From Anaerolineae bacterium (GTDB lineage: Bacteria; Chloroflexota; Anaerolineae; Aggregatilineales; UBA3940), in NCBI GenBank assembly GCA_034435015.1, contig DAOTYH010000052.1, forward strand, positions 2,835 through 66,834: a stretch of 64,000 nt of DNA, written 5' to 3'. Each line of letters opens with the position of its first letter. Position 1 is the stretch's first letter. The position numbers were made by a program, and so were the translations under genes. The notes beneath the pieces are model-generated. The model ran no database searches and was not told the DNA's origin. It was given only the letters and a program-made list of their open reading frames with translations. Positions 1 to 64,000 of the stretch are shown one piece after another.

Positions 1-59
1 CATGAGTCTTTATCGCCTCACTCGCATCATCCAAGACAGGTGCTTGCCATAGCCGGCAC

Positions 60-1292
60 TTAGCCTGTCTTGGCATTCTTCTTACGTTTCATCCCCTCGA
101 TCAGCACCTGGCTGACTTCCGGGCGGGTAAACTCCTCCGGCAGCATTTCACCGCGCTCCAACATCTCACGTACCTGTGTACCTGACAGGGTCACATGCTC
201 AGACTCGTCGTGCGGGCAGGTCTTGGCGCTGACGATGCCGCCGCACTTGCGGCAGTAGAAAGTGTTGTCGAAGAACAGGGGGATGATCCCAATGGCCTCT
301 TTGTCAAACTCGTCAAAGATGTAGTGGGCGTCAAAACTGCCGTAGTATCCCTTGACGCCTGCATGATCACGCCCGACGATGAAGTGGGTACACCCGTAGT
401 TCTTGCGGGCAATGGCATGGAAGATGGCTTCCCGCGGGCCGGCATAGCGCATGGCCGCCGGAAAAACCCCCAGCAGGACGCGGTCGGGCGGATAGTAGTC
501 ACGCAGGATGGCCTGATAGCTCTCAATCCGCACATCAGCCGGGATGTCATCCTCCTTCGTTTCGCCGACCAGCGGGTGCAAGAACAGCCCGTCTACGATC
601 TCAAGGGCTGTCTTCTGAATGTATTCATGGGCGCGGTGGATGGGGTTGCGGGTCTGGAAGCCGACGATCCGGCGCCAGCCTGCACGTGCAAACAGCCGGC
701 GTGTCTGGGCGGGGGTGTGGCGCAGTTCTGGGAACTCCGTCTTGGCCGCCAGCGGGAGGTCAAACAGCCAGATGTCGCCGGCCAGCAGGACATTCCCCTG
801 CCTGTAGAGTCGGGCCACGCCGGGGTGCTTGTCTTCAGTGGTACGGTACACCAGCTCCGCCTCGATGTTCTTGTAGTAGGTGTACTTGTCGCTGACTTCC
901 AGCACACCCATCAAGTGGGTGTTGCCGTCAGGCGCAGGTTCTGCCAGCGCTACCGACTGCCCGGTTTTGATCTCGTTGGCAGTCTCCTCATCTACTGGCA
1001 GGGTGATCGGGATCGTCCATGGCAGGCCGTTCACCAGGTGCATATCATAGACCACGCTGTGGTAGTCGGCTGGCCCCATAAAACCAGTCAGCGGGCTGAG
1101 CGCACCGGTGGCGATCAGTTCGACATCTGAGACGTTCATCGGCGAGAGGATGATGGCCTTCAGGCCGAGAGCCATCTCGCGGGCGGCTTCGGCCATGTCC
1201 CCGCGCAACAGCCGGTTGATCAGTGTGCCGCCGTGCGGCGCGATAGCCCCGACATAGCCGGGGGAGGATTGAGAGGGGGTGTGATCGTTCAA
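60..1292 (-). CDS. sat: sulfate adenylyltransferase (ATP sulfurylase)
   Basis: 410-aa ORF with the ATP-sulfurylase signatures GFQTRNPIHRAHEYIQ and CTHFIVGRDHAG. Stand-alone form with no fused APS kinase. Confidence 0.9.
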   Translation of the reverse strand: MNDHTPSQSSPGYVGAIAPHGGTLINRLLRGDMAEAAREMALGLKAIILSPMNVSDVELIATGALSPLTGFMGPADYHSVVYDMHLVNGLPWTIPITLPVDEETANEIKTGQSVALAEPAPDGNTHLMGVLEVSDKYTYYKNIEAELVYRTTEDKHPGVARLYRQGNVLLAGDIWLFDLPLAAKTEFPELRHTPAQTRRLFARAGWRRIVGFQTRNPIHRAHEYIQKTALEIVDGLFLHPLVGETKEDDIPADVRIESYQAILRDYYPPDRVLLGVFPAAMRYAGPREAIFHAIARKNYGCTHFIVGRDHAGVKGYYGSFDAHYIFDEFDKEAIGIIPLFFDNTFYCRKCGGIVSAKTCPHDESEHVTLSGTQVREMLERGEMLPEEFTRPEVSQVLIEGMKRKKNAKTG

Positions 1293-1328
1293 CGAATTAC
1301 CTCACAGCGCACATGTGATTCACGCGCG

Positions 1329-1364
1329 AAAAGCACGCATCTGCGCGCTCCTTGATGCGTGCTC
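1329..1364 (-). terminator. hairpin plus short U-run between the small membrane-protein gene and sat
   Basis: On the minus strand: AGCACGCATC, 12-nt loop, GATGCGTGCT, then TTTC. The 10-bp stem is perfect. It lies only about 40-70 nt upstream of the sat start, so it could be a terminator or a leader attenuator. Confidence 0.35.
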
Positions 1365-1442
1365 GTAGTAAACTATACCACATCTAGGGGATGAAGTCCA
1401 CGAAGTTGAGCGTGTGAAAGGGTTGTCAGTGCAGACCTGCGG

Positions 1443-1826
1443 TTACCTGCCCCGCTTGTTGAACTCCTCAACCGCTTCTTTGATCGCCGTCCGGATGCGT
1501 TCATCCGGTATATCGTCCACGTTGTCATACTGCTTCTTGTTGACCCAGATGTCTATTGTGCCGTCAGCCGCCGTGCCGAAATCCAGCACAGTGTCGGCCA
1601 GATCAGGATACTGAGCCAGCCTGCCCTTGACCATCTCCTCGATCTGCTCCGACACTATACTGGAGGGGCGCTCATATTCCTCAACTTTGGCATCAGCGAC
1701 CATCAGCCGTGTGCTGAACGGCTCTTGGGTTTTGCTCCGCCGGCTGGAGATGAAGACGGCCAGCAGTGCTACCAGCAACAGCACCAGAACACCGATCAGG
1801 ATACCCAGCACAATCAGATTCGCCAT
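1443..1826 (-). CDS. hypothetical single-pass membrane protein
   Basis: The ORF track gives 1443..1871. An internal ATG (MANLIVLGILIGVLVLLLVALLAVFI...) is preceded by GAGGAAA at RBS distance. One N-terminal TM helix and a soluble acidic C-terminal domain of about 95 aa. No family recognised. Confidence 0.5.
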   Translation of the reverse strand: MANLIVLGILIGVLVLLLVALLAVFISSRRSKTQEPFSTRLMVADAKVEEYERPSSIVSEQIEEMVKGRLAQYPDLADTVLDFGTAADGTIDIWVNKKQYDNVDDIPDERIRTAIKEAVEEFNKRGR

Positions 1827-2002
1827 GAGATGTTTCCTCTGCTTGATATGGACCAGTTCCAATACCATCAACTCTAATACCTCTATCGTCTGGCGGCAAG
1901 TGCTCCTGATGCCTGTGCGGTATATGGTTCTGTGCCCTTTGTCAGCCAGATTGGCTGAGCCGATGTGATTCTCTTTCCATTAGAGTTACCCAATTACTAA
2001 GC

Positions 2003-2031
2003 TTGCCCCTGTATCGCTTGTCCCCTATAAT
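2003..2031 (+). promoter_or_regulatory. sigma70-like promoter candidate (TTGCCC-17 nt-TATAAT)
   Basis: Read directly in the 314-nt AT-richer spacer upstream of the receiver/GAF gene train. Correct 17-nt spacing and a perfect -10 hexamer. Confidence 0.3.
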
Positions 2032-2085
2032 GGCTAGGTAATCATCTAATGGTGCTTCTTTGACTGAGCGGCATCTCTTCTGCAC

Positions 2086-2114
2086 TTACCTGCCCCGCAA
2101 ATTGGGGTTATAAT
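2086..2114 (+). promoter_or_regulatory. second sigma70-like promoter candidate (TTACCT-17 nt-TATAAT)
   Basis: Perfect TATAAT about 115 nt upstream of the probable start of the first receiver gene. The -35 hexamer is weaker. Confidence 0.3.
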
Positions 2115-2230
2115 CGAGACAATGATCATAAAGGTTGTAATCGTACCGTAACGCCTTGTTCCGGCTCTTCATGTTACACTAATTATTGAAACGAGGTCAT
2201 GTTGGAGTCCGATGGAGGCGGCAGAGCGTT

Positions 2231-2611
2231 ATGACACGAGGACGTATCCTCTACGTGGAGGACAATTTTGATAACCGCATTCTGATCAAGCGTGTTCTGG
2301 AGGTAGAGGGGTATACAGTTATCGAGGCTGACTGCGGGAGAGCAGGTCTCGAACTCGCTCTGTCTGCCCGTCCGGACTTGATCTTGGTGGATATCAACTT
2401 GCCTGACATTGACGGGTATGAAATCACGCGCCGTTTGCGCCAAACGGAAGGTTTTGATCAGGTCCCGATTGTGGCGCTGACCGCCAATGCGCTGGAGGGA
2501 GATCGGCAGAAAGCCTTAAATGCAGGCTGTGACGGTTATATCTCGAAGCCGGTAGACATTGATGCTCTGCCCATGCAGGTAGAGTCTTTTCTGAATCACC
2601 GTGCTGGTTAG
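2231..2611 (+). CDS. single-domain response regulator (CheY-like receiver)
   Basis: ILYVEDNFDNRILI..., phospho-acceptor context LILVDINLPDIDGYE, ALTANA and the conserved Lys in YISKPVD. No output domain. The ORF track starts at TTG 2186; ATG 2231 follows a GGAGG. Confidence 0.85.
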   Translation: MTRGRILYVEDNFDNRILIKRVLEVEGYTVIEADCGRAGLELALSARPDLILVDINLPDIDGYEITRRLRQTEGFDQVPIVALTANALEGDRQKALNAGCDGYISKPVDIDALPMQVESFLNHRAG

Positions 2612-2706
2612 CGCTTCTGTGCACTAGCGCGTTGGCAGTGCGGATGTCAGAAAGGTGTCTGCCCGTTTGATGACAGGCTTAAGTTAACAAGGGTCAAAGC
2701 GGCAAG

Positions 2707-3255
2707 ATGACACAAGACGATCCGAAAGTTCAAGATAATCAGCCTCAAAAACCGGACCAGCAGAGGCCACCGGTAACACAACCCTTGAAGCCTCTCCCTG
2801 ACCTGCCAGGGAAGGACTCCCAGCCGGATAAGCCCAAACAACGTAAGCCTATAGACCCGTCGCAGGCTCATGTCTTGGTTGTGGAAGACAATGTGCCCAA
2901 TTTCGTTTTGATCGCCCGTATGCTGGCTTACATGGGTGTTCAGCGTTGCGAATGGAAGACCTCCGGCTGGCAGGTAGTCGAGTTTGCTGACACACTGCCG
3001 CGCATTGACTTGATCTTGATGGATATTCGTCTGCCGTATGAGGATGGTTTTCAGGCACTGGCCAAGGTAAGGGCTAACCCGCGTTTGAAGGACACGCTGG
3101 TTGTAGCAGTGACGGCGGAGGCCAGTGTTGAGCAGATGAGGCGGGCCAAGGAAGCAGGATTTGACGGGTTTTTGGGAAAGCCCCTTGACCCGGATCGCTT
3201 CCCTGACCAGATTAGGCGTGTGTTGAATGGCGAGCCTGTCTGGGAGATTCACTAG
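2707..3255 (+). CDS. response regulator receiver with an N-terminal Pro/Gln/Lys-rich extension of about 55 aa
   Basis: Receiver motifs VLVVEDN, LILMDIRLPYEDG, VAVTAEA, FLGKPLD. The N-terminal low-complexity segment reads PQKPDQQRPPVTQPLKPLPDLPGKDSQPDKPKQRKP. No output domain. Confidence 0.8.
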   Translation: MTQDDPKVQDNQPQKPDQQRPPVTQPLKPLPDLPGKDSQPDKPKQRKPIDPSQAHVLVVEDNVPNFVLIARMLAYMGVQRCEWKTSGWQVVEFADTLPRIDLILMDIRLPYEDGFQALAKVRANPRLKDTLVVAVTAEASVEQMRRAKEAGFDGFLGKPLDPDRFPDQIRRVLNGEPVWEIH

Positions 3256-3494
3256 CGTCTGGGGTTGTTGGGCTGGTCTTCCCCTTTCTCTGGTCGGCTC
3301 CCAGTTGCTCGGCGCTCAAGAGGTGATCTTAGTCATGAAGCAAATGGCGGGCCGCCTGTTTCTTTCTACAGCAGGGTCTTCCTTCTTAGTATCTCACAGT
3401 TTAAGCGGCGGCCCCTTGGCTCTGGATATGCAGAAAAGGGCTTCTTCTGTGATTCTGCCTGAGCGCTTCGATGTGTGCTTTTTGGAGGAAGGGC

Positions 3495-5012
3495 ATGGAC
3501 AGTAGTCCGTCTGCGCCGGAAGCGGCACTGCCTGAGGTCTCTGACTTACCGAACGACACCCTCTTTCAGATCGCGTCGGCCTCAACGCCCGATCAAATCC
3601 TGAATATTTTGCGCGGCTATGCCTCCCCAGATATTGACCGAATTTCCCTGACAGGGGCCAGCCTTGGGACTGCGACCGAGGCAGTTGCCGTGTGGGACCG
3701 AGACGGCATTGCGTTGGAAGATGGGTTGCCTGGGCCTATCCGCCAACTGATCGGAGCAAAGCCCCTGTTTATCACAAGCGACATTGACTTAGAGCAGTCT
3801 GCCGCGCTGTTCAGGGCCTATGTGGGCGGGACGTTACGGGCGAAGTCTCTGGCCGTTTTCCCGTTGAGCGGCCGGGAGCAGGTGGTCGGCTATCTGGAAC
3901 TTGCCAGCCGGCATCCCCGCTCTTACCCGGAACAGGAAGTTGAGCGCTGGAAGGCATTGGCGGCTTATGTGGGCGTGAACCTAGAGAAACTGCTGTTGCT
4001 TGATGCGCTGAGCCATCAGCTTGAGGAGGCTACTGTTCTGTACAGCACCTCGCTGGCGATGAATGCGGCCCAGAATCTGGAAGAAGTGTATGAGACGGCT
4101 CTCAATCAGGTTGCCTTTCTGAGTGAGGCCAGCCGGGTGTTGATCTATCTAGCCGGCCCCGACCCGCGCTCGGCGATTCAGTATGTGGAGCGAGCGGCGG
4201 TCTGGGAAAATGACCAGTTGGTGTATGTGCACCCCCCTGAGCGCTATGCCATAAGCGAGGTGCCCGTGCTTTCGCAATTTCCCATGTCGCGGGCCAATCT
4301 GGTTTTCAATGATCTTCAGGCTGACATGCGGCTGGAGGCTGGTCTGCGTTCCCGCTATGCCCAGCAAGGGATCAACGCCCTGGTGATGATCCCGCTGGCG
4401 ACCGGGTCGGCTTGGCTGGGTGCGCTTCTGCTCGAAGCCTCGCGCGGGCAGTTCTTCTCAAGCGAGCAGGTCAGGTTGTGCCGCAGTGTCGCGGATCAAG
4501 CGGCCCTGGCTGTTGACCTGCAAATGCTGTTGACACGTGCTCAGCAGACCGCCAAGCGGGAACGGGCTTTGCGCCAGATCATTGAGCATATCCGAAGCGC
4601 TGAGGATGTTGAGTCAATATTGCGCATTGCAGAGCAGGAACTGTCTGAGGCGCTGGGCAGGTCTCCAGATGAACTCGAGTCATTGCCGTGGCGTGATGAA
4701 AGTGTGTTGAGCGAGGGAGACTGGGACCTGGTTGAGGATGTAGGTAATCAGGTGGCGCTGGCAATTGAGAATCTCGAACTGCTTGAGAGCGCGCGACAGG
4801 ACGCCCTGCGGGGGCAGGTCGTCAGTGACCTGATGGCCAAGCTTCAGCGTGCAGTCAGTGTGGACGAAGTGATGGAGACAACGGCGCAAACTCTGCACAG
4901 CGTTCTCTCCGATTATAACATCTCGCTTCGCCTGTTGCCTCAGCGGCATGGATCAAGGGGAAAGGACGAGACCTCCCCGCCAGAGAACAGCTATGCCGGT
5001 GAGACGGAGTGA
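3495..5012 (+). CDS. cytosolic multi-GAF protein without output domain (first of six)
   Basis: No TM segment. Two GAF-like modules (..VVGYLELASRHPRSY.., ..ALVMIPLATGSAWLGALLLEASRGQFFS..), then a reduced module ending ALAIENLELLE and the C-terminal stub shared with the next five genes. ATG 3495 follows GGAGGA; the ORF track starts at 3471. Confidence 0.7.
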   Translation: MDSSPSAPEAALPEVSDLPNDTLFQIASASTPDQILNILRGYASPDIDRISLTGASLGTATEAVAVWDRDGIALEDGLPGPIRQLIGAKPLFITSDIDLEQSAALFRAYVGGTLRAKSLAVFPLSGREQVVGYLELASRHPRSYPEQEVERWKALAAYVGVNLEKLLLLDALSHQLEEATVLYSTSLAMNAAQNLEEVYETALNQVAFLSEASRVLIYLAGPDPRSAIQYVERAAVWENDQLVYVHPPERYAISEVPVLSQFPMSRANLVFNDLQADMRLEAGLRSRYAQQGINALVMIPLATGSAWLGALLLEASRGQFFSSEQVRLCRSVADQAALAVDLQMLLTRAQQTAKRERALRQIIEHIRSAEDVESILRIAEQELSEALGRSPDELESLPWRDESVLSEGDWDLVEDVGNQVALAIENLELLESARQDALRGQVVSDLMAKLQRAVSVDEVMETTAQTLHSVLSDYNISLRLLPQRHGSRGKDETSPPENSYAGETE

Positions 5013-5053
5013 ACGGGGTTGAAAGCAGGACCTCTGCAGATTGATCAAGGGTA

Positions 5054-6700
5054 ATGTCTATGAGTGCAAACCTCTCGTCGAAGCGAACCCTCTGGCAGTT
5101 TCTTACCGAGCCTCATTCTGCTGTCAGAAGAGAAGAAGAGCGGCAACGGGCGCGGGTGCTGGCCGTCGTCTCGCTGGTGCTGGTGCTGGTTGGCCTGCCT
5201 ATTGCTGTGATGGGGACGCTGAATGTAGGCAGTAGCGGATGGCCGATGTGGCTCGTTCTCGTTCTTTGGGCAGCCTCTTATCTGCTGAGCCGTTCATCCA
5301 GACCTCAGGTCGGGGCCGGCCTGCTTGTTTTCGGCTTGGCGGCGCTGGACCTTGGAGCGCTCGTAGCGATGGGCGACGCCGCCGGCGCGGCCCGGACCGT
5401 CATGTTCATGTTGATGCCGATCCTGCTCTCCCTGTTGTTGATGCCTGCCCGTGTCACAGTCGGGCTGGCGGTCGTGGTTGTGGCGGTTCTGCTGGGGATG
5501 TCATTTTTTATTCCATGGTTTTCCATTCGTCAGCTTGCTGTGCCGATGGTTGTGATCGTGCTGATCTCACTGCTGGCAAGCGCGGCGGCTGTCCTGCGTG
5601 ACCGTGATATAGAGACTATCCGCCGGCAGGCGGCTGACCTGAGCCAATACAGCCAGTCGCTTCAGGCCGAGGTTGATCAGCGCACGCGCAATATATTGGC
5701 CATCTCTGAGATCGGTCAGGCCATTACCGGCGCACGCGATCTGGAGGCCCTGCTGAAGCAGGTTGTCAACCTGATCACTGAGCGGTTTGGCTTCTACCAT
5801 GCACAGGTTTTCCTGATTGATGAGGAAGGGCGCTACGCTGTTTTGAAAGCCAGCACTGGTCAGGCTGGCCAGGAACTGCTGGCACGCGGCCACAAGCTGG
5901 AGGTCGGGTCGCGCTCTGTCATTGGGCAGGTCACCTCACGCGGTGAGGTGGTCATTGCCTCTGACACGGACACTGATCCAATCCATCGCCGCAATGAACT
6001 GTTGCCGCATACCCGCTCTGAGATAGCTCTTCCATTACAAGTTGGCGGACGGATCATCGGGGCGTTAGATATTCAGAGTGTGACCCCCAATGCCTTCACC
6101 GAGGCAGATGTACCGGCCTTCCGTACCATGGCTGATCAGTTGGCGATTGCTATTGAGAATGCCCGCCTGTTTGAGCGTGCTCAGCGCGACCTGCGGGATA
6201 TTGAGTTGTTGAACCGTCAGTTGACTGGCGAGGCATGGCGCAAGTATGTCAGCGGGCGTTCGGGTGCTGTCCCTGTTGGCTATGAGGCCAATGAACGGGG
6301 TGTTCATCCCATTCTTCCTGATGCGGCCGCGGTTGATGCGGCTGGAGGGGACGGTACGGTCAGCCTGCCGCTGACCGTACGCGGCGAGACCATAGGTGTC
6401 ATTGATCTAACACCGCGCTCCGGGGAGGAGCCGGATGAGGAGACTCGTACCATCCTTCAGGCTGTGGCTGAGCGTGTGGCGCTGGCACTGGACAGCACCC
6501 GCCTGAGCGAGCAGGCACGCAGTCAAGCCGAACGTGAACAGATTCTGAGCCGCCTCTCGGCAGAGCTTCAAGCGACTACTGATCTCAATATCATTCTAAA
6601 GACAGCGGCGCGGGAAGCCAGCCGGGCGCTGGGGACGCCCAGAGGATTTGTCCACTTGCAGGTTGAGTATGGGCCAAGGGAGCAGGAAGAGAAAACGTGA
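5054..6700 (+). CDS. polytopic-membrane (about 6 TM) GAF sensor protein without output domain
   Basis: N-terminal hydrophobic helices. A conserved GAF-A module (FGFYHAQVFLIDE..HRRNELLPHTRSE..IGALDIQS..IENARLFE). A linker LNRQLTGEAWRKY. A short second GAF-like module (LPLTVRGETIGVIDL..ALALDSTRL). A C-terminal stub. No kinase, cyclase, GGDEF or HTH motifs seen. Confidence 0.8.
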   Translation: MSMSANLSSKRTLWQFLTEPHSAVRREEERQRARVLAVVSLVLVLVGLPIAVMGTLNVGSSGWPMWLVLVLWAASYLLSRSSRPQVGAGLLVFGLAALDLGALVAMGDAAGAARTVMFMLMPILLSLLLMPARVTVGLAVVVVAVLLGMSFFIPWFSIRQLAVPMVVIVLISLLASAAAVLRDRDIETIRRQAADLSQYSQSLQAEVDQRTRNILAISEIGQAITGARDLEALLKQVVNLITERFGFYHAQVFLIDEEGRYAVLKASTGQAGQELLARGHKLEVGSRSVIGQVTSRGEVVIASDTDTDPIHRRNELLPHTRSEIALPLQVGGRIIGALDIQSVTPNAFTEADVPAFRTMADQLAIAIENARLFERAQRDLRDIELLNRQLTGEAWRKYVSGRSGAVPVGYEANERGVHPILPDAAAVDAAGGDGTVSLPLTVRGETIGVIDLTPRSGEEPDEETRTILQAVAERVALALDSTRLSEQARSQAEREQILSRLSAELQATTDLNIILKTAAREASRALGTPRGFVHLQVEYGPREQEEKT

Positions 6701-6753
6701 ACTAAAATAGAGACATGCATTCTACTTAGGGTAGAGCATGTTTTCCCACCTGT

Positions 6754-8592
6754 GTGGGGGTGTATTGTATGAATGATGAAAGCGTGAGCGTAACCCAATC
6801 ACAATGGCGGCGTGTCGTTGAGTGGCTGCTCTATACCCGCGTGCGTGATCCGGCGCTGGCCCGCCATAGCCGTCTAGCCGCCGCCATGCTGCTGGTCGGC
6901 GGAATCACGGCTCTGATAGGTCTGGGGCTGGGAATCGTGTTCTGGCTGAGCAGTTCCAGACTGCCCGCTTGGCGGCCCTACCTGATCGGCGCGGGTGTCT
7001 TCATGGTTCTGCTGGCAGTCATTTACCTGATCAACCGCCTTGTGAGTACGCCGCTGGCAGGCCTTTTGTTGGCTGTCCTGTTGCTGGCCGGCGACCTGCT
7101 CCTGCTGGTGGTTTCCGGGCCGGCCTCTCCGGTCTCTGTGGCCCTGATCGTGCCGGTCATTGTGGCCGGGCTGTTCAGCACGCCGGTTTCGGCAGTAGTG
7201 GTGGCCGCAGTGGCCGCAGTGGCCTATCTGCTCCTGAACCTGCGGGCTGACCCGGCTTACTTGACCCATCTTGTTCAGGGCGAAGCGGCTTTGCAGACCG
7301 GGTTGATGTACCTCAACCTGTTCTTTGTCTCTATCGTGTCATGGCAGTTTGCCCGCACGGCCCGTCAGGCCTTCAAAGAGAGCCAGCAGTTGAGCCTGGC
7401 TCTGGTCGAACAGCGTGAAGAACTGGAAGGACGGCTGGAGGCCCAGACCCGCCAGCTTCAGGCAACTGTTTCGGTAGCGCGGGCGGTAGCCGGCACACGC
7501 AATCTGGACAAACTTCTGGAAGATGTTGTCCGGCTGGTGCGCGAGACATTCGGTTACTACCATGTTCAGGTATTCATGGTAGATGAGGATCGTCAATATG
7601 CCGTCCTGCGCCAGAGTACCGGCGAGGTGGGGCAGAGACTGCTGGCAAGCGGACATCGGTTGCCGGTGGGTAGCCTGAGCGTGATCGGTCAGGTGACAGC
7701 CAGCGGGCGGGCGGTGGTGGCCCGCGATACAGACACCGACGCAGTACATCGGCGCAATGAATTGCTCCCCAATACCCGATCTGAGATGGCCGTCCCGCTT
7801 AGTGTGGGTGATCGGGTGATAGGTGCGCTGGATTTACAGAGTGTCGAGCCGGATGCCTTCCCTGAACAGGTCATCCCTACCTTGCAGGCCCTTGCCGACC
7901 AGATCGCTGTGGCTATTGAAAATGCCCGCCTGTTTGAGCAGGCTGAGCAGAACCTGCGTGAACTGCGGGAACTCAGCCATGAGGTCACTCAGCGCTCGTG
8001 GAGCGAGTTCTTGGCTGAGGCACGTGAGGAGGAAATACACCAATCTTACGGCCCAGAAACGAAGGCCATTGAGATATTCCGTAGCCGTGTGATTGAGCGG
8101 GTGTTGACATCTGGTACGGTGATTGTATCAACCGGTAAGGATGGGCGGCAGGCGTTTGTGGCCGCGCCCATCGTTGTGCGTAACGAAGTGATCGGCGTGC
8201 TGGGCGTAGAACCGGACGGGGTCCGGGAGTGGTCTCAGGATGACCTCCTGCTCATTCAGGGCATTGCTGATCGGACCGCCCTGGCTGTCGAAAATGCGCG
8301 GCTGTACCTGCAAGCACGGCGTGCCGCTGAACGCGAGCGTCTGGTCAGCTCCATTGCGGAGCGTCTCCAGCGTGCCCCCAGCCTTGCCCTCCTGCTGGAG
8401 AGTGCTACAAGGGAGCTGGCAGAGGCACTGGGCACGGAGAGTGTATACGCTGAGATCAACGTCGAACGCCCGCTCGCCCGTGCCCGTAAAGAGGTATCGG
8501 AAGAACCGGAAGTGGTGGAGGCCGAGTCGCGGCAATCGGCTGAGGATGCGGTTGCCCCGGACGAGCCTGAGGAGGCGAGAGCTGAATCATGA
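6754..8592 (+). CDS. polytopic-membrane GAF sensor protein without output domain
   Basis: Same architecture as 5054..6700. GAF-A reads FGYYHVQVFMVDE..HRRNELLPNTRSE..IGALDLQS..IENARLFE. The acidic C-terminal tail overlaps the next gene (ATGA). The true start may be ATG 6769. Confidence 0.8.
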   Translation: MGVYCMNDESVSVTQSQWRRVVEWLLYTRVRDPALARHSRLAAAMLLVGGITALIGLGLGIVFWLSSSRLPAWRPYLIGAGVFMVLLAVIYLINRLVSTPLAGLLLAVLLLAGDLLLLVVSGPASPVSVALIVPVIVAGLFSTPVSAVVVAAVAAVAYLLLNLRADPAYLTHLVQGEAALQTGLMYLNLFFVSIVSWQFARTARQAFKESQQLSLALVEQREELEGRLEAQTRQLQATVSVARAVAGTRNLDKLLEDVVRLVRETFGYYHVQVFMVDEDRQYAVLRQSTGEVGQRLLASGHRLPVGSLSVIGQVTASGRAVVARDTDTDAVHRRNELLPNTRSEMAVPLSVGDRVIGALDLQSVEPDAFPEQVIPTLQALADQIAVAIENARLFEQAEQNLRELRELSHEVTQRSWSEFLAEAREEEIHQSYGPETKAIEIFRSRVIERVLTSGTVIVSTGKDGRQAFVAAPIVVRNEVIGVLGVEPDGVREWSQDDLLLIQGIADRTALAVENARLYLQARRAAERERLVSSIAERLQRAPSLALLLESATRELAEALGTESVYAEINVERPLARARKEVSEEPEVVEAESRQSAEDAVAPDEPEEARAES

Positions 8593-10862
8593 CCACGCAA
8601 TCCAGACAACGAACACGTATTGATCTACGGGCGCTTCCCATTGCAGTGAAGCTGGCACTGACGCTGGGTCTTGTTCTGGCGCTCAGCGGTATCTTTACGG
8701 CTTGGCTGGTAGGGCGCTCATTGCGCGATGTTCAGACGCAGGTCTTTATGAGCGACCTCCAGTCTCTCAGCCGTGCTCAGGCTTTCCGGGTGGTAGATGC
8801 TCTCTCCCAAGAGATAACAGCCCTGAACCGCTTGGGGAATAATGTCAACCTGCGTGTGATTTTGGCACTGCGCCCTGTGGATGTGACCCCTTATCCCGGC
8901 ACGGCTGATCTGGGAAGCGACACGACGCTCAACGCCCTGATCAGCGGCTTCCGCGAGACGCACGGCGAGTTTCGCAGTGTAGCACTGGTGGACATCAGCG
9001 GTCAGTTGCTCGCGATTGACCCCTTGCCGCCGGCATTGGATCGTATCTCGACCGAGAACTGGACATGGTTTTACGAGGCTTATAACCGCGGGATGGGGGC
9101 GGCTTATATATCAGGTCCTCTGGATGACGGGTTAACCGGCCTGCGGGGTATCCATATTGCCGTGCCGATCTATAGCGGCACGGGCGATAATCGTCTGCTT
9201 GGTGTCCTGTACGGCATTTGGGATGCCAGCAATGTGCTGGGTGTTGCTCAGGCCGCCGGTCAGCGGGAGTCGTTGCTGGTCTCTCCAGAGGGTCTAATGC
9301 TGGCGGCGCCCGGCGATCTGATCGGCTCTCCCTTGCCTGCCGATCTAACGGCTCGGATAAATGCCTCTCCTTCTGGTGCTTTCCTGTACACTGACCCGGC
9401 TGGCAGGCGGTGGCTGTACGGGTATGTCAGCCTGAGTGAATTAGGGCTGGCGGAAGGGCCTGCCTCAAGCTTAGGCTGGGTGGCCATCACCCGCGAACCG
9501 TTCTCAGCAGTTGAGGCCACTGTAGCCGCCCTGCTGAACGCCTTGGCGCTGGCTACTCTGGCCAGCGGCGCCATGATTGTTCTGCTGACCCTGATCTTTA
9601 CCCGCATACTGCTCTCGCCACTGCGGCATCTGACACAGGCCGCCGTGCGGCTTCAGGCGGGCGAGCTGACTACTCCCGTCCCTGAGCTTCCTATGGATGA
9701 AGTGGGGCGTCTGGCGGACGTACTGCGCGGCTTGGTAGGGCGTCTGCTTTACCGGGTGGGTCAGCTTCGTGCCGCCGTGCAGGTTTCGCGTGTGACAGCC
9801 CAAACCCTCGACATCAACCAGTTGCTGGAAGGTGTTGCGCGGGCGCTGGCAGATCAGTTTGGCTACCCCCTCGTCCATATCTACCTGCTGGATGCTTCTG
9901 GTAAGAATGCCCGCCTCCATGCTGTAGCCGGTGATCGCGGCGGATACTGGTTGCGGGTCGGGCATCGCATCACGGTAGATGAGACCACGCCGGTAGGGCG
10001 GGCTATCCTGTTGCGTGAGACCCAGTTTAGTAGCGATCAGGAACTGCCGATCTGGCCCGGTGCGCCTGTCAAGCCGGCGCAACTGGCCCTCCCGTTGCAG
10101 GCCGGCGGACGCGCGCTGGGGGCCTTACATCTGATCACCAGGCCGATGACGGTGTTCGAACAGGAGGACATTGACCTGTTGCTCCTGATCGCCGACCAGC
10201 TCAGCGCGTCAGTTGAGAACGCGCGTCTGTTTGAGCAAAGCGCCGCTAACCTTGCTGAGATCGAGGCCCTGAACCGCCGCCTGACTCGTCAGGGGTGGGA
10301 AGAGTTTCTGGAGAGCAGGGGGGATGCTCTGCGCCATACGCTGGACCCCGATCAGCGCTGGCCTCAGACGCCTGAGGAAATCCGGCGGCGCAGTGAGGTA
10401 AAGGCGGTTGTCTATACAGATGCCGATGGGCGCTCGGTGTTGGCCGCCCCGCTGGTTCTGCGCGGCGAGACGGTCGGGACGCTGGCCGTGACCCGCCCTG
10501 CCGGGGAGGGCTGGTCGCGGGAAGAGGTGTCCCTGCTGGAATCCGTGGCGGCCCGTATGGCGATAGTAGCTGAGGGCATCCGTCTGGTCGAGGAGTCAAC
10601 ACGCCGCGCTGAGATTGAACAGCGTGTAAGCGAAGTCTCGGCTCAACTGCTCCAGCGTGCGGCCAGCGTGGATAGTGTCCTGCAAAATGCCTTGAGCCAG
10701 TTGAGCGGGGCGCTTGGCTCTGATCATGTGTCCCTGCGGATCGGCCCTCCGCCGGTTGAGGGCGATCATCAGATCTCGCCGCGCAGTACAGGCGGCACAG
10801 GCCCGGACGGCTTCGGCAAAGGCGGTGTTGAGGGGGATGGAGATTTGAGCAATGGCCGTTGA
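8589..10862 (+). CDS. TM-periplasmic Cache-like-TM-HAMP-GAF sensor protein without output domain
   Basis: Two TM helices flank a domain of about 290 aa (..LRGIHIAVPIYSG..LLGVLYGIWD..WLYGYVSL..). HAMP reads PLRHLTQAAVRLQAGELTT..EVGRLADVLRGL. A diverged GAF-A (FGYPLVHIYLLD..SVENARLFE), a second GAF-like module and the stub follow. The start overlaps the upstream stop (ATGA). Confidence 0.8.
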   Translation: MTTQSRQRTRIDLRALPIAVKLALTLGLVLALSGIFTAWLVGRSLRDVQTQVFMSDLQSLSRAQAFRVVDALSQEITALNRLGNNVNLRVILALRPVDVTPYPGTADLGSDTTLNALISGFRETHGEFRSVALVDISGQLLAIDPLPPALDRISTENWTWFYEAYNRGMGAAYISGPLDDGLTGLRGIHIAVPIYSGTGDNRLLGVLYGIWDASNVLGVAQAAGQRESLLVSPEGLMLAAPGDLIGSPLPADLTARINASPSGAFLYTDPAGRRWLYGYVSLSELGLAEGPASSLGWVAITREPFSAVEATVAALLNALALATLASGAMIVLLTLIFTRILLSPLRHLTQAAVRLQAGELTTPVPELPMDEVGRLADVLRGLVGRLLYRVGQLRAAVQVSRVTAQTLDINQLLEGVARALADQFGYPLVHIYLLDASGKNARLHAVAGDRGGYWLRVGHRITVDETTPVGRAILLRETQFSSDQELPIWPGAPVKPAQLALPLQAGGRALGALHLITRPMTVFEQEDIDLLLLIADQLSASVENARLFEQSAANLAEIEALNRRLTRQGWEEFLESRGDALRHTLDPDQRWPQTPEEIRRRSEVKAVVYTDADGRSVLAAPLVLRGETVGTLAVTRPAGEGWSREEVSLLESVAARMAIVAEGIRLVEESTRRAEIEQRVSEVSAQLLQRAASVDSVLQNALSQLSGALGSDHVSLRIGPPPVEGDHQISPRSTGGTGPDGFGKGGVEGDGDLSNGR

Positions 10863-12585
10863 TAGCCCGACTCAGGTTGAAAAGAAAGAAGGGGGTATCC
10901 GGCGCCTGTTCAGGTGGCTGTTCTCGGTGCACTACCCTTATGCAGACGTGTTGGAGCACCAGCGCGCTACGATAGCCGTAGTCATTACCGTGGTGCTGGC
11001 TGTGACAGGCCTGCTGGGGGGGATAGGCCTTAAGGTTATATTTGGCGGAGAGGCTTATTATACTGTCTCTGCCGGGCTTATACTGGCTGGTGTCTGTGCA
11101 TTGCTGTATCTCATGATACAGCGGGGGCGTCTCAGGGAGGCCAGCTATGGGCTGATACTTGCCCTGCTGACTCTCAGCTTTGTCCCGGAGTTGCCGGCTA
11201 CTATCCTTAAGCCGCTGTTCACGCCCTTTGTCCTTCCGGTGATGCTGGCCGCTTTTCTGCTTGGCACGTGGCCTGCCTTCATCACCGCGTTTGTCTCAGC
11301 GGTATTGATTGCTGTCGTCCTGTATGTGCATCTGCCCGGTTTTGCCACAGGCCTGCCCGCCGTACCGCCTGATCTGCTCTTTGAGGTTCTCTATCATCTG
11401 CTTACCTTACTGATGGTGTCGGCGCTGGCAGGCCAGATGGGCAACATCCTTAAGCGGTGGGCGCAATCGGCACAGCGCACAGCACGCCAGCTTGAGGCGG
11501 CGGCGGTCGTTAGTGAGACAGCCGCCACAGCGGCCAGCCTCAGCAAATTGCTGAATGTGGTGGTTGAACGTATCCGTGAAGCGTATGGCTTCTACCACGC
11601 TCAGGTCTTCCTGCTGGACCCGGAGCGGCGCATGGCCCGTCTTGAGGCCAGCACGGGCAAGGCCGGCGAGGTACTGCTGGCACGCGGTCACGCCCTGCCG
11701 GTGGGTTCGCAGTCAGTTGTAGGGCAGTGTACGTATCGGGGCGAGCCGGTGGTGGTCAACGACGTACTGCGCAGTACCATCCACCGCCGTAATGAGTTAT
11801 TGCCATTGACACGCGCCGAGCTGGCCCTGCCCCTGGTCGCAGGCGGGCGCGTGATCGGGGCGCTGGACGTGCAGAGTACGGTCCCCAATGCGTTCCAGCC
11901 GGACGATGTCCGCTCGATTCAGGCAATGGCCAATCAGCTTTCAACCGCCATTGAAAAGGCACGGCTGGTGGATGAGTTGCAGGCTCGTGCGGCAGAGAAC
12001 CAACGCCTCTACGAGGAGGCACAATCCAGCCTGCGTCAGTTTGAGGATTTGAGCCGCCGACTGACGCGCGAAGGCTGGAGTGATTACCTGCGCACCCGCC
12101 GCCTGCGTGGTTCGCTGGGATATACCCTCTCCGGTCAGCAAGTCCAGCACGACGCAGGATGGACTGCCCCCATGCGTCAGGCCTATCAGAGCGAGAGCAG
12201 TGTGGTGATCCGGCAGGGTCAGCAGGCCCATATTGCCGCCCTGCCCCTGCGCGTGCGCGGCGAGGTCATTGGTGTATTGGAGATCGAGCGGGGCGGCAAC
12301 CGTCCTTGGACGGACGATGAACTTGAGATGGCAGAAACATTAGTTGAGCGTCTTGCGCTGGCTGTTGAAAATGCCCGGCTCTATGAGCAGGCTACGCTCT
12401 CTGCCGAGCGTGAGCAATTGGTCAACCGCCTCACCCAGACCGTACAGCAGGCGGGGAGCATTGACGATGTTCTGCAGACCGCGCTGACAGAGCTTAGTTC
12501 GGTGCTGGGGGCTTCGCGCGGGGTAGTGCAGATCAGCCCGAAGGTGGAGCAGGCCTCCGGTGAACAGCCGGATAATGGCGCGTAG
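10852..12585 (+). CDS. polytopic-membrane GAF sensor protein without output domain
   Basis: About 6 TM helices, GAF-A (YGFYHAQVFLLDP..HRRNELLPLTRAE..IGALDVQS), linker LSRRLTREGWSDY, second module (LPLRVRGEVIGVLEI..ALAVENARLYEQ) and stub. The start overlaps the upstream gene by 11 nt. Confidence 0.8.
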   Translation: MAVDSPTQVEKKEGGIRRLFRWLFSVHYPYADVLEHQRATIAVVITVVLAVTGLLGGIGLKVIFGGEAYYTVSAGLILAGVCALLYLMIQRGRLREASYGLILALLTLSFVPELPATILKPLFTPFVLPVMLAAFLLGTWPAFITAFVSAVLIAVVLYVHLPGFATGLPAVPPDLLFEVLYHLLTLLMVSALAGQMGNILKRWAQSAQRTARQLEAAAVVSETAATAASLSKLLNVVVERIREAYGFYHAQVFLLDPERRMARLEASTGKAGEVLLARGHALPVGSQSVVGQCTYRGEPVVVNDVLRSTIHRRNELLPLTRAELALPLVAGGRVIGALDVQSTVPNAFQPDDVRSIQAMANQLSTAIEKARLVDELQARAAENQRLYEEAQSSLRQFEDLSRRLTREGWSDYLRTRRLRGSLGYTLSGQQVQHDAGWTAPMRQAYQSESSVVIRQGQQAHIAALPLRVRGEVIGVLEIERGGNRPWTDDELEMAETLVERLALAVENARLYEQATLSAEREQLVNRLTQTVQQAGSIDDVLQTALTELSSVLGASRGVVQISPKVEQASGEQPDNGA

Positions 12586-12597
12586 GGAGGGGCTGTT

Positions 12598-14793
12598 ATG
12601 CGGCGCTTCTTAAGCAGATTAGCTTGGAATAACCTGTCTATTCGGGTCAAGACAGGTTTGATGTTCTTGTTGCATATGTTCCTGATCAGCCTGATGGCTC
12701 TGGCGGCCTTCCTGTCTTTGCGTAATGTGAGCCAGCGGGTTGAGGGGGCTATTACCACGGCGGTTGAGATGCGCTCCCTGAGTCAGGATATGCAGCTTGA
12801 TACTCAGCGGCTTCAGAATCTAGTCTCCACTGTCCAGAGCAGTTTCGATACCCAGTTCTATACTCGTATGTCTGCGAACTGGCAGTCCAGTTATACGGAG
12901 CTGGCTCAGAGGATACTGGACAATGCCGCCCGCCTGGAAGATTTGAGCGATCAAGCTGTCAGCCCCTCTGACCGGATGGAGGTGCTCGCTGAGATTCGCG
13001 CCATCGAGGCCAATGTGACAGCCACCGAGCAGAGCTTCACGGCCATGCTGGACGCAGTGGCTCAACTCTCCACCCCGCGTGAGGGTGCCATCCCCTTGCT
13101 GGATGCCTACGGTGTTGCGCTGGAGGAAGTGACCATTGAGCAGGGCAACAACGACCTGCTTTCAAGATTTCTCCTTATGCGCAGTCTGGAGGAAACCTTG
13201 ATCGAGGCAGGCGATCAGACCGTCCTGGCCAGCTTCCGAGAGGCCGCCAATGCCTACCGGGAGGTGTACGACCGTATCCCCCTGACAGAGCGTCAGGCGG
13301 GCATTCCCACTGCCCTGAACAACTATGTGGCACAAGCCGAAGAGGTCGTCCGCCTTATAGGCCTCTTACGAAACAACCACGACGCCTCTCAGCTCTATCT
13401 GGGGTACGTTCGTGATGCGGCTTCCCGTCTGGGCACTATTACAAACGCCCAGTCCGCCTCTCAGCTTGCGGCTGTGCGGCAGATTCAGGGCGCGACTGTC
13501 TTCACCCTGTTGGCTGGCTTGATCATTACACTGGTCGTGGGCGGCACCTCCTCATATCTCTTTGGCCGCGCGATATTCAACAGCCTTAGCAACTTGCTTT
13601 ATGCCGCACAGTCACTGGAGAAGGGAAACCTCGACGCACGGGCTGAGGTAAACGGCGAAGACGAGTTCAACCGGCTGGCCGCCGCCTTCAATACGATGGC
13701 ACTTCAGCTTCAAGGGTTGATCAGCGGGTTGGAACAACGTGTCGCTGAACGTGCCCGCGACCTGAGCATCACGGCTGAGATTGGGCGGGCGGTAGTCGAG
13801 TTCACAGAGCCGCGCGAACTGATGAACAATGTGATTGAGCTGATCCGGCAGCGATTTGGCTTCTATCATGCGCAGGTCTTTTTGATTGATGACGCAGGAG
13901 AGAGAGCCAACCTTGTGGCCAGCACAGGGGCGGCAGGCCGGGCTTTGCTGGCCCGCCGGCACTACCTTGAAGTAGGATCGCGGTCGGTGATTGGTCAGGT
14001 GACGGCAACGGGTATGCCGGTGATCGCCTCTGATACCGATGTCAGCGCTATCCACAAGCGCAATGAGCTGTTGCCCGACACGCGCTCTGAGATGGCTCTG
14101 CCCATGCGTATTGGCGACAGAGTGATAGGCGCGCTGGATGTTCAGAGTGTGGCCCCTAATGCCTTTGATGAAAGCTCGGTGGCTGTCTTCCAGATCGTGG
14201 CTGACCAGCTCGCTATCGCGTTGGAGAGTGCCCGTCTTCATGCTCAGCTTTCTGATGCACTGGCTCAGCTTCGGGAGATCGAACGGCGTGCCACACTGGA
14301 AGCATGGCAGACCTTCCGCCAGTCCCGCAGCCCGAACGCTCCGCTTGGCTATCATCTGCGTGAGGGTGAGGTCATGCCCCAGCCTCCTGAGGCGATGCCC
14401 TCCCCCCTCAGTGAGGCTATTCGGACCGGGCGTGTCGTGAGCTGGCGGGATGGCGGTGAGGAGATCAATCTGGCTGTTCCCATTAAGGTACGAGGTGAGA
14501 CAGTTGGGGCCTTTGGCTTCGGAGGTGAGGCGCTGTACGATCTGACCGAGGAGGATATTGCACTGCTTGAAGCGGTAGCTGACCGTGTCGGGCTGGCGAT
14601 TGAGAACCTCCGTCTGGTAGAGCAGACCGCCCGTCGTGCCGAGCACGAGCAGATCGTGAACGAGATCACGGCCAAGATCGTAGGTTCAACCGATGTGAAC
14701 CAGATTTTGCAGACGACCGTAAGAGAGTTGGGCCGCGTGTTGCGTGCGCCCCAGACCAGCGTGCAACTGCGGAAAGAGTATGAGCAGAAATGA
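12598..14793 (+). CDS. TM-helical periplasmic domain-TM-HAMP-GAF sensor protein without output domain
   Basis: Two TM helices flank a predominantly helical domain of about 270 aa. HAMP reads LEKGNLDARAEVNGEDEFNRLAAAFNTMALQL. GAF-A reads FGFYHAQVFLIDD..HKRNELLPDTRSE..IGALDVQS. A second module and the stub follow. GGGAGG RBS before ATG 12598. Confidence 0.8.
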   Translation: MRRFLSRLAWNNLSIRVKTGLMFLLHMFLISLMALAAFLSLRNVSQRVEGAITTAVEMRSLSQDMQLDTQRLQNLVSTVQSSFDTQFYTRMSANWQSSYTELAQRILDNAARLEDLSDQAVSPSDRMEVLAEIRAIEANVTATEQSFTAMLDAVAQLSTPREGAIPLLDAYGVALEEVTIEQGNNDLLSRFLLMRSLEETLIEAGDQTVLASFREAANAYREVYDRIPLTERQAGIPTALNNYVAQAEEVVRLIGLLRNNHDASQLYLGYVRDAASRLGTITNAQSASQLAAVRQIQGATVFTLLAGLIITLVVGGTSSYLFGRAIFNSLSNLLYAAQSLEKGNLDARAEVNGEDEFNRLAAAFNTMALQLQGLISGLEQRVAERARDLSITAEIGRAVVEFTEPRELMNNVIELIRQRFGFYHAQVFLIDDAGERANLVASTGAAGRALLARRHYLEVGSRSVIGQVTATGMPVIASDTDVSAIHKRNELLPDTRSEMALPMRIGDRVIGALDVQSVAPNAFDESSVAVFQIVADQLAIALESARLHAQLSDALAQLREIERRATLEAWQTFRQSRSPNAPLGYHLREGEVMPQPPEAMPSPLSEAIRTGRVVSWRDGGEEINLAVPIKVRGETVGAFGFGGEALYDLTEEDIALLEAVADRVGLAIENLRLVEQTARRAEHEQIVNEITAKIVGSTDVNQILQTTVRELGRVLRAPQTSVQLRKEYEQK

Positions 14794-17700
14794 GTAGCAC
14801 AAAACCTTCTCAACCCAAGCGCAGGGCACGCAGCCTCCGGCGTACCCTGCAATTGATCTTCATTGCTCTGGTGGCTTTGCCGGTTCTGACGCTCACCGTC
14901 GTCTCAATGCTGAACTCGGTCAATAACAGCCGGCAGGCCGCTGTCAACCGTTTGAACACGCTTGCCGACATCCAGACCCAGGTGCTGGAGCAATGGGTCT
15001 CTGCCGCCCAGAACAACCTGAGCCAGAACCTCGCTAATCCGGTCATCGGCCCGATCATCGTCCGCTTGGTCACAACCCCTCCAGAGGAGATGACCACTGC
15101 CGCCTATGCCAGCAACCGTTTGATCTTCATTAACCATGCGCGCGTGGTGATCGGCGGGCCGGATTCGCCGTTCAGCCGTATTGTCCTGACGGATATGGAT
15201 GGTATCGTGCGCGGCGCCGACTTCCAGACCCTTCTGGGGCGCGACTGGAGCATGGAGCCGTGGTTCAATGCGGCCATACAGGCCGGTGATGCGGTTGCAT
15301 TGGTAGGCCCCTACCGCGACCCTGTAGACGGCAAGGACAGCCTGTATTTCTCAACCACAGTACGCACGTCTGAGGGTGTGGTAGTAGGCGTGTTGTGCGG
15401 CAGAGCGACGCTTGACCCCTTGAAGAGACTCATGGAACGAGTACCGCCGCTGGGTGAGACAGGGGAATACCTGCTGATCCGGCAGGGCCAGCAGTATGTC
15501 ACGCCGCCGCGCCATGACCCCGGCGCCCGGCTGGCAACTGATGAAATTGTCTCGACCGTCCTGAGTGGAAATAACGGTAGCGGCACTTGGCGCGATTATC
15601 GGGGAGAGGAAGTCATTGGGGCGTACCGTTGGGTTGCCCCGCTGAACATGGGCTTGATCGTCAAGCAGGACAGCGTCGAGGTACTAGGCGGCCTGTGGAG
15701 GCTGGTTAGCTCGTCGGCCATTATTGGTATGCTGTTTGTGGGGTTAGGCGCATTGCTTAGCTTTGTCTTCTCTGAGCGCCTGCTAGGCCCGCTGGAGGCC
15801 TTGAGCCGAGTAGCGATGCGTGTGTCCGCTGGCGACCTGAACCTGCGTGCGCCTGAAACGGATGCAACCGAGCTTAGGCGGCTGGCAGACTCGTTCAATG
15901 CGATGACCGCCCAGATCAGGTCTATGATCGAGAGCCGTGAGGAAACGATCCGAGAGAGGACCCGCGAGCTGGCTATTGTCGCCCAGATGGGCCGTGTGAT
16001 TGCCGCTGAAACGAACCTTGAGCGCCTGCTTGATCTGGCTATTGGCCTCATCCGCGACCGGCTGGGGTACTATCACGTTCAGATCTTCATGGTGGATGAC
16101 CTGAAGCAGAACGCGGTCCTGCGTGCCAGTACGGGCGAGGCCGGGCGTCAGTTGCTGGCTCTTGGTCACCGACTGCCGGTGGGGTCACGCTCGGTCGTTG
16201 GTCAGGCCGCTGGTCGGGGTGAGCCGGTGCTGGCATCGGATACCCGTTATGCGGACTATTGGCGGCCTAACCCCCTGTTGCCTGACACACGTGCCGAGCT
16301 GGCAATTCCCCTGCTCACGGGCGATCAGCTTATTGGGGTGCTTGACATCCAGTCTACCGAGCCGGAGACCTTCAGCGAAGACACGATTGCCGTGCTTCAG
16401 ACGCTGGCTGACCAGTTGGCGGTAGCTATCCGCAATGCGCAGTTGTTTGGGGAAAAGGAGAGCCTGCTGTCGGCCTCGCTTGACCTGACCCAGATGCTCA
16501 CCCGTGAGGGCTGGGGTGACTACGTGGCACAGCGCAGGGGCCAGAATGGCGCTATCGGCTTTGAGTATAACCTGAGCGAAGTACGTCCTCTGGATGGCTC
16601 CTCAGGAATATCGGGGCAGGGTATCAGCCTTCCCATTGCACTGCGTGGTGCGATCATCGGTCAGCTTGAAGCCCAGCTACCGGAAGGTGAGACTTGGACC
16701 GAGGAGGACAGACAGCTAGTCAGTCAGGTGCTCGACCGGGTGGCCCTGGCACTCGAAAACGCACGTCTGTTCGAGCAAACTCAGATTTCTCTGGCAGAGA
16801 CCAACCGCCTCTATCAGGCCAGCCAGCGGATCGCCGCCGCTGACACCGTCAAGGACCTGGTAGAGGAGTTGATTGACGTTGCCAAGATTGACATCGCCGA
16901 CCAAATCACCCTCTACCTGGTGGATGATCCGGCTGAGCCGCCCGGCGACCGGTGGGTTGAGGCGGCAGGGAGTTGGGTCCGTGACCCGCATAGCGCTTTG
17001 GGCCAAATGCCGTCCCGACTGCGCACCAGTCAGCCGCCCTTGAAGGGAATTGAGAGCATACCCCTTGACGGGCGGGTGATTGATGATCTGACTGCCGCTG
17101 AGGATATGGCTCCAGAAAGCCGTGCCCAGCTTCAGGAGCTGGGGGTCAGGTCTATGGCTGTCTTCCCGCTGGCGGCTGGCCGCCGCACGCTGGCCTGGCT
17201 GGTGATCTACAGCTCTGCTCAGGGTAGTGCTTTCACTGAGGGCGATGTCCGTTTCTTTGAGACGATCACCGACCAAGCGGCCTCAGCACTTGAAGGACTG
17301 CGTCTGTTCGAGCAGACTCAGATTCGTGCCCGCCGTTTGCAGGCCACCAATGAGGTCTCACGGGCGGCATCCTCGATCCTGAACCCCGACATCCTACTGC
17401 CGCTGATCGTAGATCGCATCAGCGAGGCGTTTGGATACTACCATGTCCAGATATTCCTGGTGGATGAGCTGGGCGAATGGGCTGTGCTACGGGCCAGCAC
17501 GGGTGAGGTCGGTCAGGAGCTGTTGCGTCGTAAACACGCATTGGCTGTCGGCTCGCGTTCGGTGATCGGGCAGGTGACGGCGCTGGGCGAAATCGTTATT
17601 GCCCGCGATACTGACGTGGACGCGGTCCACCGGCGCAACGAGTTACTGCCCAACACACGGGCTGAGATGGCAATCCCGCTCAAGACAGGCGACCGTGTCA

Positions 17701-20390
17701 TTGGGGCGCTGGATGTGCAAAGCACGCAGGTCAACGCCTTCGATGCAGAGGCTCAGGCCATCCTGCAATCACTGGCCGACCAGATTTCCGTGACTCTTGA
17801 GAATGCCCAGCTCTTCCAGGAAATCCAAGAGCGTGTGGCTGAGCTGACAACCGTTAACCTCGTTTCGCAGACAGTCTCTCGTGCTGAGACGTTGGACGAC
17901 CTGTATGAGGTCGTGACAACGCAACTGATGCGCACGTTCGGTGCTCAGTATGGCTTCTTGGGTGTGCTGGGCAAGGACAACCTGCTCCATTTCCCGATCT
18001 TCATTGAAGGAGGGGAGCGGCTCGAGTCCCCGCCGCCGCAGCCGCTGGGCGAGGGCCTCAGCGGCCACGTCATTCGTACCAAACAGGTGCTCCTGCTCAA
18101 TGAGAATCTCCCCCAAGAAGCTGAACGGCTGGGTGCGCGGATTATCGGCGAGATGCCTAAGAGCCTGCTGGCCGTCCCCTTGACCCTTGGGGATGAAGCT
18201 GTCGGCGTGCTGAGCATTCAGGATGCCGAGAAGGAACATGCCTACGGTGAGGCTCATATCCGCCAGTTGACCACGCTGGCCGCCTATATTGCCATCAAAA
18301 TCCGCAACGCCGAACTGCTTGAAGAGGCTCAGCGGCGGGCGGCTGAACTTGGCTTCCTGTTCAACCTGACACGGGCCGCCGTCTCCACTTCTGATCTGGA
18401 TGAGGCTCTCTCGCATGTGGCGGAGGTTCTGCACAGAGAGATCGAGGGGGCGGAAGCGGCAGTCATCTATCTGGCTAATGCTGAGGATAACTGCCTTGAC
18501 CCGCGTGCGGCAATCGGCTATGGACGTGACATTGCCCTTCGGCAGGGACGTATCGAGATGGGTGAAGGGCTGGTTGGTATGGTCGCTGTCCAGGGAAGGC
18601 CGCTGGTCATCGGCGATGCATGGCAGGAGGGGCCGGGCGGAAATGGTAGTGGCGGACGGACGCGATCAGCGGTGCTGGTTCCCCTCATGGTGGGCGATAT
18701 GCTGATCGGCGTCCTGACGGTTGAGAGCACACAGCCCAACGCCTTCGGCGAGAGCGAACTGCGTCTGCTGGAGGCGGCCTCTGGTACGCTGACGGCAGTG
18801 ATCCAGAATGACCGTCTGCTGGAGCAGATCACCCGTGCCAACGAGCAGTTGCGTGAGCTTGACAAGCTTAAATCCCAGTTCCTTGCCAACATGAGCCACG
18901 AGTTGCGCACACCCCTCAACTCGATCATCGGTTTCTCGCGTGTCATGCTGAAGGGGATAGACGGTCCGCTGAATGATCTTCAGGTTCAGGACCTCACTAC
19001 CATCCATCAGAGCGGCCAGCATCTGCTGGGGCTGATCAATGACATCCTTGACCTGTCCAAGATCGAGGCGGGCAAGATGGAGATTCAACCCGAATATATT
19101 GACTTGGTTGAGATCATTGAGGGTGTAATGTCCACCGCCAAGGGCCTGGTCAAAGATAAGCCCATCCAGCTCTTCAAGGAGGTCGAGGAGGGACTGCCTC
19201 AGGTCTATGGCGACCCGTTGCGCGTGCGGCAGGTACTGCTGAACTTGGTTTCTAATGCCGCCAAATTCACCAAAGAGGGGAGCATCACTGTTCGTGCCGT
19301 CCGCAAAGACTTCGATCCAGTCACGCTGGAGCCGCCGCGTGTTCAGGTTGATGTGGCCGATACCGGTATAGGGATCGCGCCGAAAGATATGGAGAAACTG
19401 TTTGTCGCCTTCCAGCAGGTGGACGGGTCAAGCACAAGGCAGGTCGGTGGAACAGGTCTTGGGCTGGCGATCTCTAAGCAGTTTATCGAGATGCATGGCG
19501 GGCGCATCTGGGTAGAGAGCCAGCTAGGGGTTGGCTCGACCTTCAGCTTCACCATACCGCTTCATCCTCCCAGCGTGCCGGTCGCTGAGCAGGAGCCTGT
19601 CGTTCTAAGGCCGGCTTCTAGTGAGGGACAGCCGGTTGTGCTGGCGGTAGACGACGAGCCGGGCGTGCTTGATCTGTATGCCCGTTATCTGGAAAAGGCA
19701 GGGTATGCCCTGATCGGGTTGAACAGCGCAAACGATCTCCTGCGGCATGTACGCGAGATGCACCCATCAGCTATCGTGATGGACCTGAACCTGCCGGGCA
19801 AGAGCGGCTGGGATGCTATCACCGATCTGCGCCGGTTCGATGATACCCGTAACGTGCCGGTCATCATTTGCAGTATCGAGGATGAGCGCCGGCGCGGCAG
19901 TCAGGTAGGGGTGGCTGACTATCTGGTCAAGCCGATCATCGAAGATGAGTTGCTGGAAGCCCTCAGCCGTGCGGTGAACGGCATGGTTTCGCCGCCTGCT
20001 ACGGGGCTGGATGTCTTGGATGTCCTGATCATTGACTCGGACGAACAGCATGCGCGTGCCGTTGAGGGCGTGCTTGTGCAGTCAGGCCGTTACGTGGTCC
20101 GCCGGGCCGCCATGGGCTTTGAGGGCTTGCAGGCTATTCAGGATCGTAAGCCGGACGTGGTTATCTTGGAGCTTGACTTGCCTGACATGGACGGCTATGG
20201 CCTGCTTGTCTCCATGCGTTCGCATGCCGATACACGTGATATTCCGGTCCTGATCATGACGGGGCGCGAGCTGACCAGCGATCAGCTTGGCCGCCTCGAC
20301 GGCAAGACAACGCGCTACCTGAGCAAGGCGATCTGTCAGGATGTGCGCTGGGCTGACCATCTGTCAGCGGCGCTTGAGAGTCTGCGTTAG
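14790..20390 (+). CDS. 1866-aa hybrid sensor histidine kinase (Cache-like, HAMP, six GAF-type modules, HisKA, HATPase, two receivers)
   Basis: TM, periplasmic domain, TM, then HAMP (..RLADSFNAMTAQI..). Two copies of the GAF-A module (LGYYHVQIFMVDD.. and FGYYHVQIFLVDE..HRRNELLPNTRAE..). H-box FLANMSHELRTPLNSI. ATP-lid DTGIGI and GGTGLGLAI. Receivers with IVMDLNLPGKSG and VILELDLPDMDG. The ATG overlaps the upstream stop (ATGA). Confidence 0.9.
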   Translation: MSSTKPSQPKRRARSLRRTLQLIFIALVALPVLTLTVVSMLNSVNNSRQAAVNRLNTLADIQTQVLEQWVSAAQNNLSQNLANPVIGPIIVRLVTTPPEEMTTAAYASNRLIFINHARVVIGGPDSPFSRIVLTDMDGIVRGADFQTLLGRDWSMEPWFNAAIQAGDAVALVGPYRDPVDGKDSLYFSTTVRTSEGVVVGVLCGRATLDPLKRLMERVPPLGETGEYLLIRQGQQYVTPPRHDPGARLATDEIVSTVLSGNNGSGTWRDYRGEEVIGAYRWVAPLNMGLIVKQDSVEVLGGLWRLVSSSAIIGMLFVGLGALLSFVFSERLLGPLEALSRVAMRVSAGDLNLRAPETDATELRRLADSFNAMTAQIRSMIESREETIRERTRELAIVAQMGRVIAAETNLERLLDLAIGLIRDRLGYYHVQIFMVDDLKQNAVLRASTGEAGRQLLALGHRLPVGSRSVVGQAAGRGEPVLASDTRYADYWRPNPLLPDTRAELAIPLLTGDQLIGVLDIQSTEPETFSEDTIAVLQTLADQLAVAIRNAQLFGEKESLLSASLDLTQMLTREGWGDYVAQRRGQNGAIGFEYNLSEVRPLDGSSGISGQGISLPIALRGAIIGQLEAQLPEGETWTEEDRQLVSQVLDRVALALENARLFEQTQISLAETNRLYQASQRIAAADTVKDLVEELIDVAKIDIADQITLYLVDDPAEPPGDRWVEAAGSWVRDPHSALGQMPSRLRTSQPPLKGIESIPLDGRVIDDLTAAEDMAPESRAQLQELGVRSMAVFPLAAGRRTLAWLVIYSSAQGSAFTEGDVRFFETITDQAASALEGLRLFEQTQIRARRLQATNEVSRAASSILNPDILLPLIVDRISEAFGYYHVQIFLVDELGEWAVLRASTGEVGQELLRRKHALAVGSRSVIGQVTALGEIVIARDTDVDAVHRRNELLPNTRAEMAIPLKTGDRVIGALDVQSTQVNAFDAEAQAILQSLADQISVTLENAQLFQEIQERVAELTTVNLVSQTVSRAETLDDLYEVVTTQLMRTFGAQYGFLGVLGKDNLLHFPIFIEGGERLESPPPQPLGEGLSGHVIRTKQVLLLNENLPQEAERLGARIIGEMPKSLLAVPLTLGDEAVGVLSIQDAEKEHAYGEAHIRQLTTLAAYIAIKIRNAELLEEAQRRAAELGFLFNLTRAAVSTSDLDEALSHVAEVLHREIEGAEAAVIYLANAEDNCLDPRAAIGYGRDIALRQGRIEMGEGLVGMVAVQGRPLVIGDAWQEGPGGNGSGGRTRSAVLVPLMVGDMLIGVLTVESTQPNAFGESELRLLEAASGTLTAVIQNDRLLEQITRANEQLRELDKLKSQFLANMSHELRTPLNSIIGFSRVMLKGIDGPLNDLQVQDLTTIHQSGQHLLGLINDILDLSKIEAGKMEIQPEYIDLVEIIEGVMSTAKGLVKDKPIQLFKEVEEGLPQVYGDPLRVRQVLLNLVSNAAKFTKEGSITVRAVRKDFDPVTLEPPRVQVDVADTGIGIAPKDMEKLFVAFQQVDGSSTRQVGGTGLGLAISKQFIEMHGGRIWVESQLGVGSTFSFTIPLHPPSVPVAEQEPVVLRPASSEGQPVVLAVDDEPGVLDLYARYLEKAGYALIGLNSANDLLRHVREMHPSAIVMDLNLPGKSGWDAITDLRRFDDTRNVPVIICSIEDERRRGSQVGVADYLVKPIIEDELLEALSRAVNGMVSPPATGLDVLDVLIIDSDEQHARAVEGVLVQSGRYVVRRAAMGFEGLQAIQDRKPDVVILELDLPDMDGYGLLVSMRSHADTRDIPVLIMTGRELTSDQLGRLDGKTTRYLSKAICQDVRWADHLSAALESLR

Positions 20391-20430
20391 GCAGGTTTTC
20401 TTGTCTGTATCAGTTAGGATTGTAATGGAT

Positions 20431-20460
20431 GGGTGCGGGTTTTCTCCTGCACCCTTCTAT
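20431..20460 (+). terminator. hairpin downstream of the hybrid kinase gene
   Basis: GGGTGCGGG, loop TTTTCT, CCTGCACCC (9 bp, one G-U), followed by the T-rich TTCTATT..CTTTTTATTT. Located about 40 nt after the kinase stop codon. Confidence 0.35.
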
Positions 20461-20510
20461 TACCCTTCTGCTTTTTATTTACAAGCTATTATTCCAAGAG
20501 AGCGTAGAGT

Positions 20511-22178
20511 ATGACCATTGTCCGTGTTCAGACCCATTGTCTGCGCTGTGGCTATGCAGAAGACTACGAACGTCCCCTGTTGGCTTGTCCGCAATGCGGC
20601 GAGACTTACTTGGATGCCCAGTATGTGCTGGAAGAGGGGCTTCCGTGGCCGGAGAGACTGCGGGATCGCCCCCCGACCATGTGGCGCTACCGCGAGTTGC
20701 TCCCCCTGCGCGACGACCTGAACATCGTCAGCTTGGGCGAGGGTGGTACTCCGCTGATCCGCTCCGAGAGTCTGGCCGCTATGCTGGGCCTGCGCCACCT
20801 GTATATTAAGGACGAGCGGCAGGGGCCGACTGCCTCGTTTAAGGATCGGCAGGCTTCGCTGGCCATTTCGACGATGCGCGAGCTGGGGATCACTGAGGCG
20901 GTAGTAGCCAGCACAGGTAATGTCGCCATCGCCTATTCAGCTTATGCGGCCCGCGCCGGCATCAAGCTGTGGGCTTTTATCATCAGCAGTATCCCCCCAG
21001 AGAAGATGCGTGAGATCACGCTCTATGGCACTGAGCTGGTCAAGGTGACCGGCACATACGATCAGGCCAAGCAGGTGGCTTCCCGCTTTGCTGAGAGCAA
21101 GGGTCTTTACCTTGATCGAGGCATCAGAAGCATCGCCGCTAAAGAGAGCATGAAGACGATTGCCTTTGAAATAGCGGAGGAGCTGGGGAAGATTTACGGC
21201 CCCTCGCCAAGCGGTACGCCGTGGCGTACCCCAGACTGGTACATTCAGGCTGTCAGCGGCGGGCTGGGGCCGATTGGCGTAGTCAAAGGCTTCCGTGAGC
21301 TGGAGGCCGCCGGCCTTTCCAACAGTGTGCCGAAGCTGGCCAACATTCAGTCTACTGGCTGTGACCCAATGGTTCAGGCTTTCCGCGCCGGTCTGGAAGA
21401 TGCGCCTCCCTTCCCGTATCCCAAGACCCGTATTGCCACAGTGGCTACCGATGTGCCCGGTGTGGCCTATAAACTGCTCCGGCAAGAAGTGCTGGAGAAC
21501 GGGGGGGTCTTTGAGTCAGTCAGTGATGAGGAGGCTTTCCGCGCCCTCAAAACGGTTGCCCGGCTGGAGGGGCTGTCGGTTGAGCCGGCGGCGGCGCTGG
21601 CTTTTGCGGGCCTGTTTAAGATGGTCCGCCAGAAAATGATTGACCCGGACGAGATCGTGGTGGTCAATTGTAGCGGTCATACTTTCTCAGTTGAAAAGCA
21701 CATCCTGGGCGATGAACTGGGCCGTGACGTGGATGTGACACCCGCCGCACGGCCTGCCGTGCCGCATGAAGGCCTGCTGGCCGCGCTGGAGACAGTGGAT
21801 CGGCAGATCAGCAAGGTGGTGGTGATTGAAGATGACCGGAGCGCCTCCGAACTGATGGCCCGTATCTTGCAGGCCTACGGCGTCCCGGAGGTATTGCAGG
21901 CCCCGGACGGGAGCGCGGGCATCCAGATGGTACGTCAGGTGCGCCCTGATCTGGTGGTGCTCGACCTGATGATGCCGGGGATAGACGGGTTCGGCGTCCT
22001 TGACCACCTAAAAAGTGATGAGAGGCTCCGCGATGTGCCGGTAATCGTTGTTACCGCCAAAGACCTGACCAATGAGGAACGCGCCCGTCTGAAGGGGCGT
22101 GTGCAAAGCCTGCTTCAGAAGGGTTCATTTATTGACGAGGCGATCCTGCAAGGGTTGATTGATGAGAAGCTGGGTTAG
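20511..22178 (+). CDS. threonine-synthase-like fold-type-II PLP enzyme fused to a C-terminal response-regulator receiver
   Basis: N-terminal Cys4 ribbon CLRCG..CPQCG. WRYRELLP, SLGEGGTPLI, the PLP-lysine motif TASFKDRQAS and the glycine loop AVSGGLGP. From about nt 21812 a complete receiver: VVVIEDD, LVVLDLMMPGIDGF, VIVVTAKD. Confidence 0.8.
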   Translation: MTIVRVQTHCLRCGYAEDYERPLLACPQCGETYLDAQYVLEEGLPWPERLRDRPPTMWRYRELLPLRDDLNIVSLGEGGTPLIRSESLAAMLGLRHLYIKDERQGPTASFKDRQASLAISTMRELGITEAVVASTGNVAIAYSAYAARAGIKLWAFIISSIPPEKMREITLYGTELVKVTGTYDQAKQVASRFAESKGLYLDRGIRSIAAKESMKTIAFEIAEELGKIYGPSPSGTPWRTPDWYIQAVSGGLGPIGVVKGFRELEAAGLSNSVPKLANIQSTGCDPMVQAFRAGLEDAPPFPYPKTRIATVATDVPGVAYKLLRQEVLENGGVFESVSDEEAFRALKTVARLEGLSVEPAAALAFAGLFKMVRQKMIDPDEIVVVNCSGHTFSVEKHILGDELGRDVDVTPAARPAVPHEGLLAALETVDRQISKVVVIEDDRSASELMARILQAYGVPEVLQAPDGSAGIQMVRQVRPDLVVLDLMMPGIDGFGVLDHLKSDERLRDVPVIVVTAKDLTNEERARLKGRVQSLLQKGSFIDEAILQGLIDEKLG

Positions 22179-22213
22179 CCTGCAAGCTTGCCCCTACCAA
22201 AGGAACAGGTTCT

Positions 22214-23257
22214 GTGGATCAGGCCGCAAATCGCGCCAAGGGAGTGGCCGCCGCACTGCTGACACCAGTGCTGATGGGTATGGCTCCCATCTTTGGCAAG
22301 CTGGCGCTCCGCTCTGGTGTTGACCCTTATACGCTGACTGCGTTACGCACCTGTCTGGCGGCACTAGCGCTGTGGGTGATCTTTGCCCTGTTTTACCGGC
22401 GTTACCTGTATATCTTCCCTGCCGGCCTGATCGGCACGGTCGCAGTAGGGGCCATCAACGGGCTGGGTTCACTGCTGTATTACAACGGCCTCCTGCTGCT
22501 GGATAATGCTTCGCTGGCTCAGCTCCTCAACATGCTGTATGTCGTCTTCGTCATGCTGTTGACACGCTTCTATGGCCATCAAATCTCGAAGTTGAGCCTG
22601 CTCAGGATAGCCCTAGCTCTGACAGCGGTCTATTTGCTGGTAGCGCCGACTGAAGGCTATGCCCGGCCTCCTCTTCATTGGGCAGGGGTAGGTTTGTTGA
22701 TCGGGGCGGCCTTCGCGTATGCCCTGCATGCCTTCCTGAGCCAGCGTGTTATGTATGAAATGCCCGCCCCTACTATGGCGTTGTATGCCCTGACATGGAT
22801 GGGGGCAACCGTTCTGCTTGCCCGGCTGGTTTATGGCGTACTTTTCCCGCTGAGGTGGGAGCCGGTTGTGCCGGACGGCTGGTGGTTTGTCATGGGGCTG
22901 ACGCTGGTTACAGCCGTGGGGCGGGTGACTCTTTTTGCCGGCGTAAGGACTCTGGGTAGCCTGCAAACACTCCTGCTCAATGTGGGTGAATTGGGCGTGA
23001 CGCTGCTGGCCGCGTTCATGTGGCTGGGGGAGCGGATGACGCCCATTCAGTGGGTCGGGATGGCCGTACTGGTGTTGAGCATGATGCTTTCGCGCTGGGA
23101 TGGGCAGGTACGCGATGATGTGTACCGCCCCCTGCCCCATCCCGTCCCTTTTGGCGGCCTGCCCAGAGACAGAGGCCCTCTGAAGCCCAACGCTTTCTCG
23201 ACCGTGTCGCGGGTATACCGGCGCAGGCCCGGTACCGGCTCAGACGGGCAGAAATAG
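22214..23257 (+). CDS. EamA/DMT-superfamily transporter
   Basis: About ten hydrophobic helices in two similar halves with a C-terminal hydrophilic tail. Begins 35 nt after the ThrC-like-REC gene. Confidence 0.7.
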   Translation: MDQAANRAKGVAAALLTPVLMGMAPIFGKLALRSGVDPYTLTALRTCLAALALWVIFALFYRRYLYIFPAGLIGTVAVGAINGLGSLLYYNGLLLLDNASLAQLLNMLYVVFVMLLTRFYGHQISKLSLLRIALALTAVYLLVAPTEGYARPPLHWAGVGLLIGAAFAYALHAFLSQRVMYEMPAPTMALYALTWMGATVLLARLVYGVLFPLRWEPVVPDGWWFVMGLTLVTAVGRVTLFAGVRTLGSLQTLLLNVGELGVTLLAAFMWLGERMTPIQWVGMAVLVLSMMLSRWDGQVRDDVYRPLPHPVPFGGLPRDRGPLKPNAFSTVSRVYRRRPGTGSDGQK

Positions 23258-23259
23258 GC

Positions 23260-24591
23260 TTATGCGGGCATGCGGGCCGCTTTGTTAAACCCCTGCCAAG
23301 CCAGAGCGTACAGCACCCCCTGCCTCCTTCCCACACGAGCTGAGCGCACCTGTTCCAGCCAGCGGGCTTCCGCCCGGTCGGCTTCTGTGAAACAACGTGC
23401 CGAATAGACAGCCCGATCCTCAATAGGCGCAGTCCTGAGGGCCTGCGCTTCTTCAATGAAGCGGCGCTCAAGCTGATCGCGCTCTTCCCTGTAAAGAGCT
23501 GTCAGGGCAGAGTAGTTGCGCAATGTGGCACGGTGGAGTGCCTCGTGACGCCAGTAGAGTGTCGCCTGATCGTATGTCTTAGAGGGAATCGGGCCGGTGT
23601 CGGGCAGGTCGGCCCCCAGCCATACCGGCTTGAAGATGCTGGTGCAAGGGGCCGCTGTGCCTGTCACGTAGTGAGTCTGGACATCCGTTCCTAGATGCGA
23701 GACCAGCGACCCGGCTGACTGACTGCCCCGAATCGGGCCGAAGCCTGCATGAGCGCACACTTCGAAGTTTGTCAGGCCGTAGGCAGGACTCCAATCGGGG
23801 CCTGCCTTCGGGCCGTGATCGCGCAGTGCCTGCATGACCGTTTCCACCGTGATCTTCCCCGCCTGTGACTCCAGCAAATCGGTTGTGCGGCAGTGGCGCT
23901 CTCTGGAACGGCTGAAAGTCGTGTAGATGAAGTCGGAGTAGCAACGGGCAAAATGGAAATCCTCGCGCCCTTTGCACCATCCCCGCTCGATGGCGGTGCT
24001 GACCAGCCCCTCGGAGGCCAGGTCCCATCGGTCGCCTATGGTCAGCCCGTTTGAGATAGTCCGGATACCCTTGACCTGCTCGGCAACCCATTGACGACCA
24101 ACTGTTTCGAGCACCCAAGCGTCGGTTGGATCAGCAATCAGAAAGCTGTTGTGGTAGTAGGTGGGATGATCCATCCCGCAGTTGCCGCCCTGTCCGTAGG
24201 TTTCAAGCAACGAGGTGATCACATTCAGCGCCTCGCGTGCGGTCCGGGCGCGTTCCAATGCCAGCCGCAGGAAGTCCATCCCGATCAAGCCCGGCTTCTT
24301 CTCGTAGGGCAGTTTAGCAAACACGGCCTCGTTGCCAATTGTGACGCCATGCTCGTTAGTGCCCATTTCAGCGCCCCATATCCAGAAGGGCTTAGCAAGC
24401 AGTACCTCATAAGTTTCCTCGACCTGGGGTATCTTGATGTAGGTGCATTGAACCATGCTGTCGGCTGGATGGCATGTCCGTGGGATACGCAGCAGATGGT
24501 GAGCCTCATTGGGTTCTCGGTCGGAGTTTTTGCCGAAAACGGTCACGCCGTCAGCGGTTACACTGCCAGTTGCGACAACTGTATCACACAT
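23260..24591 (-). CDS. peptidase C69 family (secernin/dipeptidase-like Ntn hydrolase)
   Basis: The N-terminus MCDTVVATGSVTADGVTVFGKNSDREPNEAH matches the Cys-nucleophile start of C69/secernin-type enzymes. The ORF track extends to 24630, but the Met-Cys start is the functional N-terminus in this family. Confidence 0.65.
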   Translation of the reverse strand: MCDTVVATGSVTADGVTVFGKNSDREPNEAHHLLRIPRTCHPADSMVQCTYIKIPQVEETYEVLLAKPFWIWGAEMGTNEHGVTIGNEAVFAKLPYEKKPGLIGMDFLRLALERARTAREALNVITSLLETYGQGGNCGMDHPTYYHNSFLIADPTDAWVLETVGRQWVAEQVKGIRTISNGLTIGDRWDLASEGLVSTAIERGWCKGREDFHFARCYSDFIYTTFSRSRERHCRTTDLLESQAGKITVETVMQALRDHGPKAGPDWSPAYGLTNFEVCAHAGFGPIRGSQSAGSLVSHLGTDVQTHYVTGTAAPCTSIFKPVWLGADLPDTGPIPSKTYDQATLYWRHEALHRATLRNYSALTALYREERDQLERRFIEEAQALRTAPIEDRAVYSARCFTEADRAEARWLEQVRSARVGRRQGVLYALAWQGFNKAARMPA

Positions 24592-24790
24592 ATCATTCTT
24601 CTCCATGAAGATAGAACGGCTGATTACCAAAGGGGAAGCGCGAGAGATAGAAAAAAGCCCTCTTTGCCACGCATAGTATATCGTGTGGCATAGTCCCTAC
24701 AAGCTATGGTCTGTTTGAGGACATCGAATCTCACTTGCCAGATGCCCTCTTTCTGAGTAGACTGGTCTCATCCAACCCATCCTATTCTAT

Positions 24791-25726
24791 ATGCGAGGTT
24801 TTGTGAATCGTCGATCTTCACTGAGTCTAACAGGGGTAATGGTCCTGCTTGCCGGCCTGATACTGGCTGGTTGTGGGGCAGGAGCCTCTCCCTCTGCCCC
24901 CATTGCCGCTCCTGAGTCTCCTCAGGCGGGCGGGGATGTAGTCCTGACGCCTCAGCTTGTAGCTGTTGTCAACGGACAGCCTATCACGATGGATTCCCTC
25001 CAGCGTGAGCTGGCCCGCTTTGAGGCCGGGCAGGCCGCCCTGGGCTTTGAGGTGTCTGACCCGGCAGGCTATCAACAGCAGGTGCTTGATCTGCTGATCG
25101 AGCAGGAATTGATCCGGCAGGAAGCCGCCCGGCAGGGCATCTCCGTTTCTGATGAGGCGGTGGACGCTGAGATCAACAGCATGATTCAGGAGAGCGGGCA
25201 GGACTATTTCAACGCTTGGCTGGCAAGCAACTATTACACGCTGGACGAGTTCCGCGAAGTGATCCGGCTTGACCTGATCACCAGCCAGCTTGTTGCCCCG
25301 ATTGCCCAGTCTGTCCCGTCGGTTGCCGAGCAGGTACATGCCCGGCATATTCTGGTCAATTCTCAGGCACAGGCGGATGAGATTCTAGGCCGCCTGATGG
25401 CCGGTGAGGACTTTGCGGCGCTGGCGGCTCAGTACTCGGTTGATGTGACCACCCGTGCCAATGGCGGCGACCTGGGCTGGTTTCCGCGCGGCGGCTTGCT
25501 CGTTCCGGAGGTTGAGGAGGTGGCATTCAGCCTTCAGCCGGGGCAGACCAGCGGCGTAGTTGCCACCGCGTGGGGATTCCATATCGTGCAAACCCTAGAG
25601 TACGATCCAAACCGCGAGGTCGCGCCGGAAACCCTTCAGCGGCTGGTCGAGAAAGCCATTGAGGAATGGCGTTTGGGCTTGCGCAACGGCGCGTCCATTC
25701 AGCAATTTGTTTCCTTCACGCCCTAA
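24791..25726 (+). CDS. secreted lipoprotein peptidyl-prolyl isomerase (PpiC/parvulin, SurA/PrsA-like)
   Basis: Lipobox LILAGCGA. An N-terminal chaperone-like region and the parvulin core HARHILV..GGDLGWF..GFHIVQ. Confidence 0.8.
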   Translation: MRGFVNRRSSLSLTGVMVLLAGLILAGCGAGASPSAPIAAPESPQAGGDVVLTPQLVAVVNGQPITMDSLQRELARFEAGQAALGFEVSDPAGYQQQVLDLLIEQELIRQEAARQGISVSDEAVDAEINSMIQESGQDYFNAWLASNYYTLDEFREVIRLDLITSQLVAPIAQSVPSVAEQVHARHILVNSQAQADEILGRLMAGEDFAALAAQYSVDVTTRANGGDLGWFPRGGLLVPEVEEVAFSLQPGQTSGVVATAWGFHIVQTLEYDPNREVAPETLQRLVEKAIEEWRLGLRNGASIQQFVSFTP

Positions 25727-25764
25727 GGGCTTGTGATCCTGAGAACGGGCGGTAAGGAGCACGC

Positions 25765-26532
25765 ATGGCCGCAGGGAGTCACCCCTCAGACCGGACTCGG
25801 TTGTATATTTTCATCACGCGGTTGATGCTTGTGCTGACCGCACTGATGGCCTGCCTGGTGGTGGTGCTGGCAGTCACGTTGCCGCGTTCCCGCCCTCAAC
25901 AGCAGGCTGTCGGCCCCACACCGACGCTGTTTGTTCTGCCCAGCCTGACTCCTTCTGACACGCCCACCGCAACCGATACGCCGACCCGGACGCCCCTGCC
26001 TAGTGTCACGCCGACTCGTACACCGACCCTAACCCGCACTCCCACCCTGACCCGTACACCCCGTCCAACCCTGACGCCAACCAACACGGCTACGCCTACA
26101 GCTACCCTGACTCCGACCCCCACCCGCACGCTGACGCCTACCCCCACGGCGACACGCGCCCCCTATGACTACGTTTTGCGCGGAGGGACGGTTAACTTTA
26201 TGCAGTCCCTCTATGCCGCCAACCCCGGTATCGGGTGTAACTGGGCCGGGCTGGCAGGGCTGATCTACAGCTTGGGCGGGAGTCCCCGGCAGGGGATTGT
26301 GGTACATGTCACCGGCACGAATTTCGACCGGCGCGTTACATCGGGCAGTGCGCCTGCCTATGGGCCAAGCGGCTGGGAAGTGGCTGTCGGCAACAGCCCC
26401 TCAAGCGGGGTGTTCCGTGTTCAGCTTGAGGATGCCAGCGGAAGACTGCTCTCGGACGTGGTCAGCGTCCAAATGCGGGCTAACTGTAACGAGAACCTGG
26501 CCGTCTTGGTCTTTGACCAGATTCAGGAGTGA
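25765..26532 (+). CDS. membrane-anchored protein: TM, Pro/Thr linker, C-terminal Cys-containing domain of about 115 aa
   Basis: AGGAG RBS. One TM ([20 protein letters not shown]) and a 70-aa (T/P)-rich linker. The C-terminal domain is paralogous to that of 27004..27777 (..[28 protein letters not shown]). Confidence 0.6.
25941..26160 (+). repeat. coding low-complexity ACN/CCN (Thr-Pro) repeat tract
   Basis: Encodes [49 protein letters not shown]. Degenerate short-period repeats at DNA level. Confidence 0.8.
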
Positions 26533-26978
26533 GCATCATGGAGCCTTCTGAGCGCAGGCAGATCAATGTCTATGACGTGATCAGTATAGGGATGGTCATA
26601 CTGGCTGGCATCGTTGCCTGCGTGGTCGTGGTGCTGGCCCTCACAGCCCCGCGCTCTGCCCGGCAGGCCGGCGGCGAGCCGACTGTGTTTGTGCTTCCGA
26701 CCTTTACGCCGACGCTGGAAGGGCCGACCGCCAACCCAACCTGGACACCTTCCCCGACGGCGACGGGTACCAGCACGCCCCGCCCGACCAACACGCCGAC
26801 CATCACGCCTACTTTTACACCGACCATGACCTCAACTGCCACCCTGACTCCTACTCCCACGAATACTTCTACACCAACCTCCACGCCGACGGCTACCTTG
26901 ACGCCGACGGCTACTCCTATTCCGACCAATACGCCCATCCCGACCGCCACCAAGAAACCCGGCAGTACTGTCCCATAA
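26529..26978 (+). CDS. membrane-anchored Pro/Thr-linker protein lacking a C-terminal globular domain
   Basis: The start overlaps the upstream stop. The TM ([17 protein letters not shown]) and juxtamembrane segment ([11 protein letters not shown]) are paralogous to those of the flanking genes. The rest is about 90 aa of T/P-rich sequence. Confidence 0.5.
26698..26952 (+). repeat. coding low-complexity Thr-Pro repeat tract
   Basis: Encodes [75 protein letters not shown]. Confidence 0.8.
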
Positions 26979-27003
26979 ACCATGCCTGTATATTGAGGCC
27001 CTC

Positions 27004-27777
27004 ATGAGCAACTTTGACCTGTTTGATGAATACGAGCCGGAACAGCCCGCTACGTTAGAGGAGGAGAAGCCGTCCCGCCAAGGAGATGCAGGAGGCGGAT
27101 GTCAAGCTGTATTCTACAACCTTGTTTCGATCTTCTTCCTGCTGGCAACGGCGGTAGTCTGCGGGGCAACCATCCTGCTGATCCAAAACCCGACCCTGCC
27201 CTTCAATCCTTTCCCGCCGGCAACCCTCGCCCCGACGCCCACCCTGTTTGATCTGGATGTGATGGCGCAGTCTCTGGCGACTATTGTGCCTCCCTCCGCC
27301 ACCCCGACTGATATTCCGGCTACACCCACTCCTCTCAGGCGGGCAACCGGGACGCCTGCCGCCACCGCTACCGGCGGAGCCGCCCTCTCTATGACCGGCT
27401 TGCCGTCCGAGTTCCCGTTTGTGTTACAAGATGATGCCGTCACCTATACCCAGCACCCTGAAGGATGTACGGGGTTGTGGCTTGTTGGTCAGTTGTTTGA
27501 TATGAACGGCGGCCCGTTTCCCGGCACAATCTATATCTCAGTCAGAGGCGAGAATTTTGAACAGCTTGTGTTCTCCGGCACTGCCCCCCAATGGGGCGAG
27601 TCGGCCTACGAAGTCTCTTTGAACTCGACCCCCATCGAAGCCGAGTTTGAACTGCGCCTGCTGGCCGCAACCGGTATGCCTCTCTCTGAGCCGATCATTG
27701 TGCGGACGCTTTCTTCATGCGAGAGCAATGTGGCTGTGGCTAACTTCATTCAAGTACGCGGCCTGACCACGCCCTAA
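27004..27777 (+). CDS. membrane-anchored protein: TM, Pro/Thr/Ala linker, C-terminal domain paralogous to 25765..26532
   Basis: TM LVSIFFLLATAVVCGATILLI. The C-terminal domain (..GCTGLWLVGQLF..NFEQLVFSGTAPQWG..C.SNVAVANFIQ) aligns by eye with the first gene of the trio, including both Cys. Confidence 0.6.
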   Translation: MSNFDLFDEYEPEQPATLEEEKPSRQGDAGGGCQAVFYNLVSIFFLLATAVVCGATILLIQNPTLPFNPFPPATLAPTPTLFDLDVMAQSLATIVPPSATPTDIPATPTPLRRATGTPAATATGGAALSMTGLPSEFPFVLQDDAVTYTQHPEGCTGLWLVGQLFDMNGGPFPGTIYISVRGENFEQLVFSGTAPQWGESAYEVSLNSTPIEAEFELRLLAATGMPLSEPIIVRTLSSCESNVAVANFIQVRGLTTP

Positions 27778-27844
27778 CCGGCCATGAGAGGTCCCGGCGG
27801 GCGTCATGATCGCTCACTGTCCTGAGACCCTGTTCTCATAACTG

Positions 27845-28669
27845 GTGCGGATGGGTACTCTATACATCGTTCCCACACCGATTGGCAATCTGGAGGACAT
27901 TACTCTGCGGGCCTTGCGTGTCCTGCGTGAGGTTGCGCTGATTGCCGCTGAGGACACCCGTACTACCGGCGGCCTGCTCCGCCATTATCAGATTAAAACA
28001 CCCCTCACCAGCTACCATGAGCATAACAAACTGACCAAGCTTGATGTCATCCTGTCCGCGTTGCAGAGCGGCGATGTCGCGTTAGTATCAGATGCCGGCA
28101 CACCCGGCCTGTCCGATCCCGGTTATGAGCTGATTCGGGCTGTGATTGAGCGGGGCTTTCCGATTGTGCCGTTGCCCGGCCCTACCGCCTTGATCCCTGC
28201 ATTGGTTTCGTCCGGCCTGCCGGCTGACAGCTTCGTCTATCTGGGATTCCTGCCCCGCCGCACGCCGGCCCGGCGGGCGTTGCTGGAATCGGTGCGCCAT
28301 GAGCCGCGCACTTTGGCGCTGTATGAGGCTCCTCATCGCCTGCTGGAGACGCTTGCCGATTTGCGTACCGTATTAGGACCGCGGCAGATAACTGTCGCAC
28401 GTGAGTTGACCAAGCTCCATGAGGAAATATGGCGCGGCACGCTGGATGAGGCACTGGCTTATTTCGGCAGGGGCACGCCGCGCGGTGAGATCACGCTTAT
28501 CATTGCGGGTGCTTCGCCTGCCATGCCGGAAGCTTGGTCGGAAGAGAGGGTACGTGCGGCGCTGGCTGAACGTCTTGCGCGCGGCGAGCCGCGCAGTTCC
28601 GCCGCCAGCGCGGTGGCCGCTGAGTCCGGCTGGCCCCGCCGGCGTGTGTATGATCTGAAAGTAGACTAA
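27845..28669 (+). CDS. rsmI: 16S rRNA (cytidine1402-2'-O)-methyltransferase
   Basis: LYIVPTPIGNLEDITLRALRVL, AEDTR, SDAGTPGLSDPG and YEAPHR. This is the tetrapyrrole-methylase-fold RsmI signature. Confidence 0.85.
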   Translation: MRMGTLYIVPTPIGNLEDITLRALRVLREVALIAAEDTRTTGGLLRHYQIKTPLTSYHEHNKLTKLDVILSALQSGDVALVSDAGTPGLSDPGYELIRAVIERGFPIVPLPGPTALIPALVSSGLPADSFVYLGFLPRRTPARRALLESVRHEPRTLALYEAPHRLLETLADLRTVLGPRQITVARELTKLHEEIWRGTLDEALAYFGRGTPRGEITLIIAGASPAMPEAWSEERVRAALAERLARGEPRSSAASAVAAESGWPRRRVYDLKVD

Positions 28670-28741
28670 TCGTGCAGATTTTGGGTGCGTGGTCTTTACA
28701 GCCCCGTGCAGATATGATAATATAGTGGTGGCCCTGATCCC

Positions 28742-28779
28742 ACGAACTTAGCATCATGCTCAGTTCGTCTTATTTTTAT
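28742..28779 (+). terminator. intrinsic-terminator-like hairpin 1 in the rsmI-greA spacer
   Basis: ACGAACT, 13-nt loop, AGTTCGT, followed by CTTATTTTTA. Confidence 0.4.
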
Positions 28780-28795
28780 CTGAATCTGCCCATCA

Positions 28796-28827
28796 TGACC
28801 CGCTGAATCTGGCCGGGTCAGGTTTTT
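28796..28827 (+). terminator. intrinsic-terminator-like hairpin 2 in the rsmI-greA spacer
   Basis: TGACCCG, 11-nt loop, CGGGTCA, followed by GGTTTTTA. Confidence 0.4.
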
Positions 28828-28858
28828 AAGTCATATTTGGCGCTTTTTCGCCCGTTTT

Positions 28859-28884
28859 GATCGCCCGGTGGGGCGGTCTTTTTT
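28859..28884 (+). terminator. intrinsic-terminator-like hairpin 3, 29 nt upstream of the greA ATG
   Basis: GATCGCCC, loop GGTG, GGGCGGTC (8 bp, one G-U), immediately followed by TTTTTT. This is the strongest terminator signature in the window. Confidence 0.55.
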
Positions 28885-28912
28885 AGTCTGTTCGGGTAAG
28901 GACGTTGAAGGG

Positions 28913-29401
28913 ATGTCTGATCAAATTGTTCATCTGACGAAGGAAGGTTTCGAGAAGTTTGAGATCGAACTGAACTATCTTCGGACGGTACGCCGCAGTG
29001 AGGTGGCCGAGCGGCTGCGTCAGGCCCTCGAAGAGGGAGGCGACCTGGTTGAAAACGCCGAATACGAGGATGCCAAGAACGAGCAGTCCTTCGTTGAGGG
29101 GCGTATCCAGTATCTGGAGGGACTGCTGAACCGCGCCCGCATCATTGATGAGGCAGAGCTGGCCGCCGCCAATCTTGACACGGTGCGCCTCAACAGCATT
29201 GTCACGATTCAAGAGCCGGGCGGTGAACCAGAGACCTTCCGTATCGTTGGCCCTGCCGAGGCCGATCCGCGCCAGCATCGGATCAGCGATGCATCACCGC
29301 TTGGCAAGGCACTGCTTGGTAAGCGGGTTGGTGAGACGGTAACGGTCAACGCGCCGGATGGTACATTTGAATACCTCATCTTAGCCATTGACAGTGACTA
29401 G
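28913..29401 (+). CDS. greA: transcription elongation factor GreA
   Basis: LTKEGFEKFEIELNYLRTVRRSEVAERL, then the acidic tip ..EGGDLVENAEYEDAK.., then the C-terminal globular domain ..SPLGKALLGKRVGETV... The ORF track begins at GTG 28868, which would run through the terminator hairpin. Confidence 0.85.
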   Translation: MSDQIVHLTKEGFEKFEIELNYLRTVRRSEVAERLRQALEEGGDLVENAEYEDAKNEQSFVEGRIQYLEGLLNRARIIDEAELAAANLDTVRLNSIVTIQEPGGEPETFRIVGPAEADPRQHRISDASPLGKALLGKRVGETVTVNAPDGTFEYLILAIDSD

Positions 29402-29428
29402 GACTCACTCTCTTAAGGAAGATAGCCT

Positions 29429-30952
29429 GTGTGGCAACCCAGTGAACTCGAAAAACAGCGGCTGGAAAAACTGAACCGCATTAAGGCGCGGGGCATTGAG
29501 CCGTATCCTCTGCGTGTCGAGCGGACTCATACCATTGCTGAAGCTGTCACTGCCTTCCAGAAGGCGGAAGCAACCGCTTCAGGGGATCAGCCTGAGCCGG
29601 TGCCGGTGACTGTCTGCGGGCGGATTGTGTCTCACCGCCCGCAGGGAAAATCCTCATGGGCGCACATCGAGGACGGCTCCGGGCGTGTCCAGATATGGGT
29701 CAAGCAGGACTTAGTCGGCCCGGAGGCACAAGCTCTCTTTAATGACGACCTTGACCTGTTTGACTTTATTCAGGCCCAGGGAACAATGATGCGCACCAAG
29801 CGCGGTGAGATAACCGTGCTGGTTACGTCTTATAAGTTGCTGGCTAAGTCTCTCAGCCCCCTGCCGGTGGTCAAGGAACGCCGGCTCGAAGACGGCACGG
29901 TTGAGCGTTACGGCGGTTTCACCGATCCGGAGGAACGCTATCGTCAGCGCTATGCTGATCTGGCTGTTAACCCCGATGTGCGCGAGATATTTGTGACACG
30001 TGCCCGTGCTGTGAGGGCCGTCAGGCAGTTTCTGGACAGCGAGGGGTTTTTGGAGGTTGAAACGCCGATTCTTCAGCCGATTTACGGGGGGGCCGCGGCG
30101 CGGCCCTTTGTCACTCATCACAATCAGCTTAAGCAGGACCTGTACCTGCGCATCAGCTTCGAGCTGTACCTGAAGCGCCTGCTGGTGGGGATGTATGACG
30201 CAGTCTACGAGATCGGGCGTGACTTCCGCAATGAGGGGGTCTCCCGCAAGCACAACCCGGAGTTCACGCAGGTTGAGTTCTACAAGGCCTACATTGACTA
30301 CTTCGGCGTGATGGACATCACGGAGCGTCTGATTGCCTATGTAGCTCAGGAGGTCAAAGGAAGTACCACGATCACCTATCAGGGGCATACGATTGATCTG
30401 CGCCCCCCTTGGCGGCGGGTCACCCTGCGGGATGCGATCCGCGAAGCCGCTGGTATAGATTACGTCCAGTATCCAGATGCTCAGTCATTGGCGGGACGTA
30501 TGCGTGAGCTAGGGAAACAGCCGGCCCCAGACAGCACATGGGGGAAGCTGGTTGACTCACTGCTCAGCACCGAGGTAGAGCCAAACCTGATCCAGCCGAC
30601 GTTCATCATGGACTATCCGCGTGACATCAGCCCGCTGGCCAAGATGAAACCCGATGACCCGACCCACGTCGAGCGGTTTGAGTTCTTCATTGCCGGTGTG
30701 GAGATGGGCAATGCCTTCACCGAGTTGAATGATCCGCTTGATCAAGAACAGCGCTTTCTGGAGATGGGACGCCTCTACGGCGAGGACAGCGAAGAAGGAC
30801 ATCCGGTGGATGAGGACTACCTGCGTGCCATGCGGTACGGTATGCCTCCCTGCGGCGGTTGGGGCATGGGCGTTGATCGGCTGGTTATGCTCCTGACCGA
30901 CCGGCCCAACATCCGCGAGGTATTGCTGTTCCCGCATCTGCGTACCGAATAG
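29429..30952 (+). CDS. lysS: lysine--tRNA ligase, class II
   Basis: N-terminal OB anticodon-binding part (..VCGRIVSHRPQGKSSWAHIEDGSGRVQIW..). Class II motifs ..FLEVETPIL.., ..YEIGRDFRNEG.., ..GMPPCGGWGMGVDRLVMLL... Confidence 0.92.
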   Translation: MWQPSELEKQRLEKLNRIKARGIEPYPLRVERTHTIAEAVTAFQKAEATASGDQPEPVPVTVCGRIVSHRPQGKSSWAHIEDGSGRVQIWVKQDLVGPEAQALFNDDLDLFDFIQAQGTMMRTKRGEITVLVTSYKLLAKSLSPLPVVKERRLEDGTVERYGGFTDPEERYRQRYADLAVNPDVREIFVTRARAVRAVRQFLDSEGFLEVETPILQPIYGGAAARPFVTHHNQLKQDLYLRISFELYLKRLLVGMYDAVYEIGRDFRNEGVSRKHNPEFTQVEFYKAYIDYFGVMDITERLIAYVAQEVKGSTTITYQGHTIDLRPPWRRVTLRDAIREAAGIDYVQYPDAQSLAGRMRELGKQPAPDSTWGKLVDSLLSTEVEPNLIQPTFIMDYPRDISPLAKMKPDDPTHVERFEFFIAGVEMGNAFTELNDPLDQEQRFLEMGRLYGEDSEEGHPVDEDYLRAMRYGMPPCGGWGMGVDRLVMLLTDRPNIREVLLFPHLRTE

Positions 30953-30985
30953 ACCCAGAAGAAGGCTTCCGCTTCATTGGCATAT

Positions 30986-31010
30986 AGCACGCCTCAAAGC
31001 GTGCTTTTTT
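30986..31010 (+). terminator. intrinsic terminator after lysS
   Basis: AGCACGC, loop CTCAAA, GCGTGCT, followed by TTTTTT, about 35 nt after the lysS stop. Confidence 0.55.
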
Positions 31011-31085
31011 GTCTCCTAAGTCGGTATACTTAGTGTAGTTCAGAATGGGTATTTTTTTTCACAAGCCATGAAGGAGTAAACCTCG

Positions 31086-31538
31086 ATGAGACGTTATCTG
31101 TTAGCCGCGTTTGTATTGATCGGTGTAACAGCGCTGGCGCTGGCAGGTTGCGCAACCAGCACACCGGCTTCCGGCTCGACGATTGTGGTCGAGGATGTGT
31201 GGGCGCGCCCCTCGCCGATGATGGCAGGGAACGGAGCGGCGTACATGGTGATTCGGAACACGGGCGGGACAAATGATGCGTTGATCGGTGCGGCCAGCGA
31301 TGTTGCCGAAACAGTTGAGTTGCACGAGACAACAATGGAAGGCAGTATGGCCGGTATGCATCATGTCGAGGCGATCCCGGTGCCAGCCGGCGGAAGTGTC
31401 ACCCTCGAACCGGGGGGCTATCATGTCATGCTGATCGGGTTGAAGCAGGAGCTTCAGGCCGGCCAGATGATCACCCTCACATTGACCTTTGAGAAGGCGG
31501 GGCAAATCACGGTACAAGCAGAAGTCCGTGAGGAATAA
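31086..31538 (+). CDS. copper chaperone PCu(A)C (DUF461) lipoprotein
   Basis: Lipobox LALAGCAT. His/Met copper motif ..VELHETTMEGSMAGMHHV... Size is about 150 aa. Confidence 0.7.
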   Translation: MRRYLLAAFVLIGVTALALAGCATSTPASGSTIVVEDVWARPSPMMAGNGAAYMVIRNTGGTNDALIGAASDVAETVELHETTMEGSMAGMHHVEAIPVPAGGSVTLEPGGYHVMLIGLKQELQAGQMITLTLTFEKAGQITVQAEVREE

Positions 31539-31545
31539 AAAAGGC

Positions 31546-31575
31546 AGGGAGTGGCCGGATGGTCACTCCCTTTTA
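31546..31575. terminator. bidirectional hairpin between convergent genes
   Basis: AGGGAGTG, 10-nt loop, CACTCCCT, flanked by AAAAAA on the left and TTTTATTT on the right. Confidence 0.5.
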
Positions 31576-31576
31576 T

Positions 31577-32212
31577 TTATGGACGAGCGATGCCCCACAC
31601 ATGGGGGCTGACAATGGCCGGGAAGCCGGCCTCAAAGGCGTTGATCTGGACCTCACTGAAGCCCGCCGTTTGGATGGCTGTGCCGGTGTCGCGCGTCAGG
31701 TGGCACCCCTCCCCGACCAGCTTCCAGGCGGGGTTAATCAGGTGTTGCAGGCGGTAAACAAATGTCTGGGGCGGTGCGGCCACATGTTCCAGAAACAGGA
31801 ACATCCCCTGCGGGCGCAGTACCCGCCTGATCTCGGCCAGCACACGGGCCTGATCCCTGACTGAGCACAATACATGGGTCGCTACCACCGTATCGAAAGC
31901 ATGATCAGGAAAAGGAAGCTGTTCGCCGTACCCCTCGACGATCAGGGTACATTTTGCGCCATGGGTCCGGCAGGCCTGCTTGAGATAGGCGATCATATAC
32001 GGGTTTGGCTCCAGCAAGGTCAGGGATACCCCGCGGGGGTACAGCGGCAGGTTGCCGCCGTCGCCAGCGCCGATCTCCAGCACGTCCCCGCGTGCCTGAC
32101 TGAGCAGCGGCACACGAATGTCTCGGCTGAGCGGATCGCTCAGGTCCGGCCTTCCTCTGCCGTTGAGCAGGTTATGATACATCCATGCGAACAGGCGCTT
32201 GTATATGCCCAA
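31577..32212 (-). CDS. class I SAM-dependent methyltransferase
   Basis: Motif I VLEIGAGDGGNL, an acidic post-I LLEPN, and ..FDTVVATHVLCSV.. / LRPQGMFLFLEH, typical of the Methyltransf_11-type fold. Confidence 0.75.
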   Translation of the reverse strand: MGIYKRLFAWMYHNLLNGRGRPDLSDPLSRDIRVPLLSQARGDVLEIGAGDGGNLPLYPRGVSLTLLEPNPYMIAYLKQACRTHGAKCTLIVEGYGEQLPFPDHAFDTVVATHVLCSVRDQARVLAEIRRVLRPQGMFLFLEHVAAPPQTFVYRLQHLINPAWKLVGEGCHLTRDTGTAIQTAGFSEVQINAFEAGFPAIVSPHVWGIARP

Positions 32213-32246
32213 GTCGAGCCGTCCTAGTTGAGGGAATGTTTCCCTC

Positions 32247-32921
32247 TTAGTCTATGTCCGCTGTCTCTATCTGGGCCTTCCCGTCTTCTTTGGCCATGCC
32301 GTGTGTGATGTGGCGATAGACATAGTAAGCGAAGCCCGCCGCCAAAACGATCAAGATCGGGATGTCAAAGGGGCGCATGATAGCCCTCAGCTCTTCCCAG
32401 CGCGACCCAAAGAACCAGCCGCCTAGTGCCAGTCCGCCGCACCAGATGACCGATCCGAGGAACGAGAGGAGTGTGAAGCGCCAGAACCTAATACGGGTTA
32501 CTCCTGCAGGGAAGGAGATAAAGGTACGCACAATCGGGAGCAAGCGCGACAGAAAGGCTGTCCAGTCGCCCCAGCGGGCAAACCAGCGGTCAGCCCGTTC
32601 AAGGTCTTTGTGGCTGATCATGATATATTTGCCGTACTTTGTGACGAGCGGGCGTCCTCCATAGTACCCCAGCGCGTAGTTGATCACACTGCCAATGGTG
32701 CACCCGACACCGCCCCACAGCCCGCCGAGCAGGAGGGCCTGCCACCATGTCCCGCCGCGGGCCTGTACCAGCAGCCAGCCTGCCAGCGGCATGGTCACCT
32801 CAGAGGGAATCGGGATGTTGGCGCTTTCCAGCGTCATGATCACAACCACACCAGCCCAGTCAATGGTCTGGAATAGATTAGTCAAAAACTCGATAATGGC
32901 TTGTTCCCATGCGTGCGGCAT
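32247..32921 (-). CDS. DedA (SNARE-associated/VTT) family membrane protein
   Basis: ESANIPIPSEVTMPLAGW.. and ..LSRLLPIVRTFISFPAG.. are characteristic DedA re-entrant-loop motifs. Size is about 220 aa. Confidence 0.8.
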   Translation of the reverse strand: MPHAWEQAIIEFLTNLFQTIDWAGVVVIMTLESANIPIPSEVTMPLAGWLLVQARGGTWWQALLLGGLWGGVGCTIGSVINYALGYYGGRPLVTKYGKYIMISHKDLERADRWFARWGDWTAFLSRLLPIVRTFISFPAGVTRIRFWRFTLLSFLGSVIWCGGLALGGWFFGSRWEELRAIMRPFDIPILIVLAAGFAYYVYRHITHGMAKEDGKAQIETADID

Positions 32922-33085
32922 TTGAAAGCATTCTCCTGAAGTTGATCTCGCGCCAGAAACTGGAGTCTGGCACGGGCAAACGTGGGGCAGAGTATAACAA
33001 GAAGGGGCTGAATCTTACACCTTTTCAACCTGTATTGGCTTAAAATGGCTGGGGGAGAGGGCGACACCCAATAGGGGGAACACAA

Positions 33086-33106
33086 CGGGGGTCGTTCAGA
33101 CCCCCG
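33086..33106 (-). terminator. hairpin downstream of the SPFH gene
   Basis: CGGGGGTC, loop GTTCA, GACCCCCG: 8-bp GC-rich perfect stem. The U-run on the minus strand is weak (TTGTGTT). Confidence 0.3.
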
Positions 33107-33142
33107 CTGGTTCAAGAAAAGGACAGTCTATCCGCCGCCTGC

Positions 33143-33937
33143 CTATTGGCCGTCGGTGCGCTTGGCGATGCTTCGCGCCATCTCAGAGAAGGCAGTAAAC
33201 ACATCAATGGGGACAGGGAAGATGATCGTGCTGTTCTTCTCGGCGGCGATCTCAGTCAGTGTCTGCAGGTAACGCAGTTGGATAGCGGCAGGCTCTTGGG
33301 CGAGGGTCTCAGCCGCCTCGCGCAACTGCTGGGAGGCCTGATACTCGCCTTCGGCGTGGATGATCTTGGCTCGCTTCTCGCGCTCGGATTCGGCCTGACG
33401 GGCCATAGCCCTCTGCATCGTCTGGGGCAGTTCAACATCCTTGACCTCAACGAGGCTGACCTTGACACCCCACGGCTCAGTGGCCTCGTCAATGATCTGG
33501 GCAAGCCGGTCGTTGATACGGTCGCGGTGGGCCAGCAGTTCGTCAAGGTCGGCCAGACCGATGACGCTCCGCAGGCTGGTCTGGGAGATCTGCCAAGTGG
33601 CACGCCGGTAGTCCTCAACTTGGACGACCGCTTTCTCAGGGTCAATCACACGAAAATAGGCCACCGCGTTCACCTTAACGGTTACGTTGTCATGGGTAAT
33701 GGCCTCTTGGGTAGGGACGTCGAGGGTGACGGTACGCAGGTCAATCTTGACCATGCGGTCAATGATGGGGATGATGAAGAACAGGCCGGGGCCTTTTGCT
33801 CCAACGAGGCGGCCCAGACGAAAGACCACCCCGCGCTCGTATTCCTGAACAACACGCACTGCCGACGCAAGCAGTGCCACGATGACAACGATAGCGGCGA
33901 CAACAATACAGACTAGCAGGCCAAAGATGTTGCCCAT
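33143..33937 (-). CDS. SPFH/Band-7 (stomatin/slipin-like) membrane protein
   Basis: N-terminal TM, ..[15 protein letters not shown].., ..IDLRT..LDVP.Q..ITKDN-like core, and a C-terminal coiled region [15 protein letters not shown]. Confidence 0.85.
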
Positions 33938-34024
33938 AGGCGCTCCCTCTCTACGCTAGAAAACGAACCCAAATCGGCACGCAGTCGCACATACCTAATT
34001 ATAGCCGAAAACCGACGGTTCGGG

Positions 34025-34741
34025 CTACAAATCTCGGCGGCGGTAGCAAAGCCGGAAAGTCAAGACAGCTAGTATAAATGCCTCAAGCAGACTGCCGCCA
34101 AAGACCAGCACAAAGGCGTCTATCCAGAACTGCTCCGGGAAGAGACGGATGAGCGTGTCAGAGGTAGGGAAAATCCAGCTATCGCCGACAAAGAAGAGGG
34201 CGTGGAATTGGGTGAACAACCAATCAAAGGACGAAGCGACTGCTGCCAGCCCCAGAAGGATCAGGGCGATAGTCAAGAGACTGCCCCAGAACACAGCACG
34301 GAAGAGGGTGGGGCGTGCGGGAGGGCTGGCCGCCATCAGCGCGGCGCTCAGCGTATAGACCGCCAGTAACCCCAGCCCAAACCGTATCAGCCCCTGCGTG
34401 ACGGCCTTAACATCGTCCATGTGCGAGAGGGCACGCTCGCTGTAGAGCGGAGAGCCGTCCGGGAAGGTCTGCTCAGCGAGGAACTCGATCCCCGCGTCGT
34501 TGAACAGGTAGGCAAGGGCCAGCGGTGCATAGGTGAGCCGATCTTCGCGGGTAAAGCCGTAAGGGTCGGGCGGGAAGTTGGGGCGGTTATACTCCCAGCG
34601 GAGGTAAGCATTGCTCATCATCAGGCGGGCATTGATCAAGATCAGGAGTATGGGCAAAGTCGCCGTCAGGATGACGTGCAAGGCAACCTCCAGCCAGCGG
34701 GGGAGGGAAAAGGGCGGCAACAGATGAGACGAGTGGGTCAT
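34025..34741 (-). CDS. TIGR01906/DUF1461-family integral membrane protein
   Basis: Topology of one TM, an extracytoplasmic segment of about 70 aa, then three TMs. The motif ..ERALSHMDDVK.. is what I associate with DUF1461, the family reported to include lipoprotein intramolecular transacylase Lit. Assigned from memory of the motif only. Confidence 0.5.
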   Translation of the reverse strand: MTHSSHLLPPFSLPRWLEVALHVILTATLPILLILINARLMMSNAYLRWEYNRPNFPPDPYGFTREDRLTYAPLALAYLFNDAGIEFLAEQTFPDGSPLYSERALSHMDDVKAVTQGLIRFGLGLLAVYTLSAALMAASPPARPTLFRAVFWGSLLTIALILLGLAAVASSFDWLFTQFHALFFVGDSWIFPTSDTLIRLFPEQFWIDAFVLVFGGSLLEAFILAVLTFRLCYRRRDL

Positions 34742-34785
34742 ATTGTTTCGCTCCCAATAGCTTATGAGAATGATCCTTCTGGAAA

Positions 34786-35472
34786 CTAATACCGAGACAG
34801 CCAGAAACTAAGTAAACCCACAGTCAGCAGGGCAAAAGGCATCCAGATCAAGGAGAGGGCCTGGCGCCCGCCGTTGAGTCCCATGCCGATCAGCGCTACG
34901 ACAAGCAGGCCGCCGGCCAGAACCAGAAACGTCAGGGTCGTGCCAAGCGCCGGAAGCAGGACGAGTACGGGAAGAAATGTGCCCACAATACTGCCAATGG
35001 TTGAGACGGCATACAGCCGGCCTGAGACATGGCCCGCGCTGGCTGTGTCTCGGATGGACAGGCGGACCGCGAACGGTGAGGCCGTCCCCAGCAGGGTGAC
35101 GGGCACAATGAAGAGGATCAGCATTGTGCCAAGTGAGCCGATCAGGACGGCGGCTCCGGAGTTCTGGGCGATGCGGGCGGCAAGATGGATCAGCGGCCTG
35201 CCTGCTACTGGCACGAGGCCGGCGGTAAAAGCTCCCCATGCGATGACGCGGTAAAAGGTGGCCGGGTAGGGTGAGCGGTCGGCGAGGTAGCCCCCTAGAA
35301 AGTAGCCTGCTGTAAGGTAAAGCAGAATGAGGCCGATGATAGAGGCCCAGACGACATTGCTTGTCCCGAAGGCGGTACCCAGTAAGCGTGAGGCGCTCAG
35401 CTCGATGCCCAGTGTCACCAGCCCGGACGTGAAGACTGTCAGGTAGAGATAGCGCTGTTGCCGCAGATTCAA
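34786..35472 (-). CDS. polytopic membrane protein resembling the N-terminal membrane module of fused membrane/spermidine-synthase-like proteins
   Basis: YLYLTVFTSGLVTLGIELSASRLLGTAFGTSNVVWASIIGLILLYLTAGYFLG is typical of that module. No methyltransferase-fold domain follows in this ORF. Confidence 0.45.
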   Translation of the reverse strand: MNLRQQRYLYLTVFTSGLVTLGIELSASRLLGTAFGTSNVVWASIIGLILLYLTAGYFLGGYLADRSPYPATFYRVIAWGAFTAGLVPVAGRPLIHLAARIAQNSGAAVLIGSLGTMLILFIVPVTLLGTASPFAVRLSIRDTASAGHVSGRLYAVSTIGSIVGTFLPVLVLLPALGTTLTFLVLAGGLLVVALIGMGLNGGRQALSLIWMPFALLTVGLLSFWLSRY

Positions 35473-35545
35473 GGAAGGCTCCTGAAGTAAGATAGGCTCA
35501 TTATAGCCTGAGGGTGAATTTCTACCTAGAGGACGCGGAGTACAG

Positions 35546-35668
35546 GCTCTGGCTGGATCGCCAGAGCGCCATTGTCAAAATAAACACAATGCTGTATGAT
35601 CAATGTAGTTATCCCCCCTGCCGCTTCGGTGGCAGGGTGCGAAGCCGCGAAAGCGGCTTCTGCGTTTT
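35546..35668 (+). other. cluster of three stable hairpins (two with canonical tetraloops) ending in a U-run
   Basis: Hairpin 1 (35546-35567): GCTCTGGC, 6-nt loop, GCCAGAGC. Hairpin 2 (35616-35637): CCCTGCCGC(TTCG)GTGGCAGGG. Hairpin 3 (35641-35660): GAAGCCGC(GAAA)GCGGCTTC. Then TGCGTTTT. Intergenic and locally AT-richer. Confidence 0.4.
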
Positions 35669-35677
35669 ATAGGCTGG

Positions 35678-36068
35678 ATGTGTATGGTCACGAACATATA
35701 CGTTGACGCCTTCAACCTCTACTATGGCTGTCTCAAGGACACTCCATACCGCTGGCTCAATCTTGCCGAGTTATGCCGATTGATGCTCCCCTACGACACC
35801 ATCAATCAGATCAAGTACTTCACGGCTAAAGTATCAGCCCGGCCCAGCGACCCCAATCAACCAGTGCGACAGCAGACTTACCTGCGGGCGCTTCAGACGA
35901 TCCCCAATCTATCCATCATTTACGGCCAATTCAAGACAAGCACCGCATGGATGCATCTTTGCAGCACGTCACTTTCATGAAAGCCATTCGTAAAGGTGTT
36001 CTGGCCGCCAGCCAATTCCCTCCCACGCTAACTGACCAGCACGGCACCTTCCACAAACCGAGTACGTG
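35678..36068 (+). pseudogene. decayed NYN-domain (LabA/DUF88-like PIN-fold) gene
   Basis: The 100-aa ORF 35678..35980 encodes an NYN N-terminus (NIYVDAFNLYYGCLK..YRWLNL..IKYFTAKV). It ends prematurely before the catalytic middle part. A shifted frame continues with a typical family C-terminus (..MKAIRKGVLAASQFPPTLTDQHGTFHKPSTW*). This implies an internal deletion plus a frameshift. Confidence 0.5.
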
Positions 36069-36365
36069 GTAGCTATCCTCTCCCTTATGCCACGGACGGA
36101 TCCACCGGTACCGGCTCCGGCCATACCTCCAACTGGCTCGCATCTGGGACAGGGAGCAGGTAACGTCATAGATATCCTCACGCACGAACAGCAACGATCT
36201 CAAACATCTGATAATTTATCCACTCCCGTCCCATTTTTACCCCGCCCCTGATCCGAAGCCTGATGTATAATAGGGGTGAGCAAGCTCCACGCTCATCCAT
36301 CGAGCAAGGCCCATTAACGTGAGTACAATTCACCATTTAACCCGCCTTTGATGAAAGGAAATGGT

Positions 36366-37493
36366 ATGTCTGCAAGCCACTCTTCGCGTTTCCCTGATCT
36401 CGACCCCTCCCCGCGCCTCCTGCTAGGTCCCGGCCCCAGCATGGTACATCCCCGCGTGCTCCGTGCGATGGCTACCCCTCTGCTGGGCCATCTTGACCCG
36501 CAGTTTATCCACCTGATGAACGAGATTCAGGATTTGTTGCGCATGGTTTTTGAAACCAACGCCCGTTTGGTGGTGCCCGTCTCAGGTACCGGCAGTGCCG
36601 GCATGGAAGCGGCTCTGTGCAACTTCATCGAACCGGGTGACTCGGTCCTGATCTGCGTTGCCGGTTATTTTGGCGAGCGTATGGTTGACATGGCTGGACG
36701 GTACGGGGCAAAGGTCAGCCGCATTGACGCGGCATGGGGGGATGTGTTTTCCGCCAAGCAGGTCGAGGAAGCCGTCAAGACGCATCGTCCCAAGCTGGTA
36801 GCCATCGTCCACGCGGAAACCTCTACCGGCGCGCTCCAGCCGTTGGAGGAGATCGCGGAGGTTGTCCATAAGCACGGCGCATTGCTGTTGGTGGATGCGG
36901 TCACCTCACTGGGCGGTGTGCCGGTGCGCATGGATCAGACCGGTATTGACATTTGCTACAGCGGCACGCAGAAGTGCCTCAGTTGCCCGCCCGGCCTAGC
37001 CCCTCTGGCTATCAACGAACGCGCAGAGGAAGTCCTGAAAGCACGTAAGACGCCGGTCGCCAACTGGTACCTCGATATGACCATGATCCAGAAATACTGG
37101 GGGTCTGAGCGCACCTATCACCACACCGCGCCGATCAGCATGAACTACGCTCTGCGCGAGGCGCTCAGGCTGGTAGAGGAAGAGGGCCTAACCGCCCGCT
37201 TTGAACGCCATGCCCGCAATGCCCAAATGCTCTGGGACGGCCTGTCTGCGCTCGACTTGACTCTGCACGTCCCTGCCGAACACCGTCTGCCCAGCCTGAC
37301 CACTGTCCGCGTACCGGACGGTGTGGATGAAGCCGCTGTCCGCCGCCGCCTGCTGGAAGAGTACAACATCGAGATCGCCGGCGGTCTGGGCACACTGAAG
37401 GGCAAGATCTTCCGTGTCGGCTTGATGGGCTTCTCCAGCCGCGCCGAGAACGTCGTCACCTTGCTGGGTGCGCTGGAGCGCATCCTGGCCTAG
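36366..37493 (+). CDS. class V aminotransferase (alanine-glyoxylate / serine-pyruvate aminotransferase type)
   Basis: LLGPGPS..P.VL.AM, ..VPVSGTGSAGMEA.., the PLP-lysine context YSGTQKCLS, and ..FRVGLMG... The ORF track starts at 36348. Confidence 0.85.
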   Translation: MSASHSSRFPDLDPSPRLLLGPGPSMVHPRVLRAMATPLLGHLDPQFIHLMNEIQDLLRMVFETNARLVVPVSGTGSAGMEAALCNFIEPGDSVLICVAGYFGERMVDMAGRYGAKVSRIDAAWGDVFSAKQVEEAVKTHRPKLVAIVHAETSTGALQPLEEIAEVVHKHGALLLVDAVTSLGGVPVRMDQTGIDICYSGTQKCLSCPPGLAPLAINERAEEVLKARKTPVANWYLDMTMIQKYWGSERTYHHTAPISMNYALREALRLVEEEGLTARFERHARNAQMLWDGLSALDLTLHVPAEHRLPSLTTVRVPDGVDEAAVRRRLLEEYNIEIAGGLGTLKGKIFRVGLMGFSSRAENVVTLLGALERILA

Positions 37494-37562
37494 CAAACAC
37501 CATCTCGCCCGTTCCTCGCAGGGAATGATGTCTCTGTGAGTAACCATCCAAGGGGATACTTT

Positions 37563-40484
37563 ATGATCAAACACGAACAAGCACCCCAGGCAAGTAAAGA
37601 GCTGATCCATGATTTAAGCGCCGCGCTGGCTGACGTGAAGTTCGACTGGATGACACGCCTGCTGTACAGCACCGACGCCAGTATCTATCAGGTACTGCCT
37701 ATCGGCGTGGGCTTCCCCCGCAACGCTGATGAGGCCGCCGCGGCAGTTGAGATCGCTGCCCGGCATGGTGTACCGGTGTTGCCACGCGGCGGAGGCAGTA
37801 GTCTAGCCGGCCAGACGGTTAATCAGGCGCTGGTGCTTGACTTCACCCGTTACATGGATCAAATCATCGAGATAAACCCTGAGACTCAGACCGTCCGGGT
37901 CCAGCCCGGCATTGCCCTCGACAACCTGAACCGGGCGCTCCTGAAGCAGGGTTTCATGTTCGGCCCTGATCCGGCCAGCTCGGATCGGGCCACCATGGGC
38001 GGTATCATTGGCAACAACTCAACCGGCTCACACTCCATCGTGTACGGCATGACGGTTGATCACGCTGTCGCCATGGACGTGATCCTCTCCGATGGCAGTC
38101 GTGCCCGTTTTGATGCTCTCAACGGTGACACTTGGGAAAGTCGGAGCAAACGCCCCGGCCTTGAGGGGGCGATCTACCGTTCGATGCCCGCCATCCTTGA
38201 GAAGTACCGCCGGCTGGTCGAAGAGCGCTACCCCGAAACATGGCGGCATGTTGCAGGTTACAACCTCAACCAGCTCATCAAAGATCAATCGCCCAACCTT
38301 GCCAAACTCATCGTCGGCTCAGAGGGGACGCTGGTAACCATCACAGAGGCCACATTGGGCATTGTACGCCCCCCCAAGATGAAGCGTCTGACACTGGTGC
38401 ACTTCTCTGATCTGCGCCCCTCGCTGGAGGCCGTCCCGGTCATATTGGAGAGCGATCCGGCCGCGGTCGAGCTGATCGAGAAGTTCATGCTGGACCTGAC
38501 CCGTGACAAGCTTGAGTACCGCCGTCTGCTCACCTTCATCGAAGGTGACCCGCGCGTTGTTCTAATCGTCGAACACACCGGCGACACCGAAGCCGAGTTG
38601 GACGCTAAGGCAGAACGGCTACAGAAGTTGCTGAAGCGGATCAATCACCATGATCCGGTAGTCGTCGTCTCGGACCCCAAACAGCAGGCCAATGTCTGGT
38701 ATGTCCGTAAAGTCGGCCTTGGCCTGATGATGAGCATCCGCGGCGACGCCAAGCCCTTCAACTTCATTGAGGACGCCGCCGTGCCGGTTGAGCATCTAGC
38801 CGATTACGTGATCAAGGTGATCGAGGCGTGCCACGACGTGGGATGCGAGCTTGTTCCCATGTATGCCCATGCCAGCGCAGGCTGTATCCACATCCAGCCG
38901 ATGATTGACCTCAAGACCGCCGACGGCGTACGGCAACTCCGCCAGATCGCGGAGGCATCGGCCAGTTTGGCGGTCTCCTACGGCGGCACGACCAGCGGCG
39001 AGCACGGGGACGGGATTGTACGGGCTGAGTTTCTTGAGAAGCTGTACGGCCCGGAGATCGTTCAGGCCTTCCACGAAGTGAAGGCTGTCTTCGATCCGCG
39101 CAACTTGATGAACCCAAACCGGATTCTGGATACCCCCCGCCTGGATGACGAGTCAATCCTGCGCTTTGGCACGGACTACCGGACACCGCTGGAGCCAAGC
39201 GCCACTATCCTCAGTTTCGAGTCCGACGGCGGGTTTGCCCGTGCGGTTGAGATGTGCAACGGTCAGGGGGTCTGCCGCAAGATCGGCGCAGGGGTCATGT
39301 GTCCTTCCTACATGGCCACCCGTGACGAGGCGCATTCCACCCGCGGGCGGGCTAACGCCCTTCGCTCAGCCATGATGGGTCTGCTGGGGCCTGAGGGGAT
39401 GACCTCCAAAGAGCTGTATGAGATTTTTGATCTATGCTTGTCATGCAAAGCCTGCAAGAGCGAATGCCCTTCAGCGGTGGACATGGCCAAGATCAAGGCT
39501 GAGTTTGTCTATCACTACTATCAGAAACACGGCGTCCCTCTGCGCTCAAAGCTGTTTGCCAATATTGCCTCCCTGAACGCACTGGCTCAGCCGTTCCAGC
39601 CTATTTCTAATGTGATGCTGGCCGGCCCCGTCAAATGGATCATGACTGGACTTGGCGTCCACGAAAAGCGCACCCTCCCCAAGCTGGCCCCCCAGACCTT
39701 CACCGGCTGGTACAGACAGCATCTCCGCAGTTTGAACGGAGGCCGCCCCAAGGCAGGCAAGCAGGTGGTCTTCTTCCACGATACCTTCATGCAACATAAC
39801 TCACCGGAGATCGGGCAGGCGGCTATTCGAGTGCTTGAGGCCGCCGGCTACGACATCATCATCCCATGGAATCGGAAGTGTTGCGGACGGCCCGCTCTCT
39901 CCAAAGGGCTGTTGGATGAAGCGGCTAAGCTGGCACGGCACAATGTCAAAGTGCTGGCGCCCTTTGCCCAGCAAGGCATTCCAATTGTCGGCTGTGAGCC
40001 AAGCTGTATGGCCGCGCTGGTGGATGAATATCCCTCGCTGGTGCCCGGCCCGGAGGCAAAGGCCGTCGCGGAGATGGCCGCCACGATTGATGTCTTCCTG
40101 GCGCGTGAGGCTGAAGCCGGCCAACTCGATCTTCACTTTGACGAGACACCGCGCAAGGTCCTGTTGCACGGCCAGTGCATCCAGAAGGCCATCTTCGGGA
40201 CAGCCAGTACCCACGCCATGTTAAAGCTGATCCCGAACTGCACAGTCGAGGAGGTCAACTCAAGCTGTTGCGGTATGGCAGGGTCATTCGGCTATGAGGC
40301 TGAACACTATGATCTCTCAATGAAACTGGCTGAGATGTCGCTTGCGCCAGCCGTGAGAGCGGCCCCGCCGGATACGCTGATCGTCGCGCCCGGCACATCC
40401 TGCCGCGAGCAGATTCATCATACTACCGAGCGGGAAGCGATCCATCCTATCCAGGTGCTGGCCGCCGCGCTCAAATCCGAATAA
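37563..40484 (+). CDS. fused FAD-binding oxidase (GlcD/D-lactate dehydrogenase-like) and Fe-S/CCG-domain subunit (GlcF-like)
   Basis: FAD PCMH motif PVLPRGGGSSLAGQ. VAO-type C-terminal part HASAGCIH..GGTTSGEHGDG. A ferredoxin-like cluster CLSCKACKSECPS and two Cys-rich CCG motifs (KCCGRP, SCCGMAG). The ORF track starts at GTG 37536. Confidence 0.85.
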   Translation: MIKHEQAPQASKELIHDLSAALADVKFDWMTRLLYSTDASIYQVLPIGVGFPRNADEAAAAVEIAARHGVPVLPRGGGSSLAGQTVNQALVLDFTRYMDQIIEINPETQTVRVQPGIALDNLNRALLKQGFMFGPDPASSDRATMGGIIGNNSTGSHSIVYGMTVDHAVAMDVILSDGSRARFDALNGDTWESRSKRPGLEGAIYRSMPAILEKYRRLVEERYPETWRHVAGYNLNQLIKDQSPNLAKLIVGSEGTLVTITEATLGIVRPPKMKRLTLVHFSDLRPSLEAVPVILESDPAAVELIEKFMLDLTRDKLEYRRLLTFIEGDPRVVLIVEHTGDTEAELDAKAERLQKLLKRINHHDPVVVVSDPKQQANVWYVRKVGLGLMMSIRGDAKPFNFIEDAAVPVEHLADYVIKVIEACHDVGCELVPMYAHASAGCIHIQPMIDLKTADGVRQLRQIAEASASLAVSYGGTTSGEHGDGIVRAEFLEKLYGPEIVQAFHEVKAVFDPRNLMNPNRILDTPRLDDESILRFGTDYRTPLEPSATILSFESDGGFARAVEMCNGQGVCRKIGAGVMCPSYMATRDEAHSTRGRANALRSAMMGLLGPEGMTSKELYEIFDLCLSCKACKSECPSAVDMAKIKAEFVYHYYQKHGVPLRSKLFANIASLNALAQPFQPISNVMLAGPVKWIMTGLGVHEKRTLPKLAPQTFTGWYRQHLRSLNGGRPKAGKQVVFFHDTFMQHNSPEIGQAAIRVLEAAGYDIIIPWNRKCCGRPALSKGLLDEAAKLARHNVKVLAPFAQQGIPIVGCEPSCMAALVDEYPSLVPGPEAKAVAEMAATIDVFLAREAEAGQLDLHFDETPRKVLLHGQCIQKAIFGTASTHAMLKLIPNCTVEEVNSSCCGMAGSFGYEAEHYDLSMKLAEMSLAPAVRAAPPDTLIVAPGTSCREQIHHTTEREAIHPIQVLAAALKSE

Positions 40485-40573
40485 AAAAGGTCACAGGGGA
40501 CATCCTATGCCCCCTGTGCTCAACTGACTGGTTCATGGGGCGGGCATCAAAACCCGCCCCGCGTTTCCTCCCC

Positions 40574-41119
40574 TCATCCGCCAACCGCCCCGCCCAGATA
40601 GCGGGCCGCCCATACCAGCCCAATGATTGTCTTGCTGTCATCAATCTTGTTACTGATGGCATACTCCAGCGCTGTACGGAAGGGTATCCGCTCGACGGCT
40701 ATCCGCTCATCCTGGTCGCCCTCCAAACGGGAAGGGCGCAAGCTGCGGGCCAGATAGATCGTGATGTACTCGGTTGTATAGGAGGCGGCTACGTAGTATC
40801 CCCCCAGCTCGACCAGTTCTTCCGGGTAGTAACCGACTTCCTCCTGCAACTCACGTCTGGCGCACTCATGGCGCGGCTCGCCCGGCTCCAGACCGCCGGC
40901 GGGCAGTTCGAGCAGTACCTTCCCTGCGCCTGCGCGGTACTGCCGCACCAGAATCACATTGCCCTCTTCATCCAGCGGCACGAGCGCCACTGCCCCATGA
41001 TGCTGGATAATCTCGCGCTCGTAGGTTTGCCCATCCTCCAGCTCGACCGTGTCAACCCGCAAGTGAACGACCCGCCCTTTAAAGATGTCCCGGCTGTGGA
41101 CAATACGCTCATCCGGCAT
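40574..41119 (-). CDS. NUDIX hydrolase (ADP-ribose pyrophosphatase type)
   Basis: Nudix box GGLEPGEPRHECARRELQEEVGY. Size and flanks resemble NudF/ADPRase. Confidence 0.85.
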   Translation of the reverse strand: MPDERIVHSRDIFKGRVVHLRVDTVELEDGQTYEREIIQHHGAVALVPLDEEGNVILVRQYRAGAGKVLLELPAGGLEPGEPRHECARRELQEEVGYYPEELVELGGYYVAASYTTEYITIYLARSLRPSRLEGDQDERIAVERIPFRTALEYAISNKIDDSKTIIGLVWAARYLGGAVGG

Positions 41120-41142
41120 GCTGTTCTCCCTTGCACAAGTTT

Positions 41143-41167
41143 CAGGGCAGGTTTGCTACCTGCCCTG
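41143..41167. terminator. perfect 10-bp hairpin between the LysM gene and the NUDIX gene
   Basis: CAGGGCAGGT, loop TTGCT, ACCTGCCCTG. No clear U-run on either strand, so terminator function is uncertain. Confidence 0.3.
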
Positions 41168-41222
41168 AGAATGTCTTCCTGTCAATAGGGATGGCCTGCT
41201 TACCTAATCTGGCTGAGGAATG

Positions 41223-41987
41223 CTACCGGGCCGGGATACGGATGACCTGCCCGACCGAGATCTCGCTGGGGTTGGCTATACCGTTGTAGGCCGCCAGCTC
41301 CTGATAGGTCAGGCCGTAACGCAGGGCGATACGGAACAGGTTCTCACCTGCCTGCACCGTATGGAGGATGTCTCCGTTGGCATCAACCGTGTCGCCTGCC
41401 TGCGGGCCGATCGCCCCCGTCCCTGGCGCACTAGTTGCCGCAGGCTGGGCGCCGCCGCATCCGGGGATGGTCAACACCGTTCCAGCCGCGATCAGGTTGG
41501 GGTTCGTGATCCCATTGGCCGCCGCCAGCTCCTGATAGGTCAGGCCGTAGCGCAGGGCAATCCGAAATAGATTCTCGCCGGCCTGCACCGTATGGGTAGC
41601 AGGGCACCCGCCTGTCGTCTGGGGAATCGGCGTAGCTGTTGCGGGCAGTATGGGTGTGGTGACCGCCGGCGGCGTAATCCCGCCAGCCGCGCCGGGGATA
41701 GTCCCCTCCGCCCCCGGCGTCACAAGACCTTCCGGCGCGACAGGCGCCATAGCTGTCAGCGTCCCAAAGGCATCAATTGGGCCGCTGACAGTAGGCACAG
41801 GCAGAGTCGCTGTTGCATCCATAAACGGCGGGACGGTCTCCGGCGCAAAGGGCGTACCAATTGTGCCCGGCCCGGCAGGTGTGAGAGGAGCCGCGCTTGC
41901 CCCTGCCAGCGTGCAGCCCGTCATGGACAGGGCTAACAGCAGTAAACCCGTCATCAAGACAAACACACGGCGCTCAGTTCTCTTCAT
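41223..41987 (-). CDS. secreted lipoprotein with two C-terminal LysM peptidoglycan-binding domains
   Basis: Lipobox LSMTGCTL and a Pro/Thr/Ala-rich spacer. Two LysM repeats share an identical 25-aa core (HTVQAGENLFRIALRYGLTYQELAA) and about 85 nt of clearly similar (not identical) DNA. Confidence 0.8.
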   Translation of the reverse strand: MKRTERRVFVLMTGLLLLALSMTGCTLAGASAAPLTPAGPGTIGTPFAPETVPPFMDATATLPVPTVSGPIDAFGTLTAMAPVAPEGLVTPGAEGTIPGAAGGITPPAVTTPILPATATPIPQTTGGCPATHTVQAGENLFRIALRYGLTYQELAAANGITNPNLIAAGTVLTIPGCGGAQPAATSAPGTGAIGPQAGDTVDANGDILHTVQAGENLFRIALRYGLTYQELAAYNGIANPSEISVGQVIRIPAR

Positions 41988-42306
41988 GTCGAGCCTCCCC
42001 CTGACAGGCGGTCATACTGACTAAGTCATTGTTACAGCACTATAACATTGCTTATCAGGCAGTGCAACTCTGGAGAGTGGATAAGAATCTGGGCACAGGT
42101 GAAATAGGGGCATGGACACACCTCCCCTGTAACAACCTCTTACTCGCCAGGGGCTGTCCTGCCTCTGGATTTGCTCCTGCCGGGGCGGTGCGGCCTCGGT
42201 GAACTCACCCGGCAGGCCGGAACGTACGTTCGATTGCAGGATGTCCCAGAAGCCCTATAATGAATCGGGTGGATCTTTCTGCGGCCCTGTGGAGCGCTAT
42301 ACGCCT

Positions 42307-43182
42307 ATGCGTCGCGTCTTACCTATCGTCGTCGTTGCAGGGATAGTTGTCGCAGGGATCGGCATTCTGGCCAGCCGGCAGGATGCTTTTTCCCCGATGC
42401 GCTACTTTCCTGAGACCGGTCATGTAGTCCGCGAGCCGTTCCTGTCCTTCTTTGAGGAGCGGGGCGGCCTTGCCATGTTCGGTTTTCCGCTCAGCGATGC
42501 CTATACCACTGCCGATGGTGTCCTTGTCCAGACTTTCCAGCGTGCCCAGATGCAGTTAACTGTGCGGGGCGTTGAGCTGGCACCCGTCGGGCGGCTGTTG
42601 CATCTGGGAGATGGTGAAGGAAGTTTTACGGCGGCCCCGCCTTTCCGGGAGTTCTATGAGGCGCAAGGGGGGGCGTCCTTCTTTGGGCCTCCGCTTGGTC
42701 GGGCGCGGGAGGAGAACGGCGTCCTGATTCAAGACTTCGAACGGGCAAGGCTGGTGCTGGATACTCTAGGCGGGGTGCGCATGTATGAGCTGGGGTCGGT
42801 CTATCTGGCCGCCTTCCCGCCTGCTGAGGGCGGCATTCAGGCTAACATTCGCCTGCGCGGCACTCCCTTGCCTCCCTCCGGTGTGCGGGCCAGCGTATCC
42901 GTGGAAAAGCCGACGATCAGCCAGAGCGAAGTCCAAACCCTCTATCTCTATGTTGAAGATGTGAACGGCAACCCGGTTGCAGGTGCGCAGGCGTTGGCTG
43001 TCTTGAGCTATGATGGTGTCACCGCCGAAGTAGTCATGCCGGATACCGACGAACGCGGGCTGGCCAGCGCCTCTTTTGTGGCGCCGCCTGCCGAGCCGGG
43101 GTCGCGCGTGATCGTCGAGATGCATGTGCTGGCCGGGGAAACCTTCCTGACAGTGGAGACGGCTTACTTCCAGTGGTGGTGA
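42307..43182 (+). CDS. membrane-anchored protein with two LGFP-like repeats and a C-terminal Ig-like domain
   Basis: TM LPIVVVAGIVVAGIGILA. Repeats FFEERGGLAMFGFPLSDAY..DGVLVQTFQRAQM and FYEAQGGASFFGPPLGRAREENGVLIQDFERARL resemble LGFP cell-wall repeats. The ORF track starts at 42199. Confidence 0.45.
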   Translation: MRRVLPIVVVAGIVVAGIGILASRQDAFSPMRYFPETGHVVREPFLSFFEERGGLAMFGFPLSDAYTTADGVLVQTFQRAQMQLTVRGVELAPVGRLLHLGDGEGSFTAAPPFREFYEAQGGASFFGPPLGRAREENGVLIQDFERARLVLDTLGGVRMYELGSVYLAAFPPAEGGIQANIRLRGTPLPPSGVRASVSVEKPTISQSEVQTLYLYVEDVNGNPVAGAQALAVLSYDGVTAEVVMPDTDERGLASASFVAPPAEPGSRVIVEMHVLAGETFLTVETAYFQWW

Positions 43183-43204
43183 TTTCAACAACGGCGATAT
43201 ATCA

Positions 43205-43235
43205 AATCGAGGCGGCCCGCGTGGCCGCCTCGATT
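43205..43235. terminator. perfect 13-bp hairpin between convergent genes
   Basis: AATCGAGGCGGCC, loop CGCGT, GGCCGCCTCGATT. Confidence 0.5.
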
Positions 43236-43248
43236 GATTCTTCGATGG

Positions 43249-43563
43249 TTACTGCGTCTTACGCCTTTTAGAAGGCCGAGAAGGCTTCTCTGGAGGGGCT
43301 GGCTCTTCGGCCTCGCTGTCTTTGTCTTCCCAGCTAATGATCCAGACACAGGCGCCCGCTACCAGAATCGTCGCTGTGATCAGCGCGACCCACTGGCCGG
43401 GCAGTAGACCCACATCACGTGCCTCGATCACCAGCAGGATCACCATGCCCAATGCCAGCACGATCCATGCCGACAGGCGCGGGTGGGCTTCAACCCAGCG
43501 TACCAGCGGCCCCAACGGCCCACTGCGCAGATTGTCAAGTGTGCGGTTCAAGAATTCGGACAT
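43249..43563 (-). CDS. small two-TM membrane protein with a charged C-terminal tail
   Basis: Two hydrophobic helices (LSAWIVLALGMVILLVI; WVALITATILVAGACVWII) and the tail ..DKDSEAEEPAPPEKPSRPSKRRKTQ. No family recognised. Confidence 0.45.
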   Translation of the reverse strand: MSEFLNRTLDNLRSGPLGPLVRWVEAHPRLSAWIVLALGMVILLVIEARDVGLLPGQWVALITATILVAGACVWIISWEDKDSEAEEPAPPEKPSRPSKRRKTQ

Positions 43564-43600
43564 ACTTTATCCCTGCGGATACCTCGTTTTCTCGGTTTCT

Positions 43601-44755
43601 TTAGATCGGTTTCAGGACGCGGTCTTCGCGCAGCCGCTTGGTCAGCAGATACGAATTGGGCGGCATGGATTCTTCAGCGGCCTGCCGCCAGTCAGGGACA
43701 CGCCCCAGATCGGCGGGGGTACGCCGTTCGTAGTCCAGCGCTTCGATGGCCTTAGATACCGGCTCAGGTGTGTTGTTGGCTAGAAACACGAGAGCGATCT
43801 CTGCCTGCAGGTCGCTGGCGGCCTTCTCGATGCTCTCCATCAGGCCGCGTACCACCGCGTTGGCCGGGGCGCCCGGCAGGAGGAGGAACTCATCTACCCG
43901 CGCGATCAGGTTCTCTACCTGAAGCCCTGCCAGCCCGATCAACTGATCATTTGCCAGGGCCATCATGTAGGCCTTTTGGCCAAAACGATCAATGACGTTG
44001 GTACGTGTCAGCGAGCCGCCCTGCATCTTGTTGAGGAAGGCGGCGATCATCTCAGCCTGTTTGGGGCCGCCGCGCTGGATGGTGATAGCGGCCTCCCCAG
44101 GCAGGGACACCGTTGAGACCTGAGGGGCAGGTTCGGGAGGAGCTTCTTTGACGCCCAGCAGAGCGTTGAGATGCCGCTGAACTTGTTCTAGTGTGGTCTC
44201 GTAGCCGCCCGTGTTGTTGATGATGACTTGCGCCCTGGCGAGCTTGTCGGACTGGGGCGCCTGAGCGGCTATCCGCATCCGGGCATCTGCTTCGCCGAGC
44301 TTGCGGTCGCGCATCAGGCGGCGTAATTGGACATCCGGAGGGGCATCAACCACCCAGATCGTGTCACAGTCCTTGGCAATGCCGGACTCGAACAGCTTAA
44401 TGGCCTCAATGGCGATCACCCGCTGTTTAGCCCGCCGGACAAGCAGATCGATCACCTCCAGCACAATAGGGTGGACGATTGCCTCCAGCCGCGCCATTGC
44501 ATCAGGGTCGGTGAAGACAATCTTACCCAGCTTTTCACGGTCAATCTGCCAATCGGGGGTCAGAATCCAGCGGCCAAAGGTATCCACAATGGGCTGGTAT
44601 GCCGGTGCACCCGGTGACATGGCTCGGTGGGCGAGGCCGTCTGCGTCAATGCCGAAAGCGCCCAGATGTTCCAGCATGCGTCGTACAAGGCTTTTCCCTG
44701 TTGCGATGTTTCCCGTCAGTCCGATGACAATTTTTCCGGGCCAGCGGTTGCTCAC
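43601..44755 (-). CDS. coaE: dephospho-CoA kinase with a C-terminal extension of about 180 aa
   Basis: P-loop IGLTGNIATGKS and CoaE core ..AIEAIKLFESG....IWVVDAP..QL.RLM.R. in the first 200 aa or so. Residues from about 205 to 384 form an extra domain with an acetyltransferase-like alternation of strands and helices. Confidence 0.8.
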   Translation of the reverse strand: MSNRWPGKIVIGLTGNIATGKSLVRRMLEHLGAFGIDADGLAHRAMSPGAPAYQPIVDTFGRWILTPDWQIDREKLGKIVFTDPDAMARLEAIVHPIVLEVIDLLVRRAKQRVIAIEAIKLFESGIAKDCDTIWVVDAPPDVQLRRLMRDRKLGEADARMRIAAQAPQSDKLARAQVIINNTGGYETTLEQVQRHLNALLGVKEAPPEPAPQVSTVSLPGEAAITIQRGGPKQAEMIAAFLNKMQGGSLTRTNVIDRFGQKAYMMALANDQLIGLAGLQVENLIARVDEFLLLPGAPANAVVRGLMESIEKAASDLQAEIALVFLANNTPEPVSKAIEALDYERRTPADLGRVPDWRQAAEESMPPNSYLLTKRLREDRVLKPI

Positions 44756-44848
44756 GGCCCCCTCCCAGCGATGATGTAAAGAAGATCACGGATGATATAA
44801 AACATCTGGCGGGTATTCTAGCCCCGCCCCAGTTATGCGTCAAGCGGT

Positions 44849-44879
44849 GCGAGCAGGTGGAAACCTGCCCGCCCTTTTT
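44849..44879 (+). terminator. terminator-like hairpin inside the 5' leader of the OsmC-family gene
   Basis: GCGAGCAGGT, loop GGAA, ACCTGCCCGC (10 bp, one mismatch), followed by CCTTTTTG. There is no upstream plus-strand gene to terminate. It lies about 100 nt before ATG 44983. Confidence 0.4.
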
Positions 44880-44982
44880 GCTCCTCCATGCAACTATCGG
44901 GTGTATTGTGCATCTAAAAACCTGAATGGGAAAGTGAAACCCGGCCATAAACCGGGGTGACAACTCTAAGTATCAGGAAGGA

Positions 44983-45384
44983 ATGAGCACAATGCGATCG
45001 GAAATGGAAATCGTTTTTCCCGGCGGGGCGCGTGTAGATGCTGTGGCCAACGGTATGGTGATCACGACCAATCAGGACGGCACAGCGCCGGCCCCCTTTG
45101 GGCTTTTTCTGGCCTCAATCGGCACTTGCGCTGGGATATATGTGCTGAGCTTCTGCAAACAACGCGGCCTGCCTGCTGACAACATCCGGATCATCCAGCG
45201 GATGGACATGAATCCTGTTACACATATGATCGAACATATCGAGCTGGATATTCAACTGCCTCCCGACTTTCCGGAGCAGTATAAAGAGGCTGTCGTGCGT
45301 TCAGCCGAACTGTGCGCCGTCAAGAAGCATCTTGAAAATCCCCCTGCCTTTGATGTGCATGTATCTGTGCTTCAGACGGCTTAA
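44983..45384 (+). CDS. OsmC/Ohr-family (peroxiredoxin-like) protein
   Basis: 133 aa with the two family cysteines in ..SIGTCAGI.. and ..AELCAVKKH... AGGAAGGA RBS. Confidence 0.7.
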   Translation: MSTMRSEMEIVFPGGARVDAVANGMVITTNQDGTAPAPFGLFLASIGTCAGIYVLSFCKQRGLPADNIRIIQRMDMNPVTHMIEHIELDIQLPPDFPEQYKEAVVRSAELCAVKKHLENPPAFDVHVSVLQTA

Positions 45385-45433
45385 CCCTTCTTTTGGGGGC
45401 AGGCAAATGGGGACAGGCGAACCAGCCTGCCCC

Positions 45434-46414
45434 TTACTGTTCATAGCGGGGGTAGGCGGCGATCACAACAGGCAATGGCACGTAAGAGGGGATAAAGGCT
45501 CCCCCGCCCGGCAATGCGGCTATCAGCCCGCTAGATCGCCCGCCGTCCAGATTAAGCGCGACCTCAAGGTTCAGGCCTGACGCGGCCAGCCAGTGTGATA
45601 ACTCATAGAGCGAGAAAATCGGCAGGTCGCTCAACAGGACAACTACTCTCCCCTGTGTATCCAGCGCAATGACAGTGCGGCGGGCACGCTCGCCGGTCTC
45701 GGTCAAGTAGGTGGGCTGGCCGCCCGGCAACAGCAGGATAGGGTAAGACTCGACCGCCTGATCAAAGCGCATCCCGCGCGGGTTGTAATTCCCTCTTCCC
45801 AGTACGTGAATCTGTACTTCATCCTCTAGGACGGTGAACAGCCCGGCTACGCCGATAGTCCGTTCACCGTAGTTAAGCGGCGCACCGTATAATGTGCCAT
45901 CCGACACGATCCTCCCAACAGGTGTTCCCTCACCAGAGAAGAAGCCTCCGTTGAAAAGAATCGGGGCACCGGTGAGGGCCTGCCATTCATCTATCATGTG
46001 AGGCTCACGGCGGTCATAGTGGACCTGAAAGACCATCTGGTCTGGGTCGATCCGCAGAGCATAGACGTAGGAAAGCACCTCTGCGCCCGGGGTAGGGGCT
46101 GTAAGATAGGTCTGGCTGACTCCGGCCCGCAGTGTCTGCCACACCGGCGGAGTTGGCGTCAGGGTTGGCGTGCGGGTGTAGGTAGGAGTTAAGGGAGTGG
46201 AAGTAGAAGTCGGGCTGGTCGCTGGGGCGGGAGTAGAGGTTGTGGTCGCTGTAGGGGCAAGCGGGGACTGGGTAGGGGCTGGTATGGCGGGCGGCGCTGT
46301 CGGGTCGGCCCCGTGCGGGGGGCGGGTACAGCCTGCCAGCAACAGGAGAGCCATGAAAGAGAGAAAAAAATGTTTCTTCACCTGACTTGCCCGTGTTGAC
46401 TGAACGTCATACAA
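45434..46414 (-). CDS. secreted phosphodiester glycosidase-family (DUF2233) protein with a Pro/Thr linker
   Basis: Lipobox LLAGCT and a PT-rich linker. The C-terminal domain carries ..PILFNGGFF.. and ..ALNLDGGRSSG.., as in DUF2233/NAGPA-like proteins. Confidence 0.55.
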   Translation of the reverse strand: MYDVQSTRASQVKKHFFLSFMALLLLAGCTRPPHGADPTAPPAIPAPTQSPLAPTATTTSTPAPATSPTSTSTPLTPTYTRTPTLTPTPPVWQTLRAGVSQTYLTAPTPGAEVLSYVYALRIDPDQMVFQVHYDRREPHMIDEWQALTGAPILFNGGFFSGEGTPVGRIVSDGTLYGAPLNYGERTIGVAGLFTVLEDEVQIHVLGRGNYNPRGMRFDQAVESYPILLLPGGQPTYLTETGERARRTVIALDTQGRVVVLLSDLPIFSLYELSHWLAASGLNLEVALNLDGGRSSGLIAALPGGGAFIPSYVPLPVVIAAYPRYEQ

Positions 46415-46510
46415 TCACACAAGGGAGGGGGGTGTTTCGGGCACACTTGCAGTTTCGTATAACTCGTTGCATAATCTCAACACGACCTATTCCTACCCCA
46501 GTGGTATGTA

Positions 46511-49500
46511 ATGGCAGAGATCAGTCTTCGGGCTTACATAGAGTATATTCAAAATCGCCTGAACCAAGATGCCCTGACCGAGGTTGTGGCCCAGTGCCGT
46601 CATGTTCTTGAATCCTACCCCAAGTGCGTCGAGGTGTACAAGCTCCTGGCCCGTGCGCTGGTTCAGCAACAGGAATATCAGGACGCGCTTGACCTGTTCC
46701 AGCGTGTTTTAAGTGTTGACCCCAACGACTTCATCGCTCATGTTGGCATCAGTGACTGCTACCGCGAGACAGGCGCCATCGCGGAGGCGATCTGGCATCT
46801 TGAGCGTGCCTTTGAGCAAGTTCCCAGCAATCAGGACCTTCAGGACGAGATCAAGAAGCTGTACGTCCAACGCGGAGAAAAGCCGCCCCGTAAGATTCAG
46901 TTAACGGGCGGGGCGCTGGCCCGTCTGTACGTCAAAGGCAAACTCTATCCGCAGGCTATTCAGGAGTTAAACAAGGCTATCAACCGTGATCCTGAGCGCT
47001 TGGATTTGCAGGTTCTTCTGGCTGATGTGCTGTGGAACGCCCATCAGGAAGTTCAGGCCGGTAAGGTTGCGGCTGAGGTTCTTAAGCGTCTCCCTTACAG
47101 CGTTGATGCCAATCGTATTCTGGCCCAGCTATGGCTGAAGGCCGGACAACCTGCTGAGGCTCGTCCCTTCCTTGAGCGCGTCAAGGAGGTTGACCCTTAT
47201 CTGGGGTATCAGCTTGAACACAACGGCCAGAACGCGCCGGTGGATATGTTCCGCCTGATGATGCTGGACTTCGCGGCGGAGCGGTATGCGGCTGTCGGTG
47301 CGGCGGACTGGGTTTCACAAATTGGGGCAATTGAGAAGAAAGAAGGCGTTACAGGCCCTCTAAAGCCCAAATCCGGCCCTCTCCGTGCCACCGCTGATGC
47401 GCTTGCCTCTAGGGCGGCGGCTGAGCCTCTTCCTGAACCTGCCGCTGTCCCCTCGTGGTTGCAGGAGGTCTTCGGCCCGCCGGAGGGAGTGCCCCCGCCG
47501 CAGGAACAAGAGGCCGGCCTGCCCTCAGAACCGGGGAAGGTCTCTGCGCCCAGCCCCGAAGAGCCTGAATGGCTCCGTGAGGCTCTGGGCGAGGTCAAAG
47601 CGCCCGCCCCTCCAGAACCTGCCCCTGAGGGCCTGTCAGAGGAGAAGCCGGACTGGCTGAAGGAGGTCTTGGGCGAGACTGCGCCGCCTCCAGCGCCTGT
47701 GGGGCTGAGTCCTGTGGAATCTGCTCCTGCGCCTGACTGGCTGGCAGAGGTTCTCAATGAGGAGACACCTGCCCCTGCCCCGGTCGAGATGAAGAGTCAA
47801 CAGCCCGCCGAGGTCAAGGAGCGCGATGTGCCTGAGTGGCTGGATGAGATTTTAGAGCAAGGTCCAGCCCCCCTGCCTGCGAAGCAGGAAGAGGAGCCAG
47901 CTCCGGCTGTTGTCTCAGACGACTGGCTGGAACAGATTCTCTCCAGCGGGACGCCCGCCATAGTTGAGGCTGAGGAAGAGGCTGTCCCCTCTGCGGACGC
48001 AAAACTCCCCGGTTGGCTGGGGGAGATAACTGCACCGGCTGTTGCTCCTTCTGGAGCAGTTGAGTTACCGAGTGAATGGGGTGACCTAGAAACATGGGAC
48101 ACTCCGCCATTGGCAGTCGAAAGAGTTGAAGCACCGAAACCTAGCGAAGGCGAGGCAATGCCTGACTGGTTGCAGGCAGGGTCTGTTCAACCTCAGGGTA
48201 CGGCATCGGCGCTTCAGGAGGAAAAACACGTGGTACCACCAACTGGCGACGAAGAGATTCCCGATTGGCTGGCGGAAGGCGATCTAGATAGCGACGAGGC
48301 GATGGCTTGGCTGGAGGAGATTGCGGCCAAATACGATCCCACCTTTAAGGGGGAAACAGCCGAGAAGGAAGCCGCCGCCGCTCCAGCCCCATCCTCCGCT
48401 GAAGGGGAGGGCTTGCCAGACTGGCTGGTCGAAGAAACGCCGTCCAAGCCTGCACCGGAGCCTGCTCTACCTGTAGCGGAGCCTGCTCCGGCGGCAGAGG
48501 AATTACCAGACTGGCTGGTTGAAGAAGCGCCGTCCAAGCCCGCACCAGAGCCTGCGCCGGCCAAGGCAGAAGGCTTACCGGACTGGCTGAAGGCCGAAGC
48601 TCCACCGGAGCCTGCGCCGGCCAAGGCAGAAGGCTTACCGGACTGGCTGAAGGCCGAAGCTCCATCGGAGCCTATGCCGGCCAAGGCAGAGGGCCTGCCG
48701 GACTGGCTGAAGGCCGAAGCTCCGCCCGAACCTGCGCCGGCCAAGGCAGAAGGCTTACCGGACTGGCTGAAGGCCGAAGCTCCGCCGGAGCCTGCGCCGG
48801 CCAAGGCAGAGGCCTTGCCGGACTGGCTGAAGGCTGAAGCTCCAGAGCCGGCTGGCGAGGAATTAGACTGGTTGCGTAAGCCGCTGGAGGAACTGCCAGC
48901 CGCCGAGCCTGCTGAAGAACTGCCAAGCTGGTTGCTTGGCGAGGAGGAAAAGCCCTCACCGGCTGTAACCGAGCTGAAAGGTGAGGAGGCGCTCTCATGG
49001 CTTGACCGGCAGGTCGAGGCTCAGGGAGTCAGCCCAGAGGCTGTGATCTCTGAGGCATTGGCCCCTGAGAAGCTGCCGGTCGGGCCAGCCGTCGTGCCTC
49101 CGCCGGACGCTAAGGCTGAGCCGATTTCGGAAGAGGAACTGCCCGACTGGCTGAAGGGCGCAGGCGTCGAAGAGGAGATGGCGAAGGCTCTTGAAGCGCC
49201 GACTGCTGTCTCTGAGATGGCCGGGCTGGAACTGCCGGTTGAGAAAGAAGAACTGGAATGGTTGAATGCGGCCTTAAAGGCTGAGGAGGCTCCCGCTCTG
49301 AAGGCAGAGGAGGAAGAGGAGGAAGAGCTTCCGTCGTGGCTGAAGGCGCCGGTCGAGGAAGCACCCGCTCCTGCTCCCGCTCTGAAGGCAGAGGAGGAGG
49401 AAGAGCTTCCGTCGTGGCTGAAGGCGCCGGTTGAGGAAGCACCCGCTCCTGCTCCCGCTCTGAAGGCAGAGGAGGAAGAGGAAGAAGAGCTTCCGTCGTG

Positions 49501-50290
49501 GCTGAAGGCGCCGGTTGAGGAAGCACCCGCTCCTGCTCCCGCTCTGAAGGCGGAGGAGGAAGAGGAAGAAGAGCTTCCGTCATGGCTGAAGGCGCCGGTT
49601 GAGGAAGCGCCTGCCCCTGCCCTGAAGGCGGAGGAGGAAGAGGAGGAAGAGCTTCCGTCGTGGCTGAAGGCGCCGGTTGAGGAAGCGCCTGCCCCTGCCC
49701 TGAAGGCAGAGGAGGAAGAAGAGCTTCCGTCATGGCTGAAGGCGCCGGTTGAGGAAGCGCCTGCCCCGGCTCCGGCAGTCCCTGCGCCGCCGCCAGCCGT
49801 TGAGGAAGTGCCGCTCCCATCGTGGTTACAGGCTCCAGCAGAGCCGGTTGATGCAGGCCTAGAGGAGTTTCTCAAGACGACTGCCCCGGCCGCACCCCCT
49901 GCTCCTGAGCCGGCTATGCCGCCTGCTCCTGCCCCAGCCGTGCCGCCGGTGTCGAAGCCGGAGCCTGTGTCTGCGCCTGCGCCTGCCCCTGCCCCTGTTG
50001 CACCTCCAACACCTGTGGCGGCTGGGGAGGCTCTCCCTCAGCTTCAGACAGCACGTCAGCACCTGTCAGCCAACGAGATTGACGCGGCCCTTCAGGTCTA
50101 TGAGAGGCTGGTGGCGGGCGGCCAGTTGTTGGATGAGACCGCCCGTGACCTGAACGGCCTGCTCAAGTCGCTTGGGCCGCGTGCCAAGGCTGGGCCGCGT
50201 GTGCGCCGCCTGCTGGGCGATACCTTCATGGCTCAGGGCAAGTTGCAGGAAGCGTTGGAGATGTACCGTACCGCCCTGGACCAGTTGTAG
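46511..50290 (+). CDS. TPR-repeat protein with an acidic/proline-rich central region of about 900 aa carrying about 29 [LV]P[DSE]WL motifs
   Basis: N-terminal TPR-like helices of about 250 aa (..[38 protein letters not shown]..). The C-terminal 80 aa or so are also TPR-like (..ALQVYERLV....[22 protein letters not shown]). The middle is low complexity with a reiterated xPxWL motif. Confidence 0.8.
48541..48840 (+). repeat. five tandem, near-identical 60-bp in-frame repeats
   Basis: The unit GCNCCNGAGCCTGCGCCGGCCAAGGCAGAAGGCTTACCGGACTGGCTGAAGGCCGAAGCT ([20 protein letters not shown]) repeats with only a few substitutions per copy. More diverged copies lie upstream from about 48400. Confidence 0.9.
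49298..49775 (+). repeat. six tandem 78/84-bp in-frame repeats
   Basis: The unit encodes ALKAEEEEE(EE)[15 protein letters not shown](AP). Unit starts counted at about 49298, 49382, 49460, 49544, 49622 and 49700. Length variation comes from GAG/GAA and GCN-CCN codon gain or loss. Confidence 0.9.
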
Positions 50291-50409
50291 AAACACATCA
50301 CACCAGAGCAATTGACAGAGGCGGGTCATCACAGTGGCCCGCCTCTGCTGTGTGGACTCATCTGCCCTGCTGTTGCGAAACATCCGCAATCACATTCAGG
50401 AGGATCACT

Positions 50410-50862
50410 TTGGAGCGCACATTGGTTTTAGTCAAGCCCGATGGGGTTCAGCGTGGGCTGGTCGGCGAGGTGATCAGCCGTTTTGAGAGGCGCGGCCTGC
50501 GCCTGGCTGGAATGAAGTTCATGTGGATGAGCCGCGAGCTGGCGGCCCGTCACTATCATGAGCACGAGGGTAAACCCTTCTACGAGGGGCTGGTGAATTA
50601 CATTACATCGGGTCCCATTGTGGCGATGGTATGGGAAGGCAGACAGGCTATCGAAGTGGTACGCCAGACCATGGGCAAAACCAGACCCGCTGAGGCCGCG
50701 CCGGGGACTATCCGGGGTGATTTGGGGCTTGAGGTCGGGCGCAATGTCGTTCATGGTTCAGACGGCCCGGAGTCAGCCGCCTATGAGATCAGTCTGTTCT
50801 TCCGTGAGGATGAGCTGTTCTCGTGGAAGCGGGACATAGACCCGTGGGTCTTTGAAGGATAA
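50410..50862 (+). CDS. ndk: nucleoside-diphosphate kinase
   Basis: [25 protein letters not shown], ..[14 protein letters not shown].. and the active-site NVVHGSD. A TTG start at 50410 follows AGGAGGA. The ORF track extends to 50350. Confidence 0.9.
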
Positions 50863-50884
50863 ACAGATAGTCCCCGTTAGGGAG

Positions 50885-50910
50885 GCAGGGGCGGCAACGC
50901 CCGCCCCTGC
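50885..50910. terminator. GC-rich hairpin between convergent ndk and rsfS
   Basis: GCAGGGGCGG, loop CAACGC, CCGCCCCTGC: perfect 10-bp stem. Confidence 0.45.
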
Positions 50911-50945
50911 GGGTATCGCCTGAACTGATCCGGCTGAGGTCTATG

Positions 50946-51323
50946 TCACTGCATCTTCAGCAGGACTGCGGCTTCATGCCACAATTCTTCGAGGTTGTAG
51001 TAAGCGCGCACACTGGGCGCAAAAATATGGACGATAATGTCCCCGTAGTCAATGAGTACCCAGCCGCCCTCCGCTTTGCCTTCCACGCGATAGGCGGGGA
51101 CTTGGTGATTCTGCTTGACTGCTTCGGTGATCCCCTCGGAGATGGCTTTTAGCTGTCGTTCGCTGGTGCCGCTACAGATAATAAAGTAGTCTGCAATGAT
51201 AGTCTGCCGGCGGACATCCAGCAGAACAATATCCTCCCCTTTTTTGTCGGCGATCAGGTCAACAATATAGCGTGCCAGATCAACTGTTTCTATAGTTACC
51301 TTCTCCTTGCCTGTGCTTATCAT
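50946..51323 (-). CDS. rsfS: ribosome silencing factor RsfS (iojap family)
   Basis: ..KKGEDIVLLDVR....ADYFIICSGTSERQ..AI...I......EG...G.WVLIDYGDIIVHIF....R.YY.LE.LW. Confidence 0.85.
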   Translation of the reverse strand: MISTGKEKVTIETVDLARYIVDLIADKKGEDIVLLDVRRQTIIADYFIICSGTSERQLKAISEGITEAVKQNHQVPAYRVEGKAEGGWVLIDYGDIIVHIFAPSVRAYYNLEELWHEAAVLLKMQ

Positions 51324-51366
51324 CTATTATTTGCTCAGGCATTTTATCACGAGCCGTATCATGCTA

Positions 51367-51861
51367 TCAACCCGCCGCCCTGTTGTTCGGATGGTTGTGC
51401 GGGCTTCCCGTCCGCTCCCGAATGGCCTGCCAGTGTGATCCGGCCCAGTAAACCCGATGGCAGTCGGGGCAGGCTGAGAAATCCTTTTCGGTGCGCCAGA
51501 CATAAGGCGGCACCCGGCCCTGAGCCGCCTCATGGGAGAGCGGGATGAGGGGCACATTACAGATGGCGCAACGGGGTGTACGCGGCTCTGGCGGAGGGCC
51601 GGCCTGTGCCTTCACTTGCGCGATCTGCTCATCTAGTGCCTGACTGCGGATGAGGATTGTCTGTGTGCCGCGGCGCATGGACAGCTTGCGCGAGCGGGTC
51701 AAGATAACTCTCCCCTCCGCACGAGCCATCCGGATCAGGGCCAGGTCATCGGCGGTGGAGAGGAATGCCGCATCGTATCCCATCAACCGGAGCCAGCGGG
51801 CTAACCGTCCAAGGGTGGCGTCCGCCAAGAGAGGGGGAGCCGCAGAAGGGGAATCGGTCAT
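51367..51861 (-). CDS. Mut7-C (DUF82) PIN-like RNase-domain protein
   Basis: ..LGRLARWLRLMGYDA.., ..EGRVILTRSRKL.., and a C-terminal zinc ribbon CAICN....CPDCHRVYWAGSHW. The start overlaps the thpR stop. Confidence 0.7.
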   Translation of the reverse strand: MTDSPSAAPPLLADATLGRLARWLRLMGYDAAFLSTADDLALIRMARAEGRVILTRSRKLSMRRGTQTILIRSQALDEQIAQVKAQAGPPPEPRTPRCAICNVPLIPLSHEAAQGRVPPYVWRTEKDFSACPDCHRVYWAGSHWQAIRERTGSPHNHPNNRAAG

Positions 51862-52439
51862 AGCTTGACTTGATGAACCTCAGTATACACGGCGCCGTCG
51901 GGCTTCAACTGACTGCGCATCAGGCTGACAGCCTCAACACGCCAGCGCGCCGCCTGACCGATGTCTGTCTGCTCGGCAGCACGGCCCAGTACAGCGATCT
52001 CTTCGCGCCCGGCTTGGCGGGCAGTGCGGGCCAGCGTCAGGTGAGGGCTGAAGGTATCACGCTCTGTGGGGTAGCCGAGCGGCGCGATAAACTGCTCAAC
52101 AGCGGACTGTAGCGCACTCAGACGGGGCAGGTCGCCTCCTACCCCTGCCCACAGTACCCGCGGGCGCTGGGTGTTGGGGAAGCATCCCAGCCCCCGAATC
52201 TCCAACTCAAACGGACTGTGACCATCAGCCGCCTGCTCCAGCGCAGTTTTCAGGTCAGCCAGTTGACTGACCGGTACATCGCCCAGAAACTTGAGCGTCA
52301 GATGAATCCCCTCCGGCTGGACCCAACGGACAGCGCCAGAGGGGATGCTCCGCTTGAGGCTGGATTGGATGCGGGCGAGGGTAGTCAGCACGTTTTGGGG
52401 AAGCTCAAGCGCAACAAACAGACGCCATGCTTCGCTCAT
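51858..52439 (-). CDS. thpR: RNA 2',3'-cyclic phosphodiesterase (2H family, LigT/ThpR)
   Basis: Two H-x-T-x motifs: GIHLTLKFLG and SPHLTLART. Size is about 190 aa. Confidence 0.8.
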   Translation of the reverse strand: MSEAWRLFVALELPQNVLTTLARIQSSLKRSIPSGAVRWVQPEGIHLTLKFLGDVPVSQLADLKTALEQAADGHSPFELEIRGLGCFPNTQRPRVLWAGVGGDLPRLSALQSAVEQFIAPLGYPTERDTFSPHLTLARTARQAGREEIAVLGRAAEQTDIGQAARWRVEAVSLMRSQLKPDGAVYTEVHQVKL

Positions 52440-52586
52440 GTTTAATGCCTCGGAGGGGTAGAAATCTTAGCCGTTAGGGCGTAGTATAGCATACTGATCA
52501 GGCGGAGGACAGGTTGCGGGTTGTAGAAGTTTGAGAATGGTTAGGGTAGAATCTGGACTGCATAGCACTACCAGGAGAGAATAACC

Positions 52587-52889
52587 GTGAGCATACAGGA
52601 TAAAGTCTGGCACGTCTATGTGGGGCAGTCGTGGATCGGTACATTGACACCCACCAACGCCGATGCAAACTGGTATTATGCGACCTTCACCCCCGGTGAT
52701 GCATGGGGTAACTTTGCCCCGTGGTTTCAGAAAGCTGTAGAAGCCCATAAAGCAGGTGATGAAGCCGGCTGGCAACAGTGGTATTCGCAACTCACGACTA
52801 TGGGTGTTTCGATAGCCGCTGATGACGGGGAGAGCTATCAGAACCCCACTATCCACATTGACGGCGGGAATGCGTGGTTCGTGGTGTAA
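52587..52889 (+). CDS. hypothetical small Trp-rich protein
   Basis: GTG start preceded by AGGAGA. 100 aa with 9 Trp (..WHVYVGQSWIGTL..NWYYATF..AWGNFAPWF..GWQQWY..). Ends 6 nt before uvrC. No family recognised. Confidence 0.4.
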   Translation: MSIQDKVWHVYVGQSWIGTLTPTNADANWYYATFTPGDAWGNFAPWFQKAVEAHKAGDEAGWQQWYSQLTTMGVSIAADDGESYQNPTIHIDGGNAWFVV

Positions 52890-52895
52890 GAGGCC

Positions 52896-54776
52896 ATGAG
52901 TGTCGCGTCTGCCCGCATCCAAGAGATTCTTGACAATCTGCCCGCCCGGCCCGGCGTCTATATCATGAAGGACGCTCAGGGCAGGGTGATCTATGTGGGC
53001 AAGGCAGTTAACCTGCGCAATCGGGTACGCTCGTACTTTCAGCCTGCTGTACTGCGTGCCTCAGGTGTGACCAGCAAGACGGCCCGTCTGGTGCAGGATG
53101 TGGCAGATATTGAAGTGATCGTCGTGGACTCAGAGCTTGAAGCTCTGCTGACCGAGATCAACCTGATCAAAGCTCATCAGCCGCGCTATAACATCCGTCT
53201 CAAGGACGACAAGCGCTACCCTTACATCAAAGTTCACTGGGCCGACCCCTATCCGGCGGTGACGGTGACGCGGCGCATGGTTCAGGACGGCTCACGTTAC
53301 TTTGGCCCTTATACCAGCGCCGCCGCCGTCTATCAGACGCTTGATGTTTTGCGGCGGGCCTTTCCCTTCCTGACGTGTGACCGCGAGATCACAGGGCGTG
53401 ATGAGCGGGCCTGCCTGTATTACGACATCAAGCTGTGCAATGCTCCCTGTGTGGGGGCTGTGACTCAAGAACAGTACCGGGCCACCATCCAAGCGTTGAT
53501 GGACTTCCTGCAAGGCCGTTCAGATGCCATCATCAAGCAGTTGGCCGCTGAAATGCAAGCCGCCTCTGATCGGCTGGAGTTTGAGAAGGCCGCCCGCCTC
53601 CGTGACCGCCTCCGCGCGGTTGAGCAGATCGTCCAGCGGCAGAAGGTCGTTTCGGGCGTAGAGACCAATCAGGATGTGATTGCCTTCGCCCGTGAGAATG
53701 GTGATGCCTGTGTCCAGATTTTTTTCATCCGCGCGGGCAAGATCATCGGGCGGGAACATTACGTGCTGGAGGGGATCACCGAGGAGGAAGACCCCGCCAG
53801 AGTGATGACCGGCTTCCTCAAGCAGTTCTATGATCGGGCCGCCGATGTTCCCCCAGAGGTCTTACTGCCGCATGAGGTCGAGGAGGCCCAGATCATAGAA
53901 AGCTGGTTGCGCAGTAAACGCGGCGACAAAGTGGTGTTGAAAGTCCCTCAGCGCGGCCAGAAACGTGATCTGGTCAGGCTGGCCTCCGAGAATGCCGCTG
54001 AGATGCTGTCTATGTTGCGGGCGCAGTGGCAAGCCGACACAACCAAGCAGGAGACAGCGCTCAGGGAGATTCAGGAGGCGCTCGGCCTGCCGGCTCTGCC
54101 AGCCCGCATCGAGTGTTTTGATGTCAGCAACATGCAGGGGACGGCCATTTCTGCCAGCCGGATCGTGTTTGTGCAGGGGGTGGCTCGCAAAAGCGAGTAC
54201 CGCAAGTTCAACATCCGCACAGTAGCCGGCCATCCGGATGACTATGCTTCCATGCGCGAGGCGCTTGATCGGCGCTTCCGGCGGTGGCAGGAAGCGCAGG
54301 AAGAAACGGGCAGGCCTCCCGGCCAGAAGTCCGACCCGACGTGGGCGCTACTGCCCGACCTTCTGATCGTGGATGGCGGCAGAGGACAGCTCGGCGTGGC
54401 GGTTGAAGTGCTGGAGAAGTATGGGCTGACAGAGCGTGTGCCGGTAGCCGGGCTTGCCAAACAGCAAGAAGAAATTTTCGTGCCGGGGCAGAGCAGGCCC
54501 CTTATACTGCCCCGCCGCTCGCAGGGGCTGTACCTGCTCCAGCGCATTCGGGATGAAGCTCATCGCTTTGCTATTGCCCAGCACCGTGAGCGCCGGGCCA
54601 AGATGGGTATAGCCTCTCAGCTTGATGCGATTCCGGGCATTGGGCCGGCACGCCGCAAGGCACTGCTGGCCGCCTTTGGATCGCTGAGCGCTATTCGTGC
54701 GGCAAGTGTGGAGCAGATCGCCTCTGTGCCGGGCATAGGGCCGGCGCTGGCGGCAGTGATCAAGGCCGAATTGTGA
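52896..54776 (+). CDS. uvrC: excinuclease ABC subunit C
   Basis: GIY-YIG N-terminus (PGVYIMKD..GRVIYVGKAVNLRNRV), UVR domain (..LEFEKAARLRD..), the RNase-H-like endonuclease part and a C-terminal HhH2 (..IPGIGPARRKALL..VPGIGPALA). Confidence 0.92.
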   Translation: MSVASARIQEILDNLPARPGVYIMKDAQGRVIYVGKAVNLRNRVRSYFQPAVLRASGVTSKTARLVQDVADIEVIVVDSELEALLTEINLIKAHQPRYNIRLKDDKRYPYIKVHWADPYPAVTVTRRMVQDGSRYFGPYTSAAAVYQTLDVLRRAFPFLTCDREITGRDERACLYYDIKLCNAPCVGAVTQEQYRATIQALMDFLQGRSDAIIKQLAAEMQAASDRLEFEKAARLRDRLRAVEQIVQRQKVVSGVETNQDVIAFARENGDACVQIFFIRAGKIIGREHYVLEGITEEEDPARVMTGFLKQFYDRAADVPPEVLLPHEVEEAQIIESWLRSKRGDKVVLKVPQRGQKRDLVRLASENAAEMLSMLRAQWQADTTKQETALREIQEALGLPALPARIECFDVSNMQGTAISASRIVFVQGVARKSEYRKFNIRTVAGHPDDYASMREALDRRFRRWQEAQEETGRPPGQKSDPTWALLPDLLIVDGGRGQLGVAVEVLEKYGLTERVPVAGLAKQQEEIFVPGQSRPLILPRRSQGLYLLQRIRDEAHRFAIAQHRERRAKMGIASQLDAIPGIGPARRKALLAAFGSLSAIRAASVEQIASVPGIGPALAAVIKAEL

Positions 54777-54792
54777 TCGGTGTGCGGTGTGC

Positions 54793-55542
54793 CTACTTTT
54801 GTTCCCTGCCCAGCACTTCTTTGATCAGCCCCTGCATACGCTCGTAATGGGAGCCTTTCCAGTAGACCTGTCCGCAGGATTGACACTGGCGAAACTCATC
54901 GTGGTAACGGGCTGTGTCAGGCAGAATCTGATCGAGGATGGCCGTCTTCTCAACTGTTCGGAGCAGGCCGTTGCATTTCATGCACCGCATGAAAAGCTTC
55001 ACCTTGTCTATCAGGTTGAACCGCTCTAGAACCTCCACGATCTGCCGGCGCGGGATGGTGCTCCGCACGTAGTAGCCGTGGATCACAAGACTCCGTTTGA
55101 GGAGGCCGACATCCCGCGTCAGCAGAATGCGCCCCTCGCGGTGGGCAATCAGTGCAAGGTCCTGATCGAGTGAGTTGTTGTTATACAGCGTGTCAAAACC
55201 CATCATGCGCAGGTAGGATGCCAGCCGCCCTAGATGAACGTCGAGCACAAATCCGGGGTCGTCGGGCAGAGGAGGGCGCAGGTCTATGCGGGCAGGCAGT
55301 TCCACCGCCTCTGTACAAGGGTAAATGTCAATCCTGTCGCCGCCCTGGACAATGTGATCGAATCCGACTGATCGGCCATTCACGACGATCAGATTAATCT
55401 CTGCGTGGGGAACACCCAGCGACTCGATCATGTCTTTAATAGATGCCCGCCAGTCAAACTGGCGCTCAATGATAGTCCGGCGTTGGCGGCGGGGAAGGAA
55501 GTCGTTGAGCGAACCGTGAAAATGAAAGTAAGCGCAGTCCAT
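54793..55542 (-). CDS. Mut7-C ubiquitin-like domain plus Mut7-C (DUF82) RNase-domain protein
   Basis: N-terminal beta-grasp-like part (..FHGSLNDFL....ASIKDMIESLGVPHAEI..IVVNG......V.GGDRIDIYP). Then ..HLGRLASYLRMMGFDT.., ..EGRILLTRD.. and the zinc ribbon CMKCN...CQSCGQVYWKGSHY. Confidence 0.7.
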   Translation of the reverse strand: MDCAYFHFHGSLNDFLPRRQRRTIIERQFDWRASIKDMIESLGVPHAEINLIVVNGRSVGFDHIVQGGDRIDIYPCTEAVELPARIDLRPPLPDDPGFVLDVHLGRLASYLRMMGFDTLYNNNSLDQDLALIAHREGRILLTRDVGLLKRSLVIHGYYVRSTIPRRQIVEVLERFNLIDKVKLFMRCMKCNGLLRTVEKTAILDQILPDTARYHDEFRQCQSCGQVYWKGSHYERMQGLIKEVLGREQK

Positions 55543-55660
55543 ATCCTTTAGTAAAATTGTACCGCATTGCCTGCGTCGGCGCTGAGCAGAGTGGCCGCTC
55601 TATCTGGATAGAACACTGCCGATTGTGCTTTCGGTGTGCTTTGAGGATACAATTCGCCTT

Positions 55661-55999
55661 ATGGTCAAGTTACTTGTTTTGTTCCGGGCGGGTGCACATT
55701 CGCCGCAATACGACGAAGGATACAATGACTTCCTGATGAAGCTGGAGCGTTTGCCGGGCCTGCGCCGGAAGGCTGTCAGTACTGTCTATGCCGGGCCGGG
55801 CGGGCGGATGCCGTTCGGCGCTGTGGTCGAAGCCTGCTTTGAGAGCCGTGCCGCCTTGGAGGCCGCCCTGACCTCGCCGGCAGGTGTCGAAGCCGGGCAG
55901 GCTCTCCTGAGCTTTGCAGGGCCGGATGCAGTCATCCTCTTTGCCGACGTGATGGAGGAGTCGTTCGACAGCGATGACGCCGCCAGCCAGCAGGGTTAG
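55661..55999 (+). CDS. EthD-like (TIGR02118-type) small protein
   Basis: MVKLLVLFRAG.....YDEGYNDFLMKLERLPGLRR.....VYAGPGG...F..VVEACFESRAALEAAL is the pattern I associate with EthD-domain proteins. Weak, motif-level call. The ORF track starts at GTG 55625. Confidence 0.4.
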   Translation: MVKLLVLFRAGAHSPQYDEGYNDFLMKLERLPGLRRKAVSTVYAGPGGRMPFGAVVEACFESRAALEAALTSPAGVEAGQALLSFAGPDAVILFADVMEESFDSDDAASQQG

Positions 56000-58900
56000 G
56001 ACCCGCTTCTTCCGAATCATTCGATCCAGACCGGCGCAGACGGCGGGTCTGCTGGCGGTGATCAGCGCCCTGTCCCTGACCGCCCTTCACCCCTTGATGT
56101 TTGGAGCATTGCCCGCCAGCCCCGATGGGCCGCTCCATCTGTACCGGCTGGTGGCGCTGGATCATGCCGTGCGGCATGGCCTGCTGTGGCCGCGCTACCT
56201 GCCGGGGATGCTGTATGGCTATGGTGTCCCTCTCTTCAACTACTATTCACCGCTGTATCTTTACCCCTCCGAGCTGTTCCGTCTGGCAGGCTTATCCTTC
56301 GTCAACTCACTGCTGGCGGGTCTGGCCTTGTATATGCTTCTAGGGGCGCTGGGCGCTTATCTGCTGGGGCGTGCATGGAATGGCCCGGTAGCAGGAATAG
56401 GAGTAGCAGGGGCATACCTCTATGCGCCTTATCTGCTCTACGAAGCGTTACGGCGCGGAGTGCTGGCGCAGTATGCCGCGCTGGCGATCCTGCCGTGGGT
56501 GTTATGGGCGTTCTGGCGGACAGCCAGACAGGGCCGGCGCCGGGACCTCCTGCTGGCGGTGATCTGCTACAGCCTGTTGATTTTGATGCATAACATCACC
56601 GCGCTGTACGGTACGGCCTTGCTGGCGGCCTGTTGCCTCTATTTGTGGTGGACCAGCCCCGATCCGCCGCGTGCCTTCCTGCGGCTGGCTGTTGCGTTGA
56701 TCCTGCCGCTGGGACTGACTGCTTTTTTCTGGTTGCCCGCCCTGGCCGAGACAAGCTATGTCCATATCGAGCGTGTAACGCACTATGTGCCGGTGCTTGA
56801 CTTTCACAACAACTTCCAGTCGCTGGGCGAGATATTCGCTCCCCCGTTGACGGCTGACCTGACACAGCTTCATCCGCCGGTGCCACGCACGCTGGGCTGG
56901 CCTCAGATTACACTGGCCCTGCTGGGTCTCGCTTTGATCGTGTGGCCGGGCGCCGCATCCCCAGATGAGCGCAAGAGGCTGTACGCTCCCTCTTTGCTGG
57001 CCTTGGGAGCGTTGGCGGGACTTATCTTTCTCGACACACGCGCCTCAGGCTGGATATGGCAGATCGTGCCGTTGATGCACTATATCCAGTTCCCGTGGCG
57101 GTTGCTTGGCCCTGCCAGCCTGTTGCTGGCGTTGCTGGCCGGCACGGGTGTTGTGATGGTTGCGCGGCGCATCCCCTGGGCGGCTGGACGGGCTGTCTGG
57201 GTAGCGGTGTGCCTGATCACCTTCATCGGCTACGGCCTGCCATGGTTGTACGGTGTCTATCTGCCGGACCAGCCAACCTCCATTGTGGATGCACAGAACT
57301 TTGAACGAGAAACAGGCTGGCTGGCCGGCACAGGTGAAGGGGAGTACGTCCCCCGCTGGACAACCGAACTGCCTGACCCCGCCCGTCTGATCGGCCTGTA
57401 TGCACAGAATGAAGTCATCCCTCGACTGCAACCCAACCCGCAGATCAGCGTTGAGACGGCAGACTGGGGGCTGACTCGTGCCGCTCTGACTTTTACAGCC
57501 CGTACAGATACGACACTGGTCTTTGACTGGATATACTTCCCCGGCTGGTGGGCACGCCTTGACGGGGAGAAGGTGCTGATCGTACCTGCCAATCCGCAGG
57601 GATTGATCCGCGTTGATGTGCCGGCAGGGACCCATCAGTTGGAACTAGGTTTTGGCCTGACACCCCTCCGGCTGGGAGCGCTCATCGGCAGTGGCCTCTC
57701 GCTGGCATTGACAGCCGGAGCAATGATGCTTCCTATCTACCGATCAGGCCGAAGCGAGATGGAGGAGACCCCTCAAGCTCAAGTGTTAGGACAACGTTCG
57801 GCGGCGGCTGTGATGATTGCAACGGCGCTGGTCGGGGTGCTGATGTTCGCTGGAAAGGTCTTTCTGGTGGATAACCTTGAGACCCCTATCAAGCGGGAGC
57901 GGTTCGCCAATGGGTTGCAGGCAGGCTTGCAGACGCCCGTACAGGCCAATTTCAACCATGAGATCACCCTGCTGGGCTGTGACCTGCCGAACAACCGGAT
58001 CGCTTCGGGGAGTCCAACACGGCTGGCGCTGTACTGGCAGCTCTCAGGCGGGATGGTAAACGAGGATTACTCCAGTGTGGTTTATCTGCGTGACGCGGCG
58101 GGTCACATTGTGTGGCAGACTATCTCTCAGCATCCCGGCGGCTACCCTACCACCGACTGGGTGCCCGGCTTCTATGTTCAGGAGCGGGTTACGTTGCAGG
58201 TCCCCTCTGGAACCCCGCCCGGAATATACACTATCGAGGTTGGGTTGTACTCGCATACGGCTGGCCGGAATCTCGATGTCTTTGATGCAGGCGGAAATCC
58301 GCTGGGGGTGACAGCCCCCATTGGGACGCTTGAAGTCACCCGTCCTCCGCGCCCTGCCCGGCTGAATGATCTGGGGTATGAGCAAGGGTTCAATGCTCAT
58401 CTGACAGACGATCTGACCTTTTTAGCCATGACTCCTCTGCCAGAGAACGGTGAGGTGGGCCAGCCATTGGCTGTGATCTGGGCATGGCGGGCACGCTCGA
58501 ATCTGCAACAGGTCTATCACGCCCGCCTGATCTGGCTGGATCAGAGCGGAGTAGTAGCGGCTTCTTCGCCGGCTGTGCCGCCGGCTACCGGCTACCCGAC
58601 TGATCAATGGCGGCGGGGCGATGTGTGGCGGGGAGTCCATCTGCTGTATATCCCCGGCAGGCTGGAGCAGGGGACATATCAGGTCGCCGTTCAATTGACC
58701 GATGCCTCCGGCGGTCCGGTCGGGGAGTATTTTGTGATCGGAGAGATGGCAGTCAGCACGCCGGAGCGTCATTTCGAGGCGCCGCCAATGGCTGTTACAG
58801 CCAACACAGCTTGGGAGAATGGGATCGTTCTGCTGGGGTATGACCTGCCCCGCAGGCGGGTATCACAGGGGGACGGCCTGCACCTGATCCTATACTGGCA

Positions 58901-59195
58901 ACCCCAGAATGAAATCACGCAAAGCCTAACTGTGTTCGTCCACCTCTACGACAGCGAGGGGCATATCGCCGCTCAGCAGGACCATATTCCGGTGAACGGC
59001 TCGCGTCCTACTGCCGGCTGGGCACCTGCTGAGGTCGTGAGCGATCCTTATTCGCTGTTTATCAGCTCGGATGTCCCCCCCGGACGCTATCATCTGCGGG
59101 TGGGCTGGTATGATGCTGTGACAGGTGTGCGGGTCCCCCTGACGGGCGGGGGTGACTTCTGGGCACTGCCCGACACGATCACCGTGATACCTTGA
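55974..59195 (+). CDS. large polytopic membrane protein (GT-C-fold glycosyltransferase-like) with three C-terminal repeat domains of about 110 aa
   Basis: About 13 TM helices in the first 620 aa or so, with an early loop HLYRLVALDHAVRHGLLWPRY. The C-terminal part has three paralogous modules (ITLLGCDLP..LALYWQ..; LTFLAMTPLP..VIWAWR..; IVLLGYDLP..LILYWQ..VFVHLYD..GRYHLRVGWYD). Confidence 0.6.
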   Translation: MTPPASRVRTRFFRIIRSRPAQTAGLLAVISALSLTALHPLMFGALPASPDGPLHLYRLVALDHAVRHGLLWPRYLPGMLYGYGVPLFNYYSPLYLYPSELFRLAGLSFVNSLLAGLALYMLLGALGAYLLGRAWNGPVAGIGVAGAYLYAPYLLYEALRRGVLAQYAALAILPWVLWAFWRTARQGRRRDLLLAVICYSLLILMHNITALYGTALLAACCLYLWWTSPDPPRAFLRLAVALILPLGLTAFFWLPALAETSYVHIERVTHYVPVLDFHNNFQSLGEIFAPPLTADLTQLHPPVPRTLGWPQITLALLGLALIVWPGAASPDERKRLYAPSLLALGALAGLIFLDTRASGWIWQIVPLMHYIQFPWRLLGPASLLLALLAGTGVVMVARRIPWAAGRAVWVAVCLITFIGYGLPWLYGVYLPDQPTSIVDAQNFERETGWLAGTGEGEYVPRWTTELPDPARLIGLYAQNEVIPRLQPNPQISVETADWGLTRAALTFTARTDTTLVFDWIYFPGWWARLDGEKVLIVPANPQGLIRVDVPAGTHQLELGFGLTPLRLGALIGSGLSLALTAGAMMLPIYRSGRSEMEETPQAQVLGQRSAAAVMIATALVGVLMFAGKVFLVDNLETPIKRERFANGLQAGLQTPVQANFNHEITLLGCDLPNNRIASGSPTRLALYWQLSGGMVNEDYSSVVYLRDAAGHIVWQTISQHPGGYPTTDWVPGFYVQERVTLQVPSGTPPGIYTIEVGLYSHTAGRNLDVFDAGGNPLGVTAPIGTLEVTRPPRPARLNDLGYEQGFNAHLTDDLTFLAMTPLPENGEVGQPLAVIWAWRARSNLQQVYHARLIWLDQSGVVAASSPAVPPATGYPTDQWRRGDVWRGVHLLYIPGRLEQGTYQVAVQLTDASGGPVGEYFVIGEMAVSTPERHFEAPPMAVTANTAWENGIVLLGYDLPRRRVSQGDGLHLILYWQPQNEITQSLTVFVHLYDSEGHIAAQQDHIPVNGSRPTAGWAPAEVVSDPYSLFISSDVPPGRYHLRVGWYDAVTGVRVPLTGGGDFWALPDTITVIP

Positions 59196-59219
59196 CCCCT
59201 GCGCCTGCCCCGCAGGAGG

Positions 59220-60176
59220 CTACAGGAACGAGTATAACTGCGCCGGTCGAACAGGCTCTTCCCCTTCGCCCTTATAGACAGCCTGCATCCATCGGATTGT
59301 TCTGGGGATGCCTTCAGCCAGCCTGACCTCGCACCTGTGATCGAGGTCGCGGATTGCTTTGGTAAGGTCCACCTTCTTGTCTTTGGTCGTGAATGGCTCT
59401 CCCTCGACGTACTCAACCAGACGGTCATCCTTGCCGAGGTAATTCAGAATCAGGTCAGAGACCTGCTTCATGTCGTGGTATTCATCCCCGCCGATGTTAT
59501 AGACCTCGCCCGGCTGGAAGTTGTTGATGATGTTGGCCAGAGTGCGGACGGTGTCGGTTACATAGGTCGAGGTACGGTGATGCCCTAGATATACCCTGTA
59601 GGGCATATCGTGGAGAGCATGGTAGATGAACTTGCAGATCGCACTGCGGTATGTGCTGTAATACTCGCCGGGGCCGTAGGTGTTGAACAGGCGTACCCGG
59701 ACTGTCTCCGTGCCGAACTGGGCGGCAGAGTTCATGATCTGTAGCTCGCCTACCCACTTGGTGATGGCGTAGTCGTTGAGTTGTCGGACTTCATATTTGT
59801 CCATCACATCCTCTGACATGACCCCGTCCCAGTCACCGTAAACCTCGGACGAACTGAAGAAGATCATGCGGAACTTGTATCGTTCCTGAAGCCTCAGCAG
59901 GTTCTTGGTCCCGATCACGTTACTACGCCAGAGGGTGTCGTAAAAGTCCTCGCCGTTCCAGCGGCCAAACTCAGCCGCCAGATGATACACATAGTCATAC
60001 TGATTGGCCTCAAAGACGCGCTGAAGCTGATAGAAGCTCCCCACGTCACAGCGATGGTAGAAAGGATCATGATGATGGGGGAGATCAAGCACGTGTACCT
60101 CATGGCCGCGTTTCCGCAACTCAAGCACCAACACGTGCCCGACTGTCCCCAGTCCTCCGGTAGCTAGAATCTTCAT
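59220..60176 (-). CDS. NAD-dependent sugar-nucleotide epimerase/dehydratase (SDR family)
   Basis: Rossmann motif MKILATGGLGTVGHVL and the catalytic YAITKWVGE (YxxxK). The ORF track extends to 60224. Confidence 0.85.
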   Translation of the reverse strand: MKILATGGLGTVGHVLVLELRKRGHEVHVLDLPHHHDPFYHRCDVGSFYQLQRVFEANQYDYVYHLAAEFGRWNGEDFYDTLWRSNVIGTKNLLRLQERYKFRMIFFSSSEVYGDWDGVMSEDVMDKYEVRQLNDYAITKWVGELQIMNSAAQFGTETVRVRLFNTYGPGEYYSTYRSAICKFIYHALHDMPYRVYLGHHRTSTYVTDTVRTLANIINNFQPGEVYNIGGDEYHDMKQVSDLILNYLGKDDRLVEYVEGEPFTTKDKKVDLTKAIRDLDHRCEVRLAEGIPRTIRWMQAVYKGEGEEPVRPAQLYSFL

Positions 60177-60211
60177 GCGTTTTCCTCGATCTGATGTGCT
60201 CTCGATTTGGT

Positions 60212-61588
60212 TCACGACCGCCAAGTATCCCCCCTCCGGCCATAAATATCAAGCAGTGACAGCCCCAGACGCGGCATGGCGTACACCACTATCATGAGGA
60301 TCATCACCCCCATGATGATATCAAAGGTCAGGGCGGCTCCTACAGCGCCCAAGTAATGGATGAACGGTATTAACAGCGCAATCCTTAGCAGGATCGTGGC
60401 GATGCTGTAGTAGGTGACGATGGGCAGTTTGTTCTGAGCCATTGCCATCGGGCGTACCCAGCGGAAGACGCTGTCCAGCACGACGCCAAAGCCGAGAATA
60501 CGGATCAAAAGAGCGACGGGCGCGTAGGCCTCGCCGTAGAAAAGCCATACCAGCCAGTCAGCGGTGACGATCAGGAACAGCCAGCAGGCTGAGCTGACGG
60601 CAAGGCTGATCAGTGAGAACCGCCTGATCAGGGATTTGCTCCGCTTGGTATCCTGACGTGCCCACGCTTCATTCAACTCCGGGTAGATCACGCTGATGGC
60701 GGGCACAGTCGGGATGGCGATCAGGGTGGCCGCGTTGTGCGCGATGTTGAAGTAACTCACCTCGGCGGCAGTGCGCAGTGCTCCCAGCAGAAGCACATCT
60801 ACATTAGCTGAGATCGCTTTGAGTGAGGCGATCACGCTGGTGTGAAATGCAAACGGCAGGAACTGCCGCCAAGCTCCTATATAATCGGCCCGGCCTATTT
60901 TCCCTTCCAGCCGCCCGATATTTGAGATCAACAGCCACAACCCGACCACGGCCCACAGCACAAACGAGAAGGCTGAAACGATAACATATCCCCACATCAC
61001 AGCCACAAGGCCGTGAGGGGCCAGCAGAGTCAGCGTGATCGTGCGGCACAGGCTGATCAGGATCATGCCGGAGGCCAGCAGGTTAAAGCGCTTATAGACG
61101 TTGACCAGTGCTGTGAAGGATTCCTCCAGTGTGGAGAAGGGGATGGTAAGGAGATAGATCAGCACCAGCCGGCGTACTAGTTCGGGTTCGGGATACAGGC
61201 GTGCAGAGAGGGGAGCTATGATGGCTGACACAAGCAAGGTGGCCAGCATAAGGGCTATATCGGCGCTGACACCTACGTAGAAGAATGAGACCGCCTCACG
61301 TCGTTCCTCCCGCGCCAGCGCGTTGCCCACAAAACGGACTATCCCCTCACCGACGCGGATGTCGAGAAAGTTGACAATTGTGCCAACAATGGTATAGGCA
61401 ATGATCACCAGCCCATAGTTGGTCGGCCCCAGCAGGCGGGCCAGAACAAACGAGGTCACCATAGCAAGTGCTGTTGTCACCCAGTTGGCGATCAACAGCA
61501 TCGAAGAGTGACGCGCTATACGGCTCTGTATGACACGTTTAGCCAGAGCTTTAGCCTGTTGTATCACTGGAGGTATCTCCCCCTGCAT
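60212..61588 (-). CDS. polysaccharide/oligosaccharide flippase (MOP/Wzx family)
   Basis: 458 aa with about 12-14 TM helices. Position and topology are typical of Wzx-type exporters in glycan clusters. Confidence 0.7.
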   Translation of the reverse strand: MQGEIPPVIQQAKALAKRVIQSRIARHSSMLLIANWVTTALAMVTSFVLARLLGPTNYGLVIIAYTIVGTIVNFLDIRVGEGIVRFVGNALAREERREAVSFFYVGVSADIALMLATLLVSAIIAPLSARLYPEPELVRRLVLIYLLTIPFSTLEESFTALVNVYKRFNLLASGMILISLCRTITLTLLAPHGLVAVMWGYVIVSAFSFVLWAVVGLWLLISNIGRLEGKIGRADYIGAWRQFLPFAFHTSVIASLKAISANVDVLLLGALRTAAEVSYFNIAHNAATLIAIPTVPAISVIYPELNEAWARQDTKRSKSLIRRFSLISLAVSSACWLFLIVTADWLVWLFYGEAYAPVALLIRILGFGVVLDSVFRWVRPMAMAQNKLPIVTYYSIATILLRIALLIPFIHYLGAVGAALTFDIIMGVMILMIVVYAMPRLGLSLLDIYGRRGDTWRS

Positions 61589-61617
61589 ACCGAATGCGCA
61601 TCATAGCTGTCCCTTCG

Positions 61618-62829
61618 TCACTCTCTGAGAATCATCTCTACGATCCGTCGGGCGCGTGCCTCCCATGTATAGGCCTGCACATCCTCCTGCGCCTGCCTTG
61701 CCAGCCGCCTGCCTAGTTCCGGATCATCCCGCAGGCGCCGCAGAGCCTCCGCCAGCGCTTCTGGGTCGCCGGGCGGAACAAGCAGGCCGTTCCTGCCGTC
61801 GCGGATGATCTCAGCAGTGGATGGCAGATCAGTGGCCGCCAGCGGACTGCCGGAGGCCATGTACTCAAACAGCTTGAGCGGCGAGGTGTAATAGGCAAAG
61901 AACTCGTTGTAGGGTGAGACAATGGTGCATACATCGAAGGCCCGCAGATAGGCCGGCACATCGGCAGGCGGTACTTGCCCGGCATATAGGATCAGGTCAG
62001 GGGAAAAACCCTGCCTGACCAGCCGCTCCCGCAGGCGTTCTACCCGTTCGGCGGGGCCTCCGACCAGTCCCAGCCGGGTTGGCCCCTCGCGGCTCAGCGC
62101 GGCGACTGCCTCCCCCAGCACATCGAGGCCCTTATCTCCCCCTACCGACTCGAAACGGCCTGCGTACCCTACGATGAAGTCATCAGCCGGCCAGCCCAGC
62201 CGTGACCGCCAGTAAGCCCGATCCCCTTCAATGGCAAACCGTGCCGGTCGGAAGCCGTCATGCGCTGTCAACAGCCGCTCTGGCGGCACACCCATCGAAG
62301 CGTACCGCTCGCGCAAATGCTCCGTGATCACGATTGTCCCGCCGATCCGCTGGGCTAGCGCCTTCCGCAGGGACAACCCCGCCCGCGTGGAAGGGAAGGT
62401 GTGTGCCTCGAAGAACAATTGCCGCGCCCGATGCGGCCATCGCCTTGCGATCAGGTAGAGCGAGAGAGGATCGCGTGAGTAGATGACCGCATCGCCTTCG
62501 CCGGCCAGACGGGTAAGCAGTGACAGGTTGAACGTCGGGATGAGCAGCGCCGCCGCCAGATGGGTGTACAACCCGGCCAGCGTTCTCGGCATCTTCTCGG
62601 CCAGAGGGTAAATGTTCAAGCCGGCCAACTGCTCGGCCCGAAAGAGGCGTTCTACACCGTAGTAGCCCCAGATGTCCTCAGTGTGCAGGCCGGCGGGATT
62701 GCGGTGTCTCCGATACAGCAGGGTGACCTCTACGCCGAGCTGGGCAAAAGCCTCGCACATCTGGACGATCTGGTAGGGGTGAGCCTTCTCGCTGGGAATA
62801 CGGGCCGTGGTGGTGTAGATCAGTCTCAT
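61618..62829 (-). CDS. glycosyltransferase family 4 (GT-B fold)
   Basis: C-terminal E-x7-E region ..SPLKLFEYMASGSPLAATDLPSTAEIIRDGRNGLLVPPGD... Confidence 0.8.
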   Translation of the reverse strand: MRLIYTTTARIPSEKAHPYQIVQMCEAFAQLGVEVTLLYRRHRNPAGLHTEDIWGYYGVERLFRAEQLAGLNIYPLAEKMPRTLAGLYTHLAAALLIPTFNLSLLTRLAGEGDAVIYSRDPLSLYLIARRWPHRARQLFFEAHTFPSTRAGLSLRKALAQRIGGTIVITEHLRERYASMGVPPERLLTAHDGFRPARFAIEGDRAYWRSRLGWPADDFIVGYAGRFESVGGDKGLDVLGEAVAALSREGPTRLGLVGGPAERVERLRERLVRQGFSPDLILYAGQVPPADVPAYLRAFDVCTIVSPYNEFFAYYTSPLKLFEYMASGSPLAATDLPSTAEIIRDGRNGLLVPPGDPEALAEALRRLRDDPELGRRLARQAQEDVQAYTWEARARRIVEMILRE

Positions 62830-63914
62830 CGCTCTCTATGCCCTCTGGTCTCGTGCCGGCTGATGACCTCTTCGAACACGGCTGTCAGTTTGTCCATTAA
62901 ACCGTCAAGGCTGTATTCTGCCTGCACTCGTAGGGCTAGTTTCCTGCCCAGCGCAAGCCGTGCCTCTGGCGGTTGGCTCAACAGGCCGGCTATGCGGTCG
63001 GCGATCTGATCGGGGTCAAGCGTTTCGCACCACAGGGCGGCGGCCTCTTCTCCCAGCAACGGCAGGAAGGTCTGGTTATGGACGATGACAGGCACGCCGC
63101 TGGCCATGCTCTCCAGCACGGCCTTGTCTAACCCGCCGGTAGGACACAGGTTGACGGTCAGGGCGGCACGCTGATACAGGGCAGGGATGTCCGCATGGGG
63201 CACTGCCCCTAGAAAGGAGACCCGTCCCTCGACCCCCAGTTCGCGTGCCAGCGCGTAAAGGGCGGAGGGATGGTCTGGATTTTCAGGCGTCTCGCCGCCG
63301 GCGATGGCAAACCGGACGTCCTCGAAGCCGGGGCGGCTGGCCAGCCGCGCGGCGGCCCTCAGCAAGGCGTCATGATTTTTGATCGGCGAGAGCCGTCCGA
63401 CAGACAGGATCAAGCGTTCGGGGCTGGGATGGTCAGCAGGGCGAAACTGCGAGAGGTCAATGCCGTGCCCTAGGATGGTCACCTTGCGGCTGGGCAGGGT
63501 GAAGCTTTCCGGTGAGGCTGTCACCACCCGGTCGGCCAGCGCGTGGGCAAGACGCAGTTCAAGGCTGACGTTCCGATGGACAAACCACAACACCTGCGGT
63601 TTGTTGAACAGCTTGGCGTAGGGGGCGGCTACCCATGTATAGCGCGGCGTCATGTGGGTAAAAATCACGTCTGTATGAGGCACAGTACGAGCCAGCGCAC
63701 GGTTGAACTCCCACAGCTCCCGAAGGCGGCTGTATCCGCGTTCCTTGCCCATAGACTGGACGGTTACATTTTCCGGCAGGCTGGCCTGACCCCGTTCCAG
63801 CGTGATCACGTCAACCTGCGCCACCCGTGCCGCTAGTGCTCGTACCCAGTTCAGGATAAATGCCCTGAGCCAGTCGCGTTCATCGAGTTGCTGGACAAGC
63901 ATCAGCACACGCAT
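62826..63914 (-). CDS. glycosyltransferase family 4 (GT-B fold)
   Basis: ..GGLDKAVLESMASGVPVIVHN.. and ..RLSPIKNHDALL... The stop overlaps the start of the downstream GT4 gene. Confidence 0.8.
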   Translation of the reverse strand: MRVLMLVQQLDERDWLRAFILNWVRALAARVAQVDVITLERGQASLPENVTVQSMGKERGYSRLRELWEFNRALARTVPHTDVIFTHMTPRYTWVAAPYAKLFNKPQVLWFVHRNVSLELRLAHALADRVVTASPESFTLPSRKVTILGHGIDLSQFRPADHPSPERLILSVGRLSPIKNHDALLRAAARLASRPGFEDVRFAIAGGETPENPDHPSALYALARELGVEGRVSFLGAVPHADIPALYQRAALTVNLCPTGGLDKAVLESMASGVPVIVHNQTFLPLLGEEAAALWCETLDPDQIADRIAGLLSQPPEARLALGRKLALRVQAEYSLDGLMDKLTAVFEEVISRHETRGHRER

Positions 63915-64000
63915 CAGGCCTGCCCCCTGAGGCGATGGACTAAATCCTGATAGCCGTGTGCATAGGCCGCGATGACGCTGTCGGCATCGAACCCCTGCAC
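63911..64000 (-). CDS. 3' end of an upstream minus-strand CDS that continues beyond the window
   Basis: An open minus-strand frame (..VQGFDADSVIAAYAHGYQDLVHRLRGQA*) whose stop overlaps the GT4 start codon. Function cannot be determined from about 28 residues. Confidence 0.3.

What the first reader, a model, noticed from the sequence alone, without database searches (positions are those of the whole stretch)
47400..49870. About 29 copies of a [LV]P[DSE]WL short motif embedded in an acidic, Pro/Ala-rich 800-900-aa linker between TPR ends
Seen in sequence: between N- and C-terminal TPR-like helices the protein has no predicted globular content. It reiterates a Trp-Leu motif in a constant context: an acidic residue, then L/V/I-P-D/S/E-W-L, then K/V/Q/A-E/A. 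Examples are [56 protein letters not shown] and [16 protein letters not shown] occurs twice, LPDWLKAE five times and LPSWLKAP six times, followed by LPSWLQAP. I count about 29. Spacers are E/A/P-rich and 12-45 aa long. This is the design of a multivalent short-linear-motif scaffold, with many identical docking sites on a disordered, negatively charged thread. TPR domains, which are classic peptide-motif receptors, sit at both ends. Possible roles are a self-associating or partner-clustering scaffold (cell envelope, division or condensate-type assembly). I know of no described function for this motif.
Basis: partly seen in the sequence, partly recalled or inferred. Interest (0 to 1): 0.6.

Follow-up and report, generated by a model that had tools for sequence, protein, structure and literature searches.

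The report
Tryptophan docking-motif scaffold with TPR caps
This gene encodes a real, conserved Chloroflexota protein with small folded TPR domains at both ends and, between them, a long, floppy, very acidic chain carrying 29 copies of a tiny tryptophan "docking tag" (PxWL); the same tag decorates a membrane protein of the same bacteria, which points to an undescribed bacterial recruitment system whose reader is still unknown.

Summary
ORF 46511-50290 (+) encodes 1259 aa, and exactly 29 Trp-Leu boxes lie between aa 316 and 1105.

- **Not chance:** 24 strict PxWL are seen against 0.57 expected.
- **Recent copies:** eleven boxes come from two in-frame tandem DNA arrays. A 95%-identical relative has one unit fewer in each.
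- **Conservation:** 119 homologs carry a median of 16 boxes. The box core is 76% conserved, the spacers 24% and the folded N-TPR 57%.
- **Coding:** linker dN/dS is about 0.1.
- **Ends:** both are true TPR folds (pLDDT 91-98).

New context:
- The same box forms arrays on a zinc-ribbon/transmembrane protein, here and across the phylum.
- Orthologous scaffolds in other Chloroflexota families (labels f19, f35, f56, f65) carry a different motif (PFSLxELGLSxEEIA).
- The gene is followed by ndk in 16 of 19 loci. In those families a Roadblock/LC7 gene lies between the two.
- Large arrays occur almost only in genomes that have the scaffold, and they persist in two genomes without Roadblock or its GTPase.

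Best reading: a multivalent docking scaffold. Its reader is most plausibly the family's own TPR caps, but this is unproven.

The scan has met this motif system before on other genomes. No paper or family model describes it.

The parts
46387..46415 (+). Promoter-like site upstream of the gene (TTGCCC-17-TACAAT)
   Evidence: Consensus scan. One site was found against 0.7 expected, so this is weak evidence only.
46511..50290 (+). Whole gene: a 1259-aa TPR-capped acidic scaffold with no TM segment and no signal peptide
   Evidence: ORF. More than 500 homologs. dN/dS 0.03-0.10 against a 95%-identical relative. No TM-like stretch.
46511..47260 (+). N-terminal TPR cap (aa 1-250, about 7 helical hairpins)
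   Evidence: Pfam TPR_2, TPR_19, TPR_14 and TPR_16 pass their cut-offs. AF2 pLDDT 96-98. Foldseek finds generic TPR superhelices.
47261..47350 (+). Post-TPR segment with the near-invariant W267 ('[10 protein letters not shown]'), a box-like element next to the cap
   Evidence: W267 is conserved in at least 90% of sequences. Block pLDDT is 92, 77 and 74 for aa 251-280. It is not conserved in two of three box-less scaffolds.
47351..50020 (+). Acidic Pro/Ala/Glu-rich disordered linker (aa 281-1170; net charge -143 over aa 281-1160)
   Evidence: Composition and charge. Spacers have pLDDT 40-63. Spacer columns are unconserved.
47444..49831 (+). Array of 29 PxWL boxes (W codons from 47456 to 49823); each box is a predicted short helix that starts just before the Trp
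48257..48346 (+). Conserved mid-linker element '[28 protein letters not shown]' (aa 583-612)
   Evidence: Family consensus 'PDWLxxGxLDxDDAxAWLExLAAK'. Related 'DAxAWLESLA' elements occur in orthologs.
48543..48844 (+). In-frame tandem DNA array, 5 x 60 bp (the [20 protein letters not shown] units)
   Evidence: TRF, 90% matches. The relative P0002 lacks exactly one 20-aa unit.
49289..49773 (+). In-frame tandem DNA array, about 6 x 78/84 bp (the [26 protein letters not shown] units)
   Evidence: TRF. The relative P0002 lacks one 28-aa unit.
50021..50287 (+). C-terminal TPR cap (aa 1171-1259, five helices, signature LGDxxMxxGxLQxALxxYxxAL)
   Evidence: AF2 pLDDT 91-98. 26 of 26 C-caps hit TPR models. 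The profile hits consensus TPR proteins in the PDB.
50319..50346 (+). 8-bp GC-rich hairpin (GAGGCGGG...CCCGCCTC) between the scaffold stop codon and ndk, with no U-tract
   Evidence: Read from the sequence. The terminator scan did not call it.
50410..50862 (+). ndk (nucleoside diphosphate kinase), the conserved downstream neighbour. The start is probably TTG at 50410, behind an AGGAGG site.
   Evidence: NDK of 150 aa in the relative. Synteny holds in 16 of 19 loci.

Best explanation
The gene encodes a cytoplasmic multivalent docking scaffold. It belongs to a phylum-wide, unstudied Chloroflexota family built as N-terminal TPR cap, long acidic disordered chain with arrayed short linear motifs, and C-terminal TPR cap.

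Shown:
- The protein is real and under selection.
- Both caps fold as TPR.
- The 29 PxWL boxes are the conserved elements of an otherwise free-drifting chain.
- Valency changes quickly by gain and loss of whole DNA repeat units.
- The same box is arrayed on the cytoplasmic tail of a zinc-ribbon/TM membrane protein, in this genome and across the phylum.
- The scaffold gene is syntenic with ndk. In the other Chloroflexota families examined a Roadblock/LC7 gene lies between the two.

Inferred:
- Each box folds into a mini-helix on binding one pocket of a common reader.
- The strong negative charge keeps the chain extended, so that many readers can load.
- The most parsimonious reader is the TPR cap of the scaffold family itself, acting in trans.
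- If so, scaffolds would dock on the membrane protein's tail and on each other. This would build a membrane-tethered mesh or condensate that concentrates clients such as the Roadblock/MglA-like GTPase pair and NDK-made GTP.
For: **Motif real and conserved:**
-.
- Core identity 0.76, against 0.24 for spacers.
- 24 PxWL observed, against 0.57 expected.

**Coding:**
- dN/dS 0.03-0.10.

**Caps:**
-.

**Boxes as helices:**
- Local pLDDT rises to 59-78.

**Second carrier in the same genome:**
- C45, 824 aa: Zn-ribbon, 9 boxes, TM, a domain of about 230 aa, TM.
- These are the only two proteins in the genome with at least 2 boxes.

**Library-wide profile search:**
- 826 clusters match.
- The best 149 are about 105 Zn-ribbon/TM proteins and about 36 TPR-capped proteins.

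- Zn-ribbon proteins of families f19, f35, f56 and f65 carry 23-63 boxes, although their scaffolds have none.

**Arrays track the scaffold:**
- Five near-complete f4 genomes lack the scaffold, and their Zn proteins have 1-3 boxes.
- The one f4 genome with the scaffold has about 10.
- In the class sample, arrays of at least 4 boxes occur only with the scaffold, except in one 88%-complete assembly.
- The two Roadblock-less f80 genomes keep 7-9 boxes on the scaffold and 4-6 on the Zn protein.

**Synteny:**
- Scaffold, then Roadblock, then ndk.
Against: - No direct evidence identifies any reader.
- AlphaFold did not dock a box on the N-cap or the C-cap with high confidence: box pLDDT is 59-78, and neither coordinates nor PAE were available.
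- Scaffolds with both caps but no boxes exist (G322, G326, G327), so the caps have a job that does not need the box.
- Two f27 genomes and G344 have the scaffold and a Zn-family protein without boxes.
- Phyletic counts come from related genomes and are not independent.
Confidence: 0.55

Rival explanations
1. The boxes are read by Roadblock/LC7 dimers, the MglB-like partners of a small GTPase. This would resemble the way the disordered dynein intermediate chain is read by LC7/Roadblock dimers. The scaffold would then be a multivalent platform for a GTPase-regulating module supplied with GTP by NDK.
For: - A Roadblock gene lies between the scaffold gene and ndk in loci of f19, f29, f35, f56 and f65.
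- Those Roadblocks are 80-93% identical across f19, f35, f56 and f65; the f29 one is 41-45% identical to them.
- Family-level presence of scaffold and Roadblock is almost the same in 301 genomes.
- In the class sample, 32 of 34 Roadblock-bearing genomes have the scaffold.
- Roadblock and a C51-type GTPase have identical distributions, 34 of 61.
- Array sizes are smaller in Roadblock-less genomes.
Against: - The two f80 genomes lack Roadblock and the GTPase, yet keep well-formed arrays on both carrier proteins.
- In this genome the two Roadblock genes are unlinked to the scaffold. They are only 30-34% identical to the scaffold-adjacent type (27-34% over both BLAST directions).
- Where Roadblock is adjacent, the scaffold itself carries a different motif (PFSL...LGLS). 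That motif may be the Roadblock ligand instead.
Confidence: 0.2
2. The boxes mimic the conserved C-terminal peptide of FtsZ ([DE]-[IV]-P-x-[FY]-L-[RK]) and bind the proteins that read it, such as FtsA, SepF or MinC. The scaffold and the membrane protein would then be division-site organisers or competitors.
For: - The box consensus E-[LIV]-P-D-W-L-[KR] has the same pattern as this genome's own FtsZ tail...NLDIPTFLRRR.
- The boxes are predicted to form a helix beginning just after the Pro.
- From memory, the FtsZ peptide forms a helix in its known complexes.
- Earlier notes of this scan made the same comparison, which is not independent evidence.
Against: - From general knowledge, not tested across genomes here, FtsZ and its readers are near-universal.
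- Arrays are small or missing in scaffold-less lineages (f4, f20) and in some scaffold-bearing ones.
- The aromatic residue is invariably Trp, not Phe or Tyr.
- The copies are internal, not C-terminal.
- No division gene lies in the conserved neighbourhood.
Confidence: 0.1
3. There is no dedicated reader. The Trp-Leu boxes would act as generic 'stickers' on an acidic 'spacer' chain, either for self-association or complex coacervation or for shallow insertion into the membrane interface. Alternatively the chain is mainly an entropic, negatively charged brush or spring between two TPR anchors.
For: - The aromatic residues are evenly spaced, mostly 20-38 aa apart.
- The net charge is extreme.
- Valency changes rapidly by repeat gain and loss.
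- Scaffolds with caps but no boxes exist.
Against: - Four consecutive positions (P, D, W, L) plus acidic residues upstream and K/R downstream are conserved across hundreds of proteins and two unrelated architectures. This is more specific than a sticker needs.
- A net charge of -143 argues against binding to anionic membranes and against homotypic collapse.
Confidence: 0.12
4. The array is a non-functional by-product of DNA repeat expansion in a low-complexity region, or it is not translated.
For: Two near-perfect tandem DNA arrays account for 11 of the 29 boxes.
Against: - Eighteen boxes lie outside the tandem arrays, in divergent contexts.
- Boxes are conserved at 30-60% overall protein identity.
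- dN/dS is about 0.1 in the linker.
- Indels against the close relative are whole in-frame units.
Confidence: 0.02

Closest known systems
Uncharacterised Chloroflexota 'tetratricopeptide repeat protein' family (TPR cap, acidic motif-array chain, TPR cap), annotated only generically in public records
   Same: - Orthologous N-cap (30-60% identity).
- C-cap signature LGDAYM..G.LQ.AL.
- Acidic disordered core with arrayed motifs.
- ndk downstream.
- This protein is a member.
   Different: - Members from families f19, f35, f56 and f65 carry PFSLxELGLSxEEIA arrays and a Sigma70_r1_1-like domain instead of PxWL boxes. They also have a Roadblock gene inserted before ndk.
- No member has been studied. 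No paper was found.
Zinc-ribbon / PxWL-array / TM membrane proteins of Chloroflexota (uncharacterised)
   Same: The same box consensus on an acidic or Pro-rich cytoplasmic chain, in the same genomes.
   Different: An unrelated architecture: N-terminal Zn ribbon, two TM segments flanking an outside domain of about 230 aa, and no TPR.
Pex5 (eukaryotic peroxisomal import receptor), from memory: a disordered N-terminal half with several WxxxF/Y mini-helix motifs read by Pex14/Pex13, plus a C-terminal TPR domain
   Same: - Trp-centred mini-helix motifs arrayed on a disordered chain, in one polypeptide with a TPR domain.
- Pex5 TPRs are among the structural matches of the N-cap.
   Different: - No homology beyond the generic TPR fold.
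- Pex5 has fewer motifs and is not hyper-acidic.
- In Pex5 the TPR binds a different ligand (PTS1), not the protein's own motifs.
Endocytic adaptor arrays (Eps15 DPF repeats, epsin DPW repeats read by the AP-2 appendage) and GW182 GW repeats read by Argonaute, from memory
   Same: Many copies of a 3-4-residue aromatic motif on a long disordered chain, giving avidity and clustering.
   Different: These are eukaryotic and use different motifs with known readers.
Kinesin light chain TPR reading 'W-acidic' cargo motifs, from memory
   Same: A precedent for a TPR groove that reads a Trp in an acidic context. It supports the plausibility of TPR caps as reader.
   Different: The motif there is [LM]-x-W-[DE], with no Pro-Asp N-cap and no Leu after the Trp. 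Binding was not tested here.
FtsZ C-terminal linker plus conserved C-terminal peptide
   Same: The pattern acidic-aliphatic-Pro-x-aromatic-Leu-basic at the end of a disordered linker. This genome's own FtsZ ends in DIPTFLRRR.
   Different: FtsZ has a single terminal copy against 29 internal ones here, and Phe against an invariant Trp. The array distribution does not follow FtsZ.
Polar hub proteins HubP/FimV and PopZ, from memory
   Same: Acidic, repeat-rich cytoplasmic regions combined with TPR-like or helical end modules that recruit several clients.
   Different: - No LysM domain and no TM segment.
- No FimV C-terminal model among the 25 NCBIfam hits listed of 27.
- The repeats are unrelated.
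Dynein intermediate chain with LC8/Tctex/LC7(Roadblock) light chains, and the MglA/MglB polarity module, from memory and PMC4316618
   Same: A disordered chain read by small dimeric light chains, including Roadblock. Roadblock and a small GTPase co-occur with this family.
   Different: There is no evidence that Roadblock binds the boxes. The two f80 genomes keep their arrays without it.

Membership tests
TPR repeat proteins (Pfam clan TPR) | N-terminal region matches TPR models above the curated cut-offs and folds as stacked helical hairpins | tested here: met
   TPR_2 66 bits against a cut-off of 27, TPR_19 67.5 against 25, and others. AF2 gives 14 helices with pLDDT 96-98. Foldseek finds CTPR, OGT and Pex5.
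TPR repeat proteins (Pfam clan TPR) | C-terminal region is also TPR | tested here: met
   For the 85-aa C-cap, TPR_14 scores 30.8 against 23.5 and TPR_11 27.9 against 26.8. 26 of 26 family C-caps hit TPR models. Five helices with pLDDT 91-98. PDB profile hits to consensus TPR.
Chloroflexota TPR-capped acidic motif-array scaffold family (uncharacterised) | Orthologous N-cap, C-cap with the LGDAYM..G.LQ.AL signature, an acidic disordered core carrying arrayed short motifs, and ndk downstream | tested here: met
PxWL-box carriers (operational class defined here and in earlier notes of this scan) | At least 4 copies of [ED]-x-P-x-W-[LM] in a disordered, non-LRR context | tested here: met
   29 boxes. 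The profile built from 133 units retrieves the close relative P0002 with 23 stretches. LRR proteins with LPDWL in their repeat consensus were excluded as look-alikes.
XrtA/PEP-CTERM TPR protein PrsT (TIGR02917) and other NCBIfam TPR equivalogs (LapB, MamA, PilW, PgaA) | Score above the curated equivalog cut-off | tested here: not met
   The best score is 68.3 bits against a cut-off of 312.2. All other hits fall far below their cut-offs.
FimV/HubP polar hub proteins | N-terminal LysM domain, a TM segment and the FimV C-terminal TPR-like motif | tested here: not met
   The protein starts directly with TPR. There is no TM-like stretch. No LysM or FimV model appears among the listed Pfam and NCBIfam hits (25 of 31 and 25 of 27 hits were shown).
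FtsZ-type C-terminal peptide | A single conserved peptide at the extreme C-terminus of an FtsZ GTPase, read by FtsA, SepF or ZipA | tested here: not met
   The boxes are internal, number 29, and sit in a non-FtsZ protein. The genome's FtsZ is a separate gene. Binding to FtsZ partners cannot be tested with these tools.
Pex5-like receptors | WxxxF/Y motifs and a PTS1-binding TPR domain with sequence homology | tested here: not met
   The box is PxWL with no aromatic residue at +4. Only fold-level TPR similarity was found.
Reader-ligand pair 'TPR cap binds PxWL box' | A physical interaction between cap and box | tested here: inconclusive
   In cis AF2 models the boxes reach only pLDDT 59-78, and no coordinates or PAE were returned. 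Phyletic data are compatible.

The most novel reading that the evidence does not exclude
Chloroflexota have a phylum-wide short-linear-motif recruitment system of a kind so far described mainly in eukaryotes. Its ligand is a PxWL mini-helix box, displayed in tens of copies on a membrane anchor (the Zn-ribbon/TM protein) and, in Anaerolineae, on the soluble scaffold itself. The box would be read by the scaffold's own TPR caps. The result would be a membrane-tethered multivalent mesh or condensate that positions an MglA-like GTPase, its Roadblock partner and NDK, for example at the poles or septa of the filament cells. Motif type (PxWL or PFSL-LGLS) would have been swapped on the scaffold between Chloroflexota lineages.
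Probability: 0.3. Interest if true: 0.8.

Novelty: new variant of a known kind. Interest (0 to 1): 0.62.

Why it matters
Arrays of short linear motifs on long disordered chains are a hallmark of eukaryotic cell organisation, for example in endocytic adaptors, Pex5 and GW182. Few clear bacterial examples exist.

Here one 4-6-residue box is conserved better than the folded domains around it. It appears on two unrelated protein families across a whole phylum of filamentous bacteria. It sits in a conserved gene neighbourhood with NDK and, in other Chloroflexota families, a Roadblock/LC7 gene.

This gives a concrete and cheap entry point: a 10-residue peptide can be used as bait. The target is an unknown piece of Chloroflexota cell biology, possibly cell polarity, septation or gliding, in a phylum with very few studied cytoskeletal or polarity factors.

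It would also be a natural system for studying how valency evolves by repeat gain and loss, and how a scaffold swaps its motif while keeping its caps.

Tried and rejected
- **Pfam and NCBIfam on the whole protein:** only generic TPR hits, and none for the linker.
- **Literature:** 'PDWL' anywhere in the text, Roadblock + Chloroflexi + NDK, and SLiM/tryptophan/multivalent/Chloroflex terms gave nothing relevant.
- **Foldseek of the N-cap model against the PDB:** only generic TPR superhelices, with no specific family.
- **AF2 as an in-cis docking test:** N-cap plus 6 boxes, and C-cap plus 3 boxes. Boxes stayed at pLDDT 59-78 and no coordinates were returned, so this was inconclusive.
the top 149 library hits of the box profile are all Zn-ribbon/TM, TPR-capped or unclassifiable fragments. 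None is fused to Roadblock, NDK, a GTPase or a division protein.
- **Single boxes on other proteins of this genome:** none was convincing.
- **Arrays outside Chloroflexota:** the DNA-pattern hits in Actinomycetota and Nitrospirota are leucine-rich repeats whose consensus happens to contain LPDWL. The rest are chance or out of frame.
- **Roadblock as obligatory reader:** rejected, because the two f80 genomes keep their arrays without it.
- **Tool failures:** two large alignments failed internally and one was too large for folding. Smaller sets were used instead.

Full report
**1. What is there**

The finding lies inside one ORF, window 46511-50290 on the + strand, 1259 aa. The protein has 35 Trp. 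Exactly 29 of them are followed by Leu and lie between aa 316 and 1105.

The linker analysed here (aa 281-1160, 880 aa) has a net charge of -143. The protein as a whole is dominated by Ala, Glu and Pro. The linker holds 24 strict PxWL. Twenty thousand shuffles of the same residues gave a mean of 0.57 and never more than 5.

Eleven of the boxes are recent copies. Tandem Repeats Finder finds an in-frame 5 x 60-bp array (48543-48844) and an array of about 6 x 78/84 bp (49289-49773). The other 18 boxes sit in different contexts.

**2. It is a real, selected protein**

A word-seeded HMMER search found more than 500 homologs. Where they are named at all, they are called only 'tetratricopeptide repeat protein', from Anaerolineae or Chloroflexota MAGs.

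- All 119 listed homologs have arrays of PxW[LIVM]: median 16, and 112 of 119 have at least 10.
- A logo from 2942 linker Trp residues of 118 homologs reads [ED][ED]-[LAV]-P(64%)-D(52%)-W-L(75%)-[KR]-[ED].
- The family consensus is a string of 'PDWL' separated by unconserved positions.
- In aligned columns, the P-x-W-L core matches the window residue in 76% of sequences. Spacers match in 24% and the folded N-terminal domain in 57%.
- Against a 95%-identical relative (P0002, locus L206), dN/dS is 0.03 in the N-cap, 0.10 in spacers, 0.08 in boxes and 0.06 in the C-cap. The linker is therefore translated and constrained.
- That relative differs by clean deletions of one 20-aa unit and one 28-aa unit inside the two tandem arrays. 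Valency evolves by whole-unit gain and loss.

**3. Anatomy**

- **N-cap.** It hits many TPR models above their cut-offs. AlphaFold2 with a 65-sequence alignment gives about seven hairpins at pLDDT 96-98. Foldseek finds only generic TPR superhelices such as consensus TPR, OGT and Pex5.
- **Post-TPR segment.** It carries the near-invariant W267 ('ADWV') and is modelled with block pLDDT 92, 77 and 74 over aa 251-280.
- **Boxes.** Each box in aa 300-480 is predicted as a short helix starting one residue before the Trp. Box pLDDT is 59-75 and spacer pLDDT 40-50.
- **C-cap.** The last 88 residues or so form five helices at pLDDT 91-98. All 26 C-caps tested hit TPR models, and their profile hits consensus TPR proteins in the PDB.
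- **Topology.** There is no TM-like stretch and no signal peptide, so the protein is cytoplasmic.
- **Mid-linker helix.** A conserved 'DDAxAWLExLAAK' element (within aa 583-612 here) is the only other conserved feature of the linker.

**4. The same box on other proteins**

A six-frame scan of the whole 3.3-Mb assembly finds only one other protein with at least two boxes. It is an 824-aa protein on contig C45. It has an N-terminal zinc ribbon (PF13240), nine strict [IVL]PDWL boxes plus several looser DWL sites in a Pro-rich chain, a TM segment preceded by RRRR, a domain of about 230 aa, and a C-terminal TM segment. No convincing single boxes occur elsewhere in the genome.

A profile of 133 box units was searched against 1.84 billion representative proteins. 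It found 826 clusters at E <= 0.001. Of the best 149:
- about 105 belong to this Zn-ribbon/TM family;
- about 36 belong to the TPR-capped family, including 15 that have only the C-cap and start directly with the array;
- 8 are unclassifiable fragments with no Pfam domain.

None is fused to a domain that would name a reader.

A DNA-pattern scan of one genome per prokaryotic species returned mostly Anaerolineae and other Chloroflexota. The hits in Actinomycetota and a Nitrospirota MAG are leucine-rich repeats with LPDWL in the LRR consensus. They are a look-alike, not the same thing. Among the Chloroflexota hits there are further minor architectures, for example a TM protein with four boxes and a C-terminal region that reads like a DUF4332-type helix-hairpin-helix domain (not run against Pfam), and giant arrays with a distinct N-terminus.

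**5. The family across the phylum**

- **Distribution.** N-cap orthologs occur in 121 of 301 sampled Chloroflexota genomes.
- **A different motif elsewhere.** In several non-Anaerolineae families (f19, f35, f56, f65) the orthologs keep both caps and an acidic chain of up to 2300 aa, but they have no PxWL. Instead they carry arrays of PFSLxELGLSxEEIAxL and a Sigma70_r1_1-like domain. In the two f19 and f35 orthologs scanned, that domain (PF03979) scores above its cut-off.
- **The membrane protein keeps the box.** The Zn-ribbon/TM proteins of those same genomes carry 23-63 PxWL boxes. Whatever reads the box is therefore phylum-wide, and the scaffold has changed its own motif between lineages.

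**6. Neighbourhood**

Neighbours were clustered in 18 fetched loci plus the window.
- ndk lies immediately downstream on the same strand in 16 of 19 loci.
- A Roadblock/LC7 gene of about 115-135 aa lies between scaffold and ndk in the loci of f19, f29, f35, f56 and f65. It is absent from that position in Anaerolineae family f3 and in the window.
- The adjacent Roadblocks are 80-93% identical among f19, f35, f56 and f65.
- The two Roadblock genes of this genome lie elsewhere and are only 30-34% identical to them.
- In the window, an 8-bp GC hairpin without a U-tract lies between the scaffold stop codon and the probable TTG start of ndk at 50410, which has an AGGAGG site.

**7. Who could read the box? 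Phyletic tests**

(a) Family-level presence of scaffold and Roadblock in the 301-genome sample is nearly the same. Within family f4, only G234 has both. Its Zn protein has about 10 boxes. Five other near-complete f4 genomes lack both, and their Zn proteins have 1-3.

(b) In a second sample of 61 genomes of the class, Roadblock and a C51-type small GTPase have identical distributions (34 of 61), and the scaffold occurs in 41. The cross-table of Roadblock against scaffold is:

| | Scaffold present | Scaffold absent |
|---|---|---|
| Roadblock present | 32 | 2 |
| Roadblock absent | 9 | 18 |

(c) Among the nine genomes with a scaffold but no Roadblock:
- the two f80 genomes keep 7-9 good boxes on the scaffold and 4-6 on the Zn protein;
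- G304 keeps 4-5 on the scaffold;
- three genomes (G322, G326, G327) have short scaffolds of 433-503 aa with both caps and no boxes, and the two of them with a Zn-family homolog (G326, G327) have 0-1 boxes there.

(d) Zn-protein arrays of at least 4 boxes were seen only in genomes with the scaffold. The one exception is an 88%-complete assembly of 940 contigs.

These counts come from related genomes and are not independent. Taken at face value, they say three things:
- Roadblock and the GTPase are frequent companions but not the obligatory reader.
- Boxes on the two carriers come and go together.
- The scaffold, and so its TPR caps, is the only component found so far that is always present where arrays are.

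The caps also exist without boxes, so they must have another role as well.

As a weak lead, five positions are conserved in box-bearing lineages but changed in most or all of the three box-less scaffolds: H31, G143, Q148, N201 and W267.

**8. Mechanism**

The best-supported reading is a multivalent docking scaffold. Many identical mini-helix ligands sit on an extended polyanionic chain, with valency tuned by repeat gain and loss.

I rank the TPR caps, acting in trans, as the most likely reader, at roughly 35-40%. The reasons are the phyletic pattern and the precedent, from memory, of TPR grooves reading Trp in acidic contexts (kinesin light chain). If this is right, scaffolds would bind the membrane protein's tail and each other.

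- Roadblock dimers are the main rival, at about 20%. The precedent is the reading of the dynein intermediate chain by LC7.
- The FtsZ-tail mimicry idea rests on a real pattern similarity with this genome's FtsZ tail DIPTFLRRR. It fits the array distribution poorly, and I put it at about 10%.
- A reader-less sticker or brush model is at about 12%.

**9. Comparison, novelty and earlier notes**

No Pfam or NCBIfam model covers the box or the linker. No paper in the held library mentions the box or turned up in two further term searches.

Functionally the closest known designs are eukaryotic: Pex5, Eps15/epsin and GW182. Among bacteria the closest are the acidic hub proteins HubP/FimV and PopZ. 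The protein is not a member of any of these.

Earlier notes of this scan described the same box on Zn-ribbon proteins and on TPR-capped giants in other genomes, including the Roadblock and NDK adjacency. Those are AI notes, not evidence. The synteny and the box sharing were re-derived here from sequence.

This report adds the following:
- the motif swap on the scaffold, set against the persistence of PxWL on the membrane protein;
- the C-cap-only subfamily;
- the co-variation of box number on the two carriers;
- the finding that arrays survive without Roadblock or the GTPase, but were almost never seen without the scaffold.

**Verdict.** This is a real, conserved, uncharacterised system. It is a new variant of the multivalent-motif scaffold kind, and its reader is unidentified.

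Noticed in passing
L046-L049 (orthologous scaffolds in other Chloroflexota families; e.g. L047:564-5834): Orthologs with the same TPR caps carry arrays of a different motif, PFSLxELGLSxEEIAxL, which gives weak DUF1127-like hits. They also have a Sigma70_r1_1-like domain in the middle of the acidic chain; PF03979 scored above its cut-off in the two orthologs scanned (f19, f35).
   Followed up: partly
L064, L066-L071 (gene between scaffold and ndk): The scaffold-adjacent Roadblock/LC7 proteins are 80-93% identical across four families (f19, f35, f56, f65), far more conserved than the scaffold caps. The two Roadblocks of this genome (C84:1170-1547 and C45 near 109.9 kb) are 76% identical to each other but only 30-34% identical to the adjacent type.
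   Followed up: partly
Own genome, contig C51:79963-80508 (L194) and neighbours: A small GTPase (70-80% identical across most of the Anaerolineae genomes that have it) lies next to a 263-aa protein that reads like a DUF4388-type protein and a protein that reads like a HEAT-repeat protein; neither was run against Pfam. In 61 genomes its presence or absence is identical to that of Roadblock (34 of 61), and in several genomes the two genes are adjacent.
   Followed up: partly
Own genome, contig C84:274-2557 (L072): A Roadblock gene is flanked by a protein whose sequence looks like a V4R domain behind a Lys/Glu-rich N-terminal tail, and by a receiver-domain protein. This annotation is from reading the sequence only. 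It is a possible small signalling cassette.
   Followed up: no
P0126, P0151, P0154 and 12 others; L100: A third soluble family has a PxWL array plus the C-terminal TPR cap but no N-terminal TPR. These proteins start 'M..EIESPVDGPTPDWM' and contain a conserved 'SDLERLLAEEGIDL' element.
   Followed up: partly
L110, L112, L079, L086: Leucine-rich-repeat proteins of Actinophytocola, a Streptosporangiaceae strain and a Nitrospirota MAG have LPDWL inside the LRR consensus (LTxLPDWLGxLTxL). They are false positives for any PDWL motif search.
   Followed up: yes
window 50319-50346 and 50398-50412: A GC-rich 8-bp hairpin without a U-tract lies between the scaffold stop codon and ndk. ndk most likely starts at TTG 50410 behind AGGAGG, not at the GTG at 50350 of the longest ORF.
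   Followed up: partly
L210-L212 (G322, G326, G327): Short scaffolds (433-503 aa) have both TPR caps but no boxes. Compared with box-bearing lineages they differ at H31, G143, Q148, N201 and W267, which are candidate positions for a box-binding surface.
   Followed up: partly
L054-L062 (Anaerolineae f3 loci): In family f3 the scaffold gene is preceded by what looks, from reading the sequence, like a pyrimidine-nucleoside phosphorylase gene, and is followed by ndk. It therefore sits between two nucleotide-metabolism genes. The thpR gene of the window neighbourhood also recurs nearby in 7 of these loci.
   Followed up: no
L140 (Anaerolinea sp. MAG): A 506-aa membrane protein has four ELPDWL[QN]E boxes followed by a C-terminal region that reads like a DUF4332-type helix-hairpin-helix domain (not run against Pfam). 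This is a further minor architecture carrying the box.
   Followed up: no
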